Of a stretch of 56,339 bases of DNA, positions 1-56,339 are shown piece after piece (position 1 is the stretch's first letter; every line of letters begins with the position of its first letter). Position numbers and translations under genes: made by a program. The stretch comes from an uncultured bacterium (GTDB lineage Bacteria > Hydrothermota > UBA3072): assembly GCA_964523975.1 (NCBI GenBank), contig CAZGBM010000003.1, positions 1 through 56,339 of the forward strand. Direction: 5' to 3'. The notes under the pieces are model-generated. The model was not told the DNA's origin, made no database searches, and was given only the letters and a program-made list of their open reading frames with translations.

Positions 1-139
1 CTGCACTCTGGCAGCCGTGGTCATATATCCGGGCTTCCGCTTTTCCCACATTGACCATTTTAACAATCTGGGCATGGACACCGCTCACGAAAAAAAAGAC
101 AAGCAGAAAGATTAACATAAATAATTTCCTCTGTTTCAT
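1..139 (-). CDS. Secreted protein, 5' part only (runs off the window edge)
   Basis: Manual translation MKQRKLFMLIFLLVFFFVSGVHAQIVKMVNVGK...; AAGGAGG RBS before the ATG at 139; Sec signal peptide ending VHA-Q. Confidence 0.75.
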   Translation of the reverse strand, partial: MKQRKLFMLIFLLVFFFVSGVHAQIVKMVNVGKAEARIYDHGCQSA

Positions 140-171
140 TTTCAACAACCTCCTTTTTATCTATTAAAAGT

Positions 172-217
172 ATTTGGTGTGTTTCGTGGTTTAATATTTT
201 TCCACATCTTCGTGGCT
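172..217. repeat. Orphan repeat arms of the AACCAC/AGCCAC family
   Basis: atttggtgtgtttcgtggtt (172-191) and tcttcgtggct (207-217) end in the same GTGGTT/GTGGCT termini as the arms at 16960 and 40515. Confidence 0.45.
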
Positions 218-220
218 AGT

Positions 221-3200
221 TTAAAAATCAACTCTTACTCCTAAATTCAAAAACCTCGGGTTGGTATAGTATAAATATTTAAAATCAGGTTTATTTATAT
301 AAACCTTATTGACTTCTCCTACTTTATCATTTCCTCCGATTAGAAGAGTATCAGAGGCGTATCTTTCCTCTTCATACATTGGTAGATGAAGAGAACGCAG
401 ATATTCTATCTTATCCGTGTTTGCGGAATCGGACCTGAAGCAATTGTCGCCGGTCATGTATTTCGAGCCAAACAGATTGTTTACTTCGGCGTAAAGACTG
501 AATTTAAAACCGCGTAACGAGACATCTTTACAGAGGAGCAAATTCCAGTAACCCTCATCCTGCCATTTGAGATTGTTTATGTAGTCCGGGTCGTCGGGCG
601 AAAGAGGGTCCGGCGCAAGAGGGTCGAAACTGAAATAATCGCCGCCAGTTCTGGTATAAAGAATACTGCCGGAAATATTCTTCGCTATCTTTCCCCAATC
701 GTCGGCAGTATAAAAAGTAAGGAGAAGGCAAAGAGTCCCTTTTGGTCCTATCTCGATTTCCTCGAATCCTTCTCCCCGGTATGCGCCCGTATTGAAGTCA
801 TATGACAAAAAGCCTTTAAAAAGTTTGCCGTATCTTTTTCGTAGAGAAATTTCAAATCCTTCTATATTGCCGTAAGCGTTGTTCGTGTAGGTCGTATAAG
901 AAATCTCCCCGTTATCATCATAATCTGTCTCTCCTGTCTGGTAATCATAATTGTTGTAATAACCTGAAACGTGAAACAAATACCGGTCGAAGAAACTCAT
1001 TTCGAAACCCAGTTCATAAGAAATTCTTACAGGTAAGTCCATTTGAGGATTGCCCAGGTATCCGGTCGAGTCCGAATAATCATTAAATAAACCAAAAAGT
1101 CTTTCGGTTTCGGGCAGTAAGTAAAAATACCCAAAGTTGAAGTAAATTTTGCCGGATTCGCCAAGTAAAGAAGATACGCCCAGTCGAGGGCTTATTTTCC
1201 ATTCGACGTCATTCCTTCCCGAATTGTAATAATCCAGTCTTAACCCGAATTTAGTGTAAGCGTTTTCAAAAGAAAATTTATCCTGCACATAAAGCCCGGC
1301 CCGGAAAAGTTCTGCTTCCCAGTCGGCAACATTCATGAGTTCTCCCGTTCCTCCGGAGATATAATTGGACGAATTCGAATATATCCTGTCATGATTGATT
1401 TGGAGCCCGGTTTCGAGCTGATGGCGGGAAGAGACTTGCGAAGTTGCCTCAACGCTGAAGTTGATGGTGTTGACCCAGGAGGCGTCCTGCACTATCCTTC
1501 CGAAGTTACTGAACACAAAATCGGAAGGTAGCAAGTCCCGATAATAACAATAATTGCCGGGGAAACTTTCATAGCCGAATGGTGTTTCTCTCGGTATCGC
1601 TATATTTCCGAAGTATATAAGGTCAGTCGTATCTCTGTAATTTTCGGGGAAATCCGGTTCTTCCCATACCGGGGTCGTTAAGTATCTCGACCGCGAATAA
1701 GAAAGCCTTAAATTATAAAATGTAGATGGACTTAGAGAATGGCTAAAATCCAGACCCCATAAGTATCTTCTTATATCATAAGGATTAAGAGCGTCCACCC
1801 AGTACATAAAATCCTTTTCTGCAACATTTTCAAGTATATTACCGCTACCTGCCCAGATTCTGCCGTTCGGGTATATTTCCCGTGAGTCTCTGGTGACGGT
1901 TTCTATGGTTTCGAATATTCCTTTTATATTGAGTTTTACTTCGGGTTTTAAGCGAAACGTTATTTTCCAGTCTGTTTTATTGTCGACGTAATTTTCTCTC
2001 GTAACGGGAAGAGAGAAAGGCTCTATGTTCCTTACATTAGAGACAAAAAAAGTTATATTGTTTATCCCCGGGAAAGGGCCCCCGAAGCCGAAATCAAACA
2101 TATACCCGGGTTTATCCCCATAAGTTCCAGGTATCTGACCAAGAGCCTCGCTCTCTTCTACCCTGTAGATATACATAAATAAATCTCTCCACTCCTCGGG
2201 TGTAAGGGTATCTCCTTCGGATTCTCTCTCTCTGGAATACTGAATCCAGCCGTCGAATTCCTCGTAATCATCTTCTTCCTCCGGCAGTACTGTTGTACCA
2301 TTCCAGCAGAGACTGTCCGTTGTATCGACGAACGGACGAATGTGGACGTTATCCCGGCTGAAAATTCCATTGCCTTCGTGCGGCATGTGAGGAAGAGTGT
2401 ATCGAAAATTAGCTGAACCATGATAAGAATCTCTCCTTCCTTCTTTTTCTATTATGTTGATTATACCTGAACTTGCATTGCCATACGCGGCATCGAACCA
2501 TCCGTCAAGCACGACGACATTATCGACGGCAGACAAAGGGGGAGACAATATCGATGTATTTATTCTGTTGTCAGATATAGGGAACCCATCGGTTACAAAC
2601 ACATTCTGCGGGGATTTTCTTTCCCTGTAGCCTAAATCCGCCATTCTATGAAAAGCAAGATAATCTTCAAGGCTGGCAACTAAAGGGATTTCATTTATTT
2701 CTTCGATAGTTGAATAATAGTTTCTTGAAGAGATATCCGTTTTGATAATTTCTTTTTCCGCTTCCAGGGTCACATCTCTGCCCTTAACCGTTCTGGGAGC
2801 GAATAGTTTAAGATTCAGGACGGTATTGTGGTCTGTTTCGACGGTAACACTTTTTACGGTCAGGGGCAGGTACCCGATTCCCCTGGCTTGAATCTCATAG
2901 GTTCCGGGAGAAACATTGTTAATATGGTATGACCCGTCTTTTCTGGAATCTACACCTAAACTTGTTCCTACAACTATTATGTTAACTTCTGACAGAAGTT
3001 TACCCGTTTTAGCATCAACAACTGTGCCTTCGATTTGTCCTTTAATACTTGCTGAAGACTTTAAAGAAAAAACAAAGAGAAAAAAAACTATAATGGGACG
3101 CAGATGAACACAGATTAAGAAAGGATTTTTGTTTATTTGTCTGCCCTCGTACCCGGTACCGGAAACTCGGTGCCTGAAATATTTTTCCCATCTACGATAT

Positions 3201-3226
3201 TTTAATTTTACCAAATAACCAATCAA
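221..3226 (-). CDS. TonB-dependent outer membrane receptor with N-terminal carboxypeptidase-regulatory-like domain
   Basis: GQIEGTVVDAKTG...GTYEIQARGIGY N-domain, plug motif GWFDAAYGNASSGIINII, barrel motifs ISPRLGVS and YELGF, C-terminal Phe. True start is probably downstream of 3226. Confidence 0.9.
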   Translation of the reverse strand: MIGYLVKLKYRRWEKYFRHRVSGTGYEGRQINKNPFLICVHLRPIIVFFLFVFSLKSSASIKGQIEGTVVDAKTGKLLSEVNIIVVGTSLGVDSRKDGSYHINNVSPGTYEIQARGIGYLPLTVKSVTVETDHNTVLNLKLFAPRTVKGRDVTLEAEKEIIKTDISSRNYYSTIEEINEIPLVASLEDYLAFHRMADLGYRERKSPQNVFVTDGFPISDNRINTSILSPPLSAVDNVVVLDGWFDAAYGNASSGIINIIEKEGRRDSYHGSANFRYTLPHMPHEGNGIFSRDNVHIRPFVDTTDSLCWNGTTVLPEEEDDYEEFDGWIQYSRERESEGDTLTPEEWRDLFMYIYRVEESEALGQIPGTYGDKPGYMFDFGFGGPFPGINNITFFVSNVRNIEPFSLPVTRENYVDNKTDWKITFRLKPEVKLNIKGIFETIETVTRDSREIYPNGRIWAGSGNILENVAEKDFMYWVDALNPYDIRRYLWGLDFSHSLSPSTFYNLRLSYSRSRYLTTPVWEEPDFPENYRDTTDLIYFGNIAIPRETPFGYESFPGNYCYYRDLLPSDFVFSNFGRIVQDASWVNTINFSVEATSQVSSRHQLETGLQINHDRIYSNSSNYISGGTGELMNVADWEAELFRAGLYVQDKFSFENAYTKFGLRLDYYNSGRNDVEWKISPRLGVSSLLGESGKIYFNFGYFYLLPETERLFGLFNDYSDSTGYLGNPQMDLPVRISYELGFEMSFFDRYLFHVSGYYNNYDYQTGETDYDDNGEISYTTYTNNAYGNIEGFEISLRKRYGKLFKGFLSYDFNTGAYRGEGFEEIEIGPKGTLCLLLTFYTADDWGKIAKNISGSILYTRTGGDYFSFDPLAPDPLSPDDPDYINNLKWQDEGYWNLLLCKDVSLRGFKFSLYAEVNNLFGSKYMTGDNCFRSDSANTDKIEYLRSLHLPMYEEERYASDTLLIGGNDKVGEVNKVYINKPDFKYLYYTNPRFLNLGVRVDF
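3095..3116. repeat. Orphan 9-bp-period repeat arm (gacgcagat gaacacagatt)
   Basis: Same CACAGAT unit as the arms around the GxxExxY gene. Confidence 0.45.
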
Positions 3227-3250
3227 CTAATTCGCTGATATACTATAAAC

Positions 3251-3529
3251 CTAATCCGATTCTATCTCTATTGCGTTTTTCGGACACGAGGCGACACACG
3301 CCTGACATTCAATGCACCCCGGCATATCGAATTTCAGCACAAGTTTAGAAGAATCATTAGAGTCAACTTCTTTATAGTATTTATCAAGCTCTTTCTTATT
3401 CGTGACCTCATTGTCAACAGGTTTACACCATCTTCCGCTCTTGCTACCTTCTAAGATTTCTACCGGGCAGGCATCCGCACAAGCAGCAAGACCCGTGCAT
3501 TTACTATAATCGTATATAACCTTAGGCAT
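3251..3529 (-). CDS. Dicluster-type ferredoxin
   Basis: CTGLAACADACP and CIECQACVASCP motifs; GGAGG RBS. Confidence 0.85.
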   Translation of the reverse strand: MPKVIYDYSKCTGLAACADACPVEILEGSKSGRWCKPVDNEVTNKKELDKYYKEVDSNDSSKLVLKFDMPGCIECQACVASCPKNAIEIESD

Positions 3530-3718
3530 TGAAACCTCCTTCCTTCGACTGAAAAATTAATAAGCTGATTCAATCTTTTGTCAAGGGGGAGCGGAGCTAA
3601 AACGGGCTGAATGTTAAAAGTAAACGATAAAGTGAAATTGGAAGTCATATTATCGGTGTTGACTAATAGTTATATATAGCCATTTGATAAGATAAAAATT
3701 CGTCTTAAAAAAATAGTT

Positions 3719-3753
3719 AGGGGGCAATATCATATTGTTGAGTGTTGCCCCCT
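3719..3753. terminator. Probable intrinsic terminator, possibly bidirectional
   Basis: Perfect 9-bp stem agggggcaa/ttgccccct with A/T tracts on both sides, just downstream of the lipoprotein gene. Confidence 0.5.
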
Positions 3754-3772
3754 GTAATTTTTTTTCGTCGGT

Positions 3773-3991
3773 TTATTCCTCCGGTTCTTCTGCTTCAGTT
3801 GTCTCTGCAGCAGGAGCTTCTTCTTCCGCAGTTGTATCGGCTTCTTCTGTCATTGTTTCTTCTGCGGTACTCTCTTCTACTGTAGTTGTTTCTTCTGTAG
3901 TTGTTCCAGCCTCAGACGGCTTTCCGCATCCGGAAAAGAAAACCATCAACAAAAATACACAGCAGACAAGAATAAATGCTTTAAATTTCAT
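3773..3991 (-). CDS. Small acidic low-complexity lipoprotein (72 aa)
   Basis: AAGGAGG RBS before the ATG at 3991; signal peptide with lipobox FSG-C; Glu/Thr/Ala-rich mature part. Confidence 0.75.
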   Translation of the reverse strand: MKFKAFILVCCVFLLMVFFSGCGKPSEAGTTTEETTTVEESTAEETMTEEADTTAEEEAPAAETTEAEEPEE

Positions 3992-4023
3992 GGAACCTCC
4001 TTTTCCTTGTGTGTTAGCTGAAA

Positions 4024-4051
4024 AGTGTATGCATATTTTACTATTTGTCAA
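4024..4051 (-). promoter_or_regulatory. Putative sigma70-type promoter of the lipoprotein gene
   Basis: TTGACA-16 nt-TACACT. Confidence 0.45.
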
Positions 4052-4181
4052 GGGTTTGAATGTTGGGAAGTGATTTTGCCGGTGTGCAGGTGGTTTTTCC
4101 CGACCTGTCAGGAATTTCGGCAGCCGGTTAATAGACTTATGATTTTGATTTTTCCGCAATTGTTCTACGGGGATTAGCCTC

Positions 4182-4210
4182 TTGACTTATCGTTATATCA
4201 TTCATATATT
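4182..4210 (+). promoter_or_regulatory. Putative sigma70-type promoter of the accB-pilT-accC-che run
   Basis: TTGACT-17 nt-TATATT, 27 nt before the accB ATG. Confidence 0.6.
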
Positions 4211-4237
4211 TTAAGAAATGATAACGGGGGTGAAACA

Positions 4238-4696
4238 ATGAATATAGGATTTATCAAAAAGTTAATAAACGTAGTAGAAGAGAGCAATATAGAAGAAGTT
4301 GAAATCCGGCGTTTCTGGACAAGAATAAGAATATCTAAAGATAAAAGTCGGAAAGTATCTTCCGTAAAAGTATTGGCAGCCGATTTGGGAACCGAAACAG
4401 TAGAAAAAACAGAAAAAAAATCAATTAAAGAGGAATCACAAAAAGAAGACACGGATATACATACTATCAAATCTCCGATGGTGGGAACTTTCTATCGGGC
4501 GCCGGCTCCCGATGCGCCTCCGTATGTTGAGAAAGGAGATATGATCAAAAAAGGAGATATTGTTTGCATTATTGAGGCCATGAAAATAATGAACGAAATC
4601 GAATCCGATATAAGAGGGGAAATTGTTGAAGTTCTGGTTTCCAACGAAGACCCCGTTGAATATAATCAACCATTGTTCACCGTTCGTAAATCGTAA
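4238..4696 (+). CDS. accB: Acetyl-CoA carboxylase biotin carboxyl carrier protein
   Basis: IKSPMVGTFYRAP and the IEAMKIMNEI biotinylation motif. Confidence 0.95.
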   Translation: MNIGFIKKLINVVEESNIEEVEIRRFWTRIRISKDKSRKVSSVKVLAADLGTETVEKTEKKSIKEESQKEDTDIHTIKSPMVGTFYRAPAPDAPPYVEKGDMIKKGDIVCIIEAMKIMNEIESDIRGEIVEVLVSNEDPVEYNQPLFTVRKS

Positions 4697-4699
4697 CGT

Positions 4700-5782
4700 A
4701 TGGATATTAAACCACTCTTAAAGAAAATGATAGAAACCGATTCTTCCGACCTTCACCTGAAGGTAGGAACGCCCCCGATACTGAGGATAAACGGAGAACT
4801 TACTCCCATGGAGATGAATAAACTTAGTAAAGAAGACGTAAGAATAGCGGCATCTTCTCTTATGACGAAAAAACAGCAGGAAGCATTTTTGAAAGATAAG
4901 GAAGCGGACTTCGGTATCGGCATCCCCGGGATATCCAGATTCAGGGTTAACATATATATACAAAGAGGCAGTATAGCTCTTGCCATAAGACCTATATCGA
5001 GGGAAATAAAGACCGTCGAGGAGTTAAACCTGCCTCCTGTACTTAACGAGCTGGCGTTCGCGGCAAGAGGTCTTATTCTGGTAACGGGCACAACTGGTTC
5101 GGGAAAATCCACTGCGCTGGCTTCAATGATAGACTATATCAACAAAAACAAGAGAAAACACATTATTACTATCGAAGACCCCATAGAATATCTGTTGACG
5201 GACAAAAAATCCATCATATCTCAAAGAGAAATCGGCACCGATACGAAAAGCTTCGCCAATTCTCTTCGATACATTCTCCGTCAGGACCCCGATGTTATAA
5301 TGATAGGAGAGATAAGAGACGCCGAAACTATGGAAACAGCAATAAAAGCAGCAGATACGGGACATCTGGTTTTTTCGACTCTCCACACTTTAAATGCGCC
5401 GGAAACGATAAACAGAATAATAACCTTCTTCCCTCCTTATCAACATCATCACATTAGAACTTTGCTGACCAGTGTATTGAAAGGGATTATTTCACTACGT
5501 TTGCTTGCCAAGATGGATGGTACAGGACGTATCCCCGCCACAGAAGTTCTCGTCTCCACCTCGACAATAAGAGAATATCTGTTGGACGAGGAAAAAATAA
5601 TGGCAATTTTAGACGCTATCAGGGAAGGAGAAAAATACAAAATGCACTCTTTCGACCAGAGTGTAATGAATCTGTACAAAGACAGGATAGTTGACCTTGA
5701 AACTGCCCTGGATAATGTCAACAATCCGGATGAATTTAAGATGAGGCTAAAGGGCATTGAACAGTCTTCTAAACGCTGGTAA
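4700..5782 (+). CDS. pilT: PilT/PilU-family type IV pilus retraction ATPase
   Basis: SDLHLKVG, Walker [31 protein letters not shown] and His box TLHT. The AIRNLIRE motif is replaced by TIREYLLD, so it may be a PilU-like paralog. Confidence 0.9.
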
Positions 5783-5786
5783 AGAG

Positions 5787-7127
5787 ATGAAAAAAATCCT
5801 TATCGCGAACCGGGGAGAAATAGCGCTCCGGATAATAAGAGCAGCCAAAGACTTAGATCTCAAAACTGTAGCAGTTTTCTCGGAAGTCGATAATGATTCC
5901 CTCCATGTGAGGTTTGCAGATGAATCGGTCTGTATAGGAGGAGCTCCGCCTTCCGAGAGTTATCTGAATATACCCCGTATCATCGCGGCCGCGGAAATTA
6001 CCGGAGCAGATGCCATTCATCCCGGATACGGATTTCTGGCAGAAAACCCTTCCTTTGCGGAGGCGTGTGAAGACAATAAATTCACATTTATCGGACCTTC
6101 CTCCGGAGTCATAAAAAAAATGGGGGACAAAGCCGAAGCAAAAAAATTTATGAAAGATGCAGGAGTGCCGGTAACCCCCGGTAGCGACGGAATCATAAAC
6201 ACTGAGGAAGAAGCCCTTTCCGTTGCCGGTAAGGTTGGTTATCCTGTACTCGTAAAAGCTGTTGCCGGTGGAGGAGGGCGAGGGATGCGACTGGCAAAAA
6301 ACGAATTGGAACTTAAAACGGGTTTTTTAATGGCGCAATCGGAATCTCAAGCTACATTCGGAGATAAGAGATTGTATGTGGAAAAGGCTATTGAAAATCC
6401 ACGCCACATAGAAATACAGATTATAGCCGATTCTTTCGGAAACGTCATACATCTTGGCGAAAGAGAATGTTCTATCCAGAGAAGACATCAAAAATTGGTC
6501 GAAGAAGCTCCGTCTCCGGCTGTGGATAAAAAACTCCGGGAAAAAATGGGAGAGGCAGCTAAAAAAGGGGTGAAGGAATTAGGTTATAAATCTGCAGGAA
6601 CTATTGAATTTATAGTTGACGAAAAAGGGACTTTTTATTTTATGGAAATGAATACGCGCATACAGGTCGAGCATCCGGTGACCGAAATGACGACAGATAT
6701 CGATATCTTGACGGAGCAGATTAAAATCGCAAATGGAACGCCTCTTGAGATTAAGGATCAGAGTAAAATACAAATAAGAGGACATGCCATGGAAGCTCGC
6801 ATCAATGCAGAAGACCCATCCGCCTCTTTCTCGCCGAGACCCGGAACGATACATGCCCTGCATCTGCCAGGAGGTGCAGGAATACGAATAGATTCTCACA
6901 TTTACCAGGGTTATAAAATTCCTCCCAATTACGATTCTCTTCTCCTTAAATTGATTACCTATGGAAAAAACAGAGAGCAAAGCAGGAAAAGAATGCTTAG
7001 GGCTCTAAACGAATTTGTGATAAGAGGAGTTCCTACGACTATACCCGTGCATAAAGAGATTTTTAATCATCCTGATTTCATTCAAGGCAATATAAATACA
7101 AACTTTCTGAAGAGACTTGGATATTAA
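5787..7127 (+). CDS. accC: Acetyl-CoA carboxylase biotin carboxylase
   Basis: [56 protein letters not shown]; start moved to the ATG at 5787. Confidence 0.97.
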
Positions 7128-7136
7128 AGTTAAAAC

Positions 7137-7730
7137 ATGGCTGTAATTAAATATGCATCAAAAGAAATTGTCTGTAAAATTGTTTATTATGGACCCGGTA
7201 GGGCAGGGAAGACTACCAATGTGAAATATATTTTCTCGCGCATCCCGGAGCAAAGAAAGTCTGATATTATCTCAATGGCAACCAAACAGGATAGGACTCT
7301 TTTCTTCGACTTTATGCCTGTAGAATTAGGTGCTTTTAAGGGCTTCAATACAAGGCTCCAGATCTATACCGTCCCCGGTCAGGTAATCTACGATTCTACC
7401 AGAAGGCTGGTTTTAAGGGGAGCTGACGGAGTGGTTTTCGTAGCCGACTCGCTAAGAAGCAGAATGGAAGACAATATATGGAGCTGGGAAAACATGATTG
7501 AAAACTTGACGGAGAATAATATTAATATTAAAGAAATCCCGATAATTTTAGAGTACAACAAAAGAGATTTAGACGATATCGCACCTATGGAAGAACTGGA
7601 GGATGAGTTGAATCCTGATAATTATCTTTCTTTCCCTTCTATTGCTACCACAGGAGAAGGAATTATTGAAGTGTTTAAGACTATAGGTACGGAAGTATTG
7701 AAAAACGTAAAAAGTAAACTCGGAAATTAA
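7137..7730 (+). CDS. mglA: MglA-family small Ras-like GTPase
   Basis: KIVYYGPGRAGKTTN, DRTLFFDF, YTVPGQV, GADGVVFVADS, NKRDL. Confidence 0.88.
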   Translation: MAVIKYASKEIVCKIVYYGPGRAGKTTNVKYIFSRIPEQRKSDIISMATKQDRTLFFDFMPVELGAFKGFNTRLQIYTVPGQVIYDSTRRLVLRGADGVVFVADSLRSRMEDNIWSWENMIENLTENNINIKEIPIILEYNKRDLDDIAPMEELEDELNPDNYLSFPSIATTGEGIIEVFKTIGTEVLKNVKSKLGN

Positions 7731-7732
7731 AT

Positions 7733-8917
7733 TTGGAAAAAATAATTTATTCAAGGTTCAACGTAGAAGTTATCAAAGCCATAAAGAAAGCTCTTTCTTC
7801 AAAAGAAGTTAATCCTCTTTTTATATATGGACCGTCAGGTTCAGGCAAAACATTCCTGGTCCAAAATATGCGGGAAGAATTTAAGGGTACTTCTGCCGTC
7901 ATTAAAGCGGAAGAGATTGATTCATCGCTCTTAGAAAAATACTTGAAAAACGATTTACTAATAATTGAGGATCTTCAATTGGTGAGACCTTCAAGAAATG
8001 TGATAGATACTCTGTTTAATATACTTGAACACTTTACAAAGACGGGCACCAAACAGATAACGTTTACATCCGATCGCCATCCGGGAGGATTAAATCTGCA
8101 AAACCGTATAATATCCCGGATTGAAAGCGGAGTTACCGTTCCGATAAAGGTGTTTGATTCTGTTTCGAAGAGGATCGTCATAGAAACGCTCGGGAAAGGA
8201 TTATCCGATAATTTTTTAAAAAAACTTCAGAAATTGGACATAAAAACGATGAGCCAGGCGATCGGAGCTATAAGGAAAGTAAGGGTTCTCGGATACGTTC
8301 CGGACGAAAAAGACAGGATGGAGGAGGCAGATAAAAAGAAAAAAGAAGAGGAAAAGAAAAAGGAAGAAGTAAAGAAGCAAGCCGGGGAATTTGAAAAGTT
8401 CATTCAGGATGTCAAAAGAGGTTTTCCGGAAAAGTTGGTTGAGACAGAAAAAGCGGAAATTCTCAGGGATGAATATCGCGCTAAGATGTTCGTCTGGAAA
8501 ATGAAAGGTTTTAATACAGATAGGATAAAAAAAGTCATAGACGGTAATTTGGACCTGTTAACAGGAGAATTCGTATCTTACACAACAGATATACAGAGGC
8601 TGATAGAACTACAGAAAAGATATGGTATGTTAACTACGGACAATCTAATAAAGGGTTCTATACTGTCGGAAGAAGAAAACAAAGAAGTAGAAAAGGCGCT
8701 TTTCAATCCGGATAAAGTTGAGTGGCTGGCAAAAACAATTGAAAAACTCGAAGAAGAAGAGGATAAACTTGCAGAAAAGGCCCGTAAGAAACTTGAAGTC
8801 ACAGGGAAAAAATTAATACCGGATGAGGAAATTTCGAAAGAAAAAATAAAAAATTTGAATAAAGTATTATCAATAAAGTTGCAGGACGAAAGTTTCAGGC
8901 TTATAGAGGATTTTTAA
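7733..8917 (+). CDS. DnaA/Hda-like AAA+ ATPase with an unrelated C-terminal domain
   Basis: PLFIYGPSGSGKT Walker A, LLIIEDLQ Walker B, TSDRHP sensor, RIISRIESG; no recognisable DnaA domain IV; TTG start. Confidence 0.7.
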   Translation: MEKIIYSRFNVEVIKAIKKALSSKEVNPLFIYGPSGSGKTFLVQNMREEFKGTSAVIKAEEIDSSLLEKYLKNDLLIIEDLQLVRPSRNVIDTLFNILEHFTKTGTKQITFTSDRHPGGLNLQNRIISRIESGVTVPIKVFDSVSKRIVIETLGKGLSDNFLKKLQKLDIKTMSQAIGAIRKVRVLGYVPDEKDRMEEADKKKKEEEKKKEEVKKQAGEFEKFIQDVKRGFPEKLVETEKAEILRDEYRAKMFVWKMKGFNTDRIKKVIDGNLDLLTGEFVSYTTDIQRLIELQKRYGMLTTDNLIKGSILSEEENKEVEKALFNPDKVEWLAKTIEKLEEEEDKLAEKARKKLEVTGKKLIPDEEISKEKIKNLNKVLSIKLQDESFRLIEDF

Positions 8918-8918
8918 T

Positions 8919-10502
8919 ATGCCTATAAAAGGTTCTCTTTCGGATCTCTCAATTATGGATATTCTGCAGATGTTGCACATAGGAAGTAAAACAGGAGAAC
9001 TCGCAATAACAAATGAGGAAAATCTGGTCTACCTTTACCTGGATTCGGGGGATCTTACCAGCATTCATTGGATGAACAGAAAAGATAGACTCGGCTCTAT
9101 ACTGGTTGAAAACGGAGTCATAAAAGAGAAACAACTTCAGGAAGCTCTATCACTTCAAAGTGAAAGAGAAAATGCGCATCTGGGAGAGCTTTTCCTGGAA
9201 CTCGAATTAGTTAGTAGGGAAACCTTGACCGAATATCTGAGAAAACAGATGAGAGATACAATAATAGAATTATCGGGATGGGCAAAAGGGTACTTTGTAT
9301 TTGAATCGAGAGAATCTTACGAGCCGGAAGTGCTTCCGGTTTCAATTAAAATAGATGACGTCCTGCTTGAATCCGCAGCGCTTAAAGACGAAATGGCTGC
9401 ATCTTCACTTCCCGACAAAGATTCTATACTTGTAATTTCTCCGGATTGGAGCGATTATTCCATTCTGACGGATGAAGAGGAAATGGTGTTGAGCAAAGTG
9501 GACGGAGAAAGGACCTTGTCTTCTCTTATAAATGCGCTTCCGGTAGAAGAATTTAAGGCTCTAAAGCTCCTTTCCGACCTCATAAATAAAGGAGTCTTAA
9601 AAGAACTTAAAATAGAAAGGCAAACATTATTAAAAGATAAAGAAAGGATAGATGAGCACAGGAATCTGGGAGTCGCTTTTGTGAAAATAGGAATGCTGAA
9701 TGAGGCTTTACGGGAAATTCACCGTATACTTGAACTGCGGCCCAATGATGCTGAGGCTCTTTTCTACAAAGGAATAATAAGCTTCAAGATGGACGATCTT
9801 GACGAGGCCGAAAAATCCTTTAGAGAAAGTCTGTTAGTCGTCAAGCATACTTCCACGCTGAACAATATATACCTGATAAACGAACTTAAAGGAAACAGTG
9901 AAGTCGCACTGGATTATTTGTCGCAGGCTTTGAAGAAAGAAGAAAACAACGAAAAAATTCTTTTAAATAAAGCGATTATATACTTAAAACTTAAAAAGGA
10001 TGAAGAAGCTCTGGATATTTTGAATGATCTCAAATCAAAAACTCCGTATACGGAATTCTATCGAGCTTACATTCTGGCGAGAAAGGGGAAAATCAAAGAT
10101 GCCATGAATCTCCTGGAAGAAGGATTGTCGCTTGCTCCTGAGTTCGGAGAGTATTTTTACAATCTTGGCAGATTATACGAAACCTGCGGAGACGAAAAGA
10201 AAGCCACAGAGATGTATCAACAGGGATTAAAATCCGACCCTGATTGTCTTATACTCTCAAAGGCATTGATTGACTACTACTATAGGAATAAACTTTTTGA
10301 CCTCTGCGAAGTCAGAATAGATACTCTTATGTCTTCGGGTGTTCGAGATTGGGATTTATTTTTCAAAAAAGGTAATATTCTTTTCCAGAGAGGGAGAACG
10401 AAAGAGGCGGTCGAATTATGGAAGAAAGCTTTGGATTTGAACCCTGATAACAAATTAATAAAAAGGACGATTGAACTTGCAGAAGGACATGAAGAAATTT
10501 AA
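8919..10502 (+). CDS. DUF4388 (PatA-N-like) domain plus TPR-repeat protein
   Basis: IKGSLSDLSIMDILQMLHIGSKTGEL N-terminus, RLGSILVENGVI repeat resembling MshEN/T2SSE-N, WAKGYFVF, many C-terminal TPRs. Confidence 0.78.
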   Translation: MPIKGSLSDLSIMDILQMLHIGSKTGELAITNEENLVYLYLDSGDLTSIHWMNRKDRLGSILVENGVIKEKQLQEALSLQSERENAHLGELFLELELVSRETLTEYLRKQMRDTIIELSGWAKGYFVFESRESYEPEVLPVSIKIDDVLLESAALKDEMAASSLPDKDSILVISPDWSDYSILTDEEEMVLSKVDGERTLSSLINALPVEEFKALKLLSDLINKGVLKELKIERQTLLKDKERIDEHRNLGVAFVKIGMLNEALREIHRILELRPNDAEALFYKGIISFKMDDLDEAEKSFRESLLVVKHTSTLNNIYLINELKGNSEVALDYLSQALKKEENNEKILLNKAIIYLKLKKDEEALDILNDLKSKTPYTEFYRAYILARKGKIKDAMNLLEEGLSLAPEFGEYFYNLGRLYETCGDEKKATEMYQQGLKSDPDCLILSKALIDYYYRNKLFDLCEVRIDTLMSSGVRDWDLFFKKGNILFQRGRTKEAVELWKKALDLNPDNKLIKRTIELAEGHEEI

Positions 10503-11277
10503 AGACGAAGATTTAGGGGAAGTCCTTGCAGTAATAAAAAATTTCATGGACTTTAATCCTGAAAATTATAAGTTGAAACCTTTGGTAAGAAGAATTCGTT
10601 CCAGGATGAGGAAGGTCGGTATTGATATTTATGGTGAATATGCCGAGTTGCTTAAAAGAAACAAAGGAGAAAAAGAAAATCTTAAAAAAGCACTCACAAT
10701 AAATCTGACGAGTTTTTTCAGAAACAAGACCGTATTCGATACCTTGAAGAACGAAATTCTTCCTCCCATGAAAAACCCGGTGATCTGGAGTGCGGGGTGC
10801 TCTAACGGTGCCGAACCTTACGCAATTGCGATACTATGCAGGGAACTAAATCTTAAATGTATTATTCTGGGAACGGATATAGATAAAGAATCGATAAGGA
10901 AAGCCTACGATGGCTTTTATAACGAAGCTGCTTTAGCGGAATTACCGTCTTATTACAGATTAAAGTACTTTGAAAAAACGGAAGACGGATACAGGGTAAA
11001 CCGCGAGATTAAAAATTCCGTGGATTTTCAAAACCTGGATTTGAAGGATATAAACTTCGAAAACAAATTCGATTTGATAGTTTGTAGGAATGTGCTTATA
11101 TATTTAAACAAACAATTTCAGGAAAGCATTCTTAACTCATTTTCGATAGCTTTAAAAGAAAACGGGTTTCTGGTACTCGGCCAAGTTGAATCCATCCCCA
11201 ATAAGGTAAGAAGTCTGTTTTCTCCGGTAAACATAAGAAATAGAATTTATGCAAACAACAAAAGAAATATTAGTTGA
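10489..11277 (+). CDS. cheR: Chemotaxis methyltransferase CheR
   Basis: TINLTSFFRN, IWSAGCSNGAEPY, GTDID, FDLIVCRNVLIY; AGAAGGA RBS before the ATG at 10489. Confidence 0.92.
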   Translation: MKKFKDEDLGEVLAVIKNFMDFNPENYKLKPLVRRIRSRMRKVGIDIYGEYAELLKRNKGEKENLKKALTINLTSFFRNKTVFDTLKNEILPPMKNPVIWSAGCSNGAEPYAIAILCRELNLKCIILGTDIDKESIRKAYDGFYNEAALAELPSYYRLKYFEKTEDGYRVNREIKNSVDFQNLDLKDINFENKFDLIVCRNVLIYLNKQFQESILNSFSIALKENGFLVLGQVESIPNKVRSLFSPVNIRNRIYANNKRNIS

Positions 11278-11731
11278 AACAGGTAATCTTAAAGTATCCA
11301 ACGGTTCCAATACTCTTACGACGAGAGCACTGGGGTCGTGTGTTGCCATAACCTTATACGATAAAACAAAAAAATTGGGGGGTATGGTACACTTTATTCT
11401 CCCTGAAAATCCCGGAGGCAAGAAGAGGGGAAAATACGCGGATACCGGAATAAAACTTCTTTTAGAAAAAATGATAGAGGGAGAAGCGAGAAAGGAAAAC
11501 CTTGTAGCAAAAATGATCGGTGGAGCGATAATGTTTGCCGAATTTACGGACGATGTTGCAAATTCCATTGGAAGAAGAAATGTAAAAAAGGCCAAAAACG
11601 TTCTAAGAGAGCTGGGAATCAAACTGACAGCGCAAGACATAGGTGGCGACTACGGTCGCTCGGTGAAATTTCATTTATCCGATGGTAAGGTTTATATAAA
11701 TTCATATAAGACCGGAGGTAAAATAATTTGA
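11249..11731 (+). CDS. cheD: Chemoreceptor glutamine deamidase CheD
   Basis: ALGSCVAI, GGMVHFILP, KYAD, AKMIGGA, IGRRNV, DIGGDYGRSV. Confidence 0.92.
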   Translation: MQTTKEILVETGNLKVSNGSNTLTTRALGSCVAITLYDKTKKLGGMVHFILPENPGGKKRGKYADTGIKLLLEKMIEGEARKENLVAKMIGGAIMFAEFTDDVANSIGRRNVKKAKNVLRELGIKLTAQDIGGDYGRSVKFHLSDGKVYINSYKTGGKII

Positions 11732-12744
11732 TTGATGTTTTAGTTATTGAAGATTCGGCGTTTATGAGAAAGGTTCTTTCCGAAATCTTGAATGATGACC
11801 CGGAAATCAACGTTGTTGATACTGCTATAAACGGAATGGAAGGGGTTCGAAAAAGCTTACTTTTAAAACCCGACGTAATAACGATGGATATAGAGATGCC
11901 TTATATGGATGGCATAGAAGCCGTAAAAACAATAATGGAGAAAAACCCGACACCTATAATAATGATATCCGCTTATACGAAAAAAGGAGCGCAAAAAACC
12001 ATAGAAGCCCTCATAGCCGGAGCTGTAGATTTTGTGGAGAAACCCGGAGGACCGATTTCTCTTAATATAATAGATACTAAAGAAGAAATAATAAAGAAAA
12101 TCAAAATTGCCTCAGAAGCCAACCTCAAAACGGCAAAAAAAAGTAAAAAAATTAATTTAAATCAGGAGAAAATGAGCGACAGTTTAGTTATAATAGCGGC
12201 GTCTACAGGCGGCCCGAAGATTATTACCTCTATCCTTAAAAAACTTCCATACGATTTTCCCGCACCGATAGTGGTCGTTCAACATATGCCCGAAACTTTT
12301 ACTAAAGAATTTGCCCATAGATTGAACGAAAATTCTCCCTTGTCGGTTAGTGAGGGAAAAGACGGAGCTCCGCTTAAGAAAGGCAAAGCTTTCATTGCAC
12401 CCGGCGATTTTCATCTTGAGTTTACCGATGATCGACGAATAAAATTAAGCAAAAAACCAGCTCTTCATGGAGTTCGCCCTTGTGCCGATATCACGATGAA
12501 CTCTGCCTCGGAAAATTTTGATGGTAACCTTATAGGAGTTGTCCTCTCAGGGATGGGGAAAGACGGAGCCATAGGAGTAAGAAATATCAGCAAAAGAGGC
12601 GGATTTGTAATAGCGCAGGATAAAGATACATCCGTCGTTTACGGAATGCCCAAGGCAGCTGTTGAAAGCGGCTGCGTGAATCTGGTTTTGCCGTCTCATG
12701 AAATTGCTGACAAATTAACTGATTTGGTTAAGAAAGATGTTTGA
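11728..12744 (+). CDS. cheB: Chemotaxis response regulator methylesterase CheB
   Basis: Receiver domain VITMDIEMP...DG; catalytic ASTGGP, VQHMP and GMGKDGA all intact. Confidence 0.95.
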   Translation: MIDVLVIEDSAFMRKVLSEILNDDPEINVVDTAINGMEGVRKSLLLKPDVITMDIEMPYMDGIEAVKTIMEKNPTPIIMISAYTKKGAQKTIEALIAGAVDFVEKPGGPISLNIIDTKEEIIKKIKIASEANLKTAKKSKKINLNQEKMSDSLVIIAASTGGPKIITSILKKLPYDFPAPIVVVQHMPETFTKEFAHRLNENSPLSVSEGKDGAPLKKGKAFIAPGDFHLEFTDDRRIKLSKKPALHGVRPCADITMNSASENFDGNLIGVVLSGMGKDGAIGVRNISKRGGFVIAQDKDTSVVYGMPKAAVESGCVNLVLPSHEIADKLTDLVKKDV

Positions 12745-13552
12745 AAAAATAAAGAATTTGTTGTTAGAGATCGAAGAAACAGGAGTAAAAAATAAAGGTG
12801 AAAAAGAAGAACAATTAAAAACAATTCTATCAACAATCAGTAAGATAAAAGAAGAAATACTTGATATAGAAAAAAAGACAATAACTTTATTGAACACGGT
12901 TAAAGGGGTTGAAGATAAAGAAACCCGGGAGAATAATGAAACTGCCGAAGAGAGCAGCTTTATCAACAAGATTCAATCGGCCAGGGTTAATATAACAACC
13001 TTAATCGACAAAGGCTGGAATCTTATAGTAAGCGGCAAATATGAGGAAGCGGTAAAAGCGCTCACCAAGGCGAAGAAAATGGACCCCAAGAATATAAAAG
13101 TATATAATCTGCTCGGCTGGGCTTACATACACCTCAAAAAATATGATAAAAGTTCTCTCATTTTTCAGGAAGTTTTAACAATGGACCCGAAAAACGAGAT
13201 GGCTCACGCAAACCTCGGTTATATAAATCACAAAAAAGGATTATATGGCGAAGCAATCGAAAAACTATCCTCTATAGAAAAAAACGCAAAAGACAGACAG
13301 GCTGTTCTTTACGCTTTATTTTACCTTGGGCTGGTTTATTACGAAAGAGAGATGTATGAGGACTCGATTGAATTTTTGAATAAAGCCATCAACGCGGGGC
13401 CGAATTTATACGAAGCTTATTATTATTTAGGAAAAGCTTACGAAAAACAGGGATTGAAAAACCTCTGCAATCAAATCTGGGAAAAGTTGATAAAAATTAA
13501 TAAATACAATATTTGGGCAGAAAAAGCGAGGGCGGAATTGGATGGTAAATGA
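12737..13552 (+). CDS. Coiled-coil plus TPR-repeat protein
   Basis: Charged helical N-terminus followed by repeated TPR patterns (YNLLGWAY, HANLGY, FYLGLVY, YYLGKAY). Confidence 0.8.
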   Translation: MFEKIKNLLLEIEETGVKNKGEKEEQLKTILSTISKIKEEILDIEKKTITLLNTVKGVEDKETRENNETAEESSFINKIQSARVNITTLIDKGWNLIVSGKYEEAVKALTKAKKMDPKNIKVYNLLGWAYIHLKKYDKSSLIFQEVLTMDPKNEMAHANLGYINHKKGLYGEAIEKLSSIEKNAKDRQAVLYALFYLGLVYYEREMYEDSIEFLNKAINAGPNLYEAYYYLGKAYEKQGLKNLCNQIWEKLIKINKYNIWAEKARAELDGK

Positions 13553-14342
13553 ATATTGGGGGCTTTCAAAAAAGCCGTTTTCCAACACGCCTGACTTGAG
13601 TTTTCTCTTTAATAACGATGGCTTTGAAGAGGGTTATGCAAGACTTTTATATAATTTAACCGAGATCAAAGGTGGTTTGACTCTGGTTACCGGAGAGGTC
13701 GGCAGCGGTAAGACATACCTTGCGAATGCGCTTAAAGAAAACCTAAAAGAACAAAACACTCTTCTGTTTATAATAAGAAATCCGAAACTCTCTTCAACTC
13801 AATTATTAAAAGTAATATTGCAACATATAGGGGAAAAAAATATTCCGAGAATCAAACTTGCGGTCTTAAACGCTCTTGAAAAGGCTCTCTTGGCTCTGAA
13901 TGGAAAGGGGATAACAGTGATAGGCCTGATTGACGAAGCCCAGATACTCTCGTTTGACGCTCTTAGGGAAATACGCCTTCTCTTGAACCTTGAAACTCCG
14001 GAGGAAAAACTTTTGCACCTTGTGTTGCTTGGTCAGCCTGGTTTGAAGAAAAGAATCGACAGGGTGCCTCAGTTGAAACAAAGAGTCAATGTCCGTTTTC
14101 ATCTTGGACCTCTCACCGGAGACGAAACCCAATCTTATATAAAACACAGACTTGGAGTAGCGGGAAGCAAAAAAGAAATATTCGAACAAGAAAGTTTAGA
14201 TAAGCTCTACACGATCAGCAAAGGTATTCCCAGAGTGATAAATAATATTGCCCAGAATGCTCTTTTCGTAGGAGCAACGGAAAACCTGAAAAGTATCCCT
14301 CCGGATATAATAGACTCCGTAGCCGAGGATCTGGAGATCTGA
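13542..14342 (+). CDS. ExeA/GspA/MshM-family AAA ATPase
   Basis: YWGLSKKPF, TGEVGSGKT, LIDEAQ, LVLLGQPGL, GIPRVINNIA. Confidence 0.88.
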   Translation: MVNEYWGLSKKPFSNTPDLSFLFNNDGFEEGYARLLYNLTEIKGGLTLVTGEVGSGKTYLANALKENLKEQNTLLFIIRNPKLSSTQLLKVILQHIGEKNIPRIKLAVLNALEKALLALNGKGITVIGLIDEAQILSFDALREIRLLLNLETPEEKLLHLVLLGQPGLKKRIDRVPQLKQRVNVRFHLGPLTGDETQSYIKHRLGVAGSKKEIFEQESLDKLYTISKGIPRVINNIAQNALFVGATENLKSIPPDIIDSVAEDLEI

Positions 14343-15020
14343 GTGAAAGAAAGAAAGAAGATAAGTTTTAAAAAAATGCTATCGAAAGAAGAAAAGAAAC
14401 AAGAAACAACTCCGAAAGATACAAAGATCTCAAAAGAAAAGCATATCGCGGCGAGGGAATCCCTTACAAAGATGGAGCCTGTAGTTAAAGAAGAGAAGGT
14501 GGATAAGGACAAATCCGTGAGGATAAAGCCGGCTGAACGAAAAGAAATTATTAAAGAACCGAAGCGAGAAGAGATAATGATTGTGAGGGTGGGAAAAGAG
14601 TTTTACGGGATACCTCTTTCAAACGTTGAAGAAATCAGAAGAGAAATAAATTTGACCAGCACTCCTCAACTCTCCGAATTTTTATCCGGGATTGCCGAAA
14701 TAAGGGATTTGATAATCCCTGTAGTTAATTTTGGACAGCTTTTTGGAATTCGGATAGAGGATAACAAAACAAAAAAAATACCTCTTATCGTCGTGCAAAT
14801 TTCAAAACAACTTATAGGTCTTCAAGTGTCCGAAATCGTTGAAATTAAAGAAATCCAGAAAAAAGAAATACTTTCTCTTCCCGACATATTTCCTCCGAAA
14901 CTTTTTTCCGGGGGGTATTCTTATAAATCAATCGTTGTGGGCATTTTAAACGTCGAAAGCTTATTGAAAGGTAAACAAATTCAATCGTTTAAGGAGAAAA
15001 TAGATGAAGTTATCAAATAG
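14343..15020 (+). CDS. cheW: CheW adaptor with a charged N-terminal extension
   Basis: YGIPLSNVEEI, LSGIAEIRDLIIPVVN, IGLQVSEIVEI; about 75 aa Lys/Glu-rich leader. Confidence 0.8.
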   Translation: MKERKKISFKKMLSKEEKKQETTPKDTKISKEKHIAARESLTKMEPVVKEEKVDKDKSVRIKPAERKEIIKEPKREEIMIVRVGKEFYGIPLSNVEEIRREINLTSTPQLSEFLSGIAEIRDLIIPVVNFGQLFGIRIEDNKTKKIPLIVVQISKQLIGLQVSEIVEIKEIQKKEILSLPDIFPPKLFSGGYSYKSIVVGILNVESLLKGKQIQSFKEKIDEVIK

Positions 15021-16668
15021 ATTTGCCTTAATATCTTCTCTCGTGAGTAGTGTGACCGGAGTTCTGCTCGTACTTTCATGTGTCTGGTGGACCATTCCGC
15101 TTGATGTTTACGGTAGAACACTTTCCTGTCTTGGAATTATAGCTCTTGTTTTAGGGATAGTATTTTATTTTTTTCAGGAAAACAGGTTACGAAAAGCAAT
15201 TGGTGGAGGAGACACTAAGACTATTTATGATACGCCGGTAGTATGCGGTTTGCATACGCTTCTGGATTTCGGCGTCTTTATTTGTGTATTTGCTCTGCTT
15301 GTAAATATTTTTATGGAAATAACATCTTTAAAGAATATCGTCAGAATAGGCTTTTCTCTCTTGCCGGTAGGACTAATCGAGATGAGTCTTATTTACTCTT
15401 TAAGTTTCTTTTTGCTCACTCCTTACTATGAGACAATCGAAAAAGAAAAATTCACAGGACTTAACATAAGCCGAAAAATTTTATTATTGGTTGTTCCCGC
15501 GATAATATTTACCGGATTTACCGGATACGTTATAACAAAGTCGTGGGGCGGCTTGGTTTACCTCGTATTTCCATGCTTCGTAGTCTGGACTCTGATTAGA
15601 ATGATAAAAGAACCTGTCGATTATATAAATGAAAGAATGCAAAACCTACTTAAAGAATCTCCTTCCTTAGAAGAGAGGAAGAAAGTCATTTCCGGAGACG
15701 AAATAGCTAATATAGACGAAGTTCTTTCGCTGTTTTTGAAAAAAACAGTTTCTTTGGTCTCAGATATAAAAAGTGCAGCTGATAATGTTCGAACTCAAGG
15801 GGAGGCAATAATGACTGGCATAAGAAGAGGTTCTTCTTCTGCCAAACAGATTGATAAATCCGTACGTGAAATCCTGAGTAATAAAGAAGAAAGCGAACAG
15901 ATTATCGATTCGGTCGAGAAGAATAACGAAGGGCTCTCTTCTCTTTCCACGGAGATAGAATCACAAATTAAAACTTTGATGACCACTTCCAAAAATTTGA
16001 TTGATCTCTCAAACTCGGGAGAAGAAAAATCGGAAGAAGGAATCAATAGAATCAGTGTTTTTGTCCAGAAAATAGGTGAAGGTTCGAAAAGTCTGGAAGA
16101 ACTGTCTTCTGCTTTCGAAGAAATAAAAGAATTTAACTCTTTAATGGAACAGATATCCGATGACACCAATTTGTTGGCACTAAACGCTTCCATTGAAGCC
16201 ACAAGGAAAGAAGGTGAGGAGAGCAAAGGCTTCAGCGTTATTGCGGATGAGATCCGTAAACTCTCTAATGATTCAGCTTCTTACCTGGAAAAAACGAAGG
16301 AAAACATAAAAAGAATGAGCGAAGCAGTGCACTCGATAGTCGAATCTACGGAAAAGTCGATATCTATATTCGAAGAAAGTAAATCTATAATACAGAAAAC
16401 GGCAGGTGACTTAAAGAGCATTTCGGAAACAATCGGTATGACCACGAACATGGCAGAACAGATTTCTTCTGTACTGAAGGAAGGGTCCAATTTTACCGAC
16501 GAGATAAAGAAATCGGTAAAAAAAATATCGTCGTTAAATGAAAAGCAAGTAGAATCGGCTCTGGCACTTTCGAAAGAAACGAATGAACAGGTAGCGTCGA
16601 TGGAAGACACCGAGGTAAGAGTTCAAACGTTAATGTCGTTGACAGATAAGATTAAGGAGATTAAATAA
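15004..16668 (+). CDS. Methyl-accepting chemotaxis protein with about 6 TM segments and a HAMP-like linker
   Basis: Signalling hairpin TNLLALNASIEA...GFSVIADEIRKLS; multiple hydrophobic N-terminal helices. Confidence 0.9.
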   Translation: MKLSNRFALISSLVSSVTGVLLVLSCVWWTIPLDVYGRTLSCLGIIALVLGIVFYFFQENRLRKAIGGGDTKTIYDTPVVCGLHTLLDFGVFICVFALLVNIFMEITSLKNIVRIGFSLLPVGLIEMSLIYSLSFFLLTPYYETIEKEKFTGLNISRKILLLVVPAIIFTGFTGYVITKSWGGLVYLVFPCFVVWTLIRMIKEPVDYINERMQNLLKESPSLEERKKVISGDEIANIDEVLSLFLKKTVSLVSDIKSAADNVRTQGEAIMTGIRRGSSSAKQIDKSVREILSNKEESEQIIDSVEKNNEGLSSLSTEIESQIKTLMTTSKNLIDLSNSGEEKSEEGINRISVFVQKIGEGSKSLEELSSAFEEIKEFNSLMEQISDDTNLLALNASIEATRKEGEESKGFSVIADEIRKLSNDSASYLEKTKENIKRMSEAVHSIVESTEKSISIFEESKSIIQKTAGDLKSISETIGMTTNMAEQISSVLKEGSNFTDEIKKSVKKISSLNEKQVESALALSKETNEQVASMEDTEVRVQTLMSLTDKIKEIK

Positions 16669-16687
16669 TCTGGCGCGATAAAGACGT

Positions 16688-16960
16688 CAAAATGCAAAAA
16701 TCAAATATTAAAATGAAAAATGACAAATCAAAATTTAAAAAAAATCAAACCACGAGATTCCACAAGATTAACACCAGATTTTTGGTTTCGTTTCCCCATC
16801 CCCAAAACCCATAAAATTAGCCACGGATTAACACGGATGTACACCCTTGTACGGTCGTTTCTCTCTACAGGGCAGGCAGATATGAAAAAGTTTTTTGAAT
16901 TAACTACAATAAAAGATGGTTGGGAAGGGAATCCGTGATTATCGGTGCAGATCTGTGGCT
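16688..16960. repeat. Cluster of short-tandem-repeat arms including an inverted pair
   Basis: 7-mer array caaaatg/caaaaat/caaatat (16688-16740); aaccacgagattccacaagatt (16748-16780); agccacggattaacacggat (16819-16844) inverted to atccgtgattatcggtgcagatctgtggct (16931-16960). Confidence 0.7.
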
Positions 16961-16980
16961 AATAAAAATATAGGTTTACC

Positions 16981-17418
16981 ATGAATAAAATTCTTATATT
17001 TTGTTTGGATAATATTCTCTTTGGAGTTAATATCGACCAGGTTAAGGGGCTTGGCAAATTAGGTAAAACAAAAAATTTTACCGAAAGTCCTAAATGGATT
17101 GGCGGGTTTGTAAAATACAGAGACAGTGTATTCCCGCTGGTAAAATTCTGGGAGCTACTGAATCTGGAGACACCTGAGAAGAAAGTGTTACTGCTACCTG
17201 CGGCTTTCGATTACTGTGCGTTTTTGATTTCGGGGGTTATGGGGATTTATGAACTCGAAACGGATAGAAAATCCAGCAGGGTATATTCTCTTCCTTACCT
17301 TTCGGGTTTTGGGACTTTTGAGAAAAAAATCGTACTTGAAATAGAATTGGGAAACCTGCTGACGGAAAATCAAAAGAGGACCATAAAAAAACTGAATAAA
17401 GAAAATGAAAGAAAATAA
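16981..17418 (+). CDS. Divergent CheW-like protein
   Basis: LFGVNIDQVKGL, WIGGFVKYRDSVFPLV, CAFLISGVMGI pattern of a CheW domain. Confidence 0.65.
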   Translation: MNKILIFCLDNILFGVNIDQVKGLGKLGKTKNFTESPKWIGGFVKYRDSVFPLVKFWELLNLETPEKKVLLLPAAFDYCAFLISGVMGIYELETDRKSSRVYSLPYLSGFGTFEKKIVLEIELGNLLTENQKRTIKKLNKENERK

Positions 17419-17433
17419 AAATTCATTTATATT

Positions 17434-17462
17434 AACCACAAAGTACACAGAGGAACACAAAG
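17434..17462. repeat. Orphan repeat arm
   Basis: aaccacaaag tacacagag gaacacaaag, 9-10 bp period starting with AACCAC. Confidence 0.55.
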
Positions 17463-17537
17463 AATTCGGTAACGGGGAGCCAGAAGTTAAAATTCCTAAA
17501 ACTTTGAAATTTTTGGTTTGGCAAAAGGAAATAAACT

Positions 17538-18320
17538 GTGATAATATTTTTATTTATTTTTAGTATTGGGGAGATAACAGAACTTACTATTCAGGACTCT
17601 TTGCCAATAAAGAATGAATCCTTCTGGGAAAAGTTGGTTTTTGGAGTTGGCTATTCGGGAGGTCTATATTATACCAGTGAATATCTAAGTCCATTTACTT
17701 ATTCAGGTCTTGAATTAACTGTTCCTTTATATGTTTTGCATTCGGTTGAGGGAAGTATCTTTTACCAGACGAGGAGAGAAGGGTCTCCCTTACCAAGAAC
17801 AACTGATCTCTATCCCCTTGTTCGTATTTTTTTACCCAATAAATGGGGTGTTGAAATAGGAGGAGGATACAGGTGGGCACATCTAAGTAACACGGAAAGA
17901 TTAAGCATGTATATTCCACCAGAAGAATGGAGTGATACATTGAGTCATGGTTACCTAGAAAACTCAGGGAATTGGGATTTATCTTTCCAAAATATATTCC
18001 TGAACTATAACTTTGATAGATGGACTGTTGGTATTGTGTTCAACCTCTGTAATGCAGTAACAGAGGAAAGTCTTTACGAAGGTTATACTGAATATTTAGA
18101 AAGTGCGAAAGTTTCTCGGAAGTGTAGAGGATTCAGTCTCGGTATTACATATTCCATTCCAACCGAATTCATAACTCCTTATTTCAAATTAGAGCTGGGT
18201 TCTGCCGGAGAATACAATAACAATTCACCCTGGCAATGGGAATGGAAAGAAAAGCTTTCTGTAAATTTAAGTGGAATTGCTTTGGGATTAAGGATAGATT
18301 TTTTAAAAACTAAGTTTTGA
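17538..18320 (+). CDS. Hypothetical exported protein, possible outer-membrane beta-barrel
   Basis: Short hydrophobic N-terminus, alternating aromatic/Gly strands, near-terminal GIALGLRIDF. Confidence 0.55.
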   Translation: MIIFLFIFSIGEITELTIQDSLPIKNESFWEKLVFGVGYSGGLYYTSEYLSPFTYSGLELTVPLYVLHSVEGSIFYQTRREGSPLPRTTDLYPLVRIFLPNKWGVEIGGGYRWAHLSNTERLSMYIPPEEWSDTLSHGYLENSGNWDLSFQNIFLNYNFDRWTVGIVFNLCNAVTEESLYEGYTEYLESAKVSRKCRGFSLGITYSIPTEFITPYFKLELGSAGEYNNNSPWQWEWKEKLSVNLSGIALGLRIDFLKTKF

Positions 18321-18339
18321 ATTAGAGAATTTATAAAAT

Positions 18340-18795
18340 ATGAATAAAAAAATTCCCAAAAATAAAGTCGCGCTCTGGAAGAAAATCATAGGAAGTTCGT
18401 TTCTCTTAGGGAAAATCAAAGGCGGAGGAACGTATTCGTCTGTAGCCGCCGGGTTACTTCTGTTTTTTTTCCTAAATTGGACTTCACCCTATTATTTTAT
18501 AATTCTTTTCGTGGTCTTGTCATTGAGTATGTTCTTATCCCTTGAAATTAAGGATGACCCCTCCTGGTTTACTTTTGACGAAGTTGCCGGGACAATGGTA
18601 ACATTTGCTTTTCACAATAAAGATTTATCGACGTTGATAATCGGGTTGATTCTATTTCGTCTGTTCGACATTTTTAAAATTCCTCTTATAAAAAAAGTCG
18701 AACATTTTAAGAGTGGAATAGTCCTTGACGATATTATAGCAGGACTATTGGCAAGTATCTTCTTATTTGTCTTGCACTCCCTCAAGCCTTTATAA
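18340..18795 (+). CDS. pgpA: Phosphatidylglycerophosphatase A
   Basis: GTYSS, DPSWFTFDEVAG, LFRLFDIFK, GIVLDDIIAG. Confidence 0.88.
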   Translation: MNKKIPKNKVALWKKIIGSSFLLGKIKGGGTYSSVAAGLLLFFFLNWTSPYYFIILFVVLSLSMFLSLEIKDDPSWFTFDEVAGTMVTFAFHNKDLSTLIIGLILFRLFDIFKIPLIKKVEHFKSGIVLDDIIAGLLASIFLFVLHSLKPL

Positions 18796-19286
18796 TGCAA
18801 AAAACCACTCTAAAATTACTTGAGAATATCGGAAATCTTCTGCGAGAGAAAGGATGGACAATTTCCGTTGCCGAATCCTGCACCGGAGGTCTGATTGGTA
18901 GTCTTTTAACCTCTGTTCCCGGTAGCTCGGATTATTTCCTTGGAGGAATAATAGCTTACTCCGATAAAATAAAGATTGGAGTGCTTTCTATCTCTGCTTT
19001 GACTTTGAGAAAGTTCGGCGCAGTCTCCGAAGAGGTTGTAGGAGAGATGGCTTCCGGAATAAAAAAACTTATTAAAACCGATGTCGGGATAGCCGTTTCG
19101 GGGATTGCGGGACCCACCGGAGGAAGCGAAAAAAAACCGGTTGGGACTATCGCTCTGGGAGTTGACATTCCGGGGAAGATAATTACTAATATAGTGCATT
19201 TTGAGGGAGAAAGGAATCGGATAAGAGAGAAGGCAGGTATAAAAGTTTTAGAAATGCTAAAAAAACTGCTGGAGGAGATAAAATAA
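18795..19286 (+). CDS. CinA C-terminal domain / NMN deamidase (PncC)
   Basis: SVAESCTGGLI, GSSDYFLGG, GAVSEEV, SGIAGPTGGS...KPVGT. Confidence 0.9.
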   Translation: MQKTTLKLLENIGNLLREKGWTISVAESCTGGLIGSLLTSVPGSSDYFLGGIIAYSDKIKIGVLSISALTLRKFGAVSEEVVGEMASGIKKLIKTDVGIAVSGIAGPTGGSEKKPVGTIALGVDIPGKIITNIVHFEGERNRIREKAGIKVLEMLKKLLEEIK

Positions 19287-19822
19287 GACTGTTCTCTGCA
19301 ATTACCATACCGGAAAAAGCAAAAGATTTAATTTCAGCTCTTTACGTTAATCTCAAAGCCCCGCCTTCCGTTAAATGGGTGGAAAAAGAAAATTTGCATA
19401 TTACTATGAAGTTTTTCGGAGAGACGGATAAGCTCGTTTCAATCAAAGAAAAGCTGAGCGAATTGGAGGGAGAAATTGCTCCGTTTAGTGTCTCCCTGAA
19501 AGGAATAGGTGCTTTCCCTTCCGCACAAAGAGCGATGGTCCTCTGGGTCGGAATCGAAGAGGGGCAAAACAATCTCAAAGAATTGTTTTCATCTATCGAA
19601 AATAAAATAGTAAATCTTGGTTTCGAGAAGGAAGATAGAGCTTTTTCTCCGCACATAACATTCGGAAGGATAAAAAAGGGAAAGTACAGTTTACCGGAAA
19701 ACCTTGACTTCTCGTTCGACTCTTTCCCCGTAAATGAGTTAACTCTTTTTAAGAGCACCCTGACGCCAAAAGGGCCGATATATGAAGTCGCTTATCAGGT
19801 TCCCTTAGGAGGCAAATCTTGA
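19283..19822 (+). CDS. thpR: RNA 2',3'-cyclic phosphodiesterase (2'-5' RNA ligase)
   Basis: Two HxT motifs (NLHITMKF, PHITFGR). The canonical N-terminus (M)RLFSAI begins at an ATA codon at 19283 behind GGAGGAG. Confidence 0.88.
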   Translation: MRLFSAITIPEKAKDLISALYVNLKAPPSVKWVEKENLHITMKFFGETDKLVSIKEKLSELEGEIAPFSVSLKGIGAFPSAQRAMVLWVGIEEGQNNLKELFSSIENKIVNLGFEKEDRAFSPHITFGRIKKGKYSLPENLDFSFDSFPVNELTLFKSTLTPKGPIYEVAYQVPLGGKS

Positions 19823-20817
19823 CTTTTTATCCACCGATAGCATACCTTTTTGTAACCCTTATGCTTGCTTTTATGACTGCTTCAATCAAGAAATCTCAGA
19901 TAATCGACTTCTTCGGCGAAAAAATCCTGAAAGATTCGAACGAACAAAAAGCAACTCTCTTGCTCGTCGCATTATCTTTTATCCTGGCGCCCTTTTTTCT
20001 CTCTTTTGTTCTTATTTCTACTTTCGATAAATGGCTCCTGCGCTTTCAAGAAAAGAAGAAAACATTAACCTTACTGGTCGCCTCCGCCTTAATGGGAAGC
20101 ATAATCACTCCATTCGGGAACCTCAGTAATGTTTTCATATCCATAGCCTCGGGTAACGGGAAACCGAATTTGAATGTCTCTGCTTTTGTCTCGATAATGT
20201 TGCCTTTATGGATATCAGGCCTTGTGATTATTCTTGTTATGACTTATTTTCTATGCAGTAAAAATAAAATAAAAGAAACAGGCAGCACCGTCCAGTGGAG
20301 AAAAAAAGAGCTGATTTTCTCGCTGGTCCTTTTCTTTTTTATATTCGGATATTTTAATGCTGGAAAACACTATAATCTAAATCTGTTCGGCTTAATTATC
20401 TTGGGAGGAGTTTTTACAATTGCTTTTATGGGGACCGAACCCTTAAAGGCTGTAAACTGGTGGCTTTTGATACCTGTAGGAGTTTCCTTTGTGGTTTACT
20501 ACCTGTTCCGGTTCTTTCCTTTGGACGGTTTTAAACTTAATCCGCTGATAATGTATTGTATCGGCAGTCTCAGCTCGGCAGGGCTTTCATCCAATGTTGT
20601 TTCATTCGTACTTCCTTTATTAAAATATGATGTGAACCTTATCCTGTATTCGGTTTCAGTCGGAAGTCTTGCGGGAATGCTTGGTTCCTACGAATCGATA
20701 TTGGTCTGGAGAAAAGGAAGAACAAAAATCAAATGGAGTTTGATGTTTGAAATATTTGCTATATTTTTACTAATATCTCTCATAATACTCTTTAAGAGAG
20801 GAGGTCTTTATGGATAA
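19819..20817 (+). CDS. ArsB/NhaD/SLC13-like membrane transporter (short, divergent)
   Basis: Many TM helices; [12 protein letters not shown] motif. Confidence 0.6.
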
Positions 20818-21850
20818 AGATAAAGAAAAAGCTCTTGATTCGGTGATGAGCAAAATAAACAAGCAATACGGAGAAGGAGCTTTAATGAAACTGGGTAGCA
20901 AAAAAACAGTAGAGGTGCCTTATATACCGACAGGTTCTCTTTCACTCGATGCCGCACTCGGAATAGGAGGAATACCCAAAGGTAGAGCCATCGAAATATA
21001 CGGCATGGAAGCTTCGGGTAAAACTACTCTTGCACTCCATATTGCCGCCGAATCACAGAAAAGAGGAGGAACGGTCGCTTTTATAGACGTGGAGCATGCC
21101 CTTGACCCTAAGTACGCTAAAAGACTCGGCGTTAATACGGAAAATTTACTGATATCCCAGCCCGATACGGGAGAAGAAGCTTTAGAGATAGCCGAAATGC
21201 TGGTTAGAAGCGGAGCCGTGGACTTGATTGAAATCGACTCGGTCGCAGCCCTGGTACCGAAAGCTGAAATCGAAGGAGAGATGGGAGACGCTCATATGGG
21301 GCTAAGAGCCCGTCTTATGTCACAGGCACTAAGAAAATTAACAGGTGTTCTGAGTAAAGCTTCGACTTCCGCTATTTTTATAAATCAGGTGAGGCAGAAA
21401 ATAGGAATCTCCTTTGGGAATCCCTACACCACGCCCGGAGGTCTGGCGCTCAAATTTCACGCATCGGTACGAATGGATATCAGAAGAATCAGTACTTTAC
21501 AGCAAGGGGAGGAGTCAATAGGTATAAGGGTAAAAGTTAAAGTCGTGAAAAACAAACTTGCACCGCCTTTCAAGGAAGCTGAGTTCGATATAATGTACGG
21601 TATAGGTATATCTAAAGAAGGTGAAATTCTTGATATCGGGCAATCCTTGAAACTTATAGAAAAGTCCGGAGCCTGGTATACTTACGGCGAGACTTCACTC
21701 GGTCAGGGAAGAGAAAACGTAAAACTTTTTCTCAAGGAAAACCCCGAAATATCGGCGGAATTAGAAAGCAAAATAAAAAAGGAATTAAACATCTCCCATG
21801 AGCAGGATAACCAGGATAGAGGAGCAGAAGAAGAAAAAGACAAGAGTTAA
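20810..21850 (+). CDS. recA: Recombinase RecA
   Basis: [40 protein letters not shown]. Confidence 0.98.
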
Positions 21851-22403
21851 CATATATATAGACGGCGAGTTTTCTTTCGGTCTATATAAAGATACAGTCG
21901 TCAAATATCATCTTTATGAAGGTAAAGAAATTACCCAAGAGCAAATATCTTCTATAAGGGAATTCGAAAAACTTACCGAAGCAAAAGAAAAAGTCAGAAA
22001 CTACATTTCATATAGAGAAAGGTCAAAAAAAGAAATAAAAGACTATCTTACCAATAAAGGTGTTCAAGAAGAAGTGGCGAAAGAAGTACTGGATGATTTC
22101 GAGAATGCGAATTTGATTGACGATAATAGATTTGCCTTGTCCTGGGTAAAAAACAGAAATAAAATTAACCCTAAAGGCAATTTCGCTCTTAAGATGGAAT
22201 TGAGGGACAAAGGAGTGGATGAAAACGAAATAGAAAATTTATTACAATCCGTCGACGAGAAAGAAAACGCGCGAAAAGCGCTGGAAAAAGCAATTAAAAA
22301 ATACGGTAAGAAAAGTGCTTCAAAGAAGAAAATACTTGAATATCTAAAACGCAGGGGCTTTGAGTTCCAAACCGCGCTGGATGTGATAAACGAAGTCTTG
22401 TGA
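21798..22403 (+). CDS. recX: RecA regulator RecX
   Basis: Follows recA; [35 protein letters not shown]. Confidence 0.88.
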
Positions 22404-23332
22404 ATATTGAAATAAAGATAAAAAATAAGGCTAAGAAAATAGGATTCAACCTTGTAGGGATAACCGACCTGGAACCTTCCATTTATCAAAAGGAATATAG
22501 AAATTCTGTACAAAAAGACATGTATGGTGGTTTTGAATATTTGAGGGAAACAGAAAAAGAAAGACTTTTCCCCAAGGTGAAGTTTCCCTGGGCGAGGAGC
22601 GTTGTGGTTCTGGGGTTAAATTACTGGCAGGGGAATTTTCCTCCACTTGAACCAGGAGAAGTCCGTATATCAAGATATGCTCTGGCTAGAGATTATCATA
22701 GCGTTATCGGCGAAAAATTATTTCTTCTTTCGAAATTTATTGAGGAGCAAACCGGAACAAAAAAAATAAAATATTATACGGATACGGGAACCCTTCTCGA
22801 AAAGGAGTTTGCCCAGAGAGCGGGTCTCGGGTGGATAGGTAAAAACACAATATTAATAACGGAAGAATTCGGGTCCTGGGTATTTCTGGGAGAGATACTT
22901 CTCGACATTGAACTAAAATCCGACGAAGAAAAGGACAACAAATGTAAAGACTGCGATATTTGTATCTCTTCCTGTCCGAGTAATGCTTTTCTCAGACCAT
23001 ATTCTTTGAATGCCGAAAAATGCACTGCGTACCATACTATCAATAAAAAAAACGGGTTGCCGAACTGGTTTCCTTCTCCTTCGAATGAGTACATATTCGG
23101 CTGTGATATATGCCAGGAAGTATGTCCTTTCAACAGTAATGCGAAAGCGACCAGAACAAAAGATTTCTTTCCCGATGAAAGAAAGATAAATCCTTCTCTC
23201 AGGTACCTTGAATCTCTATCAGAAGAAGATTTTGAAAGTTTGTTCGATAACACTTCAATTGGTTGGGCGGGGAGAGACGTACTGCTCAGGAACCTAAACG
23301 CTTTTAGAAAACAAAAAACCTTTTTGTATTAA
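22400..23332 (+). CDS. queG: Epoxyqueuosine reductase
   Basis: ISRYA..RDYH, AGLGWIGKN, GSWVFLGE, CKDCDICISSCP, GCDICQEVCPFN. Confidence 0.93.
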   Translation: MNIEIKIKNKAKKIGFNLVGITDLEPSIYQKEYRNSVQKDMYGGFEYLRETEKERLFPKVKFPWARSVVVLGLNYWQGNFPPLEPGEVRISRYALARDYHSVIGEKLFLLSKFIEEQTGTKKIKYYTDTGTLLEKEFAQRAGLGWIGKNTILITEEFGSWVFLGEILLDIELKSDEEKDNKCKDCDICISSCPSNAFLRPYSLNAEKCTAYHTINKKNGLPNWFPSPSNEYIFGCDICQEVCPFNSNAKATRTKDFFPDERKINPSLRYLESLSEEDFESLFDNTSIGWAGRDVLLRNLNAFRKQKTFLY

Positions 23333-23340
23333 CAATCGAT

Positions 23341-23628
23341 TGAAATTAAATATCAAAAATTAAAAAGCGAAATGATTTAGTACGCTATCAGCCATCCTGT
23401 TTCTGCTTTCCGCTAAACTCAACCCCACACACCATTTTTTAACATGTAGAAAATGTAGAACCTGTAGTTTTTTGTTTTTAATTCTATATGGACTACATGA
23501 CCTACATGTGCAATTTTTTTTGTTTTTTATGCGGTTAGCCGTAAGCGGTAAGCCGAAAGCGATTTATTGATATTTGATTTTTTAAATTCAGTGGCTTTGC
23601 CACTTGGCGTTCTTTGCATCTCTGCGGT
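23341..23628. repeat. Nested inverted tandem-repeat arrays (A-B-C-C'-B'-A') plus a trailing arm
   Basis: 9-mer catgtagaa x3 vs ctacatg x3; 7-mer tttccgc array vs gcggtaa array; AT-rich 7-mer aaatatc vs gatattt; trailing cttggcgttctttgcatctctgcggt. Confidence 0.75.
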
Positions 23629-23643
23629 CAATCACGGTTCAAC

Positions 23644-25266
23644 TCAAAAACCGAATATTTTCTTCATTTTAATTTCAACTTCCCCGGCTTCTTTCTCCAT
23701 ATTTTTTTCTCTATAATCTCTAATAAGAAGCTCGTATAATTTCCTGTTTGTAGGGTTTAATTCGATTGCCTTCAAAAGAAATGCTTCGGCAGTAGCATCG
23801 GCATCTTCATTTTTTATATTTTTTTTATGTCTTTTAAAAAACTCATATTTTTTAAAAGGTAATTCCCAATCGATCGGATTACTTTCCATAGCCCTTGAAT
23901 GCAGGTAAAAAGCAAAAGACAGATATCCAACCATTCCGGTTTCATAGAACAACTGCTCGTTCGCCATGGCGAGAGATGTGGAATAAGCAGGCAGGGGCCA
24001 TAGTGATTCTGCCAGAGAAAGATAATACAGGGCTTTTCCGTATTTCTGGTTGTTAAACTCTTTTTCTCCTTTCTTTTCTAAAAAATATGCGGATAAAGGT
24101 ATCAGATAAATGAAAGATAGCAAAACGAATATAAACTTAACCGGTAACGAAAATCTGGCCTTATACTCTTCCGGTGAGTCGTCTGCCGTGAAAAGGAGAA
24201 CAATGAAAATGAGGAAATTTGCGGGAAGGTACAAAACATTATCGAATAGTGAATGAATGAAAACAACCGTCATTAAAATTCTCTCAAATTTGCCGATTTT
24301 TTTAAAATTCATAAAGAACACAACAAATAAATATAGATAGGCTAAAAATAAAATTATTCCGCCTTCGGCAAAATAATACAGGAATTCATTATGCGCGATT
24401 TTTGCCTTTCTTGAATAATTTCCTCGTACAGGAAAATTATACCGAAGAGAAGCTTTTTCAAAACTTCTTAACCCCCAGCCGGATAAAGGTCTGTCCAGCC
24501 CCGTCTTTATTGCCTGTTTCCAGATATTCGGACGCTGAAGAGAATACACCTCTACTTTCCCAGTTACCCTTTTCTTAACGGGGTTAGGTACTAAAAGCAC
24601 AAATCCCAGCAGAATCGGGGCAACAAGCGCGAGGATTTTACGCTTAAAAAGGAAAAAAGGCAAAACGAGAATTAGGACGAGCACAATTCTCGAGCCTGTA
24701 AGAATTGAAAAAATAAAAAACAGTACCATTAAAGAATATCTTATTATTTTATTTTTTAGACTTAAACTGTAAACGAAACCAAAAACAAGTGGAAACACGA
24801 AAAAATTAGCGTATCCGTAAGTGCCTTTAACTCTCGGCAAACCAATTTGGAAAAAACAAAAAATAAGTTCAATCAAACAAAATACGAAAATACTAGATAA
24901 TAACAATTTTTTATCCGGTTTGATTAAAAGCAAGGAAACAAAAAAAACAAGATAAACAAAATACTCTAAGAATCCTTCCATCGAGGATAATAAAGCGGGA
25001 GAAAACAAGGTTACAACGAATGAAGCGACGGTAAAAATCGTTAGTGGCAGAAGAAATCTGTTTTTTCGAATACTGGTTTCTTTACTTGTAAATAAGAAAA
25101 CGGAGAAGAGAATAACCATATAAAATCCCATCAAATAGATAGTTGCTGGCGTTTCGCCACCTTTGTAAAAGCCGGTGGCAAATATGGGTATAGAACAAAC
25201 GATGAGTTTAGTTGATTCTCTATTTTCTGTTTTCAGCTGTTTGCTAAAAAAAAGATTTTCGGGCAT
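23644..25266 (-). CDS. O-antigen ligase (Wzy_C/WaaL-like) membrane protein with TPR-like C-terminus
   Basis: Many TMs; SILTGSR, RPNIWKQAI, GWGLRSF, AHNEFL motifs. Confidence 0.85.
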   Translation of the reverse strand: MPENLFFSKQLKTENRESTKLIVCSIPIFATGFYKGGETPATIYLMGFYMVILFSVFLFTSKETSIRKNRFLLPLTIFTVASFVVTLFSPALLSSMEGFLEYFVYLVFFVSLLLIKPDKKLLLSSIFVFCLIELIFCFFQIGLPRVKGTYGYANFFVFPLVFGFVYSLSLKNKIIRYSLMVLFFIFSILTGSRIVLVLILVLPFFLFKRKILALVAPILLGFVLLVPNPVKKRVTGKVEVYSLQRPNIWKQAIKTGLDRPLSGWGLRSFEKASLRYNFPVRGNYSRKAKIAHNEFLYYFAEGGIILFLAYLYLFVVFFMNFKKIGKFERILMTVVFIHSLFDNVLYLPANFLIFIVLLFTADDSPEEYKARFSLPVKFIFVLLSFIYLIPLSAYFLEKKGEKEFNNQKYGKALYYLSLAESLWPLPAYSTSLAMANEQLFYETGMVGYLSFAFYLHSRAMESNPIDWELPFKKYEFFKRHKKNIKNEDADATAEAFLLKAIELNPTNRKLYELLIRDYREKNMEKEAGEVEIKMKKIFGF

Positions 25267-25267
25267 C

Positions 25268-25843
25268 TTAACTGATGCATTTGACTTTTAGCTTATTTAT
25301 TTTTCTGTATTTCTTGCCACATTTATCGCAAGCCGTTTCCTCATCAGTAAAAACAATTTTATTTCCGCATTCACACACCCAGCCCTTAATTTTTGCCGGC
25401 ACTCCATAGACCATTGCATAGTCCGGAACATCTCTTGTTATAACAGAACCTGCTCCAGCAAAAGAGTGTTTTCCAAGGGTAACACCACAAACTATGGTAG
25501 AATTTGCTCCTATTGTTGCTCCTTTTTTAACAAGAGTTTTCAAATATTCGCTTTTATCTTTTGGATAAGCTGAACGTGGAGTACTAACGTTGGTAAAAAC
25601 CATAGAAGGGCCGCAAAATACATTGTCCTCCAAGGTTACCCCTTCATAGACCGAGACATTATTCTGAATTTTTACATTATTTCCAATCTTAACATTGGGA
25701 CCGATACATACATTCTGACCAATGACGCAATTTTCTCCAACATTAACATTAGATAATATATGGGAAAAATGCCAGATTTTAGTGCCTTTTCCAATTTTGA
25801 TATTTTCATCTATATAAACTGACTCATGTACAAAATATTCCAT
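25268..25843 (-). CDS. Hexapeptide-repeat N-acetyltransferase (WbpD/WlbB-like)
   Basis: [48 protein letters not shown]. Confidence 0.9.
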
Positions 25844-26821
25844 TTATCTCTTCTTCTCCAGAGACTTCTGGGCTTCCCTCAAAATTTTTAACACCTGGAG
25901 CCCGCTATCACCATCGCTCTTTGGCTTTTTACCGTTTTCCACGCAATCGATGAAATGTTCACAGACTGCCTTTAAAGGTTCATATAAAGGAATACTCGGT
26001 ATATAGATATCTCCGTAACGAACACTAATTCCACCTTTTTCTGTCCATTCAACGCCTTTATCAAAAATCGTCAGTTTGTTTCTCGGTTCCATATCATCAA
26101 AAACCACCATTTTCTTATCACCCACAATGGTCAACTTTCTTGTTTTATGAGGGTCAAGCCAGCTAAGATGAGCATGGGCGTCTACGCCAGAGGGGAAACT
26201 CAAATGAAGAAAAACAGCGTCTTCAATCTCCTGGCTTTCCTGGATATACACACCTCCGGAAGCTTCAATTCGCGAAGGAAACTCATTTAATAAATATAGC
26301 ACAACCGAAATATCATGGGGGCCCAGGCTCCACAAGGCATTTTCTTTAGAACGTACCACACCTAAGTTAAGCCGTTGACTGTATAAATAATATATTTTTC
26401 CAAGTTCTTCTTTCTCTATAAGTTCTTTTATTTTACAGACAATGGGATGATAAACAAGTAGATGATCTACCATTAACGTTAACTTGTTTCTATCTGCGAT
26501 TTCTATTAATTCTTCGGCTTCTTCTATTTCAAGAGCAATAGGCTTTTCCACCAAAACGTGTTTGCCTGCAAGGAGAGCTTTTTTTGTGATTTCGTAATGA
26601 CTTTCAGCAGGGGTTGCTATTACGATTAAATCAATTTTATTGTTAGAAATAATTTTATCGGGATTGAGAAAAGTTTCAATACCCGAAAACTCGGATTCTA
26701 TTGATGAAAGTCTACTTTCATCTAAATCGCAGACTGCTACATTATCTGTTCTTGAAATTTTACAAAAATTTCTAACCAAATTGATTCCCCAATTTCCTGC
26801 TCCGATTATTCCTAATTTCAT
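25844..26821 (-). CDS. Gfo/Idh/MocA oxidoreductase (WbpB-like)
   Basis: GIIGAGNWG, HVLVEKP, WSLGPHDIS; GGAG RBS before the ATG at 26821. Confidence 0.88.
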   Translation of the reverse strand: MKLGIIGAGNWGINLVRNFCKISRTDNVAVCDLDESRLSSIESEFSGIETFLNPDKIISNNKIDLIVIATPAESHYEITKKALLAGKHVLVEKPIALEIEEAEELIEIADRNKLTLMVDHLLVYHPIVCKIKELIEKEELGKIYYLYSQRLNLGVVRSKENALWSLGPHDISVVLYLLNEFPSRIEASGGVYIQESQEIEDAVFLHLSFPSGVDAHAHLSWLDPHKTRKLTIVGDKKMVVFDDMEPRNKLTIFDKGVEWTEKGGISVRYGDIYIPSIPLYEPLKAVCEHFIDCVENGKKPKSDGDSGLQVLKILREAQKSLEKKR

Positions 26822-26839
26822 CAAGTCTCCAATTAATTC

Positions 26840-26868
26840 AATATACAAAGCCTTGAGGAAAGTGTCAA
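26840..26868 (-). promoter_or_regulatory. Putative sigma70-type promoter of the oxidoreductase-acetyltransferase-ligase unit
   Basis: TTGACA-17 nt-TATATT. Confidence 0.7.
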
Positions 26869-26878
26869 GTAGGGCTAC

Positions 26879-26906
26879 TTGAAAATAAGTATTAACATAG
26901 TATATT
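26879..26906 (+). promoter_or_regulatory. Putative divergent promoter of the GT4 gene
   Basis: TTGAAA-16 nt-TATATT, 9 nt before the ATG. Confidence 0.45.
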
Positions 26907-26915
26907 AATGCTTAA

Positions 26916-28052
26916 ATGGCAAAACACAAGATTTTATTTGTTGCACGAATGTATCCCTCGATTAAAAGTCCGGTTCCGGGGATTTTTATAAAAGAACACG
27001 CTAAAGCTGTTTCCTTATATGAGGAAGTAGTAGTAATTACTTCGGAATATAGTCGGGAAATACAAAGTATATATAAGATTGAGGACGATATGAAGGAAGG
27101 AATTCGCGTCTTACGTGTCTGGTGTCATAAATTGCCAATACCTAAAATCACTTATTTTATATCTTTATGGGGGATTTTTTCTGCTTTTCGCATTCTCTTA
27201 AAAGAAAGATGGAGACCAGATATAATTCATGCGCATTTTTACTCTGCAGGGGTTCCAGCTATAATTTTAGGAAAATATTATAAGATACCAGTAGTTATTT
27301 CGGAACATTTTAGTGGTTTTCCCCGACGCATGATAAAGGGATTTGACAAACTTAAAGCTATCTTTGCCTTGAATAGAGCAGAATTAATAATCTCAGTAAG
27401 CGAAAATCTAATCGAATACATACAACTTTATGGCATAGAAAATATATTTAAGGTAATTCCGAATGCAGTTGATACGAAAGTTTTTCATCCGGCGAGTGAG
27501 AGAAAGTTCCGAACCACAAAAAAACTTCTTCTCGTCGCCTCGTTAATCCCCATAAAGGGAATTTCTTATTTGTTAGAATCACTCACGAAACTCAAAGAAA
27601 AGCGAAATGATTTTCTTTTAGATATTATTGGTGATGGAGCAGACAAAAAGAGATATGAAAAGTATGCTTACGAACTGGGGGTTCAAGATAAAGTGAATTT
27701 CCGTGGCTTGAAAACAAAGGAAGAAATAGCCCAATTTATGAGGAATGCCGATATTTTCATTTTACCAAGTATATGGGAAAATTTGCCGTGTGTTCTTATT
27801 GAAGCAATGGCTTGTGGTCTACCAATAATTGCTACGGAGGTAGGCGGAGTCCCCGAAATTATGAATAAAAAAACAGGAATAATGATACCATCAAAGGATA
27901 AAGAAGCATTATCCGCTGCCATTTCATATATGTTAGACCATGTTCAAGACTATTCTAAGGAACAAATAGCTTCCTATGCTAAAAGGAAATTCAGTCTTGA
28001 GGTTGTAGGCAAACGGTTTGACAATATTTACAAAAAGCTTTTGCATAGTTAA
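26916..28052 (+). CDS. GT4 family glycosyltransferase
   Basis: PDIIHAHF, ENLPCVLIEAMACGLPIIATEVGG. Confidence 0.92.
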   Translation: MAKHKILFVARMYPSIKSPVPGIFIKEHAKAVSLYEEVVVITSEYSREIQSIYKIEDDMKEGIRVLRVWCHKLPIPKITYFISLWGIFSAFRILLKERWRPDIIHAHFYSAGVPAIILGKYYKIPVVISEHFSGFPRRMIKGFDKLKAIFALNRAELIISVSENLIEYIQLYGIENIFKVIPNAVDTKVFHPASERKFRTTKKLLLVASLIPIKGISYLLESLTKLKEKRNDFLLDIIGDGADKKRYEKYAYELGVQDKVNFRGLKTKEEIAQFMRNADIFILPSIWENLPCVLIEAMACGLPIIATEVGGVPEIMNKKTGIMIPSKDKEALSAAISYMLDHVQDYSKEQIASYAKRKFSLEVVGKRFDNIYKKLLHS

Positions 28053-28091
28053 AGACTTCGGGTAAAATATTTATAATTAGGAAAAGTTACT

Positions 28092-29984
28092 TCAAGCTTC
28101 GTATAAGAGGTCGATTCTCTTGACTAAGATCTTCCAATCGTAATTTATTTTCACTCTTTCCTGCGCTTTTTCTCCAATTTCTTTTGATATTAAAGCTCTT
28201 TTTGTCTTGTCAATTAGATCGTCAAAAGCTTCCGGTTCGTATAGGTATCCATAATTCTCATTGCGTACTGCTTCTTTACAGCCGCTATGATCCGGAGCCA
28301 CAACGGGTTTACCCATTCCCATTGCCTCAAGAAGAACAGTTGGAAATCCTTCTCGTCTGCTTGTCATTACAAATACTTTACATGCGGATATGGCATTCAA
28401 TGTATCTTCATGTGAAATTTCGGGGACGAACATTAAATTTTTAGATATTGGTACTTTATAATTCTTAATTAAGTTTATTTTATTAATACCTTTTCCTAAC
28501 ATAAGAAAAATTACATCAGGCATTTGAGCTGCCAATTTAACAAAAATTTGTGGATTCTTGATTTCATTTATGTTGCCAACAAAAAGAATGAAATCTTTTA
28601 CTCCGAACTTTTTTATGAATTTTTCGGGATTTGCACTGTTGCATTTTTCCATATCAACACCATTGGGAATAATTAAAGATTGAATAGAATATTTCTCTAC
28701 CAGATAATCATGTACCCATTTTGATATCGAAATTTTAATATCTGCTTTGGAAGCAACTTTTACTAAGCTTTCATTAATTTTTTTCTGCCATGGTTGTAGC
28801 CCTCCGGAATAATCTTCTTCAAAATAAAAAGTATGATAAGTATGAATCCATTTATTAGTATTTCTTTTCGATGAATCACATAAACCTACAAACCAGGAAT
28901 TTACATGGGAGTGCAAGATATTATAATGATTAAGCCCGGTTTTGTTTATTGTTTTCTCATACATGCATTTTACTCTATTACTTTTATTTACAATATTCCT
29001 GATAAACTTAGAAGGAACTTCTTCCACTTTATGAGTAGAGTATTTCTTAATGCCAAATATATGCTGACTTACTCCTCCAGACTCATCAAACACTGGCCCT
29101 ATTGCAACCTTGAGTTGTTCTTTCTGAATTCGCCGGTTTCTTTTAGAAGACACGTCAACTTTCAGCGTTTTTTCGGTTTGCCTGGCCACCCAATTTTTCC
29201 AGCTGCTTACCAGGATAATATTATGTTTTTCGGTAATCCGTTTGTAAGACTTTTGGATAATATTTGTATCGTATCTGGTTAAAATAGCTCTTTTATCTTC
29301 GTTGTTTCTAAAACCACTATGGGTGTGTAGAAGCTCAACATCATGAATCAAACGAGCTTTTACTGGCTTTTCTGAAAGTACACCCCTAATACAGAGTTCA
29401 AAGTCCTCAAAACCTGTAAACATCTTGTTATCATAAACCCCTAAACGTTTAAAAAGATTCCGATTGACAATTGATGCTCCTCCCGGAAAAGTGTTTGTTA
29501 GATCGTTTTCGACCTCCAAATCATGAATCGCTTTATTTTCCACTATTCTTATTGAACGATACGAAACATAACTGTCTTCATGTACATTAAACAATAGAGG
29601 TATAAAGACTTCGATATCGGGGTACTCAGAAATATGATTTGTAAGTATTTGTAGCCAGTTCCTGGTTTTAACAACGATATCGCTGTCCACAAAAAATAGC
29701 CATTTCTCTTTTGTTTTATTTATCAAGTAGTTCCTTCCTACTCCTACTCCTAAATTCTTATCAGAGTCGAAAATCTTGACCTGTTTATAACTTTTGCAAA
29801 ATTCACCTAATATGCTTCGTGCTAAAGAAGAAGAACCATTATTTAAAATATAAATGTTTACGTCAGACAATAAGAAGCTTTTAATGCACTCAATAGTCTG
29901 TTCTACTCTTTCAAAGAATAAAACACATATAGCTATTTTTATTTTTTTTTCGTATGCATTGATTCCCCTTTTTTTCTTATTCAT
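28092..29984 (-). CDS. Bifunctional GT2 + GT4 glycosyltransferase
   Basis: N-terminal LFFVDSD (DxD) GT-A domain; C-terminal REGFPTVLLEAMGMGKP GT-B domain. Confidence 0.88.
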   Translation of the reverse strand: MNKKKRGINAYEKKIKIAICVLFFERVEQTIECIKSFLLSDVNIYILNNGSSSLARSILGEFCKSYKQVKIFDSDKNLGVGVGRNYLINKTKEKWLFFVDSDIVVKTRNWLQILTNHISEYPDIEVFIPLLFNVHEDSYVSYRSIRIVENKAIHDLEVENDLTNTFPGGASIVNRNLFKRLGVYDNKMFTGFEDFELCIRGVLSEKPVKARLIHDVELLHTHSGFRNNEDKRAILTRYDTNIIQKSYKRITEKHNIILVSSWKNWVARQTEKTLKVDVSSKRNRRIQKEQLKVAIGPVFDESGGVSQHIFGIKKYSTHKVEEVPSKFIRNIVNKSNRVKCMYEKTINKTGLNHYNILHSHVNSWFVGLCDSSKRNTNKWIHTYHTFYFEEDYSGGLQPWQKKINESLVKVASKADIKISISKWVHDYLVEKYSIQSLIIPNGVDMEKCNSANPEKFIKKFGVKDFILFVGNINEIKNPQIFVKLAAQMPDVIFLMLGKGINKINLIKNYKVPISKNLMFVPEISHEDTLNAISACKVFVMTSRREGFPTVLLEAMGMGKPVVAPDHSGCKEAVRNENYGYLYEPEAFDDLIDKTKRALISKEIGEKAQERVKINYDWKILVKRIDLLYEA

Positions 29985-29994
29985 AATCTATTTT

Positions 29995-30954
29995 TCAGGA
30001 TAAAATATCATTATTTATGTCTTTCATCCTAAGATTTGCTTCTTCGTAACTGATTTTGTCTTTTTCGAAGTCTTTTAATATTTTTGTTATTTTCTTTGAA
30101 AATCTAAGTCTATATAAGAGACAGTAAAGAGTTGCAACCTTTATTCTATTTAAAGTCAAAATCTGAATTAGTTTAAAAAGTGTATTAAAAGAAGAACCCT
30201 TAAAATTTTTTATTTTATATGTTGTAACATTAATGAATTGTACGGCAACTTTTCCGGCATCAGAAATTCTGTTTTTAACTTTAGCAAGAGCAACAAATAT
30301 GTTTTGCTCTATTAAGTTTTTTGCCTCGATATTGTCCGCATGTTTTCTCCACAAATAAAGGTATTCGGGAATGTTGGCTAAGAGATATTTCTTCAATACC
30401 CTTAACCATAGATCGTAATCCTGAGATCTTAACATGTTCTCATCGTATTGTCCTACTTTATTAAGGTATGTCCTTCGTATCATTGTAGAACCATGGTTTA
30501 TACAGTTACGAATTTCAAGAATTTTTCTAATTTGTTCGTCTTTAGTTGGTCTATCCAGAAGCCCAATAATTACGCTATCCTCGTCTATTATCTTTACTGA
30601 AGTACCTACTACGGCATGGTTTTTGTGTTTTTCAAGAAAATTCACTTCTGTTCTTAAACGTTCAGGGGCGGAAATATCGTCAGCGTCTTGCCGCGCTATA
30701 TACTCTCCTTTTGCAGCTCTTAAACCTTTATTTAAAGAGCGAGTTAATCCAATATTTTCTTTGTTGTTGATGATCTTTATCCTTGGATCATTATAATCAT
30801 ACAAAAATTTTTGAGTTTTATCAGTAGAACCGTCATTTATTATTATAAATTCAAAATCTTTAAAAGTCTGATTCAGTATACTATCAACAGCCTCGCGAAG
30901 ATATCTCTCTCCGTTGTAAACTGACATTAAGACCGTAACCTTCGGTTTAGTTAT
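29995..30954 (-). CDS. GT2 family glycosyltransferase
   Basis: KVTVLMSVYNGERYLREAVDSIL, IARQDADD, DYDLWLR; probable ATA start behind GGAGG (ORF track start is 30987). Confidence 0.9.
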   Translation of the reverse strand: MTKPKVTVLMSVYNGERYLREAVDSILNQTFKDFEFIIINDGSTDKTQKFLYDYNDPRIKIINNKENIGLTRSLNKGLRAAKGEYIARQDADDISAPERLRTEVNFLEKHKNHAVVGTSVKIIDEDSVIIGLLDRPTKDEQIRKILEIRNCINHGSTMIRRTYLNKVGQYDENMLRSQDYDLWLRVLKKYLLANIPEYLYLWRKHADNIEAKNLIEQNIFVALAKVKNRISDAGKVAVQFINVTTYKIKNFKGSSFNTLFKLIQILTLNRIKVATLYCLLYRLRFSKKITKILKDFEKDKISYEEANLRMKDINNDILS

Positions 30955-31732
30955 GATTGCCTCCTGTTTTCGTTGGTTCGGCAACACACCATATTTCTCC
31001 CCATTTATATTCTAATCTTGAAGGCTTGAGTCCCGCACTATTAAGTTCTTCTAAAAAGTTTTCATGCGTGTATTCGATAAAATGTGTCGCATCCAATCTG
31101 TAATCCAGTCCTAATTCTTTTTTTAAAGGGACTCTCCAATCTCTTTCAAAAACAGGTACCCGGATTATGAAACGCTCAGGGTTAAACTTCTGTGTTAGAC
31201 TTTTAAGAAAATCCACTCTTTTATCGATATGTTCAAGAACATTAGACATTGTAATAACGTCGAATTTCCCTTCAGGTAGTTCTTTCAAAACATCACCTTT
31301 AACGAAACCGAGATTCTCATGAGAGTAATGACTGCGCGCAAACTCAATATTTTTTTCATTAAGTTCAATCCCGGTGACTTTTACTCCTTTAACTTTTGTT
31401 GCCATATCGTAGCTAAGAAATCCGTTACCGGAGCCGATATCCAGAATTTTTTCATTTGGGTTAAGATGCTTCACGAAGAAGTCGTGATATTTAATGTGTT
31501 TGTGTTTTGTATGAATTCCTCCGCCGTATTTTACCGAAGTCTCACCTTCTAATAAATAAAGCTTGTTCTCAAATTCAAAAAGAAACTTTAAAGCCTTTTT
31601 GGGGTCAATTTCGTAAATTATTTTTCGAAACAGACGAATAAGAATTTCGGCATTTTCAAAAGGTGATTTACGCTTTAAAATTCCGGCAAATATATTTAGT
31701 AACAAATTTAATCTACGAGATTTCATTTCCAC
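30947..31732 (-). CDS. Class I SAM-dependent methyltransferase
   Basis: ILDIGSGNG motif I, FDVITMSNVLEHI. Confidence 0.88.
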   Translation of the reverse strand: MEMKSRRLNLLLNIFAGILKRKSPFENAEILIRLFRKIIYEIDPKKALKFLFEFENKLYLLEGETSVKYGGGIHTKHKHIKYHDFFVKHLNPNEKILDIGSGNGFLSYDMATKVKGVKVTGIELNEKNIEFARSHYSHENLGFVKGDVLKELPEGKFDVITMSNVLEHIDKRVDFLKSLTQKFNPERFIIRVPVFERDWRVPLKKELGLDYRLDATHFIEYTHENFLEELNSAGLKPSRLEYKWGEIWCVAEPTKTGGNHN

Positions 31733-32862
31733 ATAACTTCTCTTATAGCTTCCATTTCCATTTTAAAAATCTTATCCAGAGAATAATTGCTCAAGACATA
31801 ATCTCTTGCATTTTTCCTCATTTTCTTCTGAAGCGATTCATCAAAAGCTACTAAATTAAGAGCGTCTACAATACTTTTATAATCGGTACCGCACAAGTAA
31901 CCGGTTTCCATATGATCGATAACTTCATTTATCCCCGTAACGTTGCAGCCAATACACGGGAGTCCACAACCCATAGCTTCAATGAGTGTTTTTGGATGGC
32001 CTTCATATTTGGAAGGCAGAATGAAAATCTTTGATTTGTTAAGAAACAACGGTAATTCAAAATTCGGGACATTGTCTCTGAAGATAACATCGAGATCATA
32101 CTGAACGGCCAATTTTCTTAACTTTTTATCTCTATAGCTACCACCTATTAAAAGTAAAGATAGGTTTTTATTTTTTTTCTTTAAAAAATGGAGAGCTTTT
32201 AACAGGCTCCCCAAATTTTTCCCCTCATCTGAACGACCTACATAGATTAGATCAAATTCCTTTTCTAAACCGGAATACGGTTTAAAAATTTCAGTAATGA
32301 CATAATTTGGAATAACTTTTACTTTTTCCGGATCTATGTTGTAATTCTTAACGACGAAGTCTTTTTGCCATTTAGCTGTAACAATTCCTAAATCCGCAGA
32401 AGTAAATGCTTTTGCTTCTAATTGAATGGCTTTTTCTATTTTTTTCTTATCTTTTGTTTGTTTTCTGGTACAATAACTGTGCAGATAACCGCATCTCACA
32501 ATCAGTTTTTTTTCGAAATGTTTTTTTATCCATATAGGAATTTCAGAGCCATGTATCTGGTTCGTTTTCAATATATCTGTATTCTTGATTTCAGGATGAT
32601 GTTTTGCCAATAAATGGAGAATGGTGAATGGTTGTCTTTTATACCAGTTTATTGGTAATAGCTTGATGGCCCCGATTCTGTTAGCGTATATTTTATCTTG
32701 TTTACCCCCATAGGTAACAAAATTAACTCCCTTTAAATGATTGGTTAATCTCTTATAAATTTCAACTTCTCTATCAAGATTCCCAACCTGCGCCCAGGTC
32801 TTTAAAGTGATTCCCCCTGTAAAAAATAAAGTCAAGGTTGTATCTTTCAATTTTTTAATCAT
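31723..32862 (-). CDS. GT4 family glycosyltransferase
   Basis: YVGRSDEGKN, EGHPKTLIEAMGCGLP. Confidence 0.9.
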   Translation of the reverse strand: MIKKLKDTTLTLFFTGGITLKTWAQVGNLDREVEIYKRLTNHLKGVNFVTYGGKQDKIYANRIGAIKLLPINWYKRQPFTILHLLAKHHPEIKNTDILKTNQIHGSEIPIWIKKHFEKKLIVRCGYLHSYCTRKQTKDKKKIEKAIQLEAKAFTSADLGIVTAKWQKDFVVKNYNIDPEKVKVIPNYVITEIFKPYSGLEKEFDLIYVGRSDEGKNLGSLLKALHFLKKKNKNLSLLLIGGSYRDKKLRKLAVQYDLDVIFRDNVPNFELPLFLNKSKIFILPSKYEGHPKTLIEAMGCGLPCIGCNVTGINEVIDHMETGYLCGTDYKSIVDALNLVAFDESLQKKMRKNARDYVLSNYSLDKIFKMEMEAIREVMWK

Positions 32863-34892
32863 TTATATACAACCCCTTCAATAATTTCTAAATATTTCTT
32901 TACAGTCTCTTTTATAGATGTCACCTGAATTAGATTTCTAAAGAAGTCATAGTTTTCAACTATTTTATCAAGTAATGCTGGAATATCCTCATAAGTTTCA
33001 AATCCCAGGCCGCCATTTTGCACAATTTCCGGATGGCCGCCCTGATTTAAATATACGACCGGTAAACCGCATGAAAGTGCTTCCAATACGGCATTGGAGC
33101 AGGGGTCGTTTTGACTCGCTGCGATAAAAATATCTTGTCTTCTCAATATTTCTGCCAATTGCTTTGAACTCTGCGGCGGAATGCGTCTTATATTGTCGAA
33201 CTTAATAGGTGTTCTTCCGACAAATGTGTATTCGAATTTATCCCAATCGAGGTTTTCGTCAAGCCATTTATAACAGCTAAATCCTTTCCTTATATTATCC
33301 GACCAGGAAGAACTAATTAATCTAACCTTCCTGTTTTTTAAACCAGAATATTTCTTGGGAGGATAAAATATTTCATGATCAACAGAGTTTAGAACTATAT
33401 ATGGATTGACCGGGTTAAATCCAAGTTCTTTTGATTTTTTGTAGCACCAAAACGATTGGAATATTGTAACATCCGCTATACTTGAATTAATTTCAAAACA
33501 TTTCTCGTCCAACTCGGCATCCTTGCCTCTGACTAATTGAATTGGGCCGTCTATTCTTTGAACAATTTTCAAATCTATATGTTTACTCTTAATATTTAAT
33601 AAGCTTTTTCCAAATTCCTTAATATTGTAAGGAGATGCGCTAAAAATGATTGCTCTTGTATCTTTAGCAATTTTATTCACGCTTATTTTATAGCCAAACT
33701 TCCTCATATATTTCCTTAGGGCTATCATAAATTGGTTCCCGCCGCCCCAGGGAGGTTTATGAAAAGTATGAAATAAAGCGATCTTTTTTTTTCTTTTTTT
33801 ATTAAATTTCAGTTTTTTAAAAAATACTATAGTCTTACTACTGGAAGACTGTTCTGTATCCTTGGGATTAAAAGCATTGTATTTAAATGGTTCGCATTGA
33901 TCTAGGTGGGCATAAACTTCTTTATATTTAGCTCCTCTGCTAGAAGCGGAATGCTCCTGTGTTTTTTTGAAATTGTAATCAATCGTATCATTTAAATAAC
34001 CTGAGTTTATATCTTTTAAGATTGAATCAACAGCCTCTAATGGATGATTATAAATGCACCTCTTATCCAAAATATCTTCTGCAAGACCTGCATTGGAGCT
34101 AATTATCTTGCACTTTGTCGCGGAAGATTCAAGGACAGATTTTGGGCCTCCTTCCCATCGACTGCTCACGACATATAAATCTATTAGATTGTAAAATAAA
34201 TTTATTTCGATGTGAGAGAGGGTATTTAGATAAATATCCTCGTCATTAGTAATTTTACCTATAAACGTAAAAGGTATCCCATACTCGTTTAGTTTTTTTC
34301 TTATCCAAAATCTACGGGGTCCGGCGAGCACAACATGGATATTTTTATTGGTTTCAAATACTTTATTCAAAATCTCTGCAAGTATATCGGGGCCTTTTTG
34401 CAATTTTGGACTTTTTAAATCTTTCCCTACTGTGTCTCTCTGGAAACTCCCGATAAGATATTTATCAGTCGGAATACCCCATTTATTTAAAATATCCTTG
34501 ACCCTTTTGTTATTTTTAGGAAGATGATAAAAATTAGAAGAATCATATCCGGCAGGGACCACTGTAGATAAAATCCCGAATTCAGTAAGTCTATTAAACG
34601 CTTGATTTGATGGTGCAATCCAAATATTTACTAATTTTAGTATTTTTCTGAAATTTGGAAGGAGCATACGATGATACGGATCATTTGCAATTTGACAAAT
34701 TATTCTCTTTCCATTTAACTCACAGAGCGGTATATTAAATAGAGCCTCCCACCAAACCGAATGTACGATATCACATTCTTTCAGCTCTGTGAACCTGACA
34801 AAGTTAAGTGAATCTTTTGCGTTTTGAAGATCATCGTCCAGTGCCCAATTTACATTATCCCCGCCAGTCAGAAAAACCTTTATTTTATTCAT
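32859..34892 (-). CDS. Tandem double GT4-like glycosyltransferase
   Basis: Two acceptor/nucleotide motifs: WEGGPKSVLESSA and NDPCSNAVLEALSCGLP. Confidence 0.82.
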   Translation of the reverse strand: MNKIKVFLTGGDNVNWALDDDLQNAKDSLNFVRFTELKECDIVHSVWWEALFNIPLCELNGKRIICQIANDPYHRMLLPNFRKILKLVNIWIAPSNQAFNRLTEFGILSTVVPAGYDSSNFYHLPKNNKRVKDILNKWGIPTDKYLIGSFQRDTVGKDLKSPKLQKGPDILAEILNKVFETNKNIHVVLAGPRRFWIRKKLNEYGIPFTFIGKITNDEDIYLNTLSHIEINLFYNLIDLYVVSSRWEGGPKSVLESSATKCKIISSNAGLAEDILDKRCIYNHPLEAVDSILKDINSGYLNDTIDYNFKKTQEHSASSRGAKYKEVYAHLDQCEPFKYNAFNPKDTEQSSSSKTIVFFKKLKFNKKRKKKIALFHTFHKPPWGGGNQFMIALRKYMRKFGYKISVNKIAKDTRAIIFSASPYNIKEFGKSLLNIKSKHIDLKIVQRIDGPIQLVRGKDAELDEKCFEINSSIADVTIFQSFWCYKKSKELGFNPVNPYIVLNSVDHEIFYPPKKYSGLKNRKVRLISSSWSDNIRKGFSCYKWLDENLDWDKFEYTFVGRTPIKFDNIRRIPPQSSKQLAEILRRQDIFIAASQNDPCSNAVLEALSCGLPVVYLNQGGHPEIVQNGGLGFETYEDIPALLDKIVENYDFFRNLIQVTSIKETVKKYLEIIEGVVYK

Positions 34893-35937
34893 CTTCTCTA
34901 AAAAAAAGCTTTTTAATTTTTCCCATTATTTTTTGATAGCTAGATGTTTCTGTACTCCAAGTTAATCCAACTCTTTCACATTCTTCTCTAACAACGTTAT
35001 GAACATCATTATGTTTAGTTGTAAACTCTAATAAGTCTTTTGGAATGTTAGTCTTTATTAACCTCTTACTGGTTGCCATCTCTCGAATTTTACTTCTTAA
35101 ACTATTTATAATTTTTTCATTACTTAAATCCTCCCCCCCAAAATTTAATCTATAAGGACCAGGTAATTTCTTATATCCCCTAAAAGAAGTCCTTTTTTGT
35201 TTAATAATAAATTCATCAGGTAGAAAGTTAACATCAGTATTGATAAAATATTTATCTAAATAAAAGATTCTATGGTCATTTGGATTACTGTAACCCTTAG
35301 GGGTTTCTCCGTTCAACAGCCTTTCTATCGCATCATTACTTTCAATTAGCAATGGACGCGGTAAATCTACTGTATTTTCACCATCAAACCATTTAGTTGT
35401 ATCTATAGGCTCATCAAATATCCTGAACAAATTTTGTTCCGTTTGTTTATAATTTACCATGCCGTATCCAAATTCACTGTTGGTTTTGAAAAAAGTGTTT
35501 TTTTGACGGTAAGGGAACACATAACGGCTTCCTAATAAATAGTATCTTCCTACAGATACGACTTTATATTTCTCAGGTAAGTTTGTAAGTATCTTTTTAA
35601 TGTTGAGAAACATCTTTTCTGGAAATATCTCATCATATAAAACCCTAAAACACCAATCTCCTTTTACATGTAGTTGACCAAAGGTTAAATTTCTTGTTAT
35701 CTGAGTCCAATCAAAATCATCTTTCCATGGAAAAGTATATAATTTTACTTTCGGATTATTTAGATTACTAATATAGTCGTACGTAGACATTTCGCAATTT
35801 TGAAGTTTCCTTTTTCCTCCGTGAATTACAATAACTTCATCAGAAAACTTCAAAACGCTATTTAATGAAATAGTCCATGGTATATAATCATTCTGTAAAA
35901 ATTCATCTATCAGAAAAATCGCAGATACTGTTTCCAT
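34885..35937 (-). CDS. Glycosyltransferase-like protein (GT-A/GT2-like)
   Basis: SVLKFSDEVIVIHGG, GDWCFRVLYDE; position in the glycan locus. Confidence 0.55.
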   Translation of the reverse strand: METVSAIFLIDEFLQNDYIPWTISLNSVLKFSDEVIVIHGGKRKLQNCEMSTYDYISNLNNPKVKLYTFPWKDDFDWTQITRNLTFGQLHVKGDWCFRVLYDEIFPEKMFLNIKKILTNLPEKYKVVSVGRYYLLGSRYVFPYRQKNTFFKTNSEFGYGMVNYKQTEQNLFRIFDEPIDTTKWFDGENTVDLPRPLLIESNDAIERLLNGETPKGYSNPNDHRIFYLDKYFINTDVNFLPDEFIIKQKRTSFRGYKKLPGPYRLNFGGEDLSNEKIINSLRSKIREMATSKRLIKTNIPKDLLEFTTKHNDVHNVVREECERVGLTWSTETSSYQKIMGKIKKLFFREDE

Positions 35938-36094
35938 TGATCTTTTTAGTTTACCCCTTCATTTCTATTAATTTGGAGGTGTTACCGGTTTTTCTAATCC
36001 GCATTGCTTCATATAGCCATTCAATATTTGTTTTAAAGTTTGAACTCTCATTCTATTTTCCTTTCTTTCTGTAGATTGGTCTTCCTATATTATT

Positions 36095-36607
36095 TCAATT
36101 ATTTAAAGAACCTGACAAAACGAGAAAATGACTCTCAATAAAATCGAGAGTCTCATCTCTCTGTTTGGCGGCGCTCAAGGTATCTAAACCTTTTCCTTCG
36201 GATTTAATAAAATCAAAAACAAATATCCCATTTTTATCAAGTAAATTGTATAGGTGTTTCACCACGGATAAAGGCCGCGGAAGATGTTCCAGTACTTGTA
36301 TGCGAAAAATCATATCATAATTACCAGAAAGTCCGTCATCAATTTCAGGATTGATAAGAAACGGTTTTATAAACTGGTGCTTTGAAAGTCGCCATCCTGC
36401 AAGTAAGTTCGCACGGATTAATTTTTCATATAAACCTTTTCTCCTGAGACGTCTAAATATCTTATATCTCAAAGGGTAATAAAAATATCTCCTGTAAAAC
36501 GAAAGGCTCTGTCCGCTTTTGAATTTTACTTGAGGATCAAATAATATCTTTTGTTTTCCCCAGAGGTTTTCAATGTCTAACTCGACTTTATCATATTTAT
36601 TTGCCAT
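36095..36607 (-). pseudogene. Truncated or internally deleted methyltransferase
   Basis: Keeps YDMIFRIQVLEHLPRP (post-II) but lacks SAM motif I; the frame stays open after the TGA (NNIGRPIYRKKGK*). Confidence 0.55.
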
Positions 36608-36619
36608 ACTTTATGCTCC

Positions 36620-38191
36620 CTAACGTTTAACTGCTACTATTCCATACCCGGTAGTAAATCTATTAAAAAATTTATGCTTCTTAAAATATGGCTTCTTCTC
36701 GAGCTCAAAAGCCTTCTTTTCTCCCCAGGCAACCGATTTGTGGAATAATCTCCTTTTCAACCTATTCTTTGGTTTTTTCTCTTTTTGCATCTCATAAGCA
36801 AAAGTCTTTACCATATTTGCAAGAACACTAAAAAACAAACCTTGTTTCTCAATAAAAATGTCAGAAAACTCTATTTCTTTAAGAGTGTTTTTCCAATAAA
36901 AACCAGTATATCTGCCGTAATCATACGGATCCGCGTGAATATGGAACATAAAGGGCGCACACAAAAGCAAGACTCCTTCGGGTTTCAAGACCCGATAAGC
37001 TTCACGAAGAACTGCTTTTGGGTCAGGAACGTGCTCTAAAAGTTCAGAACAAATAACTCCATCGAAAAGGTTATCTTTAACATTGATATTTGTTGCGTCA
37101 CAAAGGTAGTCCGGTTCTGTTTTCTCATCTATGTTTACATATTCCACTCTAAATTCATATTTTTCAATATCGAACTGTCCTCGTTTCCTCTTTTTCTTTC
37201 CTCCAATGTCCAAAATCCTTCCACCTTTCGGAAAGTAAGAGATAGCGCGTGAGTAAAACTCATCCACATAATAACGGCGAACAGAATAACCCATATTTTT
37301 AAAGCAAGGCTGAATAATATTGGTCCCACCTAACTTAGACAAAATATATCTTTCCCCAAATTTAATCCACTCTTGCGGTAAAGTTTTTCCTTTAAAATCC
37401 CCTTTCTTTTCAGATTTAACAACCCCTCTACCGAGATGCAAAAAAAAGATTTGATTGTTTTCATCAAAAGAACGATCAACATTGAGCCTTTTTAGTGGAG
37501 AATTATCCGGGATCAGCCGAATAAGGCTGGTATCATGCAGGGTATTAGGAAAGGCAAAAATGTCAAAACCTGCTTTCCGAATACCCGAAATAGCCAGATC
37601 TCCGGCATCATAATCAGGTAATCGGGGAAGAAAACTTAATTTTAATTTTTTTAAAATTTGAAAGTCTATAATACAACCAAGTATATGTAAAGTACCCTCC
37701 GGAATTCTGCCCTTATCCATTCTTACTCCGACAGCTTTAATCTTGTTATCCATTTTTGATAACATAGTTGACAACCATCCATTTTTGCACACCATTGTGT
37801 CCTGATGGAATGTCATTATATATTGAGTTTTATTATTTATGATATGAGAAGCCAGTTCTAATCCAACTCCATTGTCATAACTTGCCATTTTTATATATCG
37901 AGAACGATTGAAAATAACATTTATGCCTGGAAACTTATAAAGCCAATTTACACTTATCTCGGGAGAGTTGTTGTCAACTACCCATAACTCATATTCTTCC
38001 GGGGTATATTCTTGAATGCTTTTTAAGCAAATTTCAAGAATTTTTCTGGTTAATTTATTAGGTAAATAGGAAACAATTATTAATTTAGTTGAAGCATTTT
38101 TTCCCGGCTTTTCTCTTTTAATAAAAATATTGTATTGATTGCCATCGATAATTATTCTTTGGGTTTCTAATTGTTCTATTAGTTGATTCAT
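36620..38191 (-). CDS. GT2-like glycosyltransferase fused to a SAM methyltransferase
   Basis: N-terminal LWVVDNNS and FHQDT; C-terminal ILDIGG and FDGVICSELLEHVPDP. Confidence 0.82.
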   Translation of the reverse strand: MNQLIEQLETQRIIIDGNQYNIFIKREKPGKNASTKLIIVSYLPNKLTRKILEICLKSIQEYTPEEYELWVVDNNSPEISVNWLYKFPGINVIFNRSRYIKMASYDNGVGLELASHIINNKTQYIMTFHQDTMVCKNGWLSTMLSKMDNKIKAVGVRMDKGRIPEGTLHILGCIIDFQILKKLKLSFLPRLPDYDAGDLAISGIRKAGFDIFAFPNTLHDTSLIRLIPDNSPLKRLNVDRSFDENNQIFFLHLGRGVVKSEKKGDFKGKTLPQEWIKFGERYILSKLGGTNIIQPCFKNMGYSVRRYYVDEFYSRAISYFPKGGRILDIGGKKKRKRGQFDIEKYEFRVEYVNIDEKTEPDYLCDATNINVKDNLFDGVICSELLEHVPDPKAVLREAYRVLKPEGVLLLCAPFMFHIHADPYDYGRYTGFYWKNTLKEIEFSDIFIEKQGLFFSVLANMVKTFAYEMQKEKKPKNRLKRRLFHKSVAWGEKKAFELEKKPYFKKHKFFNRFTTGYGIVAVKR

Positions 38192-38826
38192 TATTCTTTT
38201 TCTCCGACAATCAATATACTATCACACCAATCGATACGATAAATACGATTGATATACTTTGCCAGTGTTCTTTCTATAATTCCCTGAGGATGCCTTTTGC
38301 TATATCGTGATATTTCAATCACCTTAAGATTTGCGTACTTATATAACATATAAAGAGCTTTATAATCCCAAGCTGTTATATGAGTTATGTTTGTTTGTTG
38401 TCTGATTGGGTGTTGAATATTTGGAACAGTGGAAATAAAATACCCCTTTTCTTTCAGATGCCGGGCAAGATCACAGACTAAATTTATACTATCCTCCACA
38501 GTAATATGTTCGAAAAACTGGTTTGCCGTAATTAAAGAAAATAATTCATCTTCAGGTATCTCTTCAATTGAATTATAATCGAATTTTACGCATGGGTCAT
38601 TGTCCAGTGAAAAATACAGATCATCTCCCAGATTCAAACATTTCTGTACAGGTTTCTCTTTTCCGGCGCCGATATCCAATACTTTTCCTCCGGAGTATAT
38701 TTCGGATATTTTTTTATACGGTCCATTTATAATTGGCAAGTCCTCAATAGAACCGAATTTCTTAATACATTCTTTTAAGCAGTCAGAGTAAAAGCCATAT
38801 CCAAATTTCTGTTTTTTATCTCTCAT
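38191..38826 (-). CDS. Class I SAM-dependent methyltransferase
   Basis: VLDIGAG, LITANQFFEHI. Confidence 0.8.
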   Translation of the reverse strand: MRDKKQKFGYGFYSDCLKECIKKFGSIEDLPIINGPYKKISEIYSGGKVLDIGAGKEKPVQKCLNLGDDLYFSLDNDPCVKFDYNSIEEIPEDELFSLITANQFFEHITVEDSINLVCDLARHLKEKGYFISTVPNIQHPIRQQTNITHITAWDYKALYMLYKYANLKVIEISRYSKRHPQGIIERTLAKYINRIYRIDWCDSILIVGEKE

Positions 38827-38832
38827 AGATTT

Positions 38833-40077
38833 TCATAATTTTTTAATCTTCCATTCCCCTTCAGCATGGACAATTCCTCTTTCCAGCAAATTGCCGGAAA
38901 CCTTAAAAGCCCGTTTAGGTAAGATTCTTTCATAAGTTTCACCTGTAGCACTATTCCGGATAGAAACCATAGGTATATAAGCTCCCGGCATAAGATGGTG
39001 TTTTTTATATTGCACAACAATCCGGTATCTTCCCTTATTCAGGTTTCTAAAATTTACCTTATCATTGTCATTGCTTACAGTCCAAATACAAGGTCTCTTT
39101 TGCTCATCAAGAATTCCCATGGAAAAATGTAATTCTTCAACATCTTTTTCTAATTTAAAATCACAGAATTGATTCAACGGCTCATTCATGTCAATAGAAT
39201 AGGTCTTTTCTCCATTATCATTGAGTATTCCCGAATCTATATACTCAATTTCCCCTGAGGAAATTCTGGCTTCTATACCTTTTGCGTTTTCTTTTTTCAT
39301 TGATTCTAATCTTAAATTTCTCGCCAGCTCATGATATTTCACTATTCCCGTAAAAGTATCTCCAAAATAAACTGGTTTGCCATGAGAAAGAATCATCACT
39401 TTAGAACAGATATTGCGAACTTGCCCCAGGTTGTGCCCGACAAAGACAACACCTTTTGCTCTCTTTCTTAAGTCTGCAAGATACCTGAAGCATTTATTCT
39501 GAAAACTTAAATCTCCTACTGCAAGTACCTCGTCAATTAGCAAAATTTCTGGTTCACAATGAATTGCAACAGCAAAGCCCAATCTGACAAACATTCCACT
39601 TGAATAATACTTTACAGGTGCATCCAGAAAATCTCCAATGGCGGCAAATTCTACTATGGAATTCATTTTCCTATCTACTTCTTTCTTTGTCATTCCCAGT
39701 ATTGCGGCATCGAGGTAAACATTTTCTCTTCCTGTAAGTAATGGATGAAAGCCTGCTCCTATTTGTATCAATGCTCCTACTTTTCCCTTAACAGTAATTT
39801 TTCCTTTGTCAGGCCAAAAAATACCGTTTAGAAGTTTAAGCAAGGTCGTTTTCCCGGCACCATTAGGACCTATGATACCCAATGTCTCTCCCTTTTTGAC
39901 TTCGAAAGAAACGTCATCTACCGCCCAGAATTCGCCTTTTCTAAGTAAATGAGAATGCGAGCTCATACCAAAAGCATTTTTCGTAATATCTTTAATACCA
40001 TAAAGCATAGACCTTCTTAAAGACTTGCAGTATTTTTTCGAAACATTTTCGACTTTGATTGCAATTTCATTATTCAT
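38833..40077 (-). CDS. wzt: Polysaccharide ABC transporter ATPase with C-terminal Wzt_C domain
   Basis: GPNGAGKTT, YSSGMFVRLGF, LLIDEVLAVGD; about 170 aa C-terminal extension. Confidence 0.93.
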   Translation of the reverse strand: MNNEIAIKVENVSKKYCKSLRRSMLYGIKDITKNAFGMSSHSHLLRKGEFWAVDDVSFEVKKGETLGIIGPNGAGKTTLLKLLNGIFWPDKGKITVKGKVGALIQIGAGFHPLLTGRENVYLDAAILGMTKKEVDRKMNSIVEFAAIGDFLDAPVKYYSSGMFVRLGFAVAIHCEPEILLIDEVLAVGDLSFQNKCFRYLADLRKRAKGVVFVGHNLGQVRNICSKVMILSHGKPVYFGDTFTGIVKYHELARNLRLESMKKENAKGIEARISSGEIEYIDSGILNDNGEKTYSIDMNEPLNQFCDFKLEKDVEELHFSMGILDEQKRPCIWTVSNDNDKVNFRNLNKGRYRIVVQYKKHHLMPGAYIPMVSIRNSATGETYERILPKRAFKVSGNLLERGIVHAEGEWKIKKL

Positions 40078-40081
40078 ATTT

Positions 40082-40515
40082 AACCACAGATTCCACAGAT
40101 TTTCACAAGATTTTTCTTTTTATTTCTAAACTTTTCGTGCCAAAATTGAGCAGCAAACCAATACGCATTCTAGTCGCTTTAAGATAATTCAGCAATTGAG
40201 CTTCATCAATCTCAGTTAAAGCCTGCGTTGCCTTTACTTCAACAATAATTTTATCCTCTATTAAAATATCAGGTATGTATTTCCTATGAATAATTAGATC
40301 TTTATAGTAAACATCAATATCTTTCTGTCTTTCGAAAGAAATATTTCTTAATTTCAACTCATGATATAAGGCCTCCTGATATACATATTCCAAAAAACCA
40401 CAACCCAATTCTCGGTGAACTTCTATTGCTGCCCCTATTATTTTCTCTGTTAAATCCCTATATAACCAATTAATATTATTTTTTTTCTGTGTTAATCTCG
40501 TGTAATCTCGTGGTT
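40082..40515. mobile_element. Putative cassette: GxxExxY gene bounded by inverted tandem-repeat arms
   Basis: Left arm aaccacagattccacagattttcacaaga (40082-40110), right arm tctgtgttaatctcgtgtaatctcgtggtt (40486-40515); interrupts wzm-wzt adjacency. Mobility is inferred, not shown. Confidence 0.55.
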
Positions 40516-40519
40516 CCAT
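40103..40519 (-). CDS. GxxExxY protein (PD-(D/E)XK nuclease superfamily)
   Basis: GFLEYVY motif, PDILIEDKIIVEVKA, AQLLNYLKAT, GLLLNFG; ATG at 40519. Confidence 0.93.
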   Translation of the reverse strand: MEPRDYTRLTQKKNNINWLYRDLTEKIIGAAIEVHRELGCGFLEYVYQEALYHELKLRNISFERQKDIDVYYKDLIIHRKYIPDILIEDKIIVEVKATQALTEIDEAQLLNYLKATRMRIGLLLNFGTKSLEIKRKIL

Positions 40520-40521
40520 TT

Positions 40522-41364
40522 TTATATCCTCTCCGTTATTCTTGTTTCCGTAAGATGAAAAATTATTAAGCCCACAAGAAAAACAAGAATAGAAGTTGTA
40601 ACCGATAACAGATAACCTTTCCATTCTACCATTGTACCTTTTAATATAAGTTCTCTGGGCATCGAGATCAAATAATATAGAGGATTAAAATTTGTAATGG
40701 GCATAAGTATACCTGTTTTAGGCTTAGCATATAGCACGGGTGTCAAAAACATTACGAAAGTCATAAGAACAGATAAAGCGTTACCTATATCTCTTACTAC
40801 GCTGTTGAAAAGAGAAAAGATAAAACCAAAACCAAGAGTCAATAAAAATATAGGTACCATAAAGATCGGAAGAAATAATATTTTTATGTTTGGACTTACG
40901 TTGTAAACAAAAAACAACACAATTACCAAGATAATTTGTACTATAAAAGCTATCAGCGACTGAGCAGCAGAGGCAAACACAAGCGATTTTTTAGAAAAAT
41001 TTATTTTTACAAGCATGGAACCAGCGTTAACCAGAGAATTTGAAGTGGCAATTAATCCGGTCGAAAACAATTGCCAGAAAGCCATTCCAAGTATCGCGTA
41101 AATCGGATAGGGAACCTCTATATCCCCGAATTTAAAAATACCTGAACGATTGAGAATTATAAATGTTCCCACACTTATTATCGGTATAATAAAAGCCCAG
41201 AGAATACCAATTAATGACTGCTTGTATATTGTTAAAAAATCTCTCTTAAATAGTTGAGAAATAAGCCATTTGTTTTCTCTTAACTCCTGGACAATTTCCT
41301 TCCCTAAAGAGAGGTACCCTTTTTTTATCGAATTGTCCGGTTCATAGGTCTTTAATTCGTTCAT
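40522..41364 (-). CDS. wzm: Polysaccharide ABC transporter permease
   Basis: RDFLTIYKQSLIGILW, MFLTPVLY, NPLYYLI. Confidence 0.92.
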   Translation of the reverse strand: MNELKTYEPDNSIKKGYLSLGKEIVQELRENKWLISQLFKRDFLTIYKQSLIGILWAFIIPIISVGTFIILNRSGIFKFGDIEVPYPIYAILGMAFWQLFSTGLIATSNSLVNAGSMLVKINFSKKSLVFASAAQSLIAFIVQIILVIVLFFVYNVSPNIKILFLPIFMVPIFLLTLGFGFIFSLFNSVVRDIGNALSVLMTFVMFLTPVLYAKPKTGILMPITNFNPLYYLISMPRELILKGTMVEWKGYLLSVTTSILVFLVGLIIFHLTETRITERI

Positions 41365-41375
41365 TTCTTAAGCTT

Positions 41376-41404
41376 AATATAAAAATAGAAGATTCAACTG
41401 TCAA
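41376..41404 (-). promoter_or_regulatory. Putative sigma70-type promoter of wzm-GxxExxY-wzt-GT operon
   Basis: TTGACA-17 nt-TATATT, 11 nt before the ATG. Confidence 0.7.
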
Positions 41405-41450
41405 GTGTAGCTGGAACTAGAATCAAATTGTCCAACCTGTAAAACGACCT

Positions 41451-42626
41451 TTAATTTTCAACTATATTCAAAATTTCTGCCGCAACGTTCTTCCATGAAA
41501 ATCTTTCTTCTGCTAATTTTCTCCCTTTTCTACCCATCTTACTTCTTAAAGCCTTATTTTCAATGAGTTTTATTATTGCCTTTGATAAATCTTGGGGATC
41601 ATCCGGCGACACAAGAATTCCAATGTCTTTTTCCTCTACGAATTCTAGCCCCGATATTTTTGTAGTTACAATAGGTACTCCGCAAGCAGCATAATCTCTG
41701 ACTTTCAGTGGAGAGTAGCCAATCGTTATATTAGGCCGTTTCGGAGCAACTCCTACATCAAATGCGTTGATATAATTGTTTGTCAACACATATTTAACTA
41801 TACCGGTAAGTATAACTTCTTTATTTTTAAAATCAGCAACTTTTTTTCTTATTTTTATCATTTCCGGGCCATCACCGACAAGTATAAAACGGACATTTTT
41901 TTTTCTTCTTAAAACCTCAGGAATCGAAATGAGCAGATTGTCTAACCCCTGCCAGACCGAAAAAATACCGATAAATCCGACGTATAAAAGATTAGGGTCA
42001 AGACCAATTTTCTTTTTCGCTTCTCTTTTATCCATTGGGATAAAATGATTTATATCTGTTCCGTTGCCAATTACGACAATCTTACTGCAATCTGCTCCGA
42101 GCGAATACAGCTTATCTTTAATACCAGAAGTCACCACTCTAACATAATCTGCAAAAATGATGCTTTTTAATTGAAGAAAGTCGATTAATTTAACTTTTAA
42201 TTTTCTTTCACCCTGTATTGCTCTTTCTTCGGAAACCCAATCATTAAATTCAAGGATTATTTTGAAATTAAAAGAAAAAATTTTTAATAAATTTAAGATC
42301 AACAAGTAGAGGAAAGCAGGTGGCGAAAACCTGAAGTACACTATAGTAGGTTTGAACCTTAGAAAAATTCTCAAAATTACTGGTACTAAAATAAGATATT
42401 TAAATACTCGAAAGAGCAGATTACCTCTAAGTGGATTAGGTGTAAATGCTATCTCAACATTTTTGATGCCAGTATCGGTAGCTTTTGTTTCCGCTGAATA
42501 AATAATACACGAAACCTTATGTCCTAAATTAGAAAACTCTTTAGCTAAATTGGAAAAATGAACTTTAGGAGCATTGTCCATTGAAAAATCTACAGGGCCA
42601 ACCATTAAAATGCGTTTTTCTATCAT
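41451..42626 (-). CDS. GT4 family glycosyltransferase
   Basis: VGFIGIFSVWQG, SPLKVRDYAACGVPIV. Confidence 0.9.
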   Translation of the reverse strand: MIEKRILMVGPVDFSMDNAPKVHFSNLAKEFSNLGHKVSCIIYSAETKATDTGIKNVEIAFTPNPLRGNLLFRVFKYLILVPVILRIFLRFKPTIVYFRFSPPAFLYLLILNLLKIFSFNFKIILEFNDWVSEERAIQGERKLKVKLIDFLQLKSIIFADYVRVVTSGIKDKLYSLGADCSKIVVIGNGTDINHFIPMDKREAKKKIGLDPNLLYVGFIGIFSVWQGLDNLLISIPEVLRRKKNVRFILVGDGPEMIKIRKKVADFKNKEVILTGIVKYVLTNNYINAFDVGVAPKRPNITIGYSPLKVRDYAACGVPIVTTKISGLEFVEEKDIGILVSPDDPQDLSKAIIKLIENKALRSKMGRKGRKLAEERFSWKNVAAEILNIVEN

Positions 42627-42893
42627 ATTAAAATCTTATTAAATCATAAACTATTGTATTGAATTTCTTCATTTCGCTGTTAGCATTTAAAACTTTAGCT
42701 GCTTCCATAGAAGCTTTTTCTTTTCCATAATATCTTTTAAAACTAAATAATTTATCATCTCTACTATATTTTTAGATCTTCAACTTTAAACGAATACGCG
42801 ATTTCGTTTTTCTTTAACTCTAAAGTGGTCATATTATACTTTCCTTTCAAAGCATAAATTTGTCTTCGTACCTTTGGATTTTTTCTTAGATTG

Positions 42894-43850
42894 CTAAATA
42901 ATATTACGCAAACCCTTAAACCACTCAACTGTCCTTCTTATACCTTCTGCAAATTTATATTCAGGTTCATAACCGATTTTATTTCTTGCTTTGCCGATAT
43001 CAGCCAATGAATGTTTCACCTCTCCGATTCTACCTTCTTTGAAGATAGGTGTTATATTTTTATTTAAAATCTTGTTTAGTATTCGAACTAACTCTTTAAG
43101 AGATACCCTTTCTCCGCAGGCTATATTAAAAACTTCACCTGATATATCAGATTTAGCCGCAAGGATATTAGCTTCAACTACATTTTCTACATAAGTAAAA
43201 TCTCGAGACTGCTCGCCATCTCCAAAAATTACAGGTTGTTTATCCTCTAGCATCAGGTTTATAAACCTGGGAATCGCTGCCGAATACTCCGAATTTGGGT
43301 CCTGATAAGGGCCAAAAACATTGAAATACCTTAAACATATCGTAGGCAAATTATAGATTTCGGAAAAAATCCGGCAATATCTTTCACCGGCGTATTTTGA
43401 AAGGGCATAAGGTGAAATAGGCTCAACCGGCATATCTTCTTTCTTGGGCAGCTTTTCATTAAGCCCATAAATAGAAGAAGAACTTGCATATATCACCTTT
43501 TTTACTCCCTCTTCTTTTGCGGCTACCAATAGATTTAGAGTGCCGTTAGTGTTTGAATCGTTAACGAAAACGGGATTCTCGATTGAGCGTTGCACTGAAG
43601 GAACGGCAGCTTCATGCATAACAATATCCACATTTTTGAGTGCTTTCTTTATCTCATTTAGATTTCTCAAATCACCTTCTATTAATTCAAAATTATCATT
43701 TTCCTTAAAATCCTTCAAGTTTTTCGGTTTACCGGTTGAAAAATTGTCGAAACCGCGAACATCGCAATTGTCTTTCAACAGTCTCCGTATTATATTAGAG
43801 CCTATAAATCCCGCTGCACCTGTGACAAGATATCTCATATCATTTTCCAA
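42894..43850 (-). CDS. NAD-dependent epimerase (WbpP/GalE-like UDP-hexose 4-epimerase)
   Basis: TGAAGFIGS, YASSSSIYG, YALSK (YxxxK), RYFNVFGP. Confidence 0.92.
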   Translation of the reverse strand: MENDMRYLVTGAAGFIGSNIIRRLLKDNCDVRGFDNFSTGKPKNLKDFKENDNFELIEGDLRNLNEIKKALKNVDIVMHEAAVPSVQRSIENPVFVNDSNTNGTLNLLVAAKEEGVKKVIYASSSSIYGLNEKLPKKEDMPVEPISPYALSKYAGERYCRIFSEIYNLPTICLRYFNVFGPYQDPNSEYSAAIPRFINLMLEDKQPVIFGDGEQSRDFTYVENVVEANILAAKSDISGEVFNIACGERVSLKELVRILNKILNKNITPIFKEGRIGEVKHSLADIGKARNKIGYEPEYKFAEGIRRTVEWFKGLRNII

Positions 43851-43887
43851 TAAAGGGTATGCGTAATCTCATCTTTCTTCATAATAT

Positions 43888-45054
43888 TTACGAATTTGCA
43901 ATCTTATTTCCAAAGAAAGTTTTTATCGAATCACACACATATTCAATCTCTTCTTCTGTTAATTCGGGAAAAATCGGTAATGAAAGAACCTCATCGGCAG
44001 CCTCTTCGGAAAGCGGGAGATCGCCTTTCTTATAACCAAGAGAAATAAAACATTCCTGCAAATGTAAAGGTAAAGGATAATATATCTTGCTCCCAATGCC
44101 TTTTTCCGACAGAAAGTTCATCAATTCCTCTCTTTTATTATTCTTGACACGAATTGTGTACTGATGAAAGATATGCGTGCATTCTCCCGCAGCATAAGGA
44201 CAGTCTATTTCGTCGATATCTTTCAATATATCAGAATAAAGCGCCGCGTTTTCTTTCCTCTTCTTATTCCAATCATCAAGGTATGGCAATTGTGCGAGAA
44301 GAATAGCTGCCTGAAGCGTATCTAATCTGCTGTTATACCCTACTGATAAATGATGATAGTCTTTTTCGGAGCCATGGATCCTCATTTTTTTTAACTCAAC
44401 TGCAAGCTCTTCCCTTGCGGTAGTGATAATTCCTCCGTCTCCGTAAGCTCCTAAATTTTTAGTCGGGAAAAAAGAAAAACAGCCGAGTGCTCCTATAGAA
44501 CCCGCTTTTTTATCTTTATATTCCGCTCCGATAGCCTGACATGCATCCTCAATTACATTTAAGTTGTATTCTTTTGCAATCTCGACAATTGAATCCATAT
44601 CAGCCATCTGTCCGTATAAATGTATGGGTATTATCGCCTTTACCTTCGATAAATTGACCCGTAGTCTGGCAATATGAAATGTTTTTCCCTCTAATAATTC
44701 TTTTATTTTTTCGGGATCTATGTTAAATGTATCCGGCTTAATATCGACGAAAATCGGCGTAGCTCCAACATTATGAATAGCTCCTGCCGTCGAAAAGAAA
44801 GTAAAAGGAGTGGTTATTACAAAATCTCCTATTCCAACTCCTAAATTTCTTAAACTCAGCAAAAGCGCGTCAGTCCCGGAAGCAACAGCAATCGCATACT
44901 CTGTATTGCAATAGTCGGAGATTTCTGATTCTAACTGTCTTACCTCTTCTCCGAGAATGAAATGCTGAGAATTTAAAACATTTTCGATAGCTTTATCGAT
45001 TTCTCCTTTTATCAAATCATAGCGGCGTTTCAAATCTAACAAAGGGACTTCCAC
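43888..45054 (-). CDS. DegT/DnrJ/EryC1/StrS aminotransferase (WbpE-like)
   Basis: ASGTDAL, IEDACQAIG, SFFPTKNLGAYGDGG, NSRLDTLQAA. Confidence 0.94.
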   Translation of the reverse strand: MEVPLLDLKRRYDLIKGEIDKAIENVLNSQHFILGEEVRQLESEISDYCNTEYAIAVASGTDALLLSLRNLGVGIGDFVITTPFTFFSTAGAIHNVGATPIFVDIKPDTFNIDPEKIKELLEGKTFHIARLRVNLSKVKAIIPIHLYGQMADMDSIVEIAKEYNLNVIEDACQAIGAEYKDKKAGSIGALGCFSFFPTKNLGAYGDGGIITTAREELAVELKKMRIHGSEKDYHHLSVGYNSRLDTLQAAILLAQLPYLDDWNKKRKENAALYSDILKDIDEIDCPYAAGECTHIFHQYTIRVKNNKREELMNFLSEKGIGSKIYYPLPLHLQECFISLGYKKGDLPLSEEAADEVLSLPIFPELTEEEIEYVCDSIKTFFGNKIANS

Positions 45055-45065
45055 TAATTCCTCCT

Positions 45066-46049
45066 TTACAATACAGTTTTATACCATTCGAAAAATCTTT
45101 TGATCCCTTCTTTTATAGGGACTTTCGGATTGTAACCTAACAGTTTTTTTGCCTTACCTATATCTGCGTAAGTTGTGGGTACATCACCTGGTTGCATATC
45201 AAGCTGTTTTATCGAGACTTTTTTGCCCGTAACCTTTTCTAAAACTCCTATAAGTTCTTTTAAGCTTATGGTTCTTCCGCTTCCGATATTAATTATTTCA
45301 AAATCCATTGGAGTCTCAACGGCAGATAAAACACAATCAACGCAATCACTTATATAAGTGTAATCACGTAGTGAGCTACCGTCACCAAACATCGGTATTG
45401 GAGTTTCCTTCATTATAAAATCTGTAAATTTTCTTATAGCCATATCCGGACGCTGTCTTTCGCCGTAAACCGTGAAAAATCTTAAAATAGTAACAGGTAT
45501 CCCATATAGATTGTTATATGTTTTGCAAAATATTTCGGCAGCCCTTTTAGCTGTCGCGTACGGGGAAATTTGAAGTTCGACAGAATCTTCTTCCGAGAAG
45601 GGCGTTTTTTCATTTAATCCATAAACCGAGGAGGAAGAAGCGAATATAAACTGTCCCACTTTATATTTTTTTGCCATTTCAAGTAGATTAACAGTTCCTT
45701 TAACATCCACGTCCACATAAATACTTGGATTCGCAATAGATGAGCGCACCCCAGCTATGGCGGCAAGGTGGACCACTTTGGTGGGTCTTGGGTATGGGGT
45801 TCCGGAAAAAATATCATTGAGAAGCGGAATGTTTAAAATGTCACCCCGAATTAGTTTAAAATTAGGATTTTTAATAACACCTGAAAGGTTGTTTTCTTTT
45901 AACTTGGGATCATAGTAATCGTTAAAATTATCAAGACATAAAACGAAATACTCTTCCTTGATTAACTTCTCAACAAGATGAGAGCCAATGAAACCTGCAC
46001 CTCCTGTAACTAAAATAGTTTTTCCCTTCATTTTAAATTTCCTTTCCAC
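45066..46049 (-). CDS. NAD-dependent epimerase/dehydratase (UDP-glucuronate 4-epimerase-like)
   Basis: TGGAGFIGS, HLAAIAGVR, YATAK, RFFTVYGERQRPDMA; likely start at 46031. Confidence 0.92.
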   Translation of the reverse strand: MERKFKMKGKTILVTGGAGFIGSHLVEKLIKEEYFVLCLDNFNDYYDPKLKENNLSGVIKNPNFKLIRGDILNIPLLNDIFSGTPYPRPTKVVHLAAIAGVRSSIANPSIYVDVDVKGTVNLLEMAKKYKVGQFIFASSSSVYGLNEKTPFSEEDSVELQISPYATAKRAAEIFCKTYNNLYGIPVTILRFFTVYGERQRPDMAIRKFTDFIMKETPIPMFGDGSSLRDYTYISDCVDCVLSAVETPMDFEIINIGSGRTISLKELIGVLEKVTGKKVSIKQLDMQPGDVPTTYADIGKAKKLLGYNPKVPIKEGIKRFFEWYKTVL

Positions 46050-47146
46050 AGACTTTCAATTTTATCCACGGTCTTATCTATAGAGAATTTTTCTTTAACT
46101 CTCTTAAAGCCTGCTTCCCCAAAATCTTTTCTCATTTTTTCATCTCCGAGGAGTTCTTTAATCTTCTCTGCTAATTCATAAGGATTTCCGGGTTCTACAA
46201 GAAGACCTGTTTTCCCATCTAATATAACTTCTTTATTGCCTTCTACATTCGTTGCAACTACTGGAATGCCACAAGCCATAGCTTCCAAAACAGAAACTGG
46301 TAAACCTTCATACAGAGAAGGAAGGACAAAAACATCAATTACCTGAAGAATCTCTGACACATCTTCTCTTTCTCCTAAGAAAAGAGCATTTATTTCTTCT
46401 CTTTCGGCCATCAGTCTCAATTTTTTTTCGTCTTTCCCTGTCCCGACAATAAGTAATTGAAAACAAATTTCTTTCTGTAGGCTCTTGATTGCTTCGAGTA
46501 AAATTTTCACTCCTTTTTTAGGTTCGTGAAGCCGACAAACCGTGCCGACTATTTTTAAATTGCTGTTTAAACCTAATTCCCGTAGTTTTTTTTCTCTATT
46601 TATTTTAATAGAGAAAGAATCTACGTCGATACTATTTGGTATTGTGACAACTTTTTCTCTTTTAATTCCTATATCATGAATTAAAAATCGGGTAACGGCA
46701 TTTGAACAAGAATAAATTACTGTGCTGAATTTTGCCGTAATCCTTTCAAGAAAAATTTCAAGCGAATTCATCCATTGCGAGATATCTTGAACAGAAGAAA
46801 TATTTGGTATGCCGAGAAAAAAACCAAAAATACGAGTTGGGATGTAGGCTCGATAAAGAAAAGCAATTATTAAATCCGGGGGTGCATTTCTTAAATAAAG
46901 AAAATATCTCCATAGAACCCGAAAATCAAATCTCCCTTTGCCATGCAGAGCTATACAGTCAATTCCTTTATTTCTCAATTTATCGGAGACAGGCCCCCAA
47001 CCTTTAAAAGCGAGAACTCGTACCTTATAACCACGTGATTTCAGCCTGGGGGCGATGAGCGCAATCATGCTTTCGCCCCCCCCGAGCGTAAAACCAACCG
47101 TAACAAAAAGAATATCTTTAACCGGTTTTTTCAAAAATCTTCCCAA
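46028..47146 (-). CDS. GT4 family glycosyltransferase
   Basis: YEGLPVSVLEAMACGIPVVAT. Confidence 0.92.
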   Translation of the reverse strand: MGRFLKKPVKDILFVTVGFTLGGGESMIALIAPRLKSRGYKVRVLAFKGWGPVSDKLRNKGIDCIALHGKGRFDFRVLWRYFLYLRNAPPDLIIAFLYRAYIPTRIFGFFLGIPNISSVQDISQWMNSLEIFLERITAKFSTVIYSCSNAVTRFLIHDIGIKREKVVTIPNSIDVDSFSIKINREKKLRELGLNSNLKIVGTVCRLHEPKKGVKILLEAIKSLQKEICFQLLIVGTGKDEKKLRLMAEREEINALFLGEREDVSEILQVIDVFVLPSLYEGLPVSVLEAMACGIPVVATNVEGNKEVILDGKTGLLVEPGNPYELAEKIKELLGDEKMRKDFGEAGFKRVKEKFSIDKTVDKIESLWKGNLK

Positions 47147-49722
47147 CCTATATCCTCCACAAAACTGCTATATATTTTCCCTTCCCCAAACCAGGACTTT
47201 AGCGCATTTTGTGCTTCAAGACTTGACCGGACGATAGAAATCTCGGTTGGCAAGGAATCTAAAAATGCCGAGCCGTAAGACTTATCAAGAACCCTCCTGT
47301 CAAGAATGAGAACCACTCCCATATCTCTGGTAGAACGAATCAGCCTTCCAAAACCCTGTTTGAATCTTAAAACCGAAAGTGGAAGAATATAATAGGAAAA
47401 ACCGCCAAGACCTTTTTTTTCAAAATAGGCGGATTTGGCTCCGACCAGCGGCTCCGAAGGATTGGGAAAAGGTAATTTCTCGATAACCACTATTTCCAAG
47501 GACTCACCCGGTACATCAATTCCCTGCCAGAAAGAACCAGTTCCAAAAAGAACGGAGTTTTTGTTCTCCCTGAAGAGTGTAAGTAGTTTTTTTCTTGACT
47601 TACCAAAACCCTGCATCAACAACTCCCTGCCTAACTTCTCGAAATCAGAGGATACCTGCTGGTAAACACCTTTCATATGCTTGTAGGACATAAATAGAAC
47701 CAGTGTTCCTCGTTCTTCAGGTATAATAATATCTTTTATAAACTGACTTACTTGTTCAATAAAATCGTCTTCTCCCGGGTCCGAGAGGTAAGCCGGAATG
47801 ATTGTTAAAGCCTGTTCCTTAAATTTATAGGTCTCGGGGAGAGAGACTTCTTTTAAGCGATCGCCGAGGCTGTTTAATCCTAAGATATTTTTTATAAAAT
47901 CGAAAGACTCACCAACTGTAAGAGTCGCCGAAGTCATCACAAATGAGTCTAAATTTGGGTAAAGAAAATTTTCAAGATAAGGAGCAACGTCAAGAGGAGC
48001 TGCAATTAATTCGATTGAAGAAGGGCGCTGTTTATTCAAAAACTTATAATAAAAAACTCTGTCATCTTCTTTCTGCTCGGTAATGATTTTAAAATTAAGA
48101 ACAATTTCTTTCAATTTTTCTTTTTCCGTTTCATCCTCCAATTCGACCGGCTCAAGAAGAGACAGAATTTGCTCCAGCGCCTCTTCAAGGAAACGCAGAG
48201 CTGAAATTTCCTCATCTTTATATAACCCTTCCTGATAATCGCTATTGGAAAGAATCTTTTCGGCAATCTTCTCAAAGGATTCTTTTGCTTTATCGATGGT
48301 ATTTTTTATTTCTTTAATAATTTTAGTGTTTTTCAAACTTCTTGAGATATTGTTGAGTACTGCCTGAATTTCTCCGAAACCGATACTGATCGAGAATCCC
48401 GAGGTGGCGGCACTTTCCAGTTCGTGAGCCTCGTCGAATATAACCTTATTGACATTTAAATTTCCGGTGAAAAAAAGAGCATGGTTGACAAGGATGAGGT
48501 CTGCGTCCTTTAATCTTTTCTTCATATTATAGTAAAAGCAACCTTCAAAATATGGACATATATCTTTTCTGCAGGATTCATCCATGGCGATTAACCCTTT
48601 ATTGATTTCTCTGAAAACATAAGAAATTTCCGAAAGGTCGCCTGTCCTTGTAAGCGAACTCCATAGAAGTAGAGAACAAAGAGAGACCGGCTCGATATCC
48701 GTTGGCAATCCTTTGATTTTCTGCAGGCAGAGATAATTTGAGCGTCCTTTTTGCAAAACAGTATTAACTCCGCAACCGGTTATTTTCTCGGCAAAAGGAA
48801 TATCCTGGTAAAAAAGCTGTTGCTGAAGATTTTTTGTAAAACTTGAAATGTAAATAGGATTTTTTTCATCTCTACTAATTAATATACCTGGAATCAGATA
48901 AGCGAGAGATTTTCCGGTACCTGACGAAGACTCGACAAGAAGAAACTCGCCGTTACTAAGGGAAGAATCAACCAGTTCCGCCATCTGGAGCTGTGAAGGT
49001 CTGTTTTCCAGGGTTTCATGTTCGAAATATTCTTTTATCGAAGAACGCTTCTGGCAGCTTTCATTTCCCCTGTTTTCCCTGAAATTTACCGGAATCTCAA
49101 AAGGATACGGTTTCCTGTTAAGACCCTTACGCAAAGAAATTTCCAGAGCGCTCTTTATTATTTCACTCTCCGTAAATTTCTTCTCCATAACATCCAGTTG
49201 CCTTTTTAAGAGTTCAGGATTTAAGTCTGTCATCAAATCAAATATTTTTAAGAATATTTCGCCTGCCATTTCGGCATCTTCGGCTGCTCTATGGGCATTT
49301 TCATAAGGGATATTCAGATACTCGACAATATTCGAAAGTTTATGACTCGTAACGAAAGGCAGATATATTCTGCTAAGAACAAATGTATCATAAGTCGAAT
49401 TTCCGACCGGGAAACTTTTACTTAAAAAATTTATATCGAATGCAACATTGTGTCCCACTATTGGTTTGTCTTTTATAAAATCTTTAATGTCGGGGATAAT
49501 TTCCTCTAAAGGTTCACTCGAGTCAAGGTCCTTCTGTCTTATTCCCGTAAGTATTAAGACGTTATCGGAAACGGTTTTTCCGGGATTTACAGTTCTTGAA
49601 AATTTTTCGGCAACTTTTCCTTTCTCAAAAAGAACCAGGCCTACCTCAATTATTTTTTCGAGTTCCCAGTCCAACCCTGTAGTCTCAAGGTCAAGCGCAA
49701 CAAACGATTCAATTGGTCCCAC
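47131..49722 (-). CDS. dinG: DinG/YoaA-family helicase with N-terminal DEDDh 3'-5' exonuclease
   Basis: LDLETTG, GHNVAFD, HRAAEDA; GTGKS, FDEAH, SATL, FWQGIDVPG, QGFGRLIR. Confidence 0.9.
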   Translation of the reverse strand: MGPIESFVALDLETTGLDWELEKIIEVGLVLFEKGKVAEKFSRTVNPGKTVSDNVLILTGIRQKDLDSSEPLEEIIPDIKDFIKDKPIVGHNVAFDINFLSKSFPVGNSTYDTFVLSRIYLPFVTSHKLSNIVEYLNIPYENAHRAAEDAEMAGEIFLKIFDLMTDLNPELLKRQLDVMEKKFTESEIIKSALEISLRKGLNRKPYPFEIPVNFRENRGNESCQKRSSIKEYFEHETLENRPSQLQMAELVDSSLSNGEFLLVESSSGTGKSLAYLIPGILISRDEKNPIYISSFTKNLQQQLFYQDIPFAEKITGCGVNTVLQKGRSNYLCLQKIKGLPTDIEPVSLCSLLLWSSLTRTGDLSEISYVFREINKGLIAMDESCRKDICPYFEGCFYYNMKKRLKDADLILVNHALFFTGNLNVNKVIFDEAHELESAATSGFSISIGFGEIQAVLNNISRSLKNTKIIKEIKNTIDKAKESFEKIAEKILSNSDYQEGLYKDEEISALRFLEEALEQILSLLEPVELEDETEKEKLKEIVLNFKIITEQKEDDRVFYYKFLNKQRPSSIELIAAPLDVAPYLENFLYPNLDSFVMTSATLTVGESFDFIKNILGLNSLGDRLKEVSLPETYKFKEQALTIIPAYLSDPGEDDFIEQVSQFIKDIIIPEERGTLVLFMSYKHMKGVYQQVSSDFEKLGRELLMQGFGKSRKKLLTLFRENKNSVLFGTGSFWQGIDVPGESLEIVVIEKLPFPNPSEPLVGAKSAYFEKKGLGGFSYYILPLSVLRFKQGFGRLIRSTRDMGVVLILDRRVLDKSYGSAFLDSLPTEISIVRSSLEAQNALKSWFGEGKIYSSFVEDIGWEDF

Positions 49723-50416
49723 AAGTAAGTCCTTTTAGTTTACTGACCTCATCTTTTGTGAGCTTCCGCCACGCTCCAACCTTAAGATCCGAAAGTTCAA
49801 GACTTCCCAATTTTACCCTTTTAAGTCTCTTCGCGCTATAACCCAGCGTACCAAGCATTCTTCTTATTTCTCTGTTTTTACCTTCCTTTAAGGTTACAAG
49901 TATCTTGTTTTTTCCTTTAAAAACGACTCTGCTTGCCTTGAGATAATCTTTCCCAATAGGCATACCCTCTTCCATTTTTTTTAACTCTTTTCCTGGAACT
50001 ACCGGCAGGATGACTTCATATTCTTTTTCGATCTCAAAAGAAGGGTGCGTTAAACTATGTACCATATCTCCGTCGTTCGTTATCAGAAGAAGTCCTTCGG
50101 AATCTTCATCCAGCCTGCCTACGGGAACCAGTCCCTTTTCCCGGGTATGTATCAAATCCATCACTGTTTTTCTTTTCAATTCGTCGGAAACCGTGGTAAT
50201 GACTCCTCTCGGTTTGTTTAGCATTATATATGTAAATTTTGCCGGAATTTTTAGCTTTTTTCCTTCAAACTCTATTAAATCTTTCTCGGGTTCAACCTGA
50301 AAGAAAGGTTCAAATATGACTTTTCCGTTAACCTTTACCAGGCCTTTTTCAATCAGAGTCGCTGCCTGTCGTCGGGGAACCAGGCCTGCTCTCGACAAAA
50401 AACGCTGAATCCTCAT
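49709..50416 (-). CDS. rluB: RsuA/RluB-family pseudouridine synthase
   Basis: S4 domain, NKPRG, GRLDEDSEGLLLITNDG, EGKNREIRRM. Confidence 0.88.
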   Translation of the reverse strand: MRIQRFLSRAGLVPRRQAATLIEKGLVKVNGKVIFEPFFQVEPEKDLIEFEGKKLKIPAKFTYIMLNKPRGVITTVSDELKRKTVMDLIHTREKGLVPVGRLDEDSEGLLLITNDGDMVHSLTHPSFEIEKEYEVILPVVPGKELKKMEEGMPIGKDYLKASRVVFKGKNKILVTLKEGKNREIRRMLGTLGYSAKRLKRVKLGSLELSDLKVGAWRKLTKDEVSKLKGLTCGTN

Positions 50417-50921
50417 TTTCTATTTCAGGAAGATCTCCAAGAGATTCTAAATGAAAAGTTTCCAAAAATTTACCGGTAGTACCATATAAAAAGGGATGCC
50501 CGAAACCATCTTCCTTACCTACAACCTTTATTAACCCGGCATCCTGCAGAGTGTAAATCACACCGGAACTATCCACTCCTCTAATAGCTTCTATATCTCT
50601 GCGTGTTATAGGCTGTTTGTAGGCGATTACCGCAAGTGTCGTTAAAGCAGCTCTGGACAGATACAATTCTTTTTTATCGGATAACTGTTTTATAATTTCG
50701 GCAAATTCAGGTTTTGTAAAAAGTCTATATCCCTTATTTACCTTTTTGATAACGAATGCTCTATCGGTTTCCTCGTATTCTTTTTCCAGCATAGAGACCA
50801 TTTTCTCGACAACCGCGACGGAACATCTTAAGACATCAGCCATTCTCCTCGAACTCAATGGTTCGGGAGATGCAAACAGTAAAGCCTCTACCGCTTTTTT
50901 ATTATTTCCGTCAATCTGCAT
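50349..50921 (-). CDS. scpB: SMC-Scp complex subunit ScpB
   Basis: VEALLFAS, LSRAALTTLAVIAYKQPITR..IEAIRGV, LYGTT..FL..F.L.SL.DLP; GAGG RBS before the ATG at 50921. Confidence 0.92.
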   Translation of the reverse strand: MQIDGNNKKAVEALLFASPEPLSSRRMADVLRCSVAVVEKMVSMLEKEYEETDRAFVIKKVNKGYRLFTKPEFAEIIKQLSDKKELYLSRAALTTLAVIAYKQPITRRDIEAIRGVDSSGVIYTLQDAGLIKVVGKEDGFGHPFLYGTTGKFLETFHLESLGDLPEIENEDSAFFVESRPGSPTTGSDSD

Positions 50922-52372
50922 ATTTCCTCGATTTTTAATATATAACCCATACAGAGAAAAATCAAGCCAAAAACCGCAGTTCCCGTAATAAAAGACAAAA
51001 AACAATCATGGATTCTTTGGCTATAAATAGCCGCAATAAAAGCTATAGAAGAAACCAGTATTATACGTATAAAAAATGAACGTAAATCTCTCAAGATTTT
51101 CCAATACGGTCTAACAAGCAAAATAAACTGAACCAAACCTGAAAGAGATACAGCAAGAGCCAATCCTCTGGCTTGTAAAGTATTGAGGAGGAATATGGCT
51201 AAAACAACATTGATTAAGAGAGCAATATAGCTTATTCTCATTGGAGTTTTTGTATTCTTTTGTGAAAAATATACGTTTATTATTACTTGATTACCTGAAA
51301 TAAAAGGTATTCCCAGAATATAAAAAAGAAGAATAGAAGCGGTTCGGACTGAATCCTGCAGGGTAAATGCTCCATGTTCATAGAGAATACGAATTGCGGA
51401 CATGCGGACCGTAATGAGTAAAAAAACCGAGGGAATGGAAAGGAGAAAAACAGTTCGGATAGACGACAATATATAGGGGTATTGGTCAAGTTTTTGGGCC
51501 GCTTTTCTTGAAAGTTCGGGAAGGGTAACTGCAGCAACCGCTACCCCGAACATTCCCAGGGGAAGCTGCATTACCCTGTATGCATAACTCAGATGAGAGA
51601 TGTTACCGGCGGGAAGTAAAGAAGCAAGAAAAAGAGTAACGCTCACATTTATTTTGCTGGCGGCAAAGGCAAAAAAAACAGGAATGACAAGACAAAGAGA
51701 TTGTTTTACTCCCGGGTGACCCCACTCGGGTTTCTTTAATCTTATCCCGGCTTTTGGAAGAAAGAAAAGCAAAAATATTAATTGCACTCCACCGCCGACG
51801 AGAACTCCTACGGCTGCTCCGAAGATTCCTAAATTTCTGTATAATAAAAAAGAACATATAATAACAGCAAGATTAAAGAAAACAGTATAAATTCCGGTTA
51901 TAAAAAAGCGGTCAAAATATATAAGGATACCCATAACCACAGAAGCAAATGAAATTAGCATCAAAAATGGGAACATCAATCTTGTAAGCTTGACGGCAAC
52001 TTCAAACTGTAGAGGGTCCCTGGTAAAACCTCTTGCCAGAAGCGAAACTATTTGAGGAGAGAATATAATACCCAGAGATACTATAATAGAAAGCACTATA
52101 ATCAGAGGTAAGAGAAAAGAAGACAAATATCTATTGGCACTTTCTTCTCCTTCTCTGGTGCGGTACTCCGAAAAAATCGGCACAAAAGCGGCGTTCATAC
52201 TACCTTCTCCAAAAAAGTCTCTTAAAAGATTGGGAATATTAAAGGCTATCCGGAAAGCGTCCATAAAGGCAGAAGAACCGAAAAGGTAAGCGAAAACCAC
52301 CTCTCGTCCCATTCCTGTTATTCTTGAAATTAGAGTCCCGATGCTGAATCCGCCGACTTTTTTCAATTTCAT
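50888..52372 (-). CDS. murJ: Lipid II flippase MurJ
   Basis: SRITGMGRE, DAFRIAFNIPNLLRDFFGEG, QLPLGMFG. Confidence 0.93.
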   Translation of the reverse strand: MKLKKVGGFSIGTLISRITGMGREVVFAYLFGSSAFMDAFRIAFNIPNLLRDFFGEGSMNAAFVPIFSEYRTREGEESANRYLSSFLLPLIIVLSIIVSLGIIFSPQIVSLLARGFTRDPLQFEVAVKLTRLMFPFLMLISFASVVMGILIYFDRFFITGIYTVFFNLAVIICSFLLYRNLGIFGAAVGVLVGGGVQLIFLLFFLPKAGIRLKKPEWGHPGVKQSLCLVIPVFFAFAASKINVSVTLFLASLLPAGNISHLSYAYRVMQLPLGMFGVAVAAVTLPELSRKAAQKLDQYPYILSSIRTVFLLSIPSVFLLITVRMSAIRILYEHGAFTLQDSVRTASILLFYILGIPFISGNQVIINVYFSQKNTKTPMRISYIALLINVVLAIFLLNTLQARGLALAVSLSGLVQFILLVRPYWKILRDLRSFFIRIILVSSIAFIAAIYSQRIHDCFLSFITGTAVFGLIFLCMGYILKIEEICRLTEIIKKR

Positions 52373-52382
52373 AGAACTAAAG

Positions 52383-52858
52383 GGATCAAGGGGTCAAGGG
52401 TTCGAGGGTTCAAGGGTTAGAATCCTTTTTCTCCAGAGATTTAATAAGAGCCTTCAGCATCCTCTCAACTTCCCTTGCGTTTTCCAGAAGCTTATCTTTG
52501 TTTTCTTGAGTCATATAATCTAAATCATACGATAAAAGAAGTTGAGTTTTCAATTCGCAATACGAACCATAAGCTACATACAGAAACCTTATATACTCTT
52601 TAATTGTTCCTCTCCCATAACCTTCTGCAATATTAGAAGGAATAGAAATAGATGAACGCCTTATTTGAGAAGTTAAACAGTATGTTTCTTCTTTGGGAAA
52701 ACTACTGGTTACTTTATAAATACTAATACATAATTTATATGCTTTTTGCCATACTTTTAAGTCCATATAATTCTTCAACATAATATGCCAGAACTTTGAA
52801 TCTTTAAAATTTTCTTGAAGCTTTCTTCCTCGACCCCTCGACTCCTTGGTCCCTTAAC
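52383..52858. mobile_element. Putative cassette: four-helix-bundle gene bounded by inverted 8-bp tandem-repeat arms
   Basis: ggatcaag gggtcaag ggttcgag ggttcaag (52383-52414) vs cctcgacc cctcgact ccttggtc ccttaac (52828-52858). Mobility is inferred. Confidence 0.55.
52410..52781 (-). CDS. Four helix bundle protein (23S rRNA IVP / TIGR02436-like family)
   Basis: DLKVWQKA, FPKEETYCLTSQIRRSSISIPSNIAEGYGR, GSYCELKTQL. Confidence 0.93.
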   Translation of the reverse strand: MLKNYMDLKVWQKAYKLCISIYKVTSSFPKEETYCLTSQIRRSSISIPSNIAEGYGRGTIKEYIRFLYVAYGSYCELKTQLLLSYDLDYMTQENKDKLLENAREVERMLKALIKSLEKKDSNP

Positions 52859-52903
52859 TTTCTTCTTCCTAACTTGGGATGTGGTAATGTTGGAAGGGTA
52901 GTA

Positions 52904-52978
52904 TCGGGGCGAGTGGATTCGAACCACCGACCTCCTGCTCCCGAAGCAGGCGCGCTAACCAGGCTGCGCTACGCCCCG
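52904..52978 (-). tRNA. tRNA-Pro(CGG), CCA not encoded
   Basis: CGGGGCG/CGCCCCG acceptor stem, anticodon arm CCTGC-TTCGGGA-GCAGG, T-loop GGTTCGAATCC. Confidence 0.96.
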
Positions 52979-53589
52979 TTTTGCCATCCTTTTTTCCCTT
53001 TAAGAGGCACAAATCTTACACCTATACTTTTACTTTTAACTATCTTCCCGGCTTCTTTTTTTAGAACAACGAGCTCTTGAGTAATTATATTGCCAACCGG
53101 TATCACAATCTTTCCTTTATCTGCCAGTTGCTCTATTATATCATCCGCTACATAAGGAGCGGCGGCTGTGACTATAATCCTGTCATAGGGAGCATATTCC
53201 TTGTAGCCTATACTCCCATCTGCCATTACTACAGTTATATTATTATAACCCAATTTACGCAAGGTCTCTTTTGCTTTTTTAAAAAGTTCCGGAATTCTTT
53301 CCACTGTGATGACACTCATTGCAAGGCGTGAAATTACCGCGGCCTGATAACCGCTGCCCGTTCCCACTTCAAGGACTTTATGTTCATTCGATACGTCTAA
53401 GAGGTCCGTCATTAATGCGACAATATATGGCTGAGAAATCGTCTGGTCCGAACCGATTGGGAGCGGGCCATCCTGATATGCTACACCTTTTAGACCCTCT
53501 TCGACGAATCTATGTCTGGGGACTTCTTTCATTGCTGTAAGAATTCTTTCGTCGGTAATACCTCTACTTCTTATTTGATTTTCTACCAT
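52969..53589 (-). CDS. pcm: Protein-L-isoaspartate O-methyltransferase
   Basis: VPRHRFV, QTISQPYIVA, VLEVGTGSGYQAA, PYDRIIVTAA, RFVPL. Confidence 0.95.
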   Translation of the reverse strand: MVENQIRSRGITDERILTAMKEVPRHRFVEEGLKGVAYQDGPLPIGSDQTISQPYIVALMTDLLDVSNEHKVLEVGTGSGYQAAVISRLAMSVITVERIPELFKKAKETLRKLGYNNITVVMADGSIGYKEYAPYDRIIVTAAAPYVADDIIEQLADKGKIVIPVGNIITQELVVLKKEAGKIVKSKSIGVRFVPLKGKKGWQNGA

Positions 53590-53611
53590 TGCTTCACGCT
53601 GAAACTCGTAG

Positions 53612-54355
53612 CTAATAATCTTTCTCCCAGTGAAGAAGTTTCTCTATCATATCAAAATCGGTATATTCCATATGAATAGGGGTGATAGAAACAAAACCTT
53701 CATGAACGGCATCGAAGTCCGAATTCGGACTTGAAACCCATGTTGGTTTTTCACCTTCCAGTGAGTATATAAATTTATCGTCTTTTTCCCTGACTTTTGA
53801 AATCTCGTCCCGGTAAATTCTGTTACCCAGACTGGTTATTTTTATCTTACCGTTAGGTGAAGGAGGCAGATTAACGTTCAAAAAAACACCTTCGGGCAGT
53901 TTATCCTTCAGGACTTGCCTTGCCAGCCAGTTTACTACACTTTTGGCAAAATCCGTGTTAAATGAATTATAAAAATCAAGCTGGGAAAATGCAACCGAAG
54001 GAATACCGAGCAAAGTCCCTTCCATAGCCACCGCAACCGTGCCTGAGTAAGATACATCGCTTCCGAGATTGGGACCATGATTGATGCCGCCGAGTATGAG
54101 GTCTGGTTTACCTTTTAAGATACCGCGTACGCTGTAAAGTATGCAATCTGTCGGAGTTCCATCGGTGGAATAAGTATCTTCATCGATTTTTTTCACTGTT
54201 ATACTCTTATGTATGGTAAGGGAATGGCTTGAGCCGCTTCTTTCGCCTTCCGGCGCGAAAACTATTGTGTGACCCAGGTCACTCACCGCCTCCCGGAGGA
54301 TGTTTAATCCCAGAGCATCTATCCCGTCGTCGTTAGAAATAAGTATCAACGCCAT
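53612..54355 (-). CDS. surE: 5'/3'-nucleotidase SurE
   Basis: ILISNDDGI, RSGSSHSLT, GTPTDC, GINHGPNLG, YSGTVAVAMEG. Confidence 0.96.
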   Translation of the reverse strand: MALILISNDDGIDALGLNILREAVSDLGHTIVFAPEGERSGSSHSLTIHKSITVKKIDEDTYSTDGTPTDCILYSVRGILKGKPDLILGGINHGPNLGSDVSYSGTVAVAMEGTLLGIPSVAFSQLDFYNSFNTDFAKSVVNWLARQVLKDKLPEGVFLNVNLPPSPNGKIKITSLGNRIYRDEISKVREKDDKFIYSLEGEKPTWVSSPNSDFDAVHEGFVSITPIHMEYTDFDMIEKLLHWEKDY

Positions 54356-55020
54356 AACATACGCATAACAAGTTTAATAAATCTTGGAGTATCAATAAAC
54401 GGATTTATATGACTTTTGAATTTTTCGAAATATATGGTACAGATTGGTAACTCCTTTATGGAAAATCCCGCCCTCGCCGCTTTGATGATTATCTCGGTTT
54501 CCATCTGGAAACGATTGGTCATCAGATTGATTTCCTTAAGTAATTTTTTCTTTATGATGCGGAACCCCGATTGGCTGTCATGGATTCTCACTCCTGATAG
54601 AATTGAAGTGACAAGTGAGGACGTATTGTTCGCAAAAAACCGTAAAAAAGGCATGTCGGACAAATTATGTTTTCTCGTCCCGACAATCAAATCGGCTCCG
54701 CTTTCCCTAAATTTTTCGAGAAACCTCGGTATTTCACCCGGGTCATGCTGCCCATCCCCGTCCATAGTTATAACGGCATCATATCCGTTTTTAATGGTGA
54801 AATCAAATCCCGCTCTAAGAGCTAAACCTTTCCCCTGATTACTCCTAAGACTCAGCACCTTTGTTCCGGATTTCTTTGCGATAAGCGAGGTTTTGTCTTT
54901 AGAACCATCATCCACAACAAGAACGTTTTTAAGAGAAAAGACAGAAGATACTTTTTTAAGTAAGTTTCCTATGTTCTTTTCTTCATTAAAAGCCGGTATT
55001 ACTATTAATATTTTATTCAT
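54346..55020 (-). CDS. GT2 glycosyltransferase (polyprenol-phosphate mannose synthase-like)
   Basis: IPAFNEE, VVDDGSKD, MDGDGQHDP, DSQSGFR. Confidence 0.9.
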   Translation of the reverse strand: MNKILIVIPAFNEEKNIGNLLKKVSSVFSLKNVLVVDDGSKDKTSLIAKKSGTKVLSLRSNQGKGLALRAGFDFTIKNGYDAVITMDGDGQHDPGEIPRFLEKFRESGADLIVGTRKHNLSDMPFLRFFANNTSSLVTSILSGVRIHDSQSGFRIIKKKLLKEINLMTNRFQMETEIIIKAARAGFSIKELPICTIYFEKFKSHINPFIDTPRFIKLVMRMLWR

Positions 55021-55850
55021 AACCGGTCAAACAAAAGCCATTGTTCGGGATATTTCTCAATATATCTCTCCAGTATCTCAACATATCTTTTAATGCCCAA
55101 CTCAATTTCTCCTTCTGTGATCTTGAACGGTTTTTCAAAATAAACATGATAAAAATTATCCTTCTCTCTTAAACAGAAACCTGGGACAACAGGTGCTCCC
55201 AATTTCGAAGCTAGGAAAAACGCACCTCTTGGAATCTCTACATCTTTATCAAACATTTTAACTGTCACAGTAGAACCCTCAAAACTTCTATCTCCGGCAA
55301 TTGATAGAACCCCTCCATTTTTCAAAAATCTAACCGGTCCAGAAAAACTTCTTCGTACATAAAAAACACCGATGCCCGCTCTCTTTCGATTAAATTCATA
55401 AAGATCTCTTATAAATTCAGTTTTATATTCTACCGAAATAACGGCAACGGAAAATCCATTATAACTCATAAGAGAAGCACCCCATTCGTAATTACCCAGA
55501 TGACCTGTCAAAATTATAACTCCCTTCCCTTCCTTATGTGCATCAAAAAGATTATGAATGTTTTCCGCTTTCAAAAACTTATGATAATTTCGCTTGTTCA
55601 AAACTCTACCCATAATGAGCTGTTCATAAAGACAAATGGAAAGATTGATACCGGCTTTTTTTGAAATTTGCAGGAGCTCCTGTTCGCTTTTGTCTTTGAA
55701 AACACTTTTGAGATTAGAAAGGTGGTTACGGACCCCCCTCTTATATGTAAAAGTATATGAAAAACGCGCGGAACCTCTGGCAATAAGGTCGCCTATCCCT
55801 TTGGGTAGAAAACTCGCTAAAAATTTCAAAAACAAAAACAGGAAATTCAT
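55017..55850 (-). CDS. Lysophospholipid / lipid A-type (LpxL-like) acyltransferase
   Basis: TGHLGNYEWGA (HxxxxE), GDR, YPEQWLLF. Confidence 0.85.
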   Translation of the reverse strand: MNFLFLFLKFLASFLPKGIGDLIARGSARFSYTFTYKRGVRNHLSNLKSVFKDKSEQELLQISKKAGINLSICLYEQLIMGRVLNKRNYHKFLKAENIHNLFDAHKEGKGVIILTGHLGNYEWGASLMSYNGFSVAVISVEYKTEFIRDLYEFNRKRAGIGVFYVRRSFSGPVRFLKNGGVLSIAGDRSFEGSTVTVKMFDKDVEIPRGAFFLASKLGAPVVPGFCLREKDNFYHVYFEKPFKITEGEIELGIKRYVEILERYIEKYPEQWLLFDRL

Positions 55851-55891
55851 TTAAAAGAGCAAATATTCCCCTCTTTAAAATATTTTTAAAA

Positions 55892-55966
55892 TCGGGGCGA
55901 GTGGACTTGAACCACCGACCTCCAGCACCCCAAGCTGGCGCGCTAACCAGGCTGCGCTACGCCCCG
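55892..55966 (-). tRNA. tRNA-Pro(GGG), CCA not encoded
   Basis: Same body as the CGG tRNA; anticodon arm CCAGC-TTGGGGT-GCTGG; T-loop GGTTCAAGTCC. Confidence 0.96.
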
Positions 55967-55974
55967 TTATCTTG

Positions 55975-56002
55975 AATATAGTAAAAAAGACCCTATTTGC
56001 AA
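55975..56002 (-). promoter_or_regulatory. Putative promoter of tRNA-Pro(GGG)
   Basis: TTGCAA-16 nt-TATATT, 8 nt before the tRNA 5' end. Confidence 0.55.
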
Positions 56003-56014
56003 GGGGGAATTAAG

Positions 56015-56339
56015 ATGGCAACCACGAGATTACGAAGATTACCAAAAGACTACCCCACGACACCAAAAATTAATATCACACAGAGGCACCCGATACGGTC
56101 ATTCTTTCCTACGGGGCAGGTCCAGTGGAATAGAAGTTGCTGCATGATGTACTACTATTCCACAGGGCAGGCAGAGAACACAGAGAAAAAAATATAGTGT
56201 TGCTTAAAACCCATCCCACAACACCAAATTAATCTCACAAAAAGCCACAGAGACACAAAGAAAAAACTTTTTTATTTTACCAATTAACTAATATAATAAT
56301 TAACCAATCAACTGATTAGAAGAATTCACGAATTCAAAT
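56015..56339. repeat. Cluster of degenerate repeat arms
   Basis: atggcaaccacgagattac (near-identical to the GxxExxY 5' end), cagggcaggcaga (also at 16868-16880), agccacagagacacaaag, 8-mer ccaattaa/ccaatcaa array. Confidence 0.6.

Follow-up and report, generated by a model that had tools for sequence, protein, structure and literature searches.

A gene of 123 amino acids, lying on the minus strand (52781-52410) between tRNA-Pro(CGG) and murJ, is flanked on both sides by tandem arrays of an 8-nt unit that are inverted relative to each other, and this arrangement raises the question of what kind of element occupies the operon of a WOR-3 bacterium (gene order surE-pcm-tRNA-Pro-murJ) and what its arrays do there. 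The window, by which we mean the whole stretch of DNA analysed, is 56,339 nt long, and the features of the locus are collected in Table 1. The last 10 nt of pcm overlap the tRNA gene, the tRNA 3' end lies at 52904, and the inverted repeat starts about 43-44 nt further downstream, in agreement with the first-pass annotation, which had put the element about 45 nt downstream of the tRNA 3' end (44 nt measured). Within 52200-53100, Rfam searches (E ≤ 1) matched the tRNA only, with no known RNA family in the arms. A promoter of the cassette's own was unsupported, with three promoter-like sites at the locus versus 3.7 expected and none of them convincing (the sole site within the ATG-proximal spacer overlaps the ATG itself); the same scan found no terminator-like site at the cassette locus, and no Shine-Dalgarno (SD)-like tract was found in the 45-nt spacer before the cassette ATG.

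Table 1. Features of the cassette and its host operon in the window.
Feature	Position	Strand	Evidence or remark
pcm (protein-L-isoaspartate O-methyltransferase), upstream host gene	52969..53589	-	NCBIfam NF001453, 250 bits, above cut-off
tRNA-Pro, anticodon CGG	52904..52978	-	ARAGORN; Rfam RF00005, 65.8 bits
Variable spacer, tRNA to 5' arm	52861..52903	-	43 nt here vs 104 nt in L119; 29% identity
5' arm	52827..52860	-	Inverted repeat I1; TRF 52828-52846, period 8
Spacer from 5' arm to ATG, 45 nt	52782..52826	-	61% identity to L119
Four-helix-bundle gene, 23S rRNA intervening-sequence protein family	52410..52781	-	Profile, structure and dN/dS evidence
3' arm	52375..52418	-	TRF 52380-52418, 4.9 copies; inverted repeat I1
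murJ (lipid II flippase), downstream host gene	50888..52372	-	TIGR01695, 368 bits

The array unit is the 8-mer [A/G]AGG[G/A][G/T]TC, also written AAGGGTTC. On the plus strand, the 3' array comprises four exact, in-phase copies of GGNTCRAG at 52383-52414 (GGATCAAG GGGTCAAG GGTTCGAG GGTTCAAG), just as the first-pass annotation had described at the stop codon, and runs on into a degenerate fifth unit; the array overlaps the stop codon of the gene (TGA, 52412-52410), and Tandem Repeats Finder (TRF) gave a period of 8 and a score of 57 for it. Read in the sense direction, this arm is C-rich (CCTTGAAC CCTCGAAC CCTTGACC CCTTGATC CCTT followed by TAGTT, about 5 units) and ends 2 nt short of the murJ ATG. 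The 5' array (minus strand, 52855-52828) is G-rich in the sense direction (AAGGGACC AAGGAGTC GAGGGGTC GAGG, with AAGTT preceding AAGGGACC) and holds one unit exact to the GGNTCRAG pattern (52829-52836), two with one mismatch and a partial one. The four reverse-complement copies that had been reported upstream of the ATG are thus about 3.5 in number, while their position (about 45-46 nt upstream) was as described. The motif occurs 16 times in the 56 kb versus about 10 expected, with four in-phase copies at the cassette alone, and only one copy of the cassette unit array was present in the window.

Together the arrays form terminal inverted repeats of 33 nt each that are 82% complementary (52375-52407 / 52828-52860), with a Smith-Waterman arm score of 36, which exceeds the 99th-percentile value of 35.4 among 90 control genes. 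The predicted energy of the arm duplex was -47 kcal/mol, compared to -26 ± 3.7 kcal/mol for shuffled arms, and the arms were paired in the minimum-free-energy fold of the entire 541-nt RNA. Compared with the WOR-3 relative L119, the arms were 87-92% identical (27/31 for the 5' arm and 33/36 for the 3' arm, both counted by eye) and fourfold sites 52% identical, so the arms are conserved far beyond neutral sites.

The encoded protein belongs to the 23S rRNA intervening-sequence protein family, a claim of the first-pass annotation that is confirmed by scores above the curated cut-offs of TIGR02436 (137.4 bits, cut-off 24, E=2e-40) and PF05635 (138.8 bits, cut-off 33.8, E=1e-40); it also scored above that of NF008911 (146.4 bits, cut-off 137). 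The monomer AF2 model (pLDDT 94.3) has four helices, and Foldseek with this model returned 2GSC (XCC0516; TM 0.85-0.90, rmsd 0.7), also matched by sequence search (E=4e-20), and 2RLD (BT_0352; TM 0.76-0.89). A conserved R..S..N..E polar cluster, in agreement with a motif from PMC3936711, is invariant in the alignment. The protein is basic (pI 9.0), each entry for a solved homologue contains five chains, and a title cited in PMC10053308 presents XCC0516 as an assembly of five four-helix bundles. The gene is under purifying selection, with dN/dS values of 0.05-0.18 (0.42 in the closest pair), and the family is large, with 6183 clusters retrieved at E ≤ 1e-10 from the cassette protein query alone.

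We surveyed the flanks of 80 relative loci from at least 8 phyla, with neighbouring genes (90) as controls. Inverted arms scoring above the control 95th percentile were present at 68 of the 80 loci (85%; Mann-Whitney p = 1e-24), so family members do not, as a rule, lack such arms, and an array with a period of 6-11 nt, mostly 7 or 8, was found at 77 of the 80, each arm typically holding about 4 copies (median). From one protein clade to the next the unit differs, and it follows the clade in hosts of different phyla. In the sense direction, the 5' units have an AGG core in most clades; of 67 units, 46 were richer in G than in C and 3 richer in C than in G. At 26 of 62 loci no more than 15 nt separate the last 5' unit from the ATG, which leaves no room for a promoter there, and the 3' arm overlaps the stop codon at 25 of 62. 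Cassettes were co-oriented with both neighbours more often than controls were (73% vs 54%, p = 0.02), a modest difference that depends on crude ORF calls. The unit of the window cassette recurs at an unrelated locus (L005), with an HhH-GPD gene on one side and a PF01171 gene on the other, and at L004 the arms are only about 61% complementary (hand count) with a poor arm score, yet the motif is kept in each arm. Gene and arms thus travel together between unrelated loci and phyla. Adjacency to a tRNA was rejected as a general rule, none of 60 other loci having a tRNA beside the cassette, and for this reason the nearness of tRNA-Pro is considered incidental. Since most relatives in many phyla share the array packaging, the whole has the look of a widespread type of insertable gene cassette that has gone undescribed, and no description of array-flanked cassettes for PF05635/TIGR02436 genes was found in the searchable literature.

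The tRNA-Pro/murJ spacer was then compared among WOR-3 relatives with conserved surE-pcm-tRNA-Pro-murJ-scpB synteny. The junction differs among them: besides the window, the cassette is present in four relative lineages (L001/L002, L003, L004 and L119) and absent in four (L094, L115/L116, L117/L118 and L120), a presence/absence polymorphism at orthologous sites. The cassette-free spacers are filled by gene-less arrays of the type that flanks a GxxExxY cassette in the window, so that none of these sites is cleanly empty. Pairs of arrays that have the unit of the local cassette but enclose no gene were found at L019, L051, L055 and L065, with several same-unit arrays within 5 kb in L019 and L065. 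In four salt-marsh metagenomes, contig depth over the 3' array rose 3- to 8-fold or more, and the array is therefore multi-copy in the community. No excision or inversion joint was found in the contigs of the salt-marsh runs X1-X4, contigs being a form of data that drops rare variants, and the joints that were seen there were caused by paralogues. Neither a transposase nor an integrase was found in or beside the cassette by ORF and profile annotation, and by eye no direct repeat outside the arms indicated a target-site duplication. The arms are still intact at a locus where the cassette has apparently been resident for long enough to accumulate a dS of about 1.6.

A second cassette in the same window has the same packaging around a different gene. 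A small ORF of the GxxExxY family (TIGR04256), which we take to be a PD-(D/E)XK-type nuclease family, lies between ABC-transporter permease and ATPase genes, co-oriented with the host operon, and is bounded by inverted tandem arrays of a 9-10-nt unit (CCACAGATT / CACGAGATTA) with the C/A-rich strand upstream (arm score 29 vs 15.3 ± 2.5 for shuffles). The four-helix-bundle cassette was originally said to match this architecture with a different repeat unit, and this proved correct, as both carry inverted tandem arrays and differ in protein family and unit. No further GxxExxY gene was found in the 590 kb of surveyed loci and none in viral contigs, so that the generality of a second cargo type rests on one cassette together with the gene-less arrays.

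Among known systems, the closest are the ORF-bearing intervening sequences (IVSs) in the 23S rRNA genes of Leptospira and Coxiella burnetii (in the latter the S23p IVS). They share the protein family PF05635/TIGR02436 and the placement of an ORF in the loop of a terminal-inverted-repeat stem (28 bp in Coxiella), and the sizes are similar (about 486 nt arm to arm here vs 428-444 nt in Coxiella). The Coxiella element, from whose transcript the 28-bp-stem sequence carrying the family ORF is excised by RNase III, is considered selfish and horizontally acquired (PMC4990558). Unlike the 23S elements, the cassette sits in a tRNA-mRNA spacer, outside rRNA (tRNA being the only Rfam match); its arms are tandem 8-nt arrays about 82% complementary, in contrast to the near-perfect, unique stem of Coxiella, and its ORF is under purifying selection, whereas that of Coxiella is reported to be decaying and not expressed (PMC4990558).

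More distant likenesses exist in sequences that are described as repeats. The cassette is short, bounded by inverted repeats, intergenic within an operon and presumably co-transcribed with host genes, as are the Correia/NEMIS MITEs of Neisseria, whose inverted repeats are processed as RNA and cut by RNase III, and the gene-less pairs resemble them; in contrast to these MITEs, the arms consist of tandem 7-8-nt motifs, gene-bearing copies are many and a partner transposase is not known. The STRR heptamers of heterocystous cyanobacteria are likewise tandem 7-nt units in intergenic positions, described as repeats as such and not as inverted cassette arms, whereas the present unit has 8 nt and occurs in a WOR-3 bacterium. 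Cyanobacterial plasmid copies of the family gene are flanked by heptamer arrays (TTAGCTG / AGCTAAA in Calothrix and CTCTGCC in Nostoc PCC 7120), and no link of STRR to the PF05635/TIGR02436 family was found in the searchable literature.

The explanation that we consider best, and to which we give an even chance, is a promoter-less insertable cassette of the kind of the 23S rRNA ORF-bearing IVSs, lodged in the transcribed spacer of a WOR-3 operon. Our verdict on the locus is accordingly an instance of an undescribed cassette class and an IVS type outside rRNA. The layout of the locus, the family and fold of the protein, the recurrence of the unit at L005, the family-wide arms, the variable occupancy, the constraint on ORF and arms, the co-orientation with neighbours, the lack of terminator-like sites and of surplus promoter-like ones, the 5' arms close to the ATG, the gene-less pairs and the RNase III precedent favour this explanation, whereas the drifted arms of L004 and the lack of a transposase, a target-site duplication and an excision or inversion joint count against it. 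Read-through from the host operon would transcribe the cassette, and the transcript would form an imperfect duplex of roughly 28-33 bp (-47 kcal/mol) with the ORF in its loop; any unit can pair with any unit of the other arm, which would allow folding in any register. RNase III may cut the arm duplex, as it does in the Coxiella and Leptospira intervening sequences of the same gene family, and would thereby release tRNA, cassette mRNA and murJ mRNA from one another, a separation that would make insertion tolerable within operons and even within rRNA. On the layout and this precedent, IVS-like RNA excision is plausible, and the arrays probably double as element ends at the DNA level. The hairpin is possible, but nothing points to selection on individual base pairs: G.U pairs were not in excess over A.C among arm mismatches (71 vs 72; strand-symmetric), the antisense duplex was as stable as the sense duplex (-50.7 vs -47.4 kcal/mol), and register-specific complementarity was no better than in unit-order shuffles (mean z -0.07; 0 of 34 loci at p ≤ 0.05), so that motif and orientation, and not particular base pairs, are conserved. 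The complementarity of the arms, about 85% vs a near-perfect stem in Coxiella, also counts against a role in RNA. The contigs of the RNA runs matched 4% of the words of the window locus, and those from wastewater and freshwater RNA runs over a Flavobacterium cassette were sparse, too few to show ends.

An alternative which we hold to be possible, if on the improbable side, is that the arms act at the DNA level only, as arrays of about four binding sites per end that mark a mobile or once-mobile element. The binder would be a multimer, either the encoded, probably pentameric protein or a host recombinase, the ends would be comparable to the multiple subterminal sites of Tn7/Mu or plant transposons, and the hairpin would be a by-product. 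Conservation of motif and orientation without pair-specific covariation, the strand symmetry of the mismatches, the polymorphic occupancy of the site, unit types that track the protein clade across host phyla and the MITE-like gene-less pairs sharing the local unit (L019, L051, L055, L065) all speak for it, as do the match of about four units per arm to the five chains of each solved homologue (with XCC0516 appearing, from its cited title, as five bundles), the basic pI of the protein and the nucleic acid binding of Avd in the ribonucleoprotein of a diversity-generating retroelement (DGR; 8UB7). Weighing on the other side are a cassette that lacks a catalytic domain and has neither transposase nor integrase nearby, the lack of a visible target-site duplication and of an excision joint among the metagenome contigs, the enriched co-orientation with host genes, and arms kept intact through a residence of dS ~1.6, which one would not expect of the ends if the copy were immobile. 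A site-specific invertase acting on the arms as crossover sites of a phase-variable segment is very improbable: inverted repeats of ~30 nt around a segment of ~420 nt have typical inverton geometry, but no strand-changing joint across the arms appeared in the contigs of runs X1-X4, no invertase lies beside the cassette, its orientation is biased towards that of its neighbours, and the segment is a whole ORF and not a promoter.

It is unlikely that the arms are a cis-regulatory device for expression of the cassette itself, in which the SD-like 5' array (AGGAG/AGGGG) and the anti-SD-like 3' array (CCUC/CCUU) would pair, or bind the encoded protein, and so sequester ribosome-binding sites for tuned or autoregulated translation. 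The AGG core on the sense strand, the many 5' arms positioned as a ribosome-binding site would be and the 3' arms overlapping stop codons agree with such a device; in the window, however, the 5' arm is 46 nt from an ATG that has no SD-like tract near it, and gene-less array pairs have nothing to regulate. Bacteroidota, which largely do without SD-led initiation, show the identical architecture, a further point against it. Even less probable than an inverton is a DGR origin of the gene, as a remnant or as the accessory gene Avd. The structural kinship to Avd that the first-pass annotation had asserted does exist, in a distant form, the protein sharing with bAvd (4DWL, 8UB7) a four-helix-bundle fold (Foldseek TM 0.73-0.86), a basic character and, in its solved homologues, five chains per entry, and it matches the Avd models NF033474 (E=5e-7) and PF22296 (E=7e-9) weakly. 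These matches are nevertheless below both curated cut-offs (30 vs 80 bits and 36.7 vs 40 bits), identity to Avd is about 14%, the best structural matches, XCC0516 and BT_0352, are non-DGR proteins, the neighbours here and in relatives are pcm, tRNA-Pro, murJ and scpB with no linked reverse transcriptase, and general repeat scans over locus and window gave no template/variable repeat pair. As for chance low-complexity sequence or an assembly artefact, which the short unit length alone might suggest, it is scarcely conceivable: the arm score has a z of 8.6 against shuffles, the unit recurs at unrelated loci, one X1 contig spans the entire cassette with zero differences, and independent assemblies from other samples (L001, L002, L004, L119) carry the same arms, which refutes this reading.

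Beyond the insertable cassette of IVS kind that we favour for this locus, a bolder proposition, which we regard as doubtful, makes the four-helix-bundle protein the specificity factor of an unrecognised family of transposase-less mobile elements. A probably pentameric ring would read the ~4-5 tandem 7-8-nt units at each end, in DNA or transcript, and each protein clade would have co-evolved with its own unit. The gene-less array pairs would then be non-autonomous derivatives, the ORF-bearing IVSs of 23S rRNA and the reported cas-operon associations would be insertions of such elements, and GxxExxY cassettes might represent a parallel system with a nuclease as cargo.

PF05635/TIGR02436, a very large family without an assigned function, has been noted mainly for supplying the ORF of 23S IVSs and for being the closest non-DGR relative of Avd. 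Its gene is normally framed by two inverted arrays of a 7-8-nt motif that is specific to the clade, and gene-less versions and versions with other cargo exist. Seen in this light, the rRNA intervening sequences would be one special form of a general cassette, and insertion offers a simple explanation for the published CRISPR-cas associations of the family gene. The cassettes may also account for some of the short tandem repeats found between genes in many phyla, as well as for the frequent contig breaks at family genes. Collectively, they provide a testable hypothesis for the family, in which the arms may be processed by RNase III, the arrays bound by the protein, or both, and the array signature can be used for annotating cassette boundaries.

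Every gene around the cassette, that is, the four-helix-bundle gene together with its two arms (oppositely oriented runs of short tandem units, one on each side), lies on the minus strand. On the plus strand, four exact, in-phase copies of GGNTCRAG occupy 52383-52414 and are followed by a degenerate fifth unit, the array overlapping the stop codon of the ORF, as the first-pass annotation had noted; Tandem Repeats Finder (TRF) delimited this 3' array as 52380-52418 (period 8, 4.9 copies). The same annotation had placed four reverse-complement copies about 45 nt before the ATG; the spacing stood (46 nt), but not the number, as the 5' array (sense strand 52855-52828, AAGGGACC AAGGAGTC GAGGGGTC GAGG) holds about 3.5 units, one matching the GGNTCRAG pattern exactly and two with one mismatch. 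The arms measure 33 nt with 82% complementarity, the minimum-free-energy fold of the region pairs both of them, their duplex reached -47 kcal/mol compared to -26 ± 3.7 kcal/mol for shuffled arms, and their alignment score exceeded both shuffles (z = 8.6) and the 99th percentile of control genes. The inverted arrays around the four-helix-bundle gene are real.

Coordinates of the cassette, its neighbours and related arrays (L-numbers, homologous loci fetched for comparison)
Feature	Sequence	Coordinates	Strand	Remark
pcm	window	53589-52969	minus	
tRNA-Pro(CGG)	window	52978-52904	minus	
Four-helix-bundle ORF	window	52781-52410	minus	123 aa
murJ	window	52372-50888	minus	
GxxExxY cassette	window	40084-40519	minus	
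CCACRRAT/CACAGAG-type gene-less/solo arrays	window	16750-16779, 16816-16963, 17430-17466, 56246-56260	plus	intergenic spacers
Gene-less pair	L019	4550-4748		local cassette's unit
Gene-less pair	L051	98-229		local cassette's unit
Gene-less pair	L055	53-187		local cassette's unit
Gene-less pairs (two)	L065			local cassette's unit

The pcm ORF shares 52969-52978 with the first 10 nt of tRNA-Pro(CGG), a tRNA that forms part of an mRNA operon and has no terminator-like site near it. A second tRNA-Pro (GGG, 55892-55966) precedes a lipid A acyltransferase gene. The unit GGTTCRAG is similar to the tRNA T-loop sequence GGTTCRAAT (52375-52418, 52919-52942; also 55906-55913), and the 3' array is 75% complementary to tRNA-Pro itself over 24 nt. 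The T-loop likeness is probably a coincidence, because other clades use unrelated units, and the tRNA adjacency of the cassette is incidental.

The family comprises 6183 clusters at E ≤ 1e-10. At an unrelated locus (L005-L013), an HhH-GPD gene and a PF01171 gene enclose a relative with 68% identity; the window-type unit flanks it on either side, and the upstream host gene takes its final codons from the 5' arm (in L005, 1962-1999 encodes the last 12 codons of the HhH-GPD family glycosylase gene, ..KGFEGSRVQGVK and stop). Host reading frames extend into arrays, the sense 5' unit AAGGGTTC is free of stop codons, and the 3' unit CTTGAACC reaches a TGA in each frame after at most three units. We fetched 80 further loci with 46-67% protein identity from Desulfobacterota, Nitrospirota, Planctomycetota, Bacteroidota, Acidobacteriota, Elusimicrobiota, WOR-3, KSB1 and Ignavibacteria, and aligned the 160-nt upstream flank of each locus to the reverse complement of its downstream flank; together with earlier loci and the window, and minus duplicates and places without flank, they gave 80 non-redundant places, the host genome itself being represented by the 56-kb window. 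With ORFs called simply and flanks fixed at 160 nt, the arm score reached z ≥ 5 in 62 and z ≥ 3 in 71 places, and in 85% the arms exceeded the 95th percentile of 90 control genes from the same loci (Mann-Whitney P = 1e-24), so that other family members carry such arms. TRF arrays of period 6-11 adjoined 77/80 places (both sides in 54); the 5' array repeats every 8 nt in 47 loci and every 7 nt in 16, copy numbers have medians of 3.8 (5') and 4.15 (3'), and the median arm is 32.5 nt long and 85% complementary. The unit goes with the protein clade, not the host: [A/G]AGG[G/A][G/T]TC accompanies all relatives of at least 55% identity in any phylum, CAAAGGCA / AAAGGTTC is found in Bacteroidota and some Planctomycetota, and GGGACTA, GGCAATT, GGCATTC and AGGGTGT in other relatives. 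The upstream unit was G-rich in 46/67 loci and C-rich in 3/67, and arrays, mostly heptamers, also flank copies on cyanobacterial plasmids and IMG/VR contigs. Gene and arms travel as one unit. Across four salt-marsh metagenome runs (X1-X4), contig depth at window 52359-52409 rose from at most ~15 to 47-123 over the 3' array only, and the AAGGGTTC-type array is therefore present in many other contigs of these communities; many homologues came from contigs shorter than 2 kb, which suggests that arrays break assemblies.

The window DNA occurs in salt-marsh sediment metagenomes, and the homologues that share 62-72% identity with its MurJ carry the name candidate division WOR-3. Contigs sharing the surE-pcm-tRNA-Pro-murJ-scpB-rluB synteny were split into carriers of the cassette, namely L001/L002 (a pair also recovered as MurJ P0122, 91%), L004 (MurJ 90%), L119 (70%) and L003 (a short Logan contig with an L001-type gene and its upstream flank cut), and contigs from which the gene is absent, namely L094 (MurJ 80%), L115/L116 (75%), L117/L118 (73%) and L120 (72%). 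The gene-free spacers were not empty, holding arrays of another motif (CCACAGAT / CACAAGATT / CACAGAG), which in L120 and L115 form an inverted pair without a gene between. The junction is thus a variable spot that differs among relatives, where identity would have spoken against the first-pass proposal of an inserted element. The CCACAGAT-type arrays begin a few nt from the tRNA 3' end (L094 2275-2500, L115 1132-1500, L117 1243-1500, L120 1316-1500), with a complementary array directly before murJ in L120 and L115; array elements seem to accumulate right after tRNA-Pro. All carriers have the same 3' junction with murJ. In these genomes the C-rich 3' arm stops 2-10 nt short of the murJ ATG, and at window 52373-52390 (CCCTTTAGTTCTATG) no purine-rich ribosome-binding tract is left before murJ; cassette-free relatives read AAGGTAAA(C/T)AGATTATG there (L094 2480-2502, L115 1480-1502).

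Between the window and L119, the arm cores, counted by eye, were identical at 27/31 (5') and 33/36 (3') positions, compared to 61% identity in the arm-to-ATG spacer, 14/27 fourfold-degenerate sites and 29% in the tRNA-to-arm spacer. Synonymous sites are saturated over this distance (dS ~1.6), and the arms are thus under purifying selection, at a position that the cassette appears to have occupied for a long time. Compared to window 52375-52412, L001/L002/L004 (3373-3440) carry ~30-40 extra nt between stop codon and 3' array, and their arms differ in unit number; in alignment, the arms of close relatives vary by whole-unit and block indels, and those of L004 are ~61% complementary by hand count, with the motif still kept in each.

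TRF pairing further returned many inverted array pairs without a gene (56-180 nt between arms), several of which share their unit with a four-helix-bundle cassette a few kb away; the cassette occupies sites polymorphically and has gene-less derivatives. The first-pass comparison with the GxxExxY cassette, which belongs to an unrelated protein family (TIGR04256, E = 1.5e-45) and was said to share the architecture with another unit, was borne out: the gene is placed between an ABC-transporter permease gene (41364-40522) and its ATPase gene (40077-38833), and its flanks are inverted CCACAGATT / CACGAGATTA arrays (CACGAGATTA x2 at 5', AATCTGTGG x2-3 at 3'; arm score 29 vs 15.3 ± 2.5). The annotated N-terminal 21 aa of this protein are the translated 5' arm. 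A gene-less pair of the same motif type at 16816-16963, accompanied by solo arrays, consists of two 23-nt arms (ATTAGCCACGGATTAACACGGAT and its complement, 78%) around 102 nt only and looks like a cargo-less miniature cassette; the arrays at 16750-17466 lie between plus-strand ORFs and so run in the same sense as their neighbours.

The 123-aa protein scored above the curated cut-offs of TIGR02436, NF008911 and PF05635. It matched PDB 2GSC (XCC0516, E = 4e-20) and 2RLD in sequence, and its AlphaFold2 model is a four-helix bundle (pLDDT 94), for which Foldseek ranked 2GSC first (TM 0.85-0.90), 2RLD second and then Avd, the accessory protein of diversity-generating retroelements (DGRs; 8UB7/4DWL, TM 0.73-0.86, 14% identity), in agreement with the family membership and structural kinship to Avd claimed at first pass. 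Identity as a DGR Avd was rejected, the score being below the cut-offs of both Avd models. The protein is basic (pI 9.0) and keeps the family's invariant R..S..N..E cluster, a motif reported previously (PMC3936711). Among same-site orthologues dN/dS was 0.05-0.18 (0.42 in the closest pair, which has few differing sites), which indicates that the protein is functional, whereas the ORF in the Coxiella 23S rRNA intervening sequence (IVS) is decaying (PMC4990558). The cassette encodes a selected protein and has conserved arms.

Cassettes were co-oriented with both neighbours in 51/70 loci (73%) compared to 54% of control triplets (P = 0.02, on crude ORF calls). At the window locus, terminator-like sites were absent and promoter-like sites were not in excess, and the 5' arm abuts the ATG in 26/62 loci, a pattern that fits a cassette lacking its own promoter and transcribed by read-through of the host operon. 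We give roughly even chances to a combined account, in which the cassette would be expressed via read-through, the arms of the transcript would form an imperfect ~30-bp duplex cut by RNase III, and the arrays probably mark the element ends on DNA too. Cleavage by RNase III has been reported for the IVSs of Salmonella, Leptospira and Coxiella; those of Leptospira and Coxiella contain an ORF of the four-helix-bundle family, shown in Coxiella in the loop of the stem (PMC4990558).

Arm mismatches gave no sign of selection for RNA pairing (71 G.U-type vs 72 A.C-type), the antisense arm duplex was as stable as the sense duplex, and complementarity was not higher than after shuffling unit order within arms (mean z -0.07, 0/34 loci at P ≤ 0.05; modest power per locus with ~4 units per arm). 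Evolution keeps one motif, its periodicity and its opposite orientation on the two sides, not particular base pairs, an outcome that fits both a register-tolerant duplex, whose units pair interchangeably, and binding-site arrays. The latter would be the whole role of the arms in a DNA-only account, including a (probably pentameric) protein reading ~4-5 units, which we regard as possible but rather unlikely. A purely cis-regulatory account could draw on the arm at the ATG but is improbable, since array pairs also occur without a gene. An inverton, a DGR remnant and chance are together very improbable. In the DNA contigs of runs X1-X4 no excision or inversion joint was detected.

Array-flanked packaging of this family was undescribed in the full-text literature searched. 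We take the cassette to resemble MITEs processed as RNA and the short tandem heptamer repeats of cyanobacteria. It carries the gene family of the ORF-containing 23S rRNA IVSs and would work like them; however, the window cassette lies outside rRNA, their defining location, and its arms are motif arrays where the IVS has a unique stem. Genes named 23S_rRNA_IVP have been reported as "associated" with cas loci (PMC3936711; PMC10910872), and these associations may reflect insertion of array-flanked cassettes. On a Pseudanabaena galeata plasmid (L124 980-1700), cas6 and cas4 enclose a four-helix-bundle gene whose heptamer arrays are very long (AAAAGCT x14 upstream, AAAAGCC x9 downstream) and, atypically, directly oriented, with one more inverted array upstream; this arrangement possibly explains the published CRISPR-cas association of the family. 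Under the combined account, cutting of the arm duplex would make insertion harmless in operons and rRNA alike.
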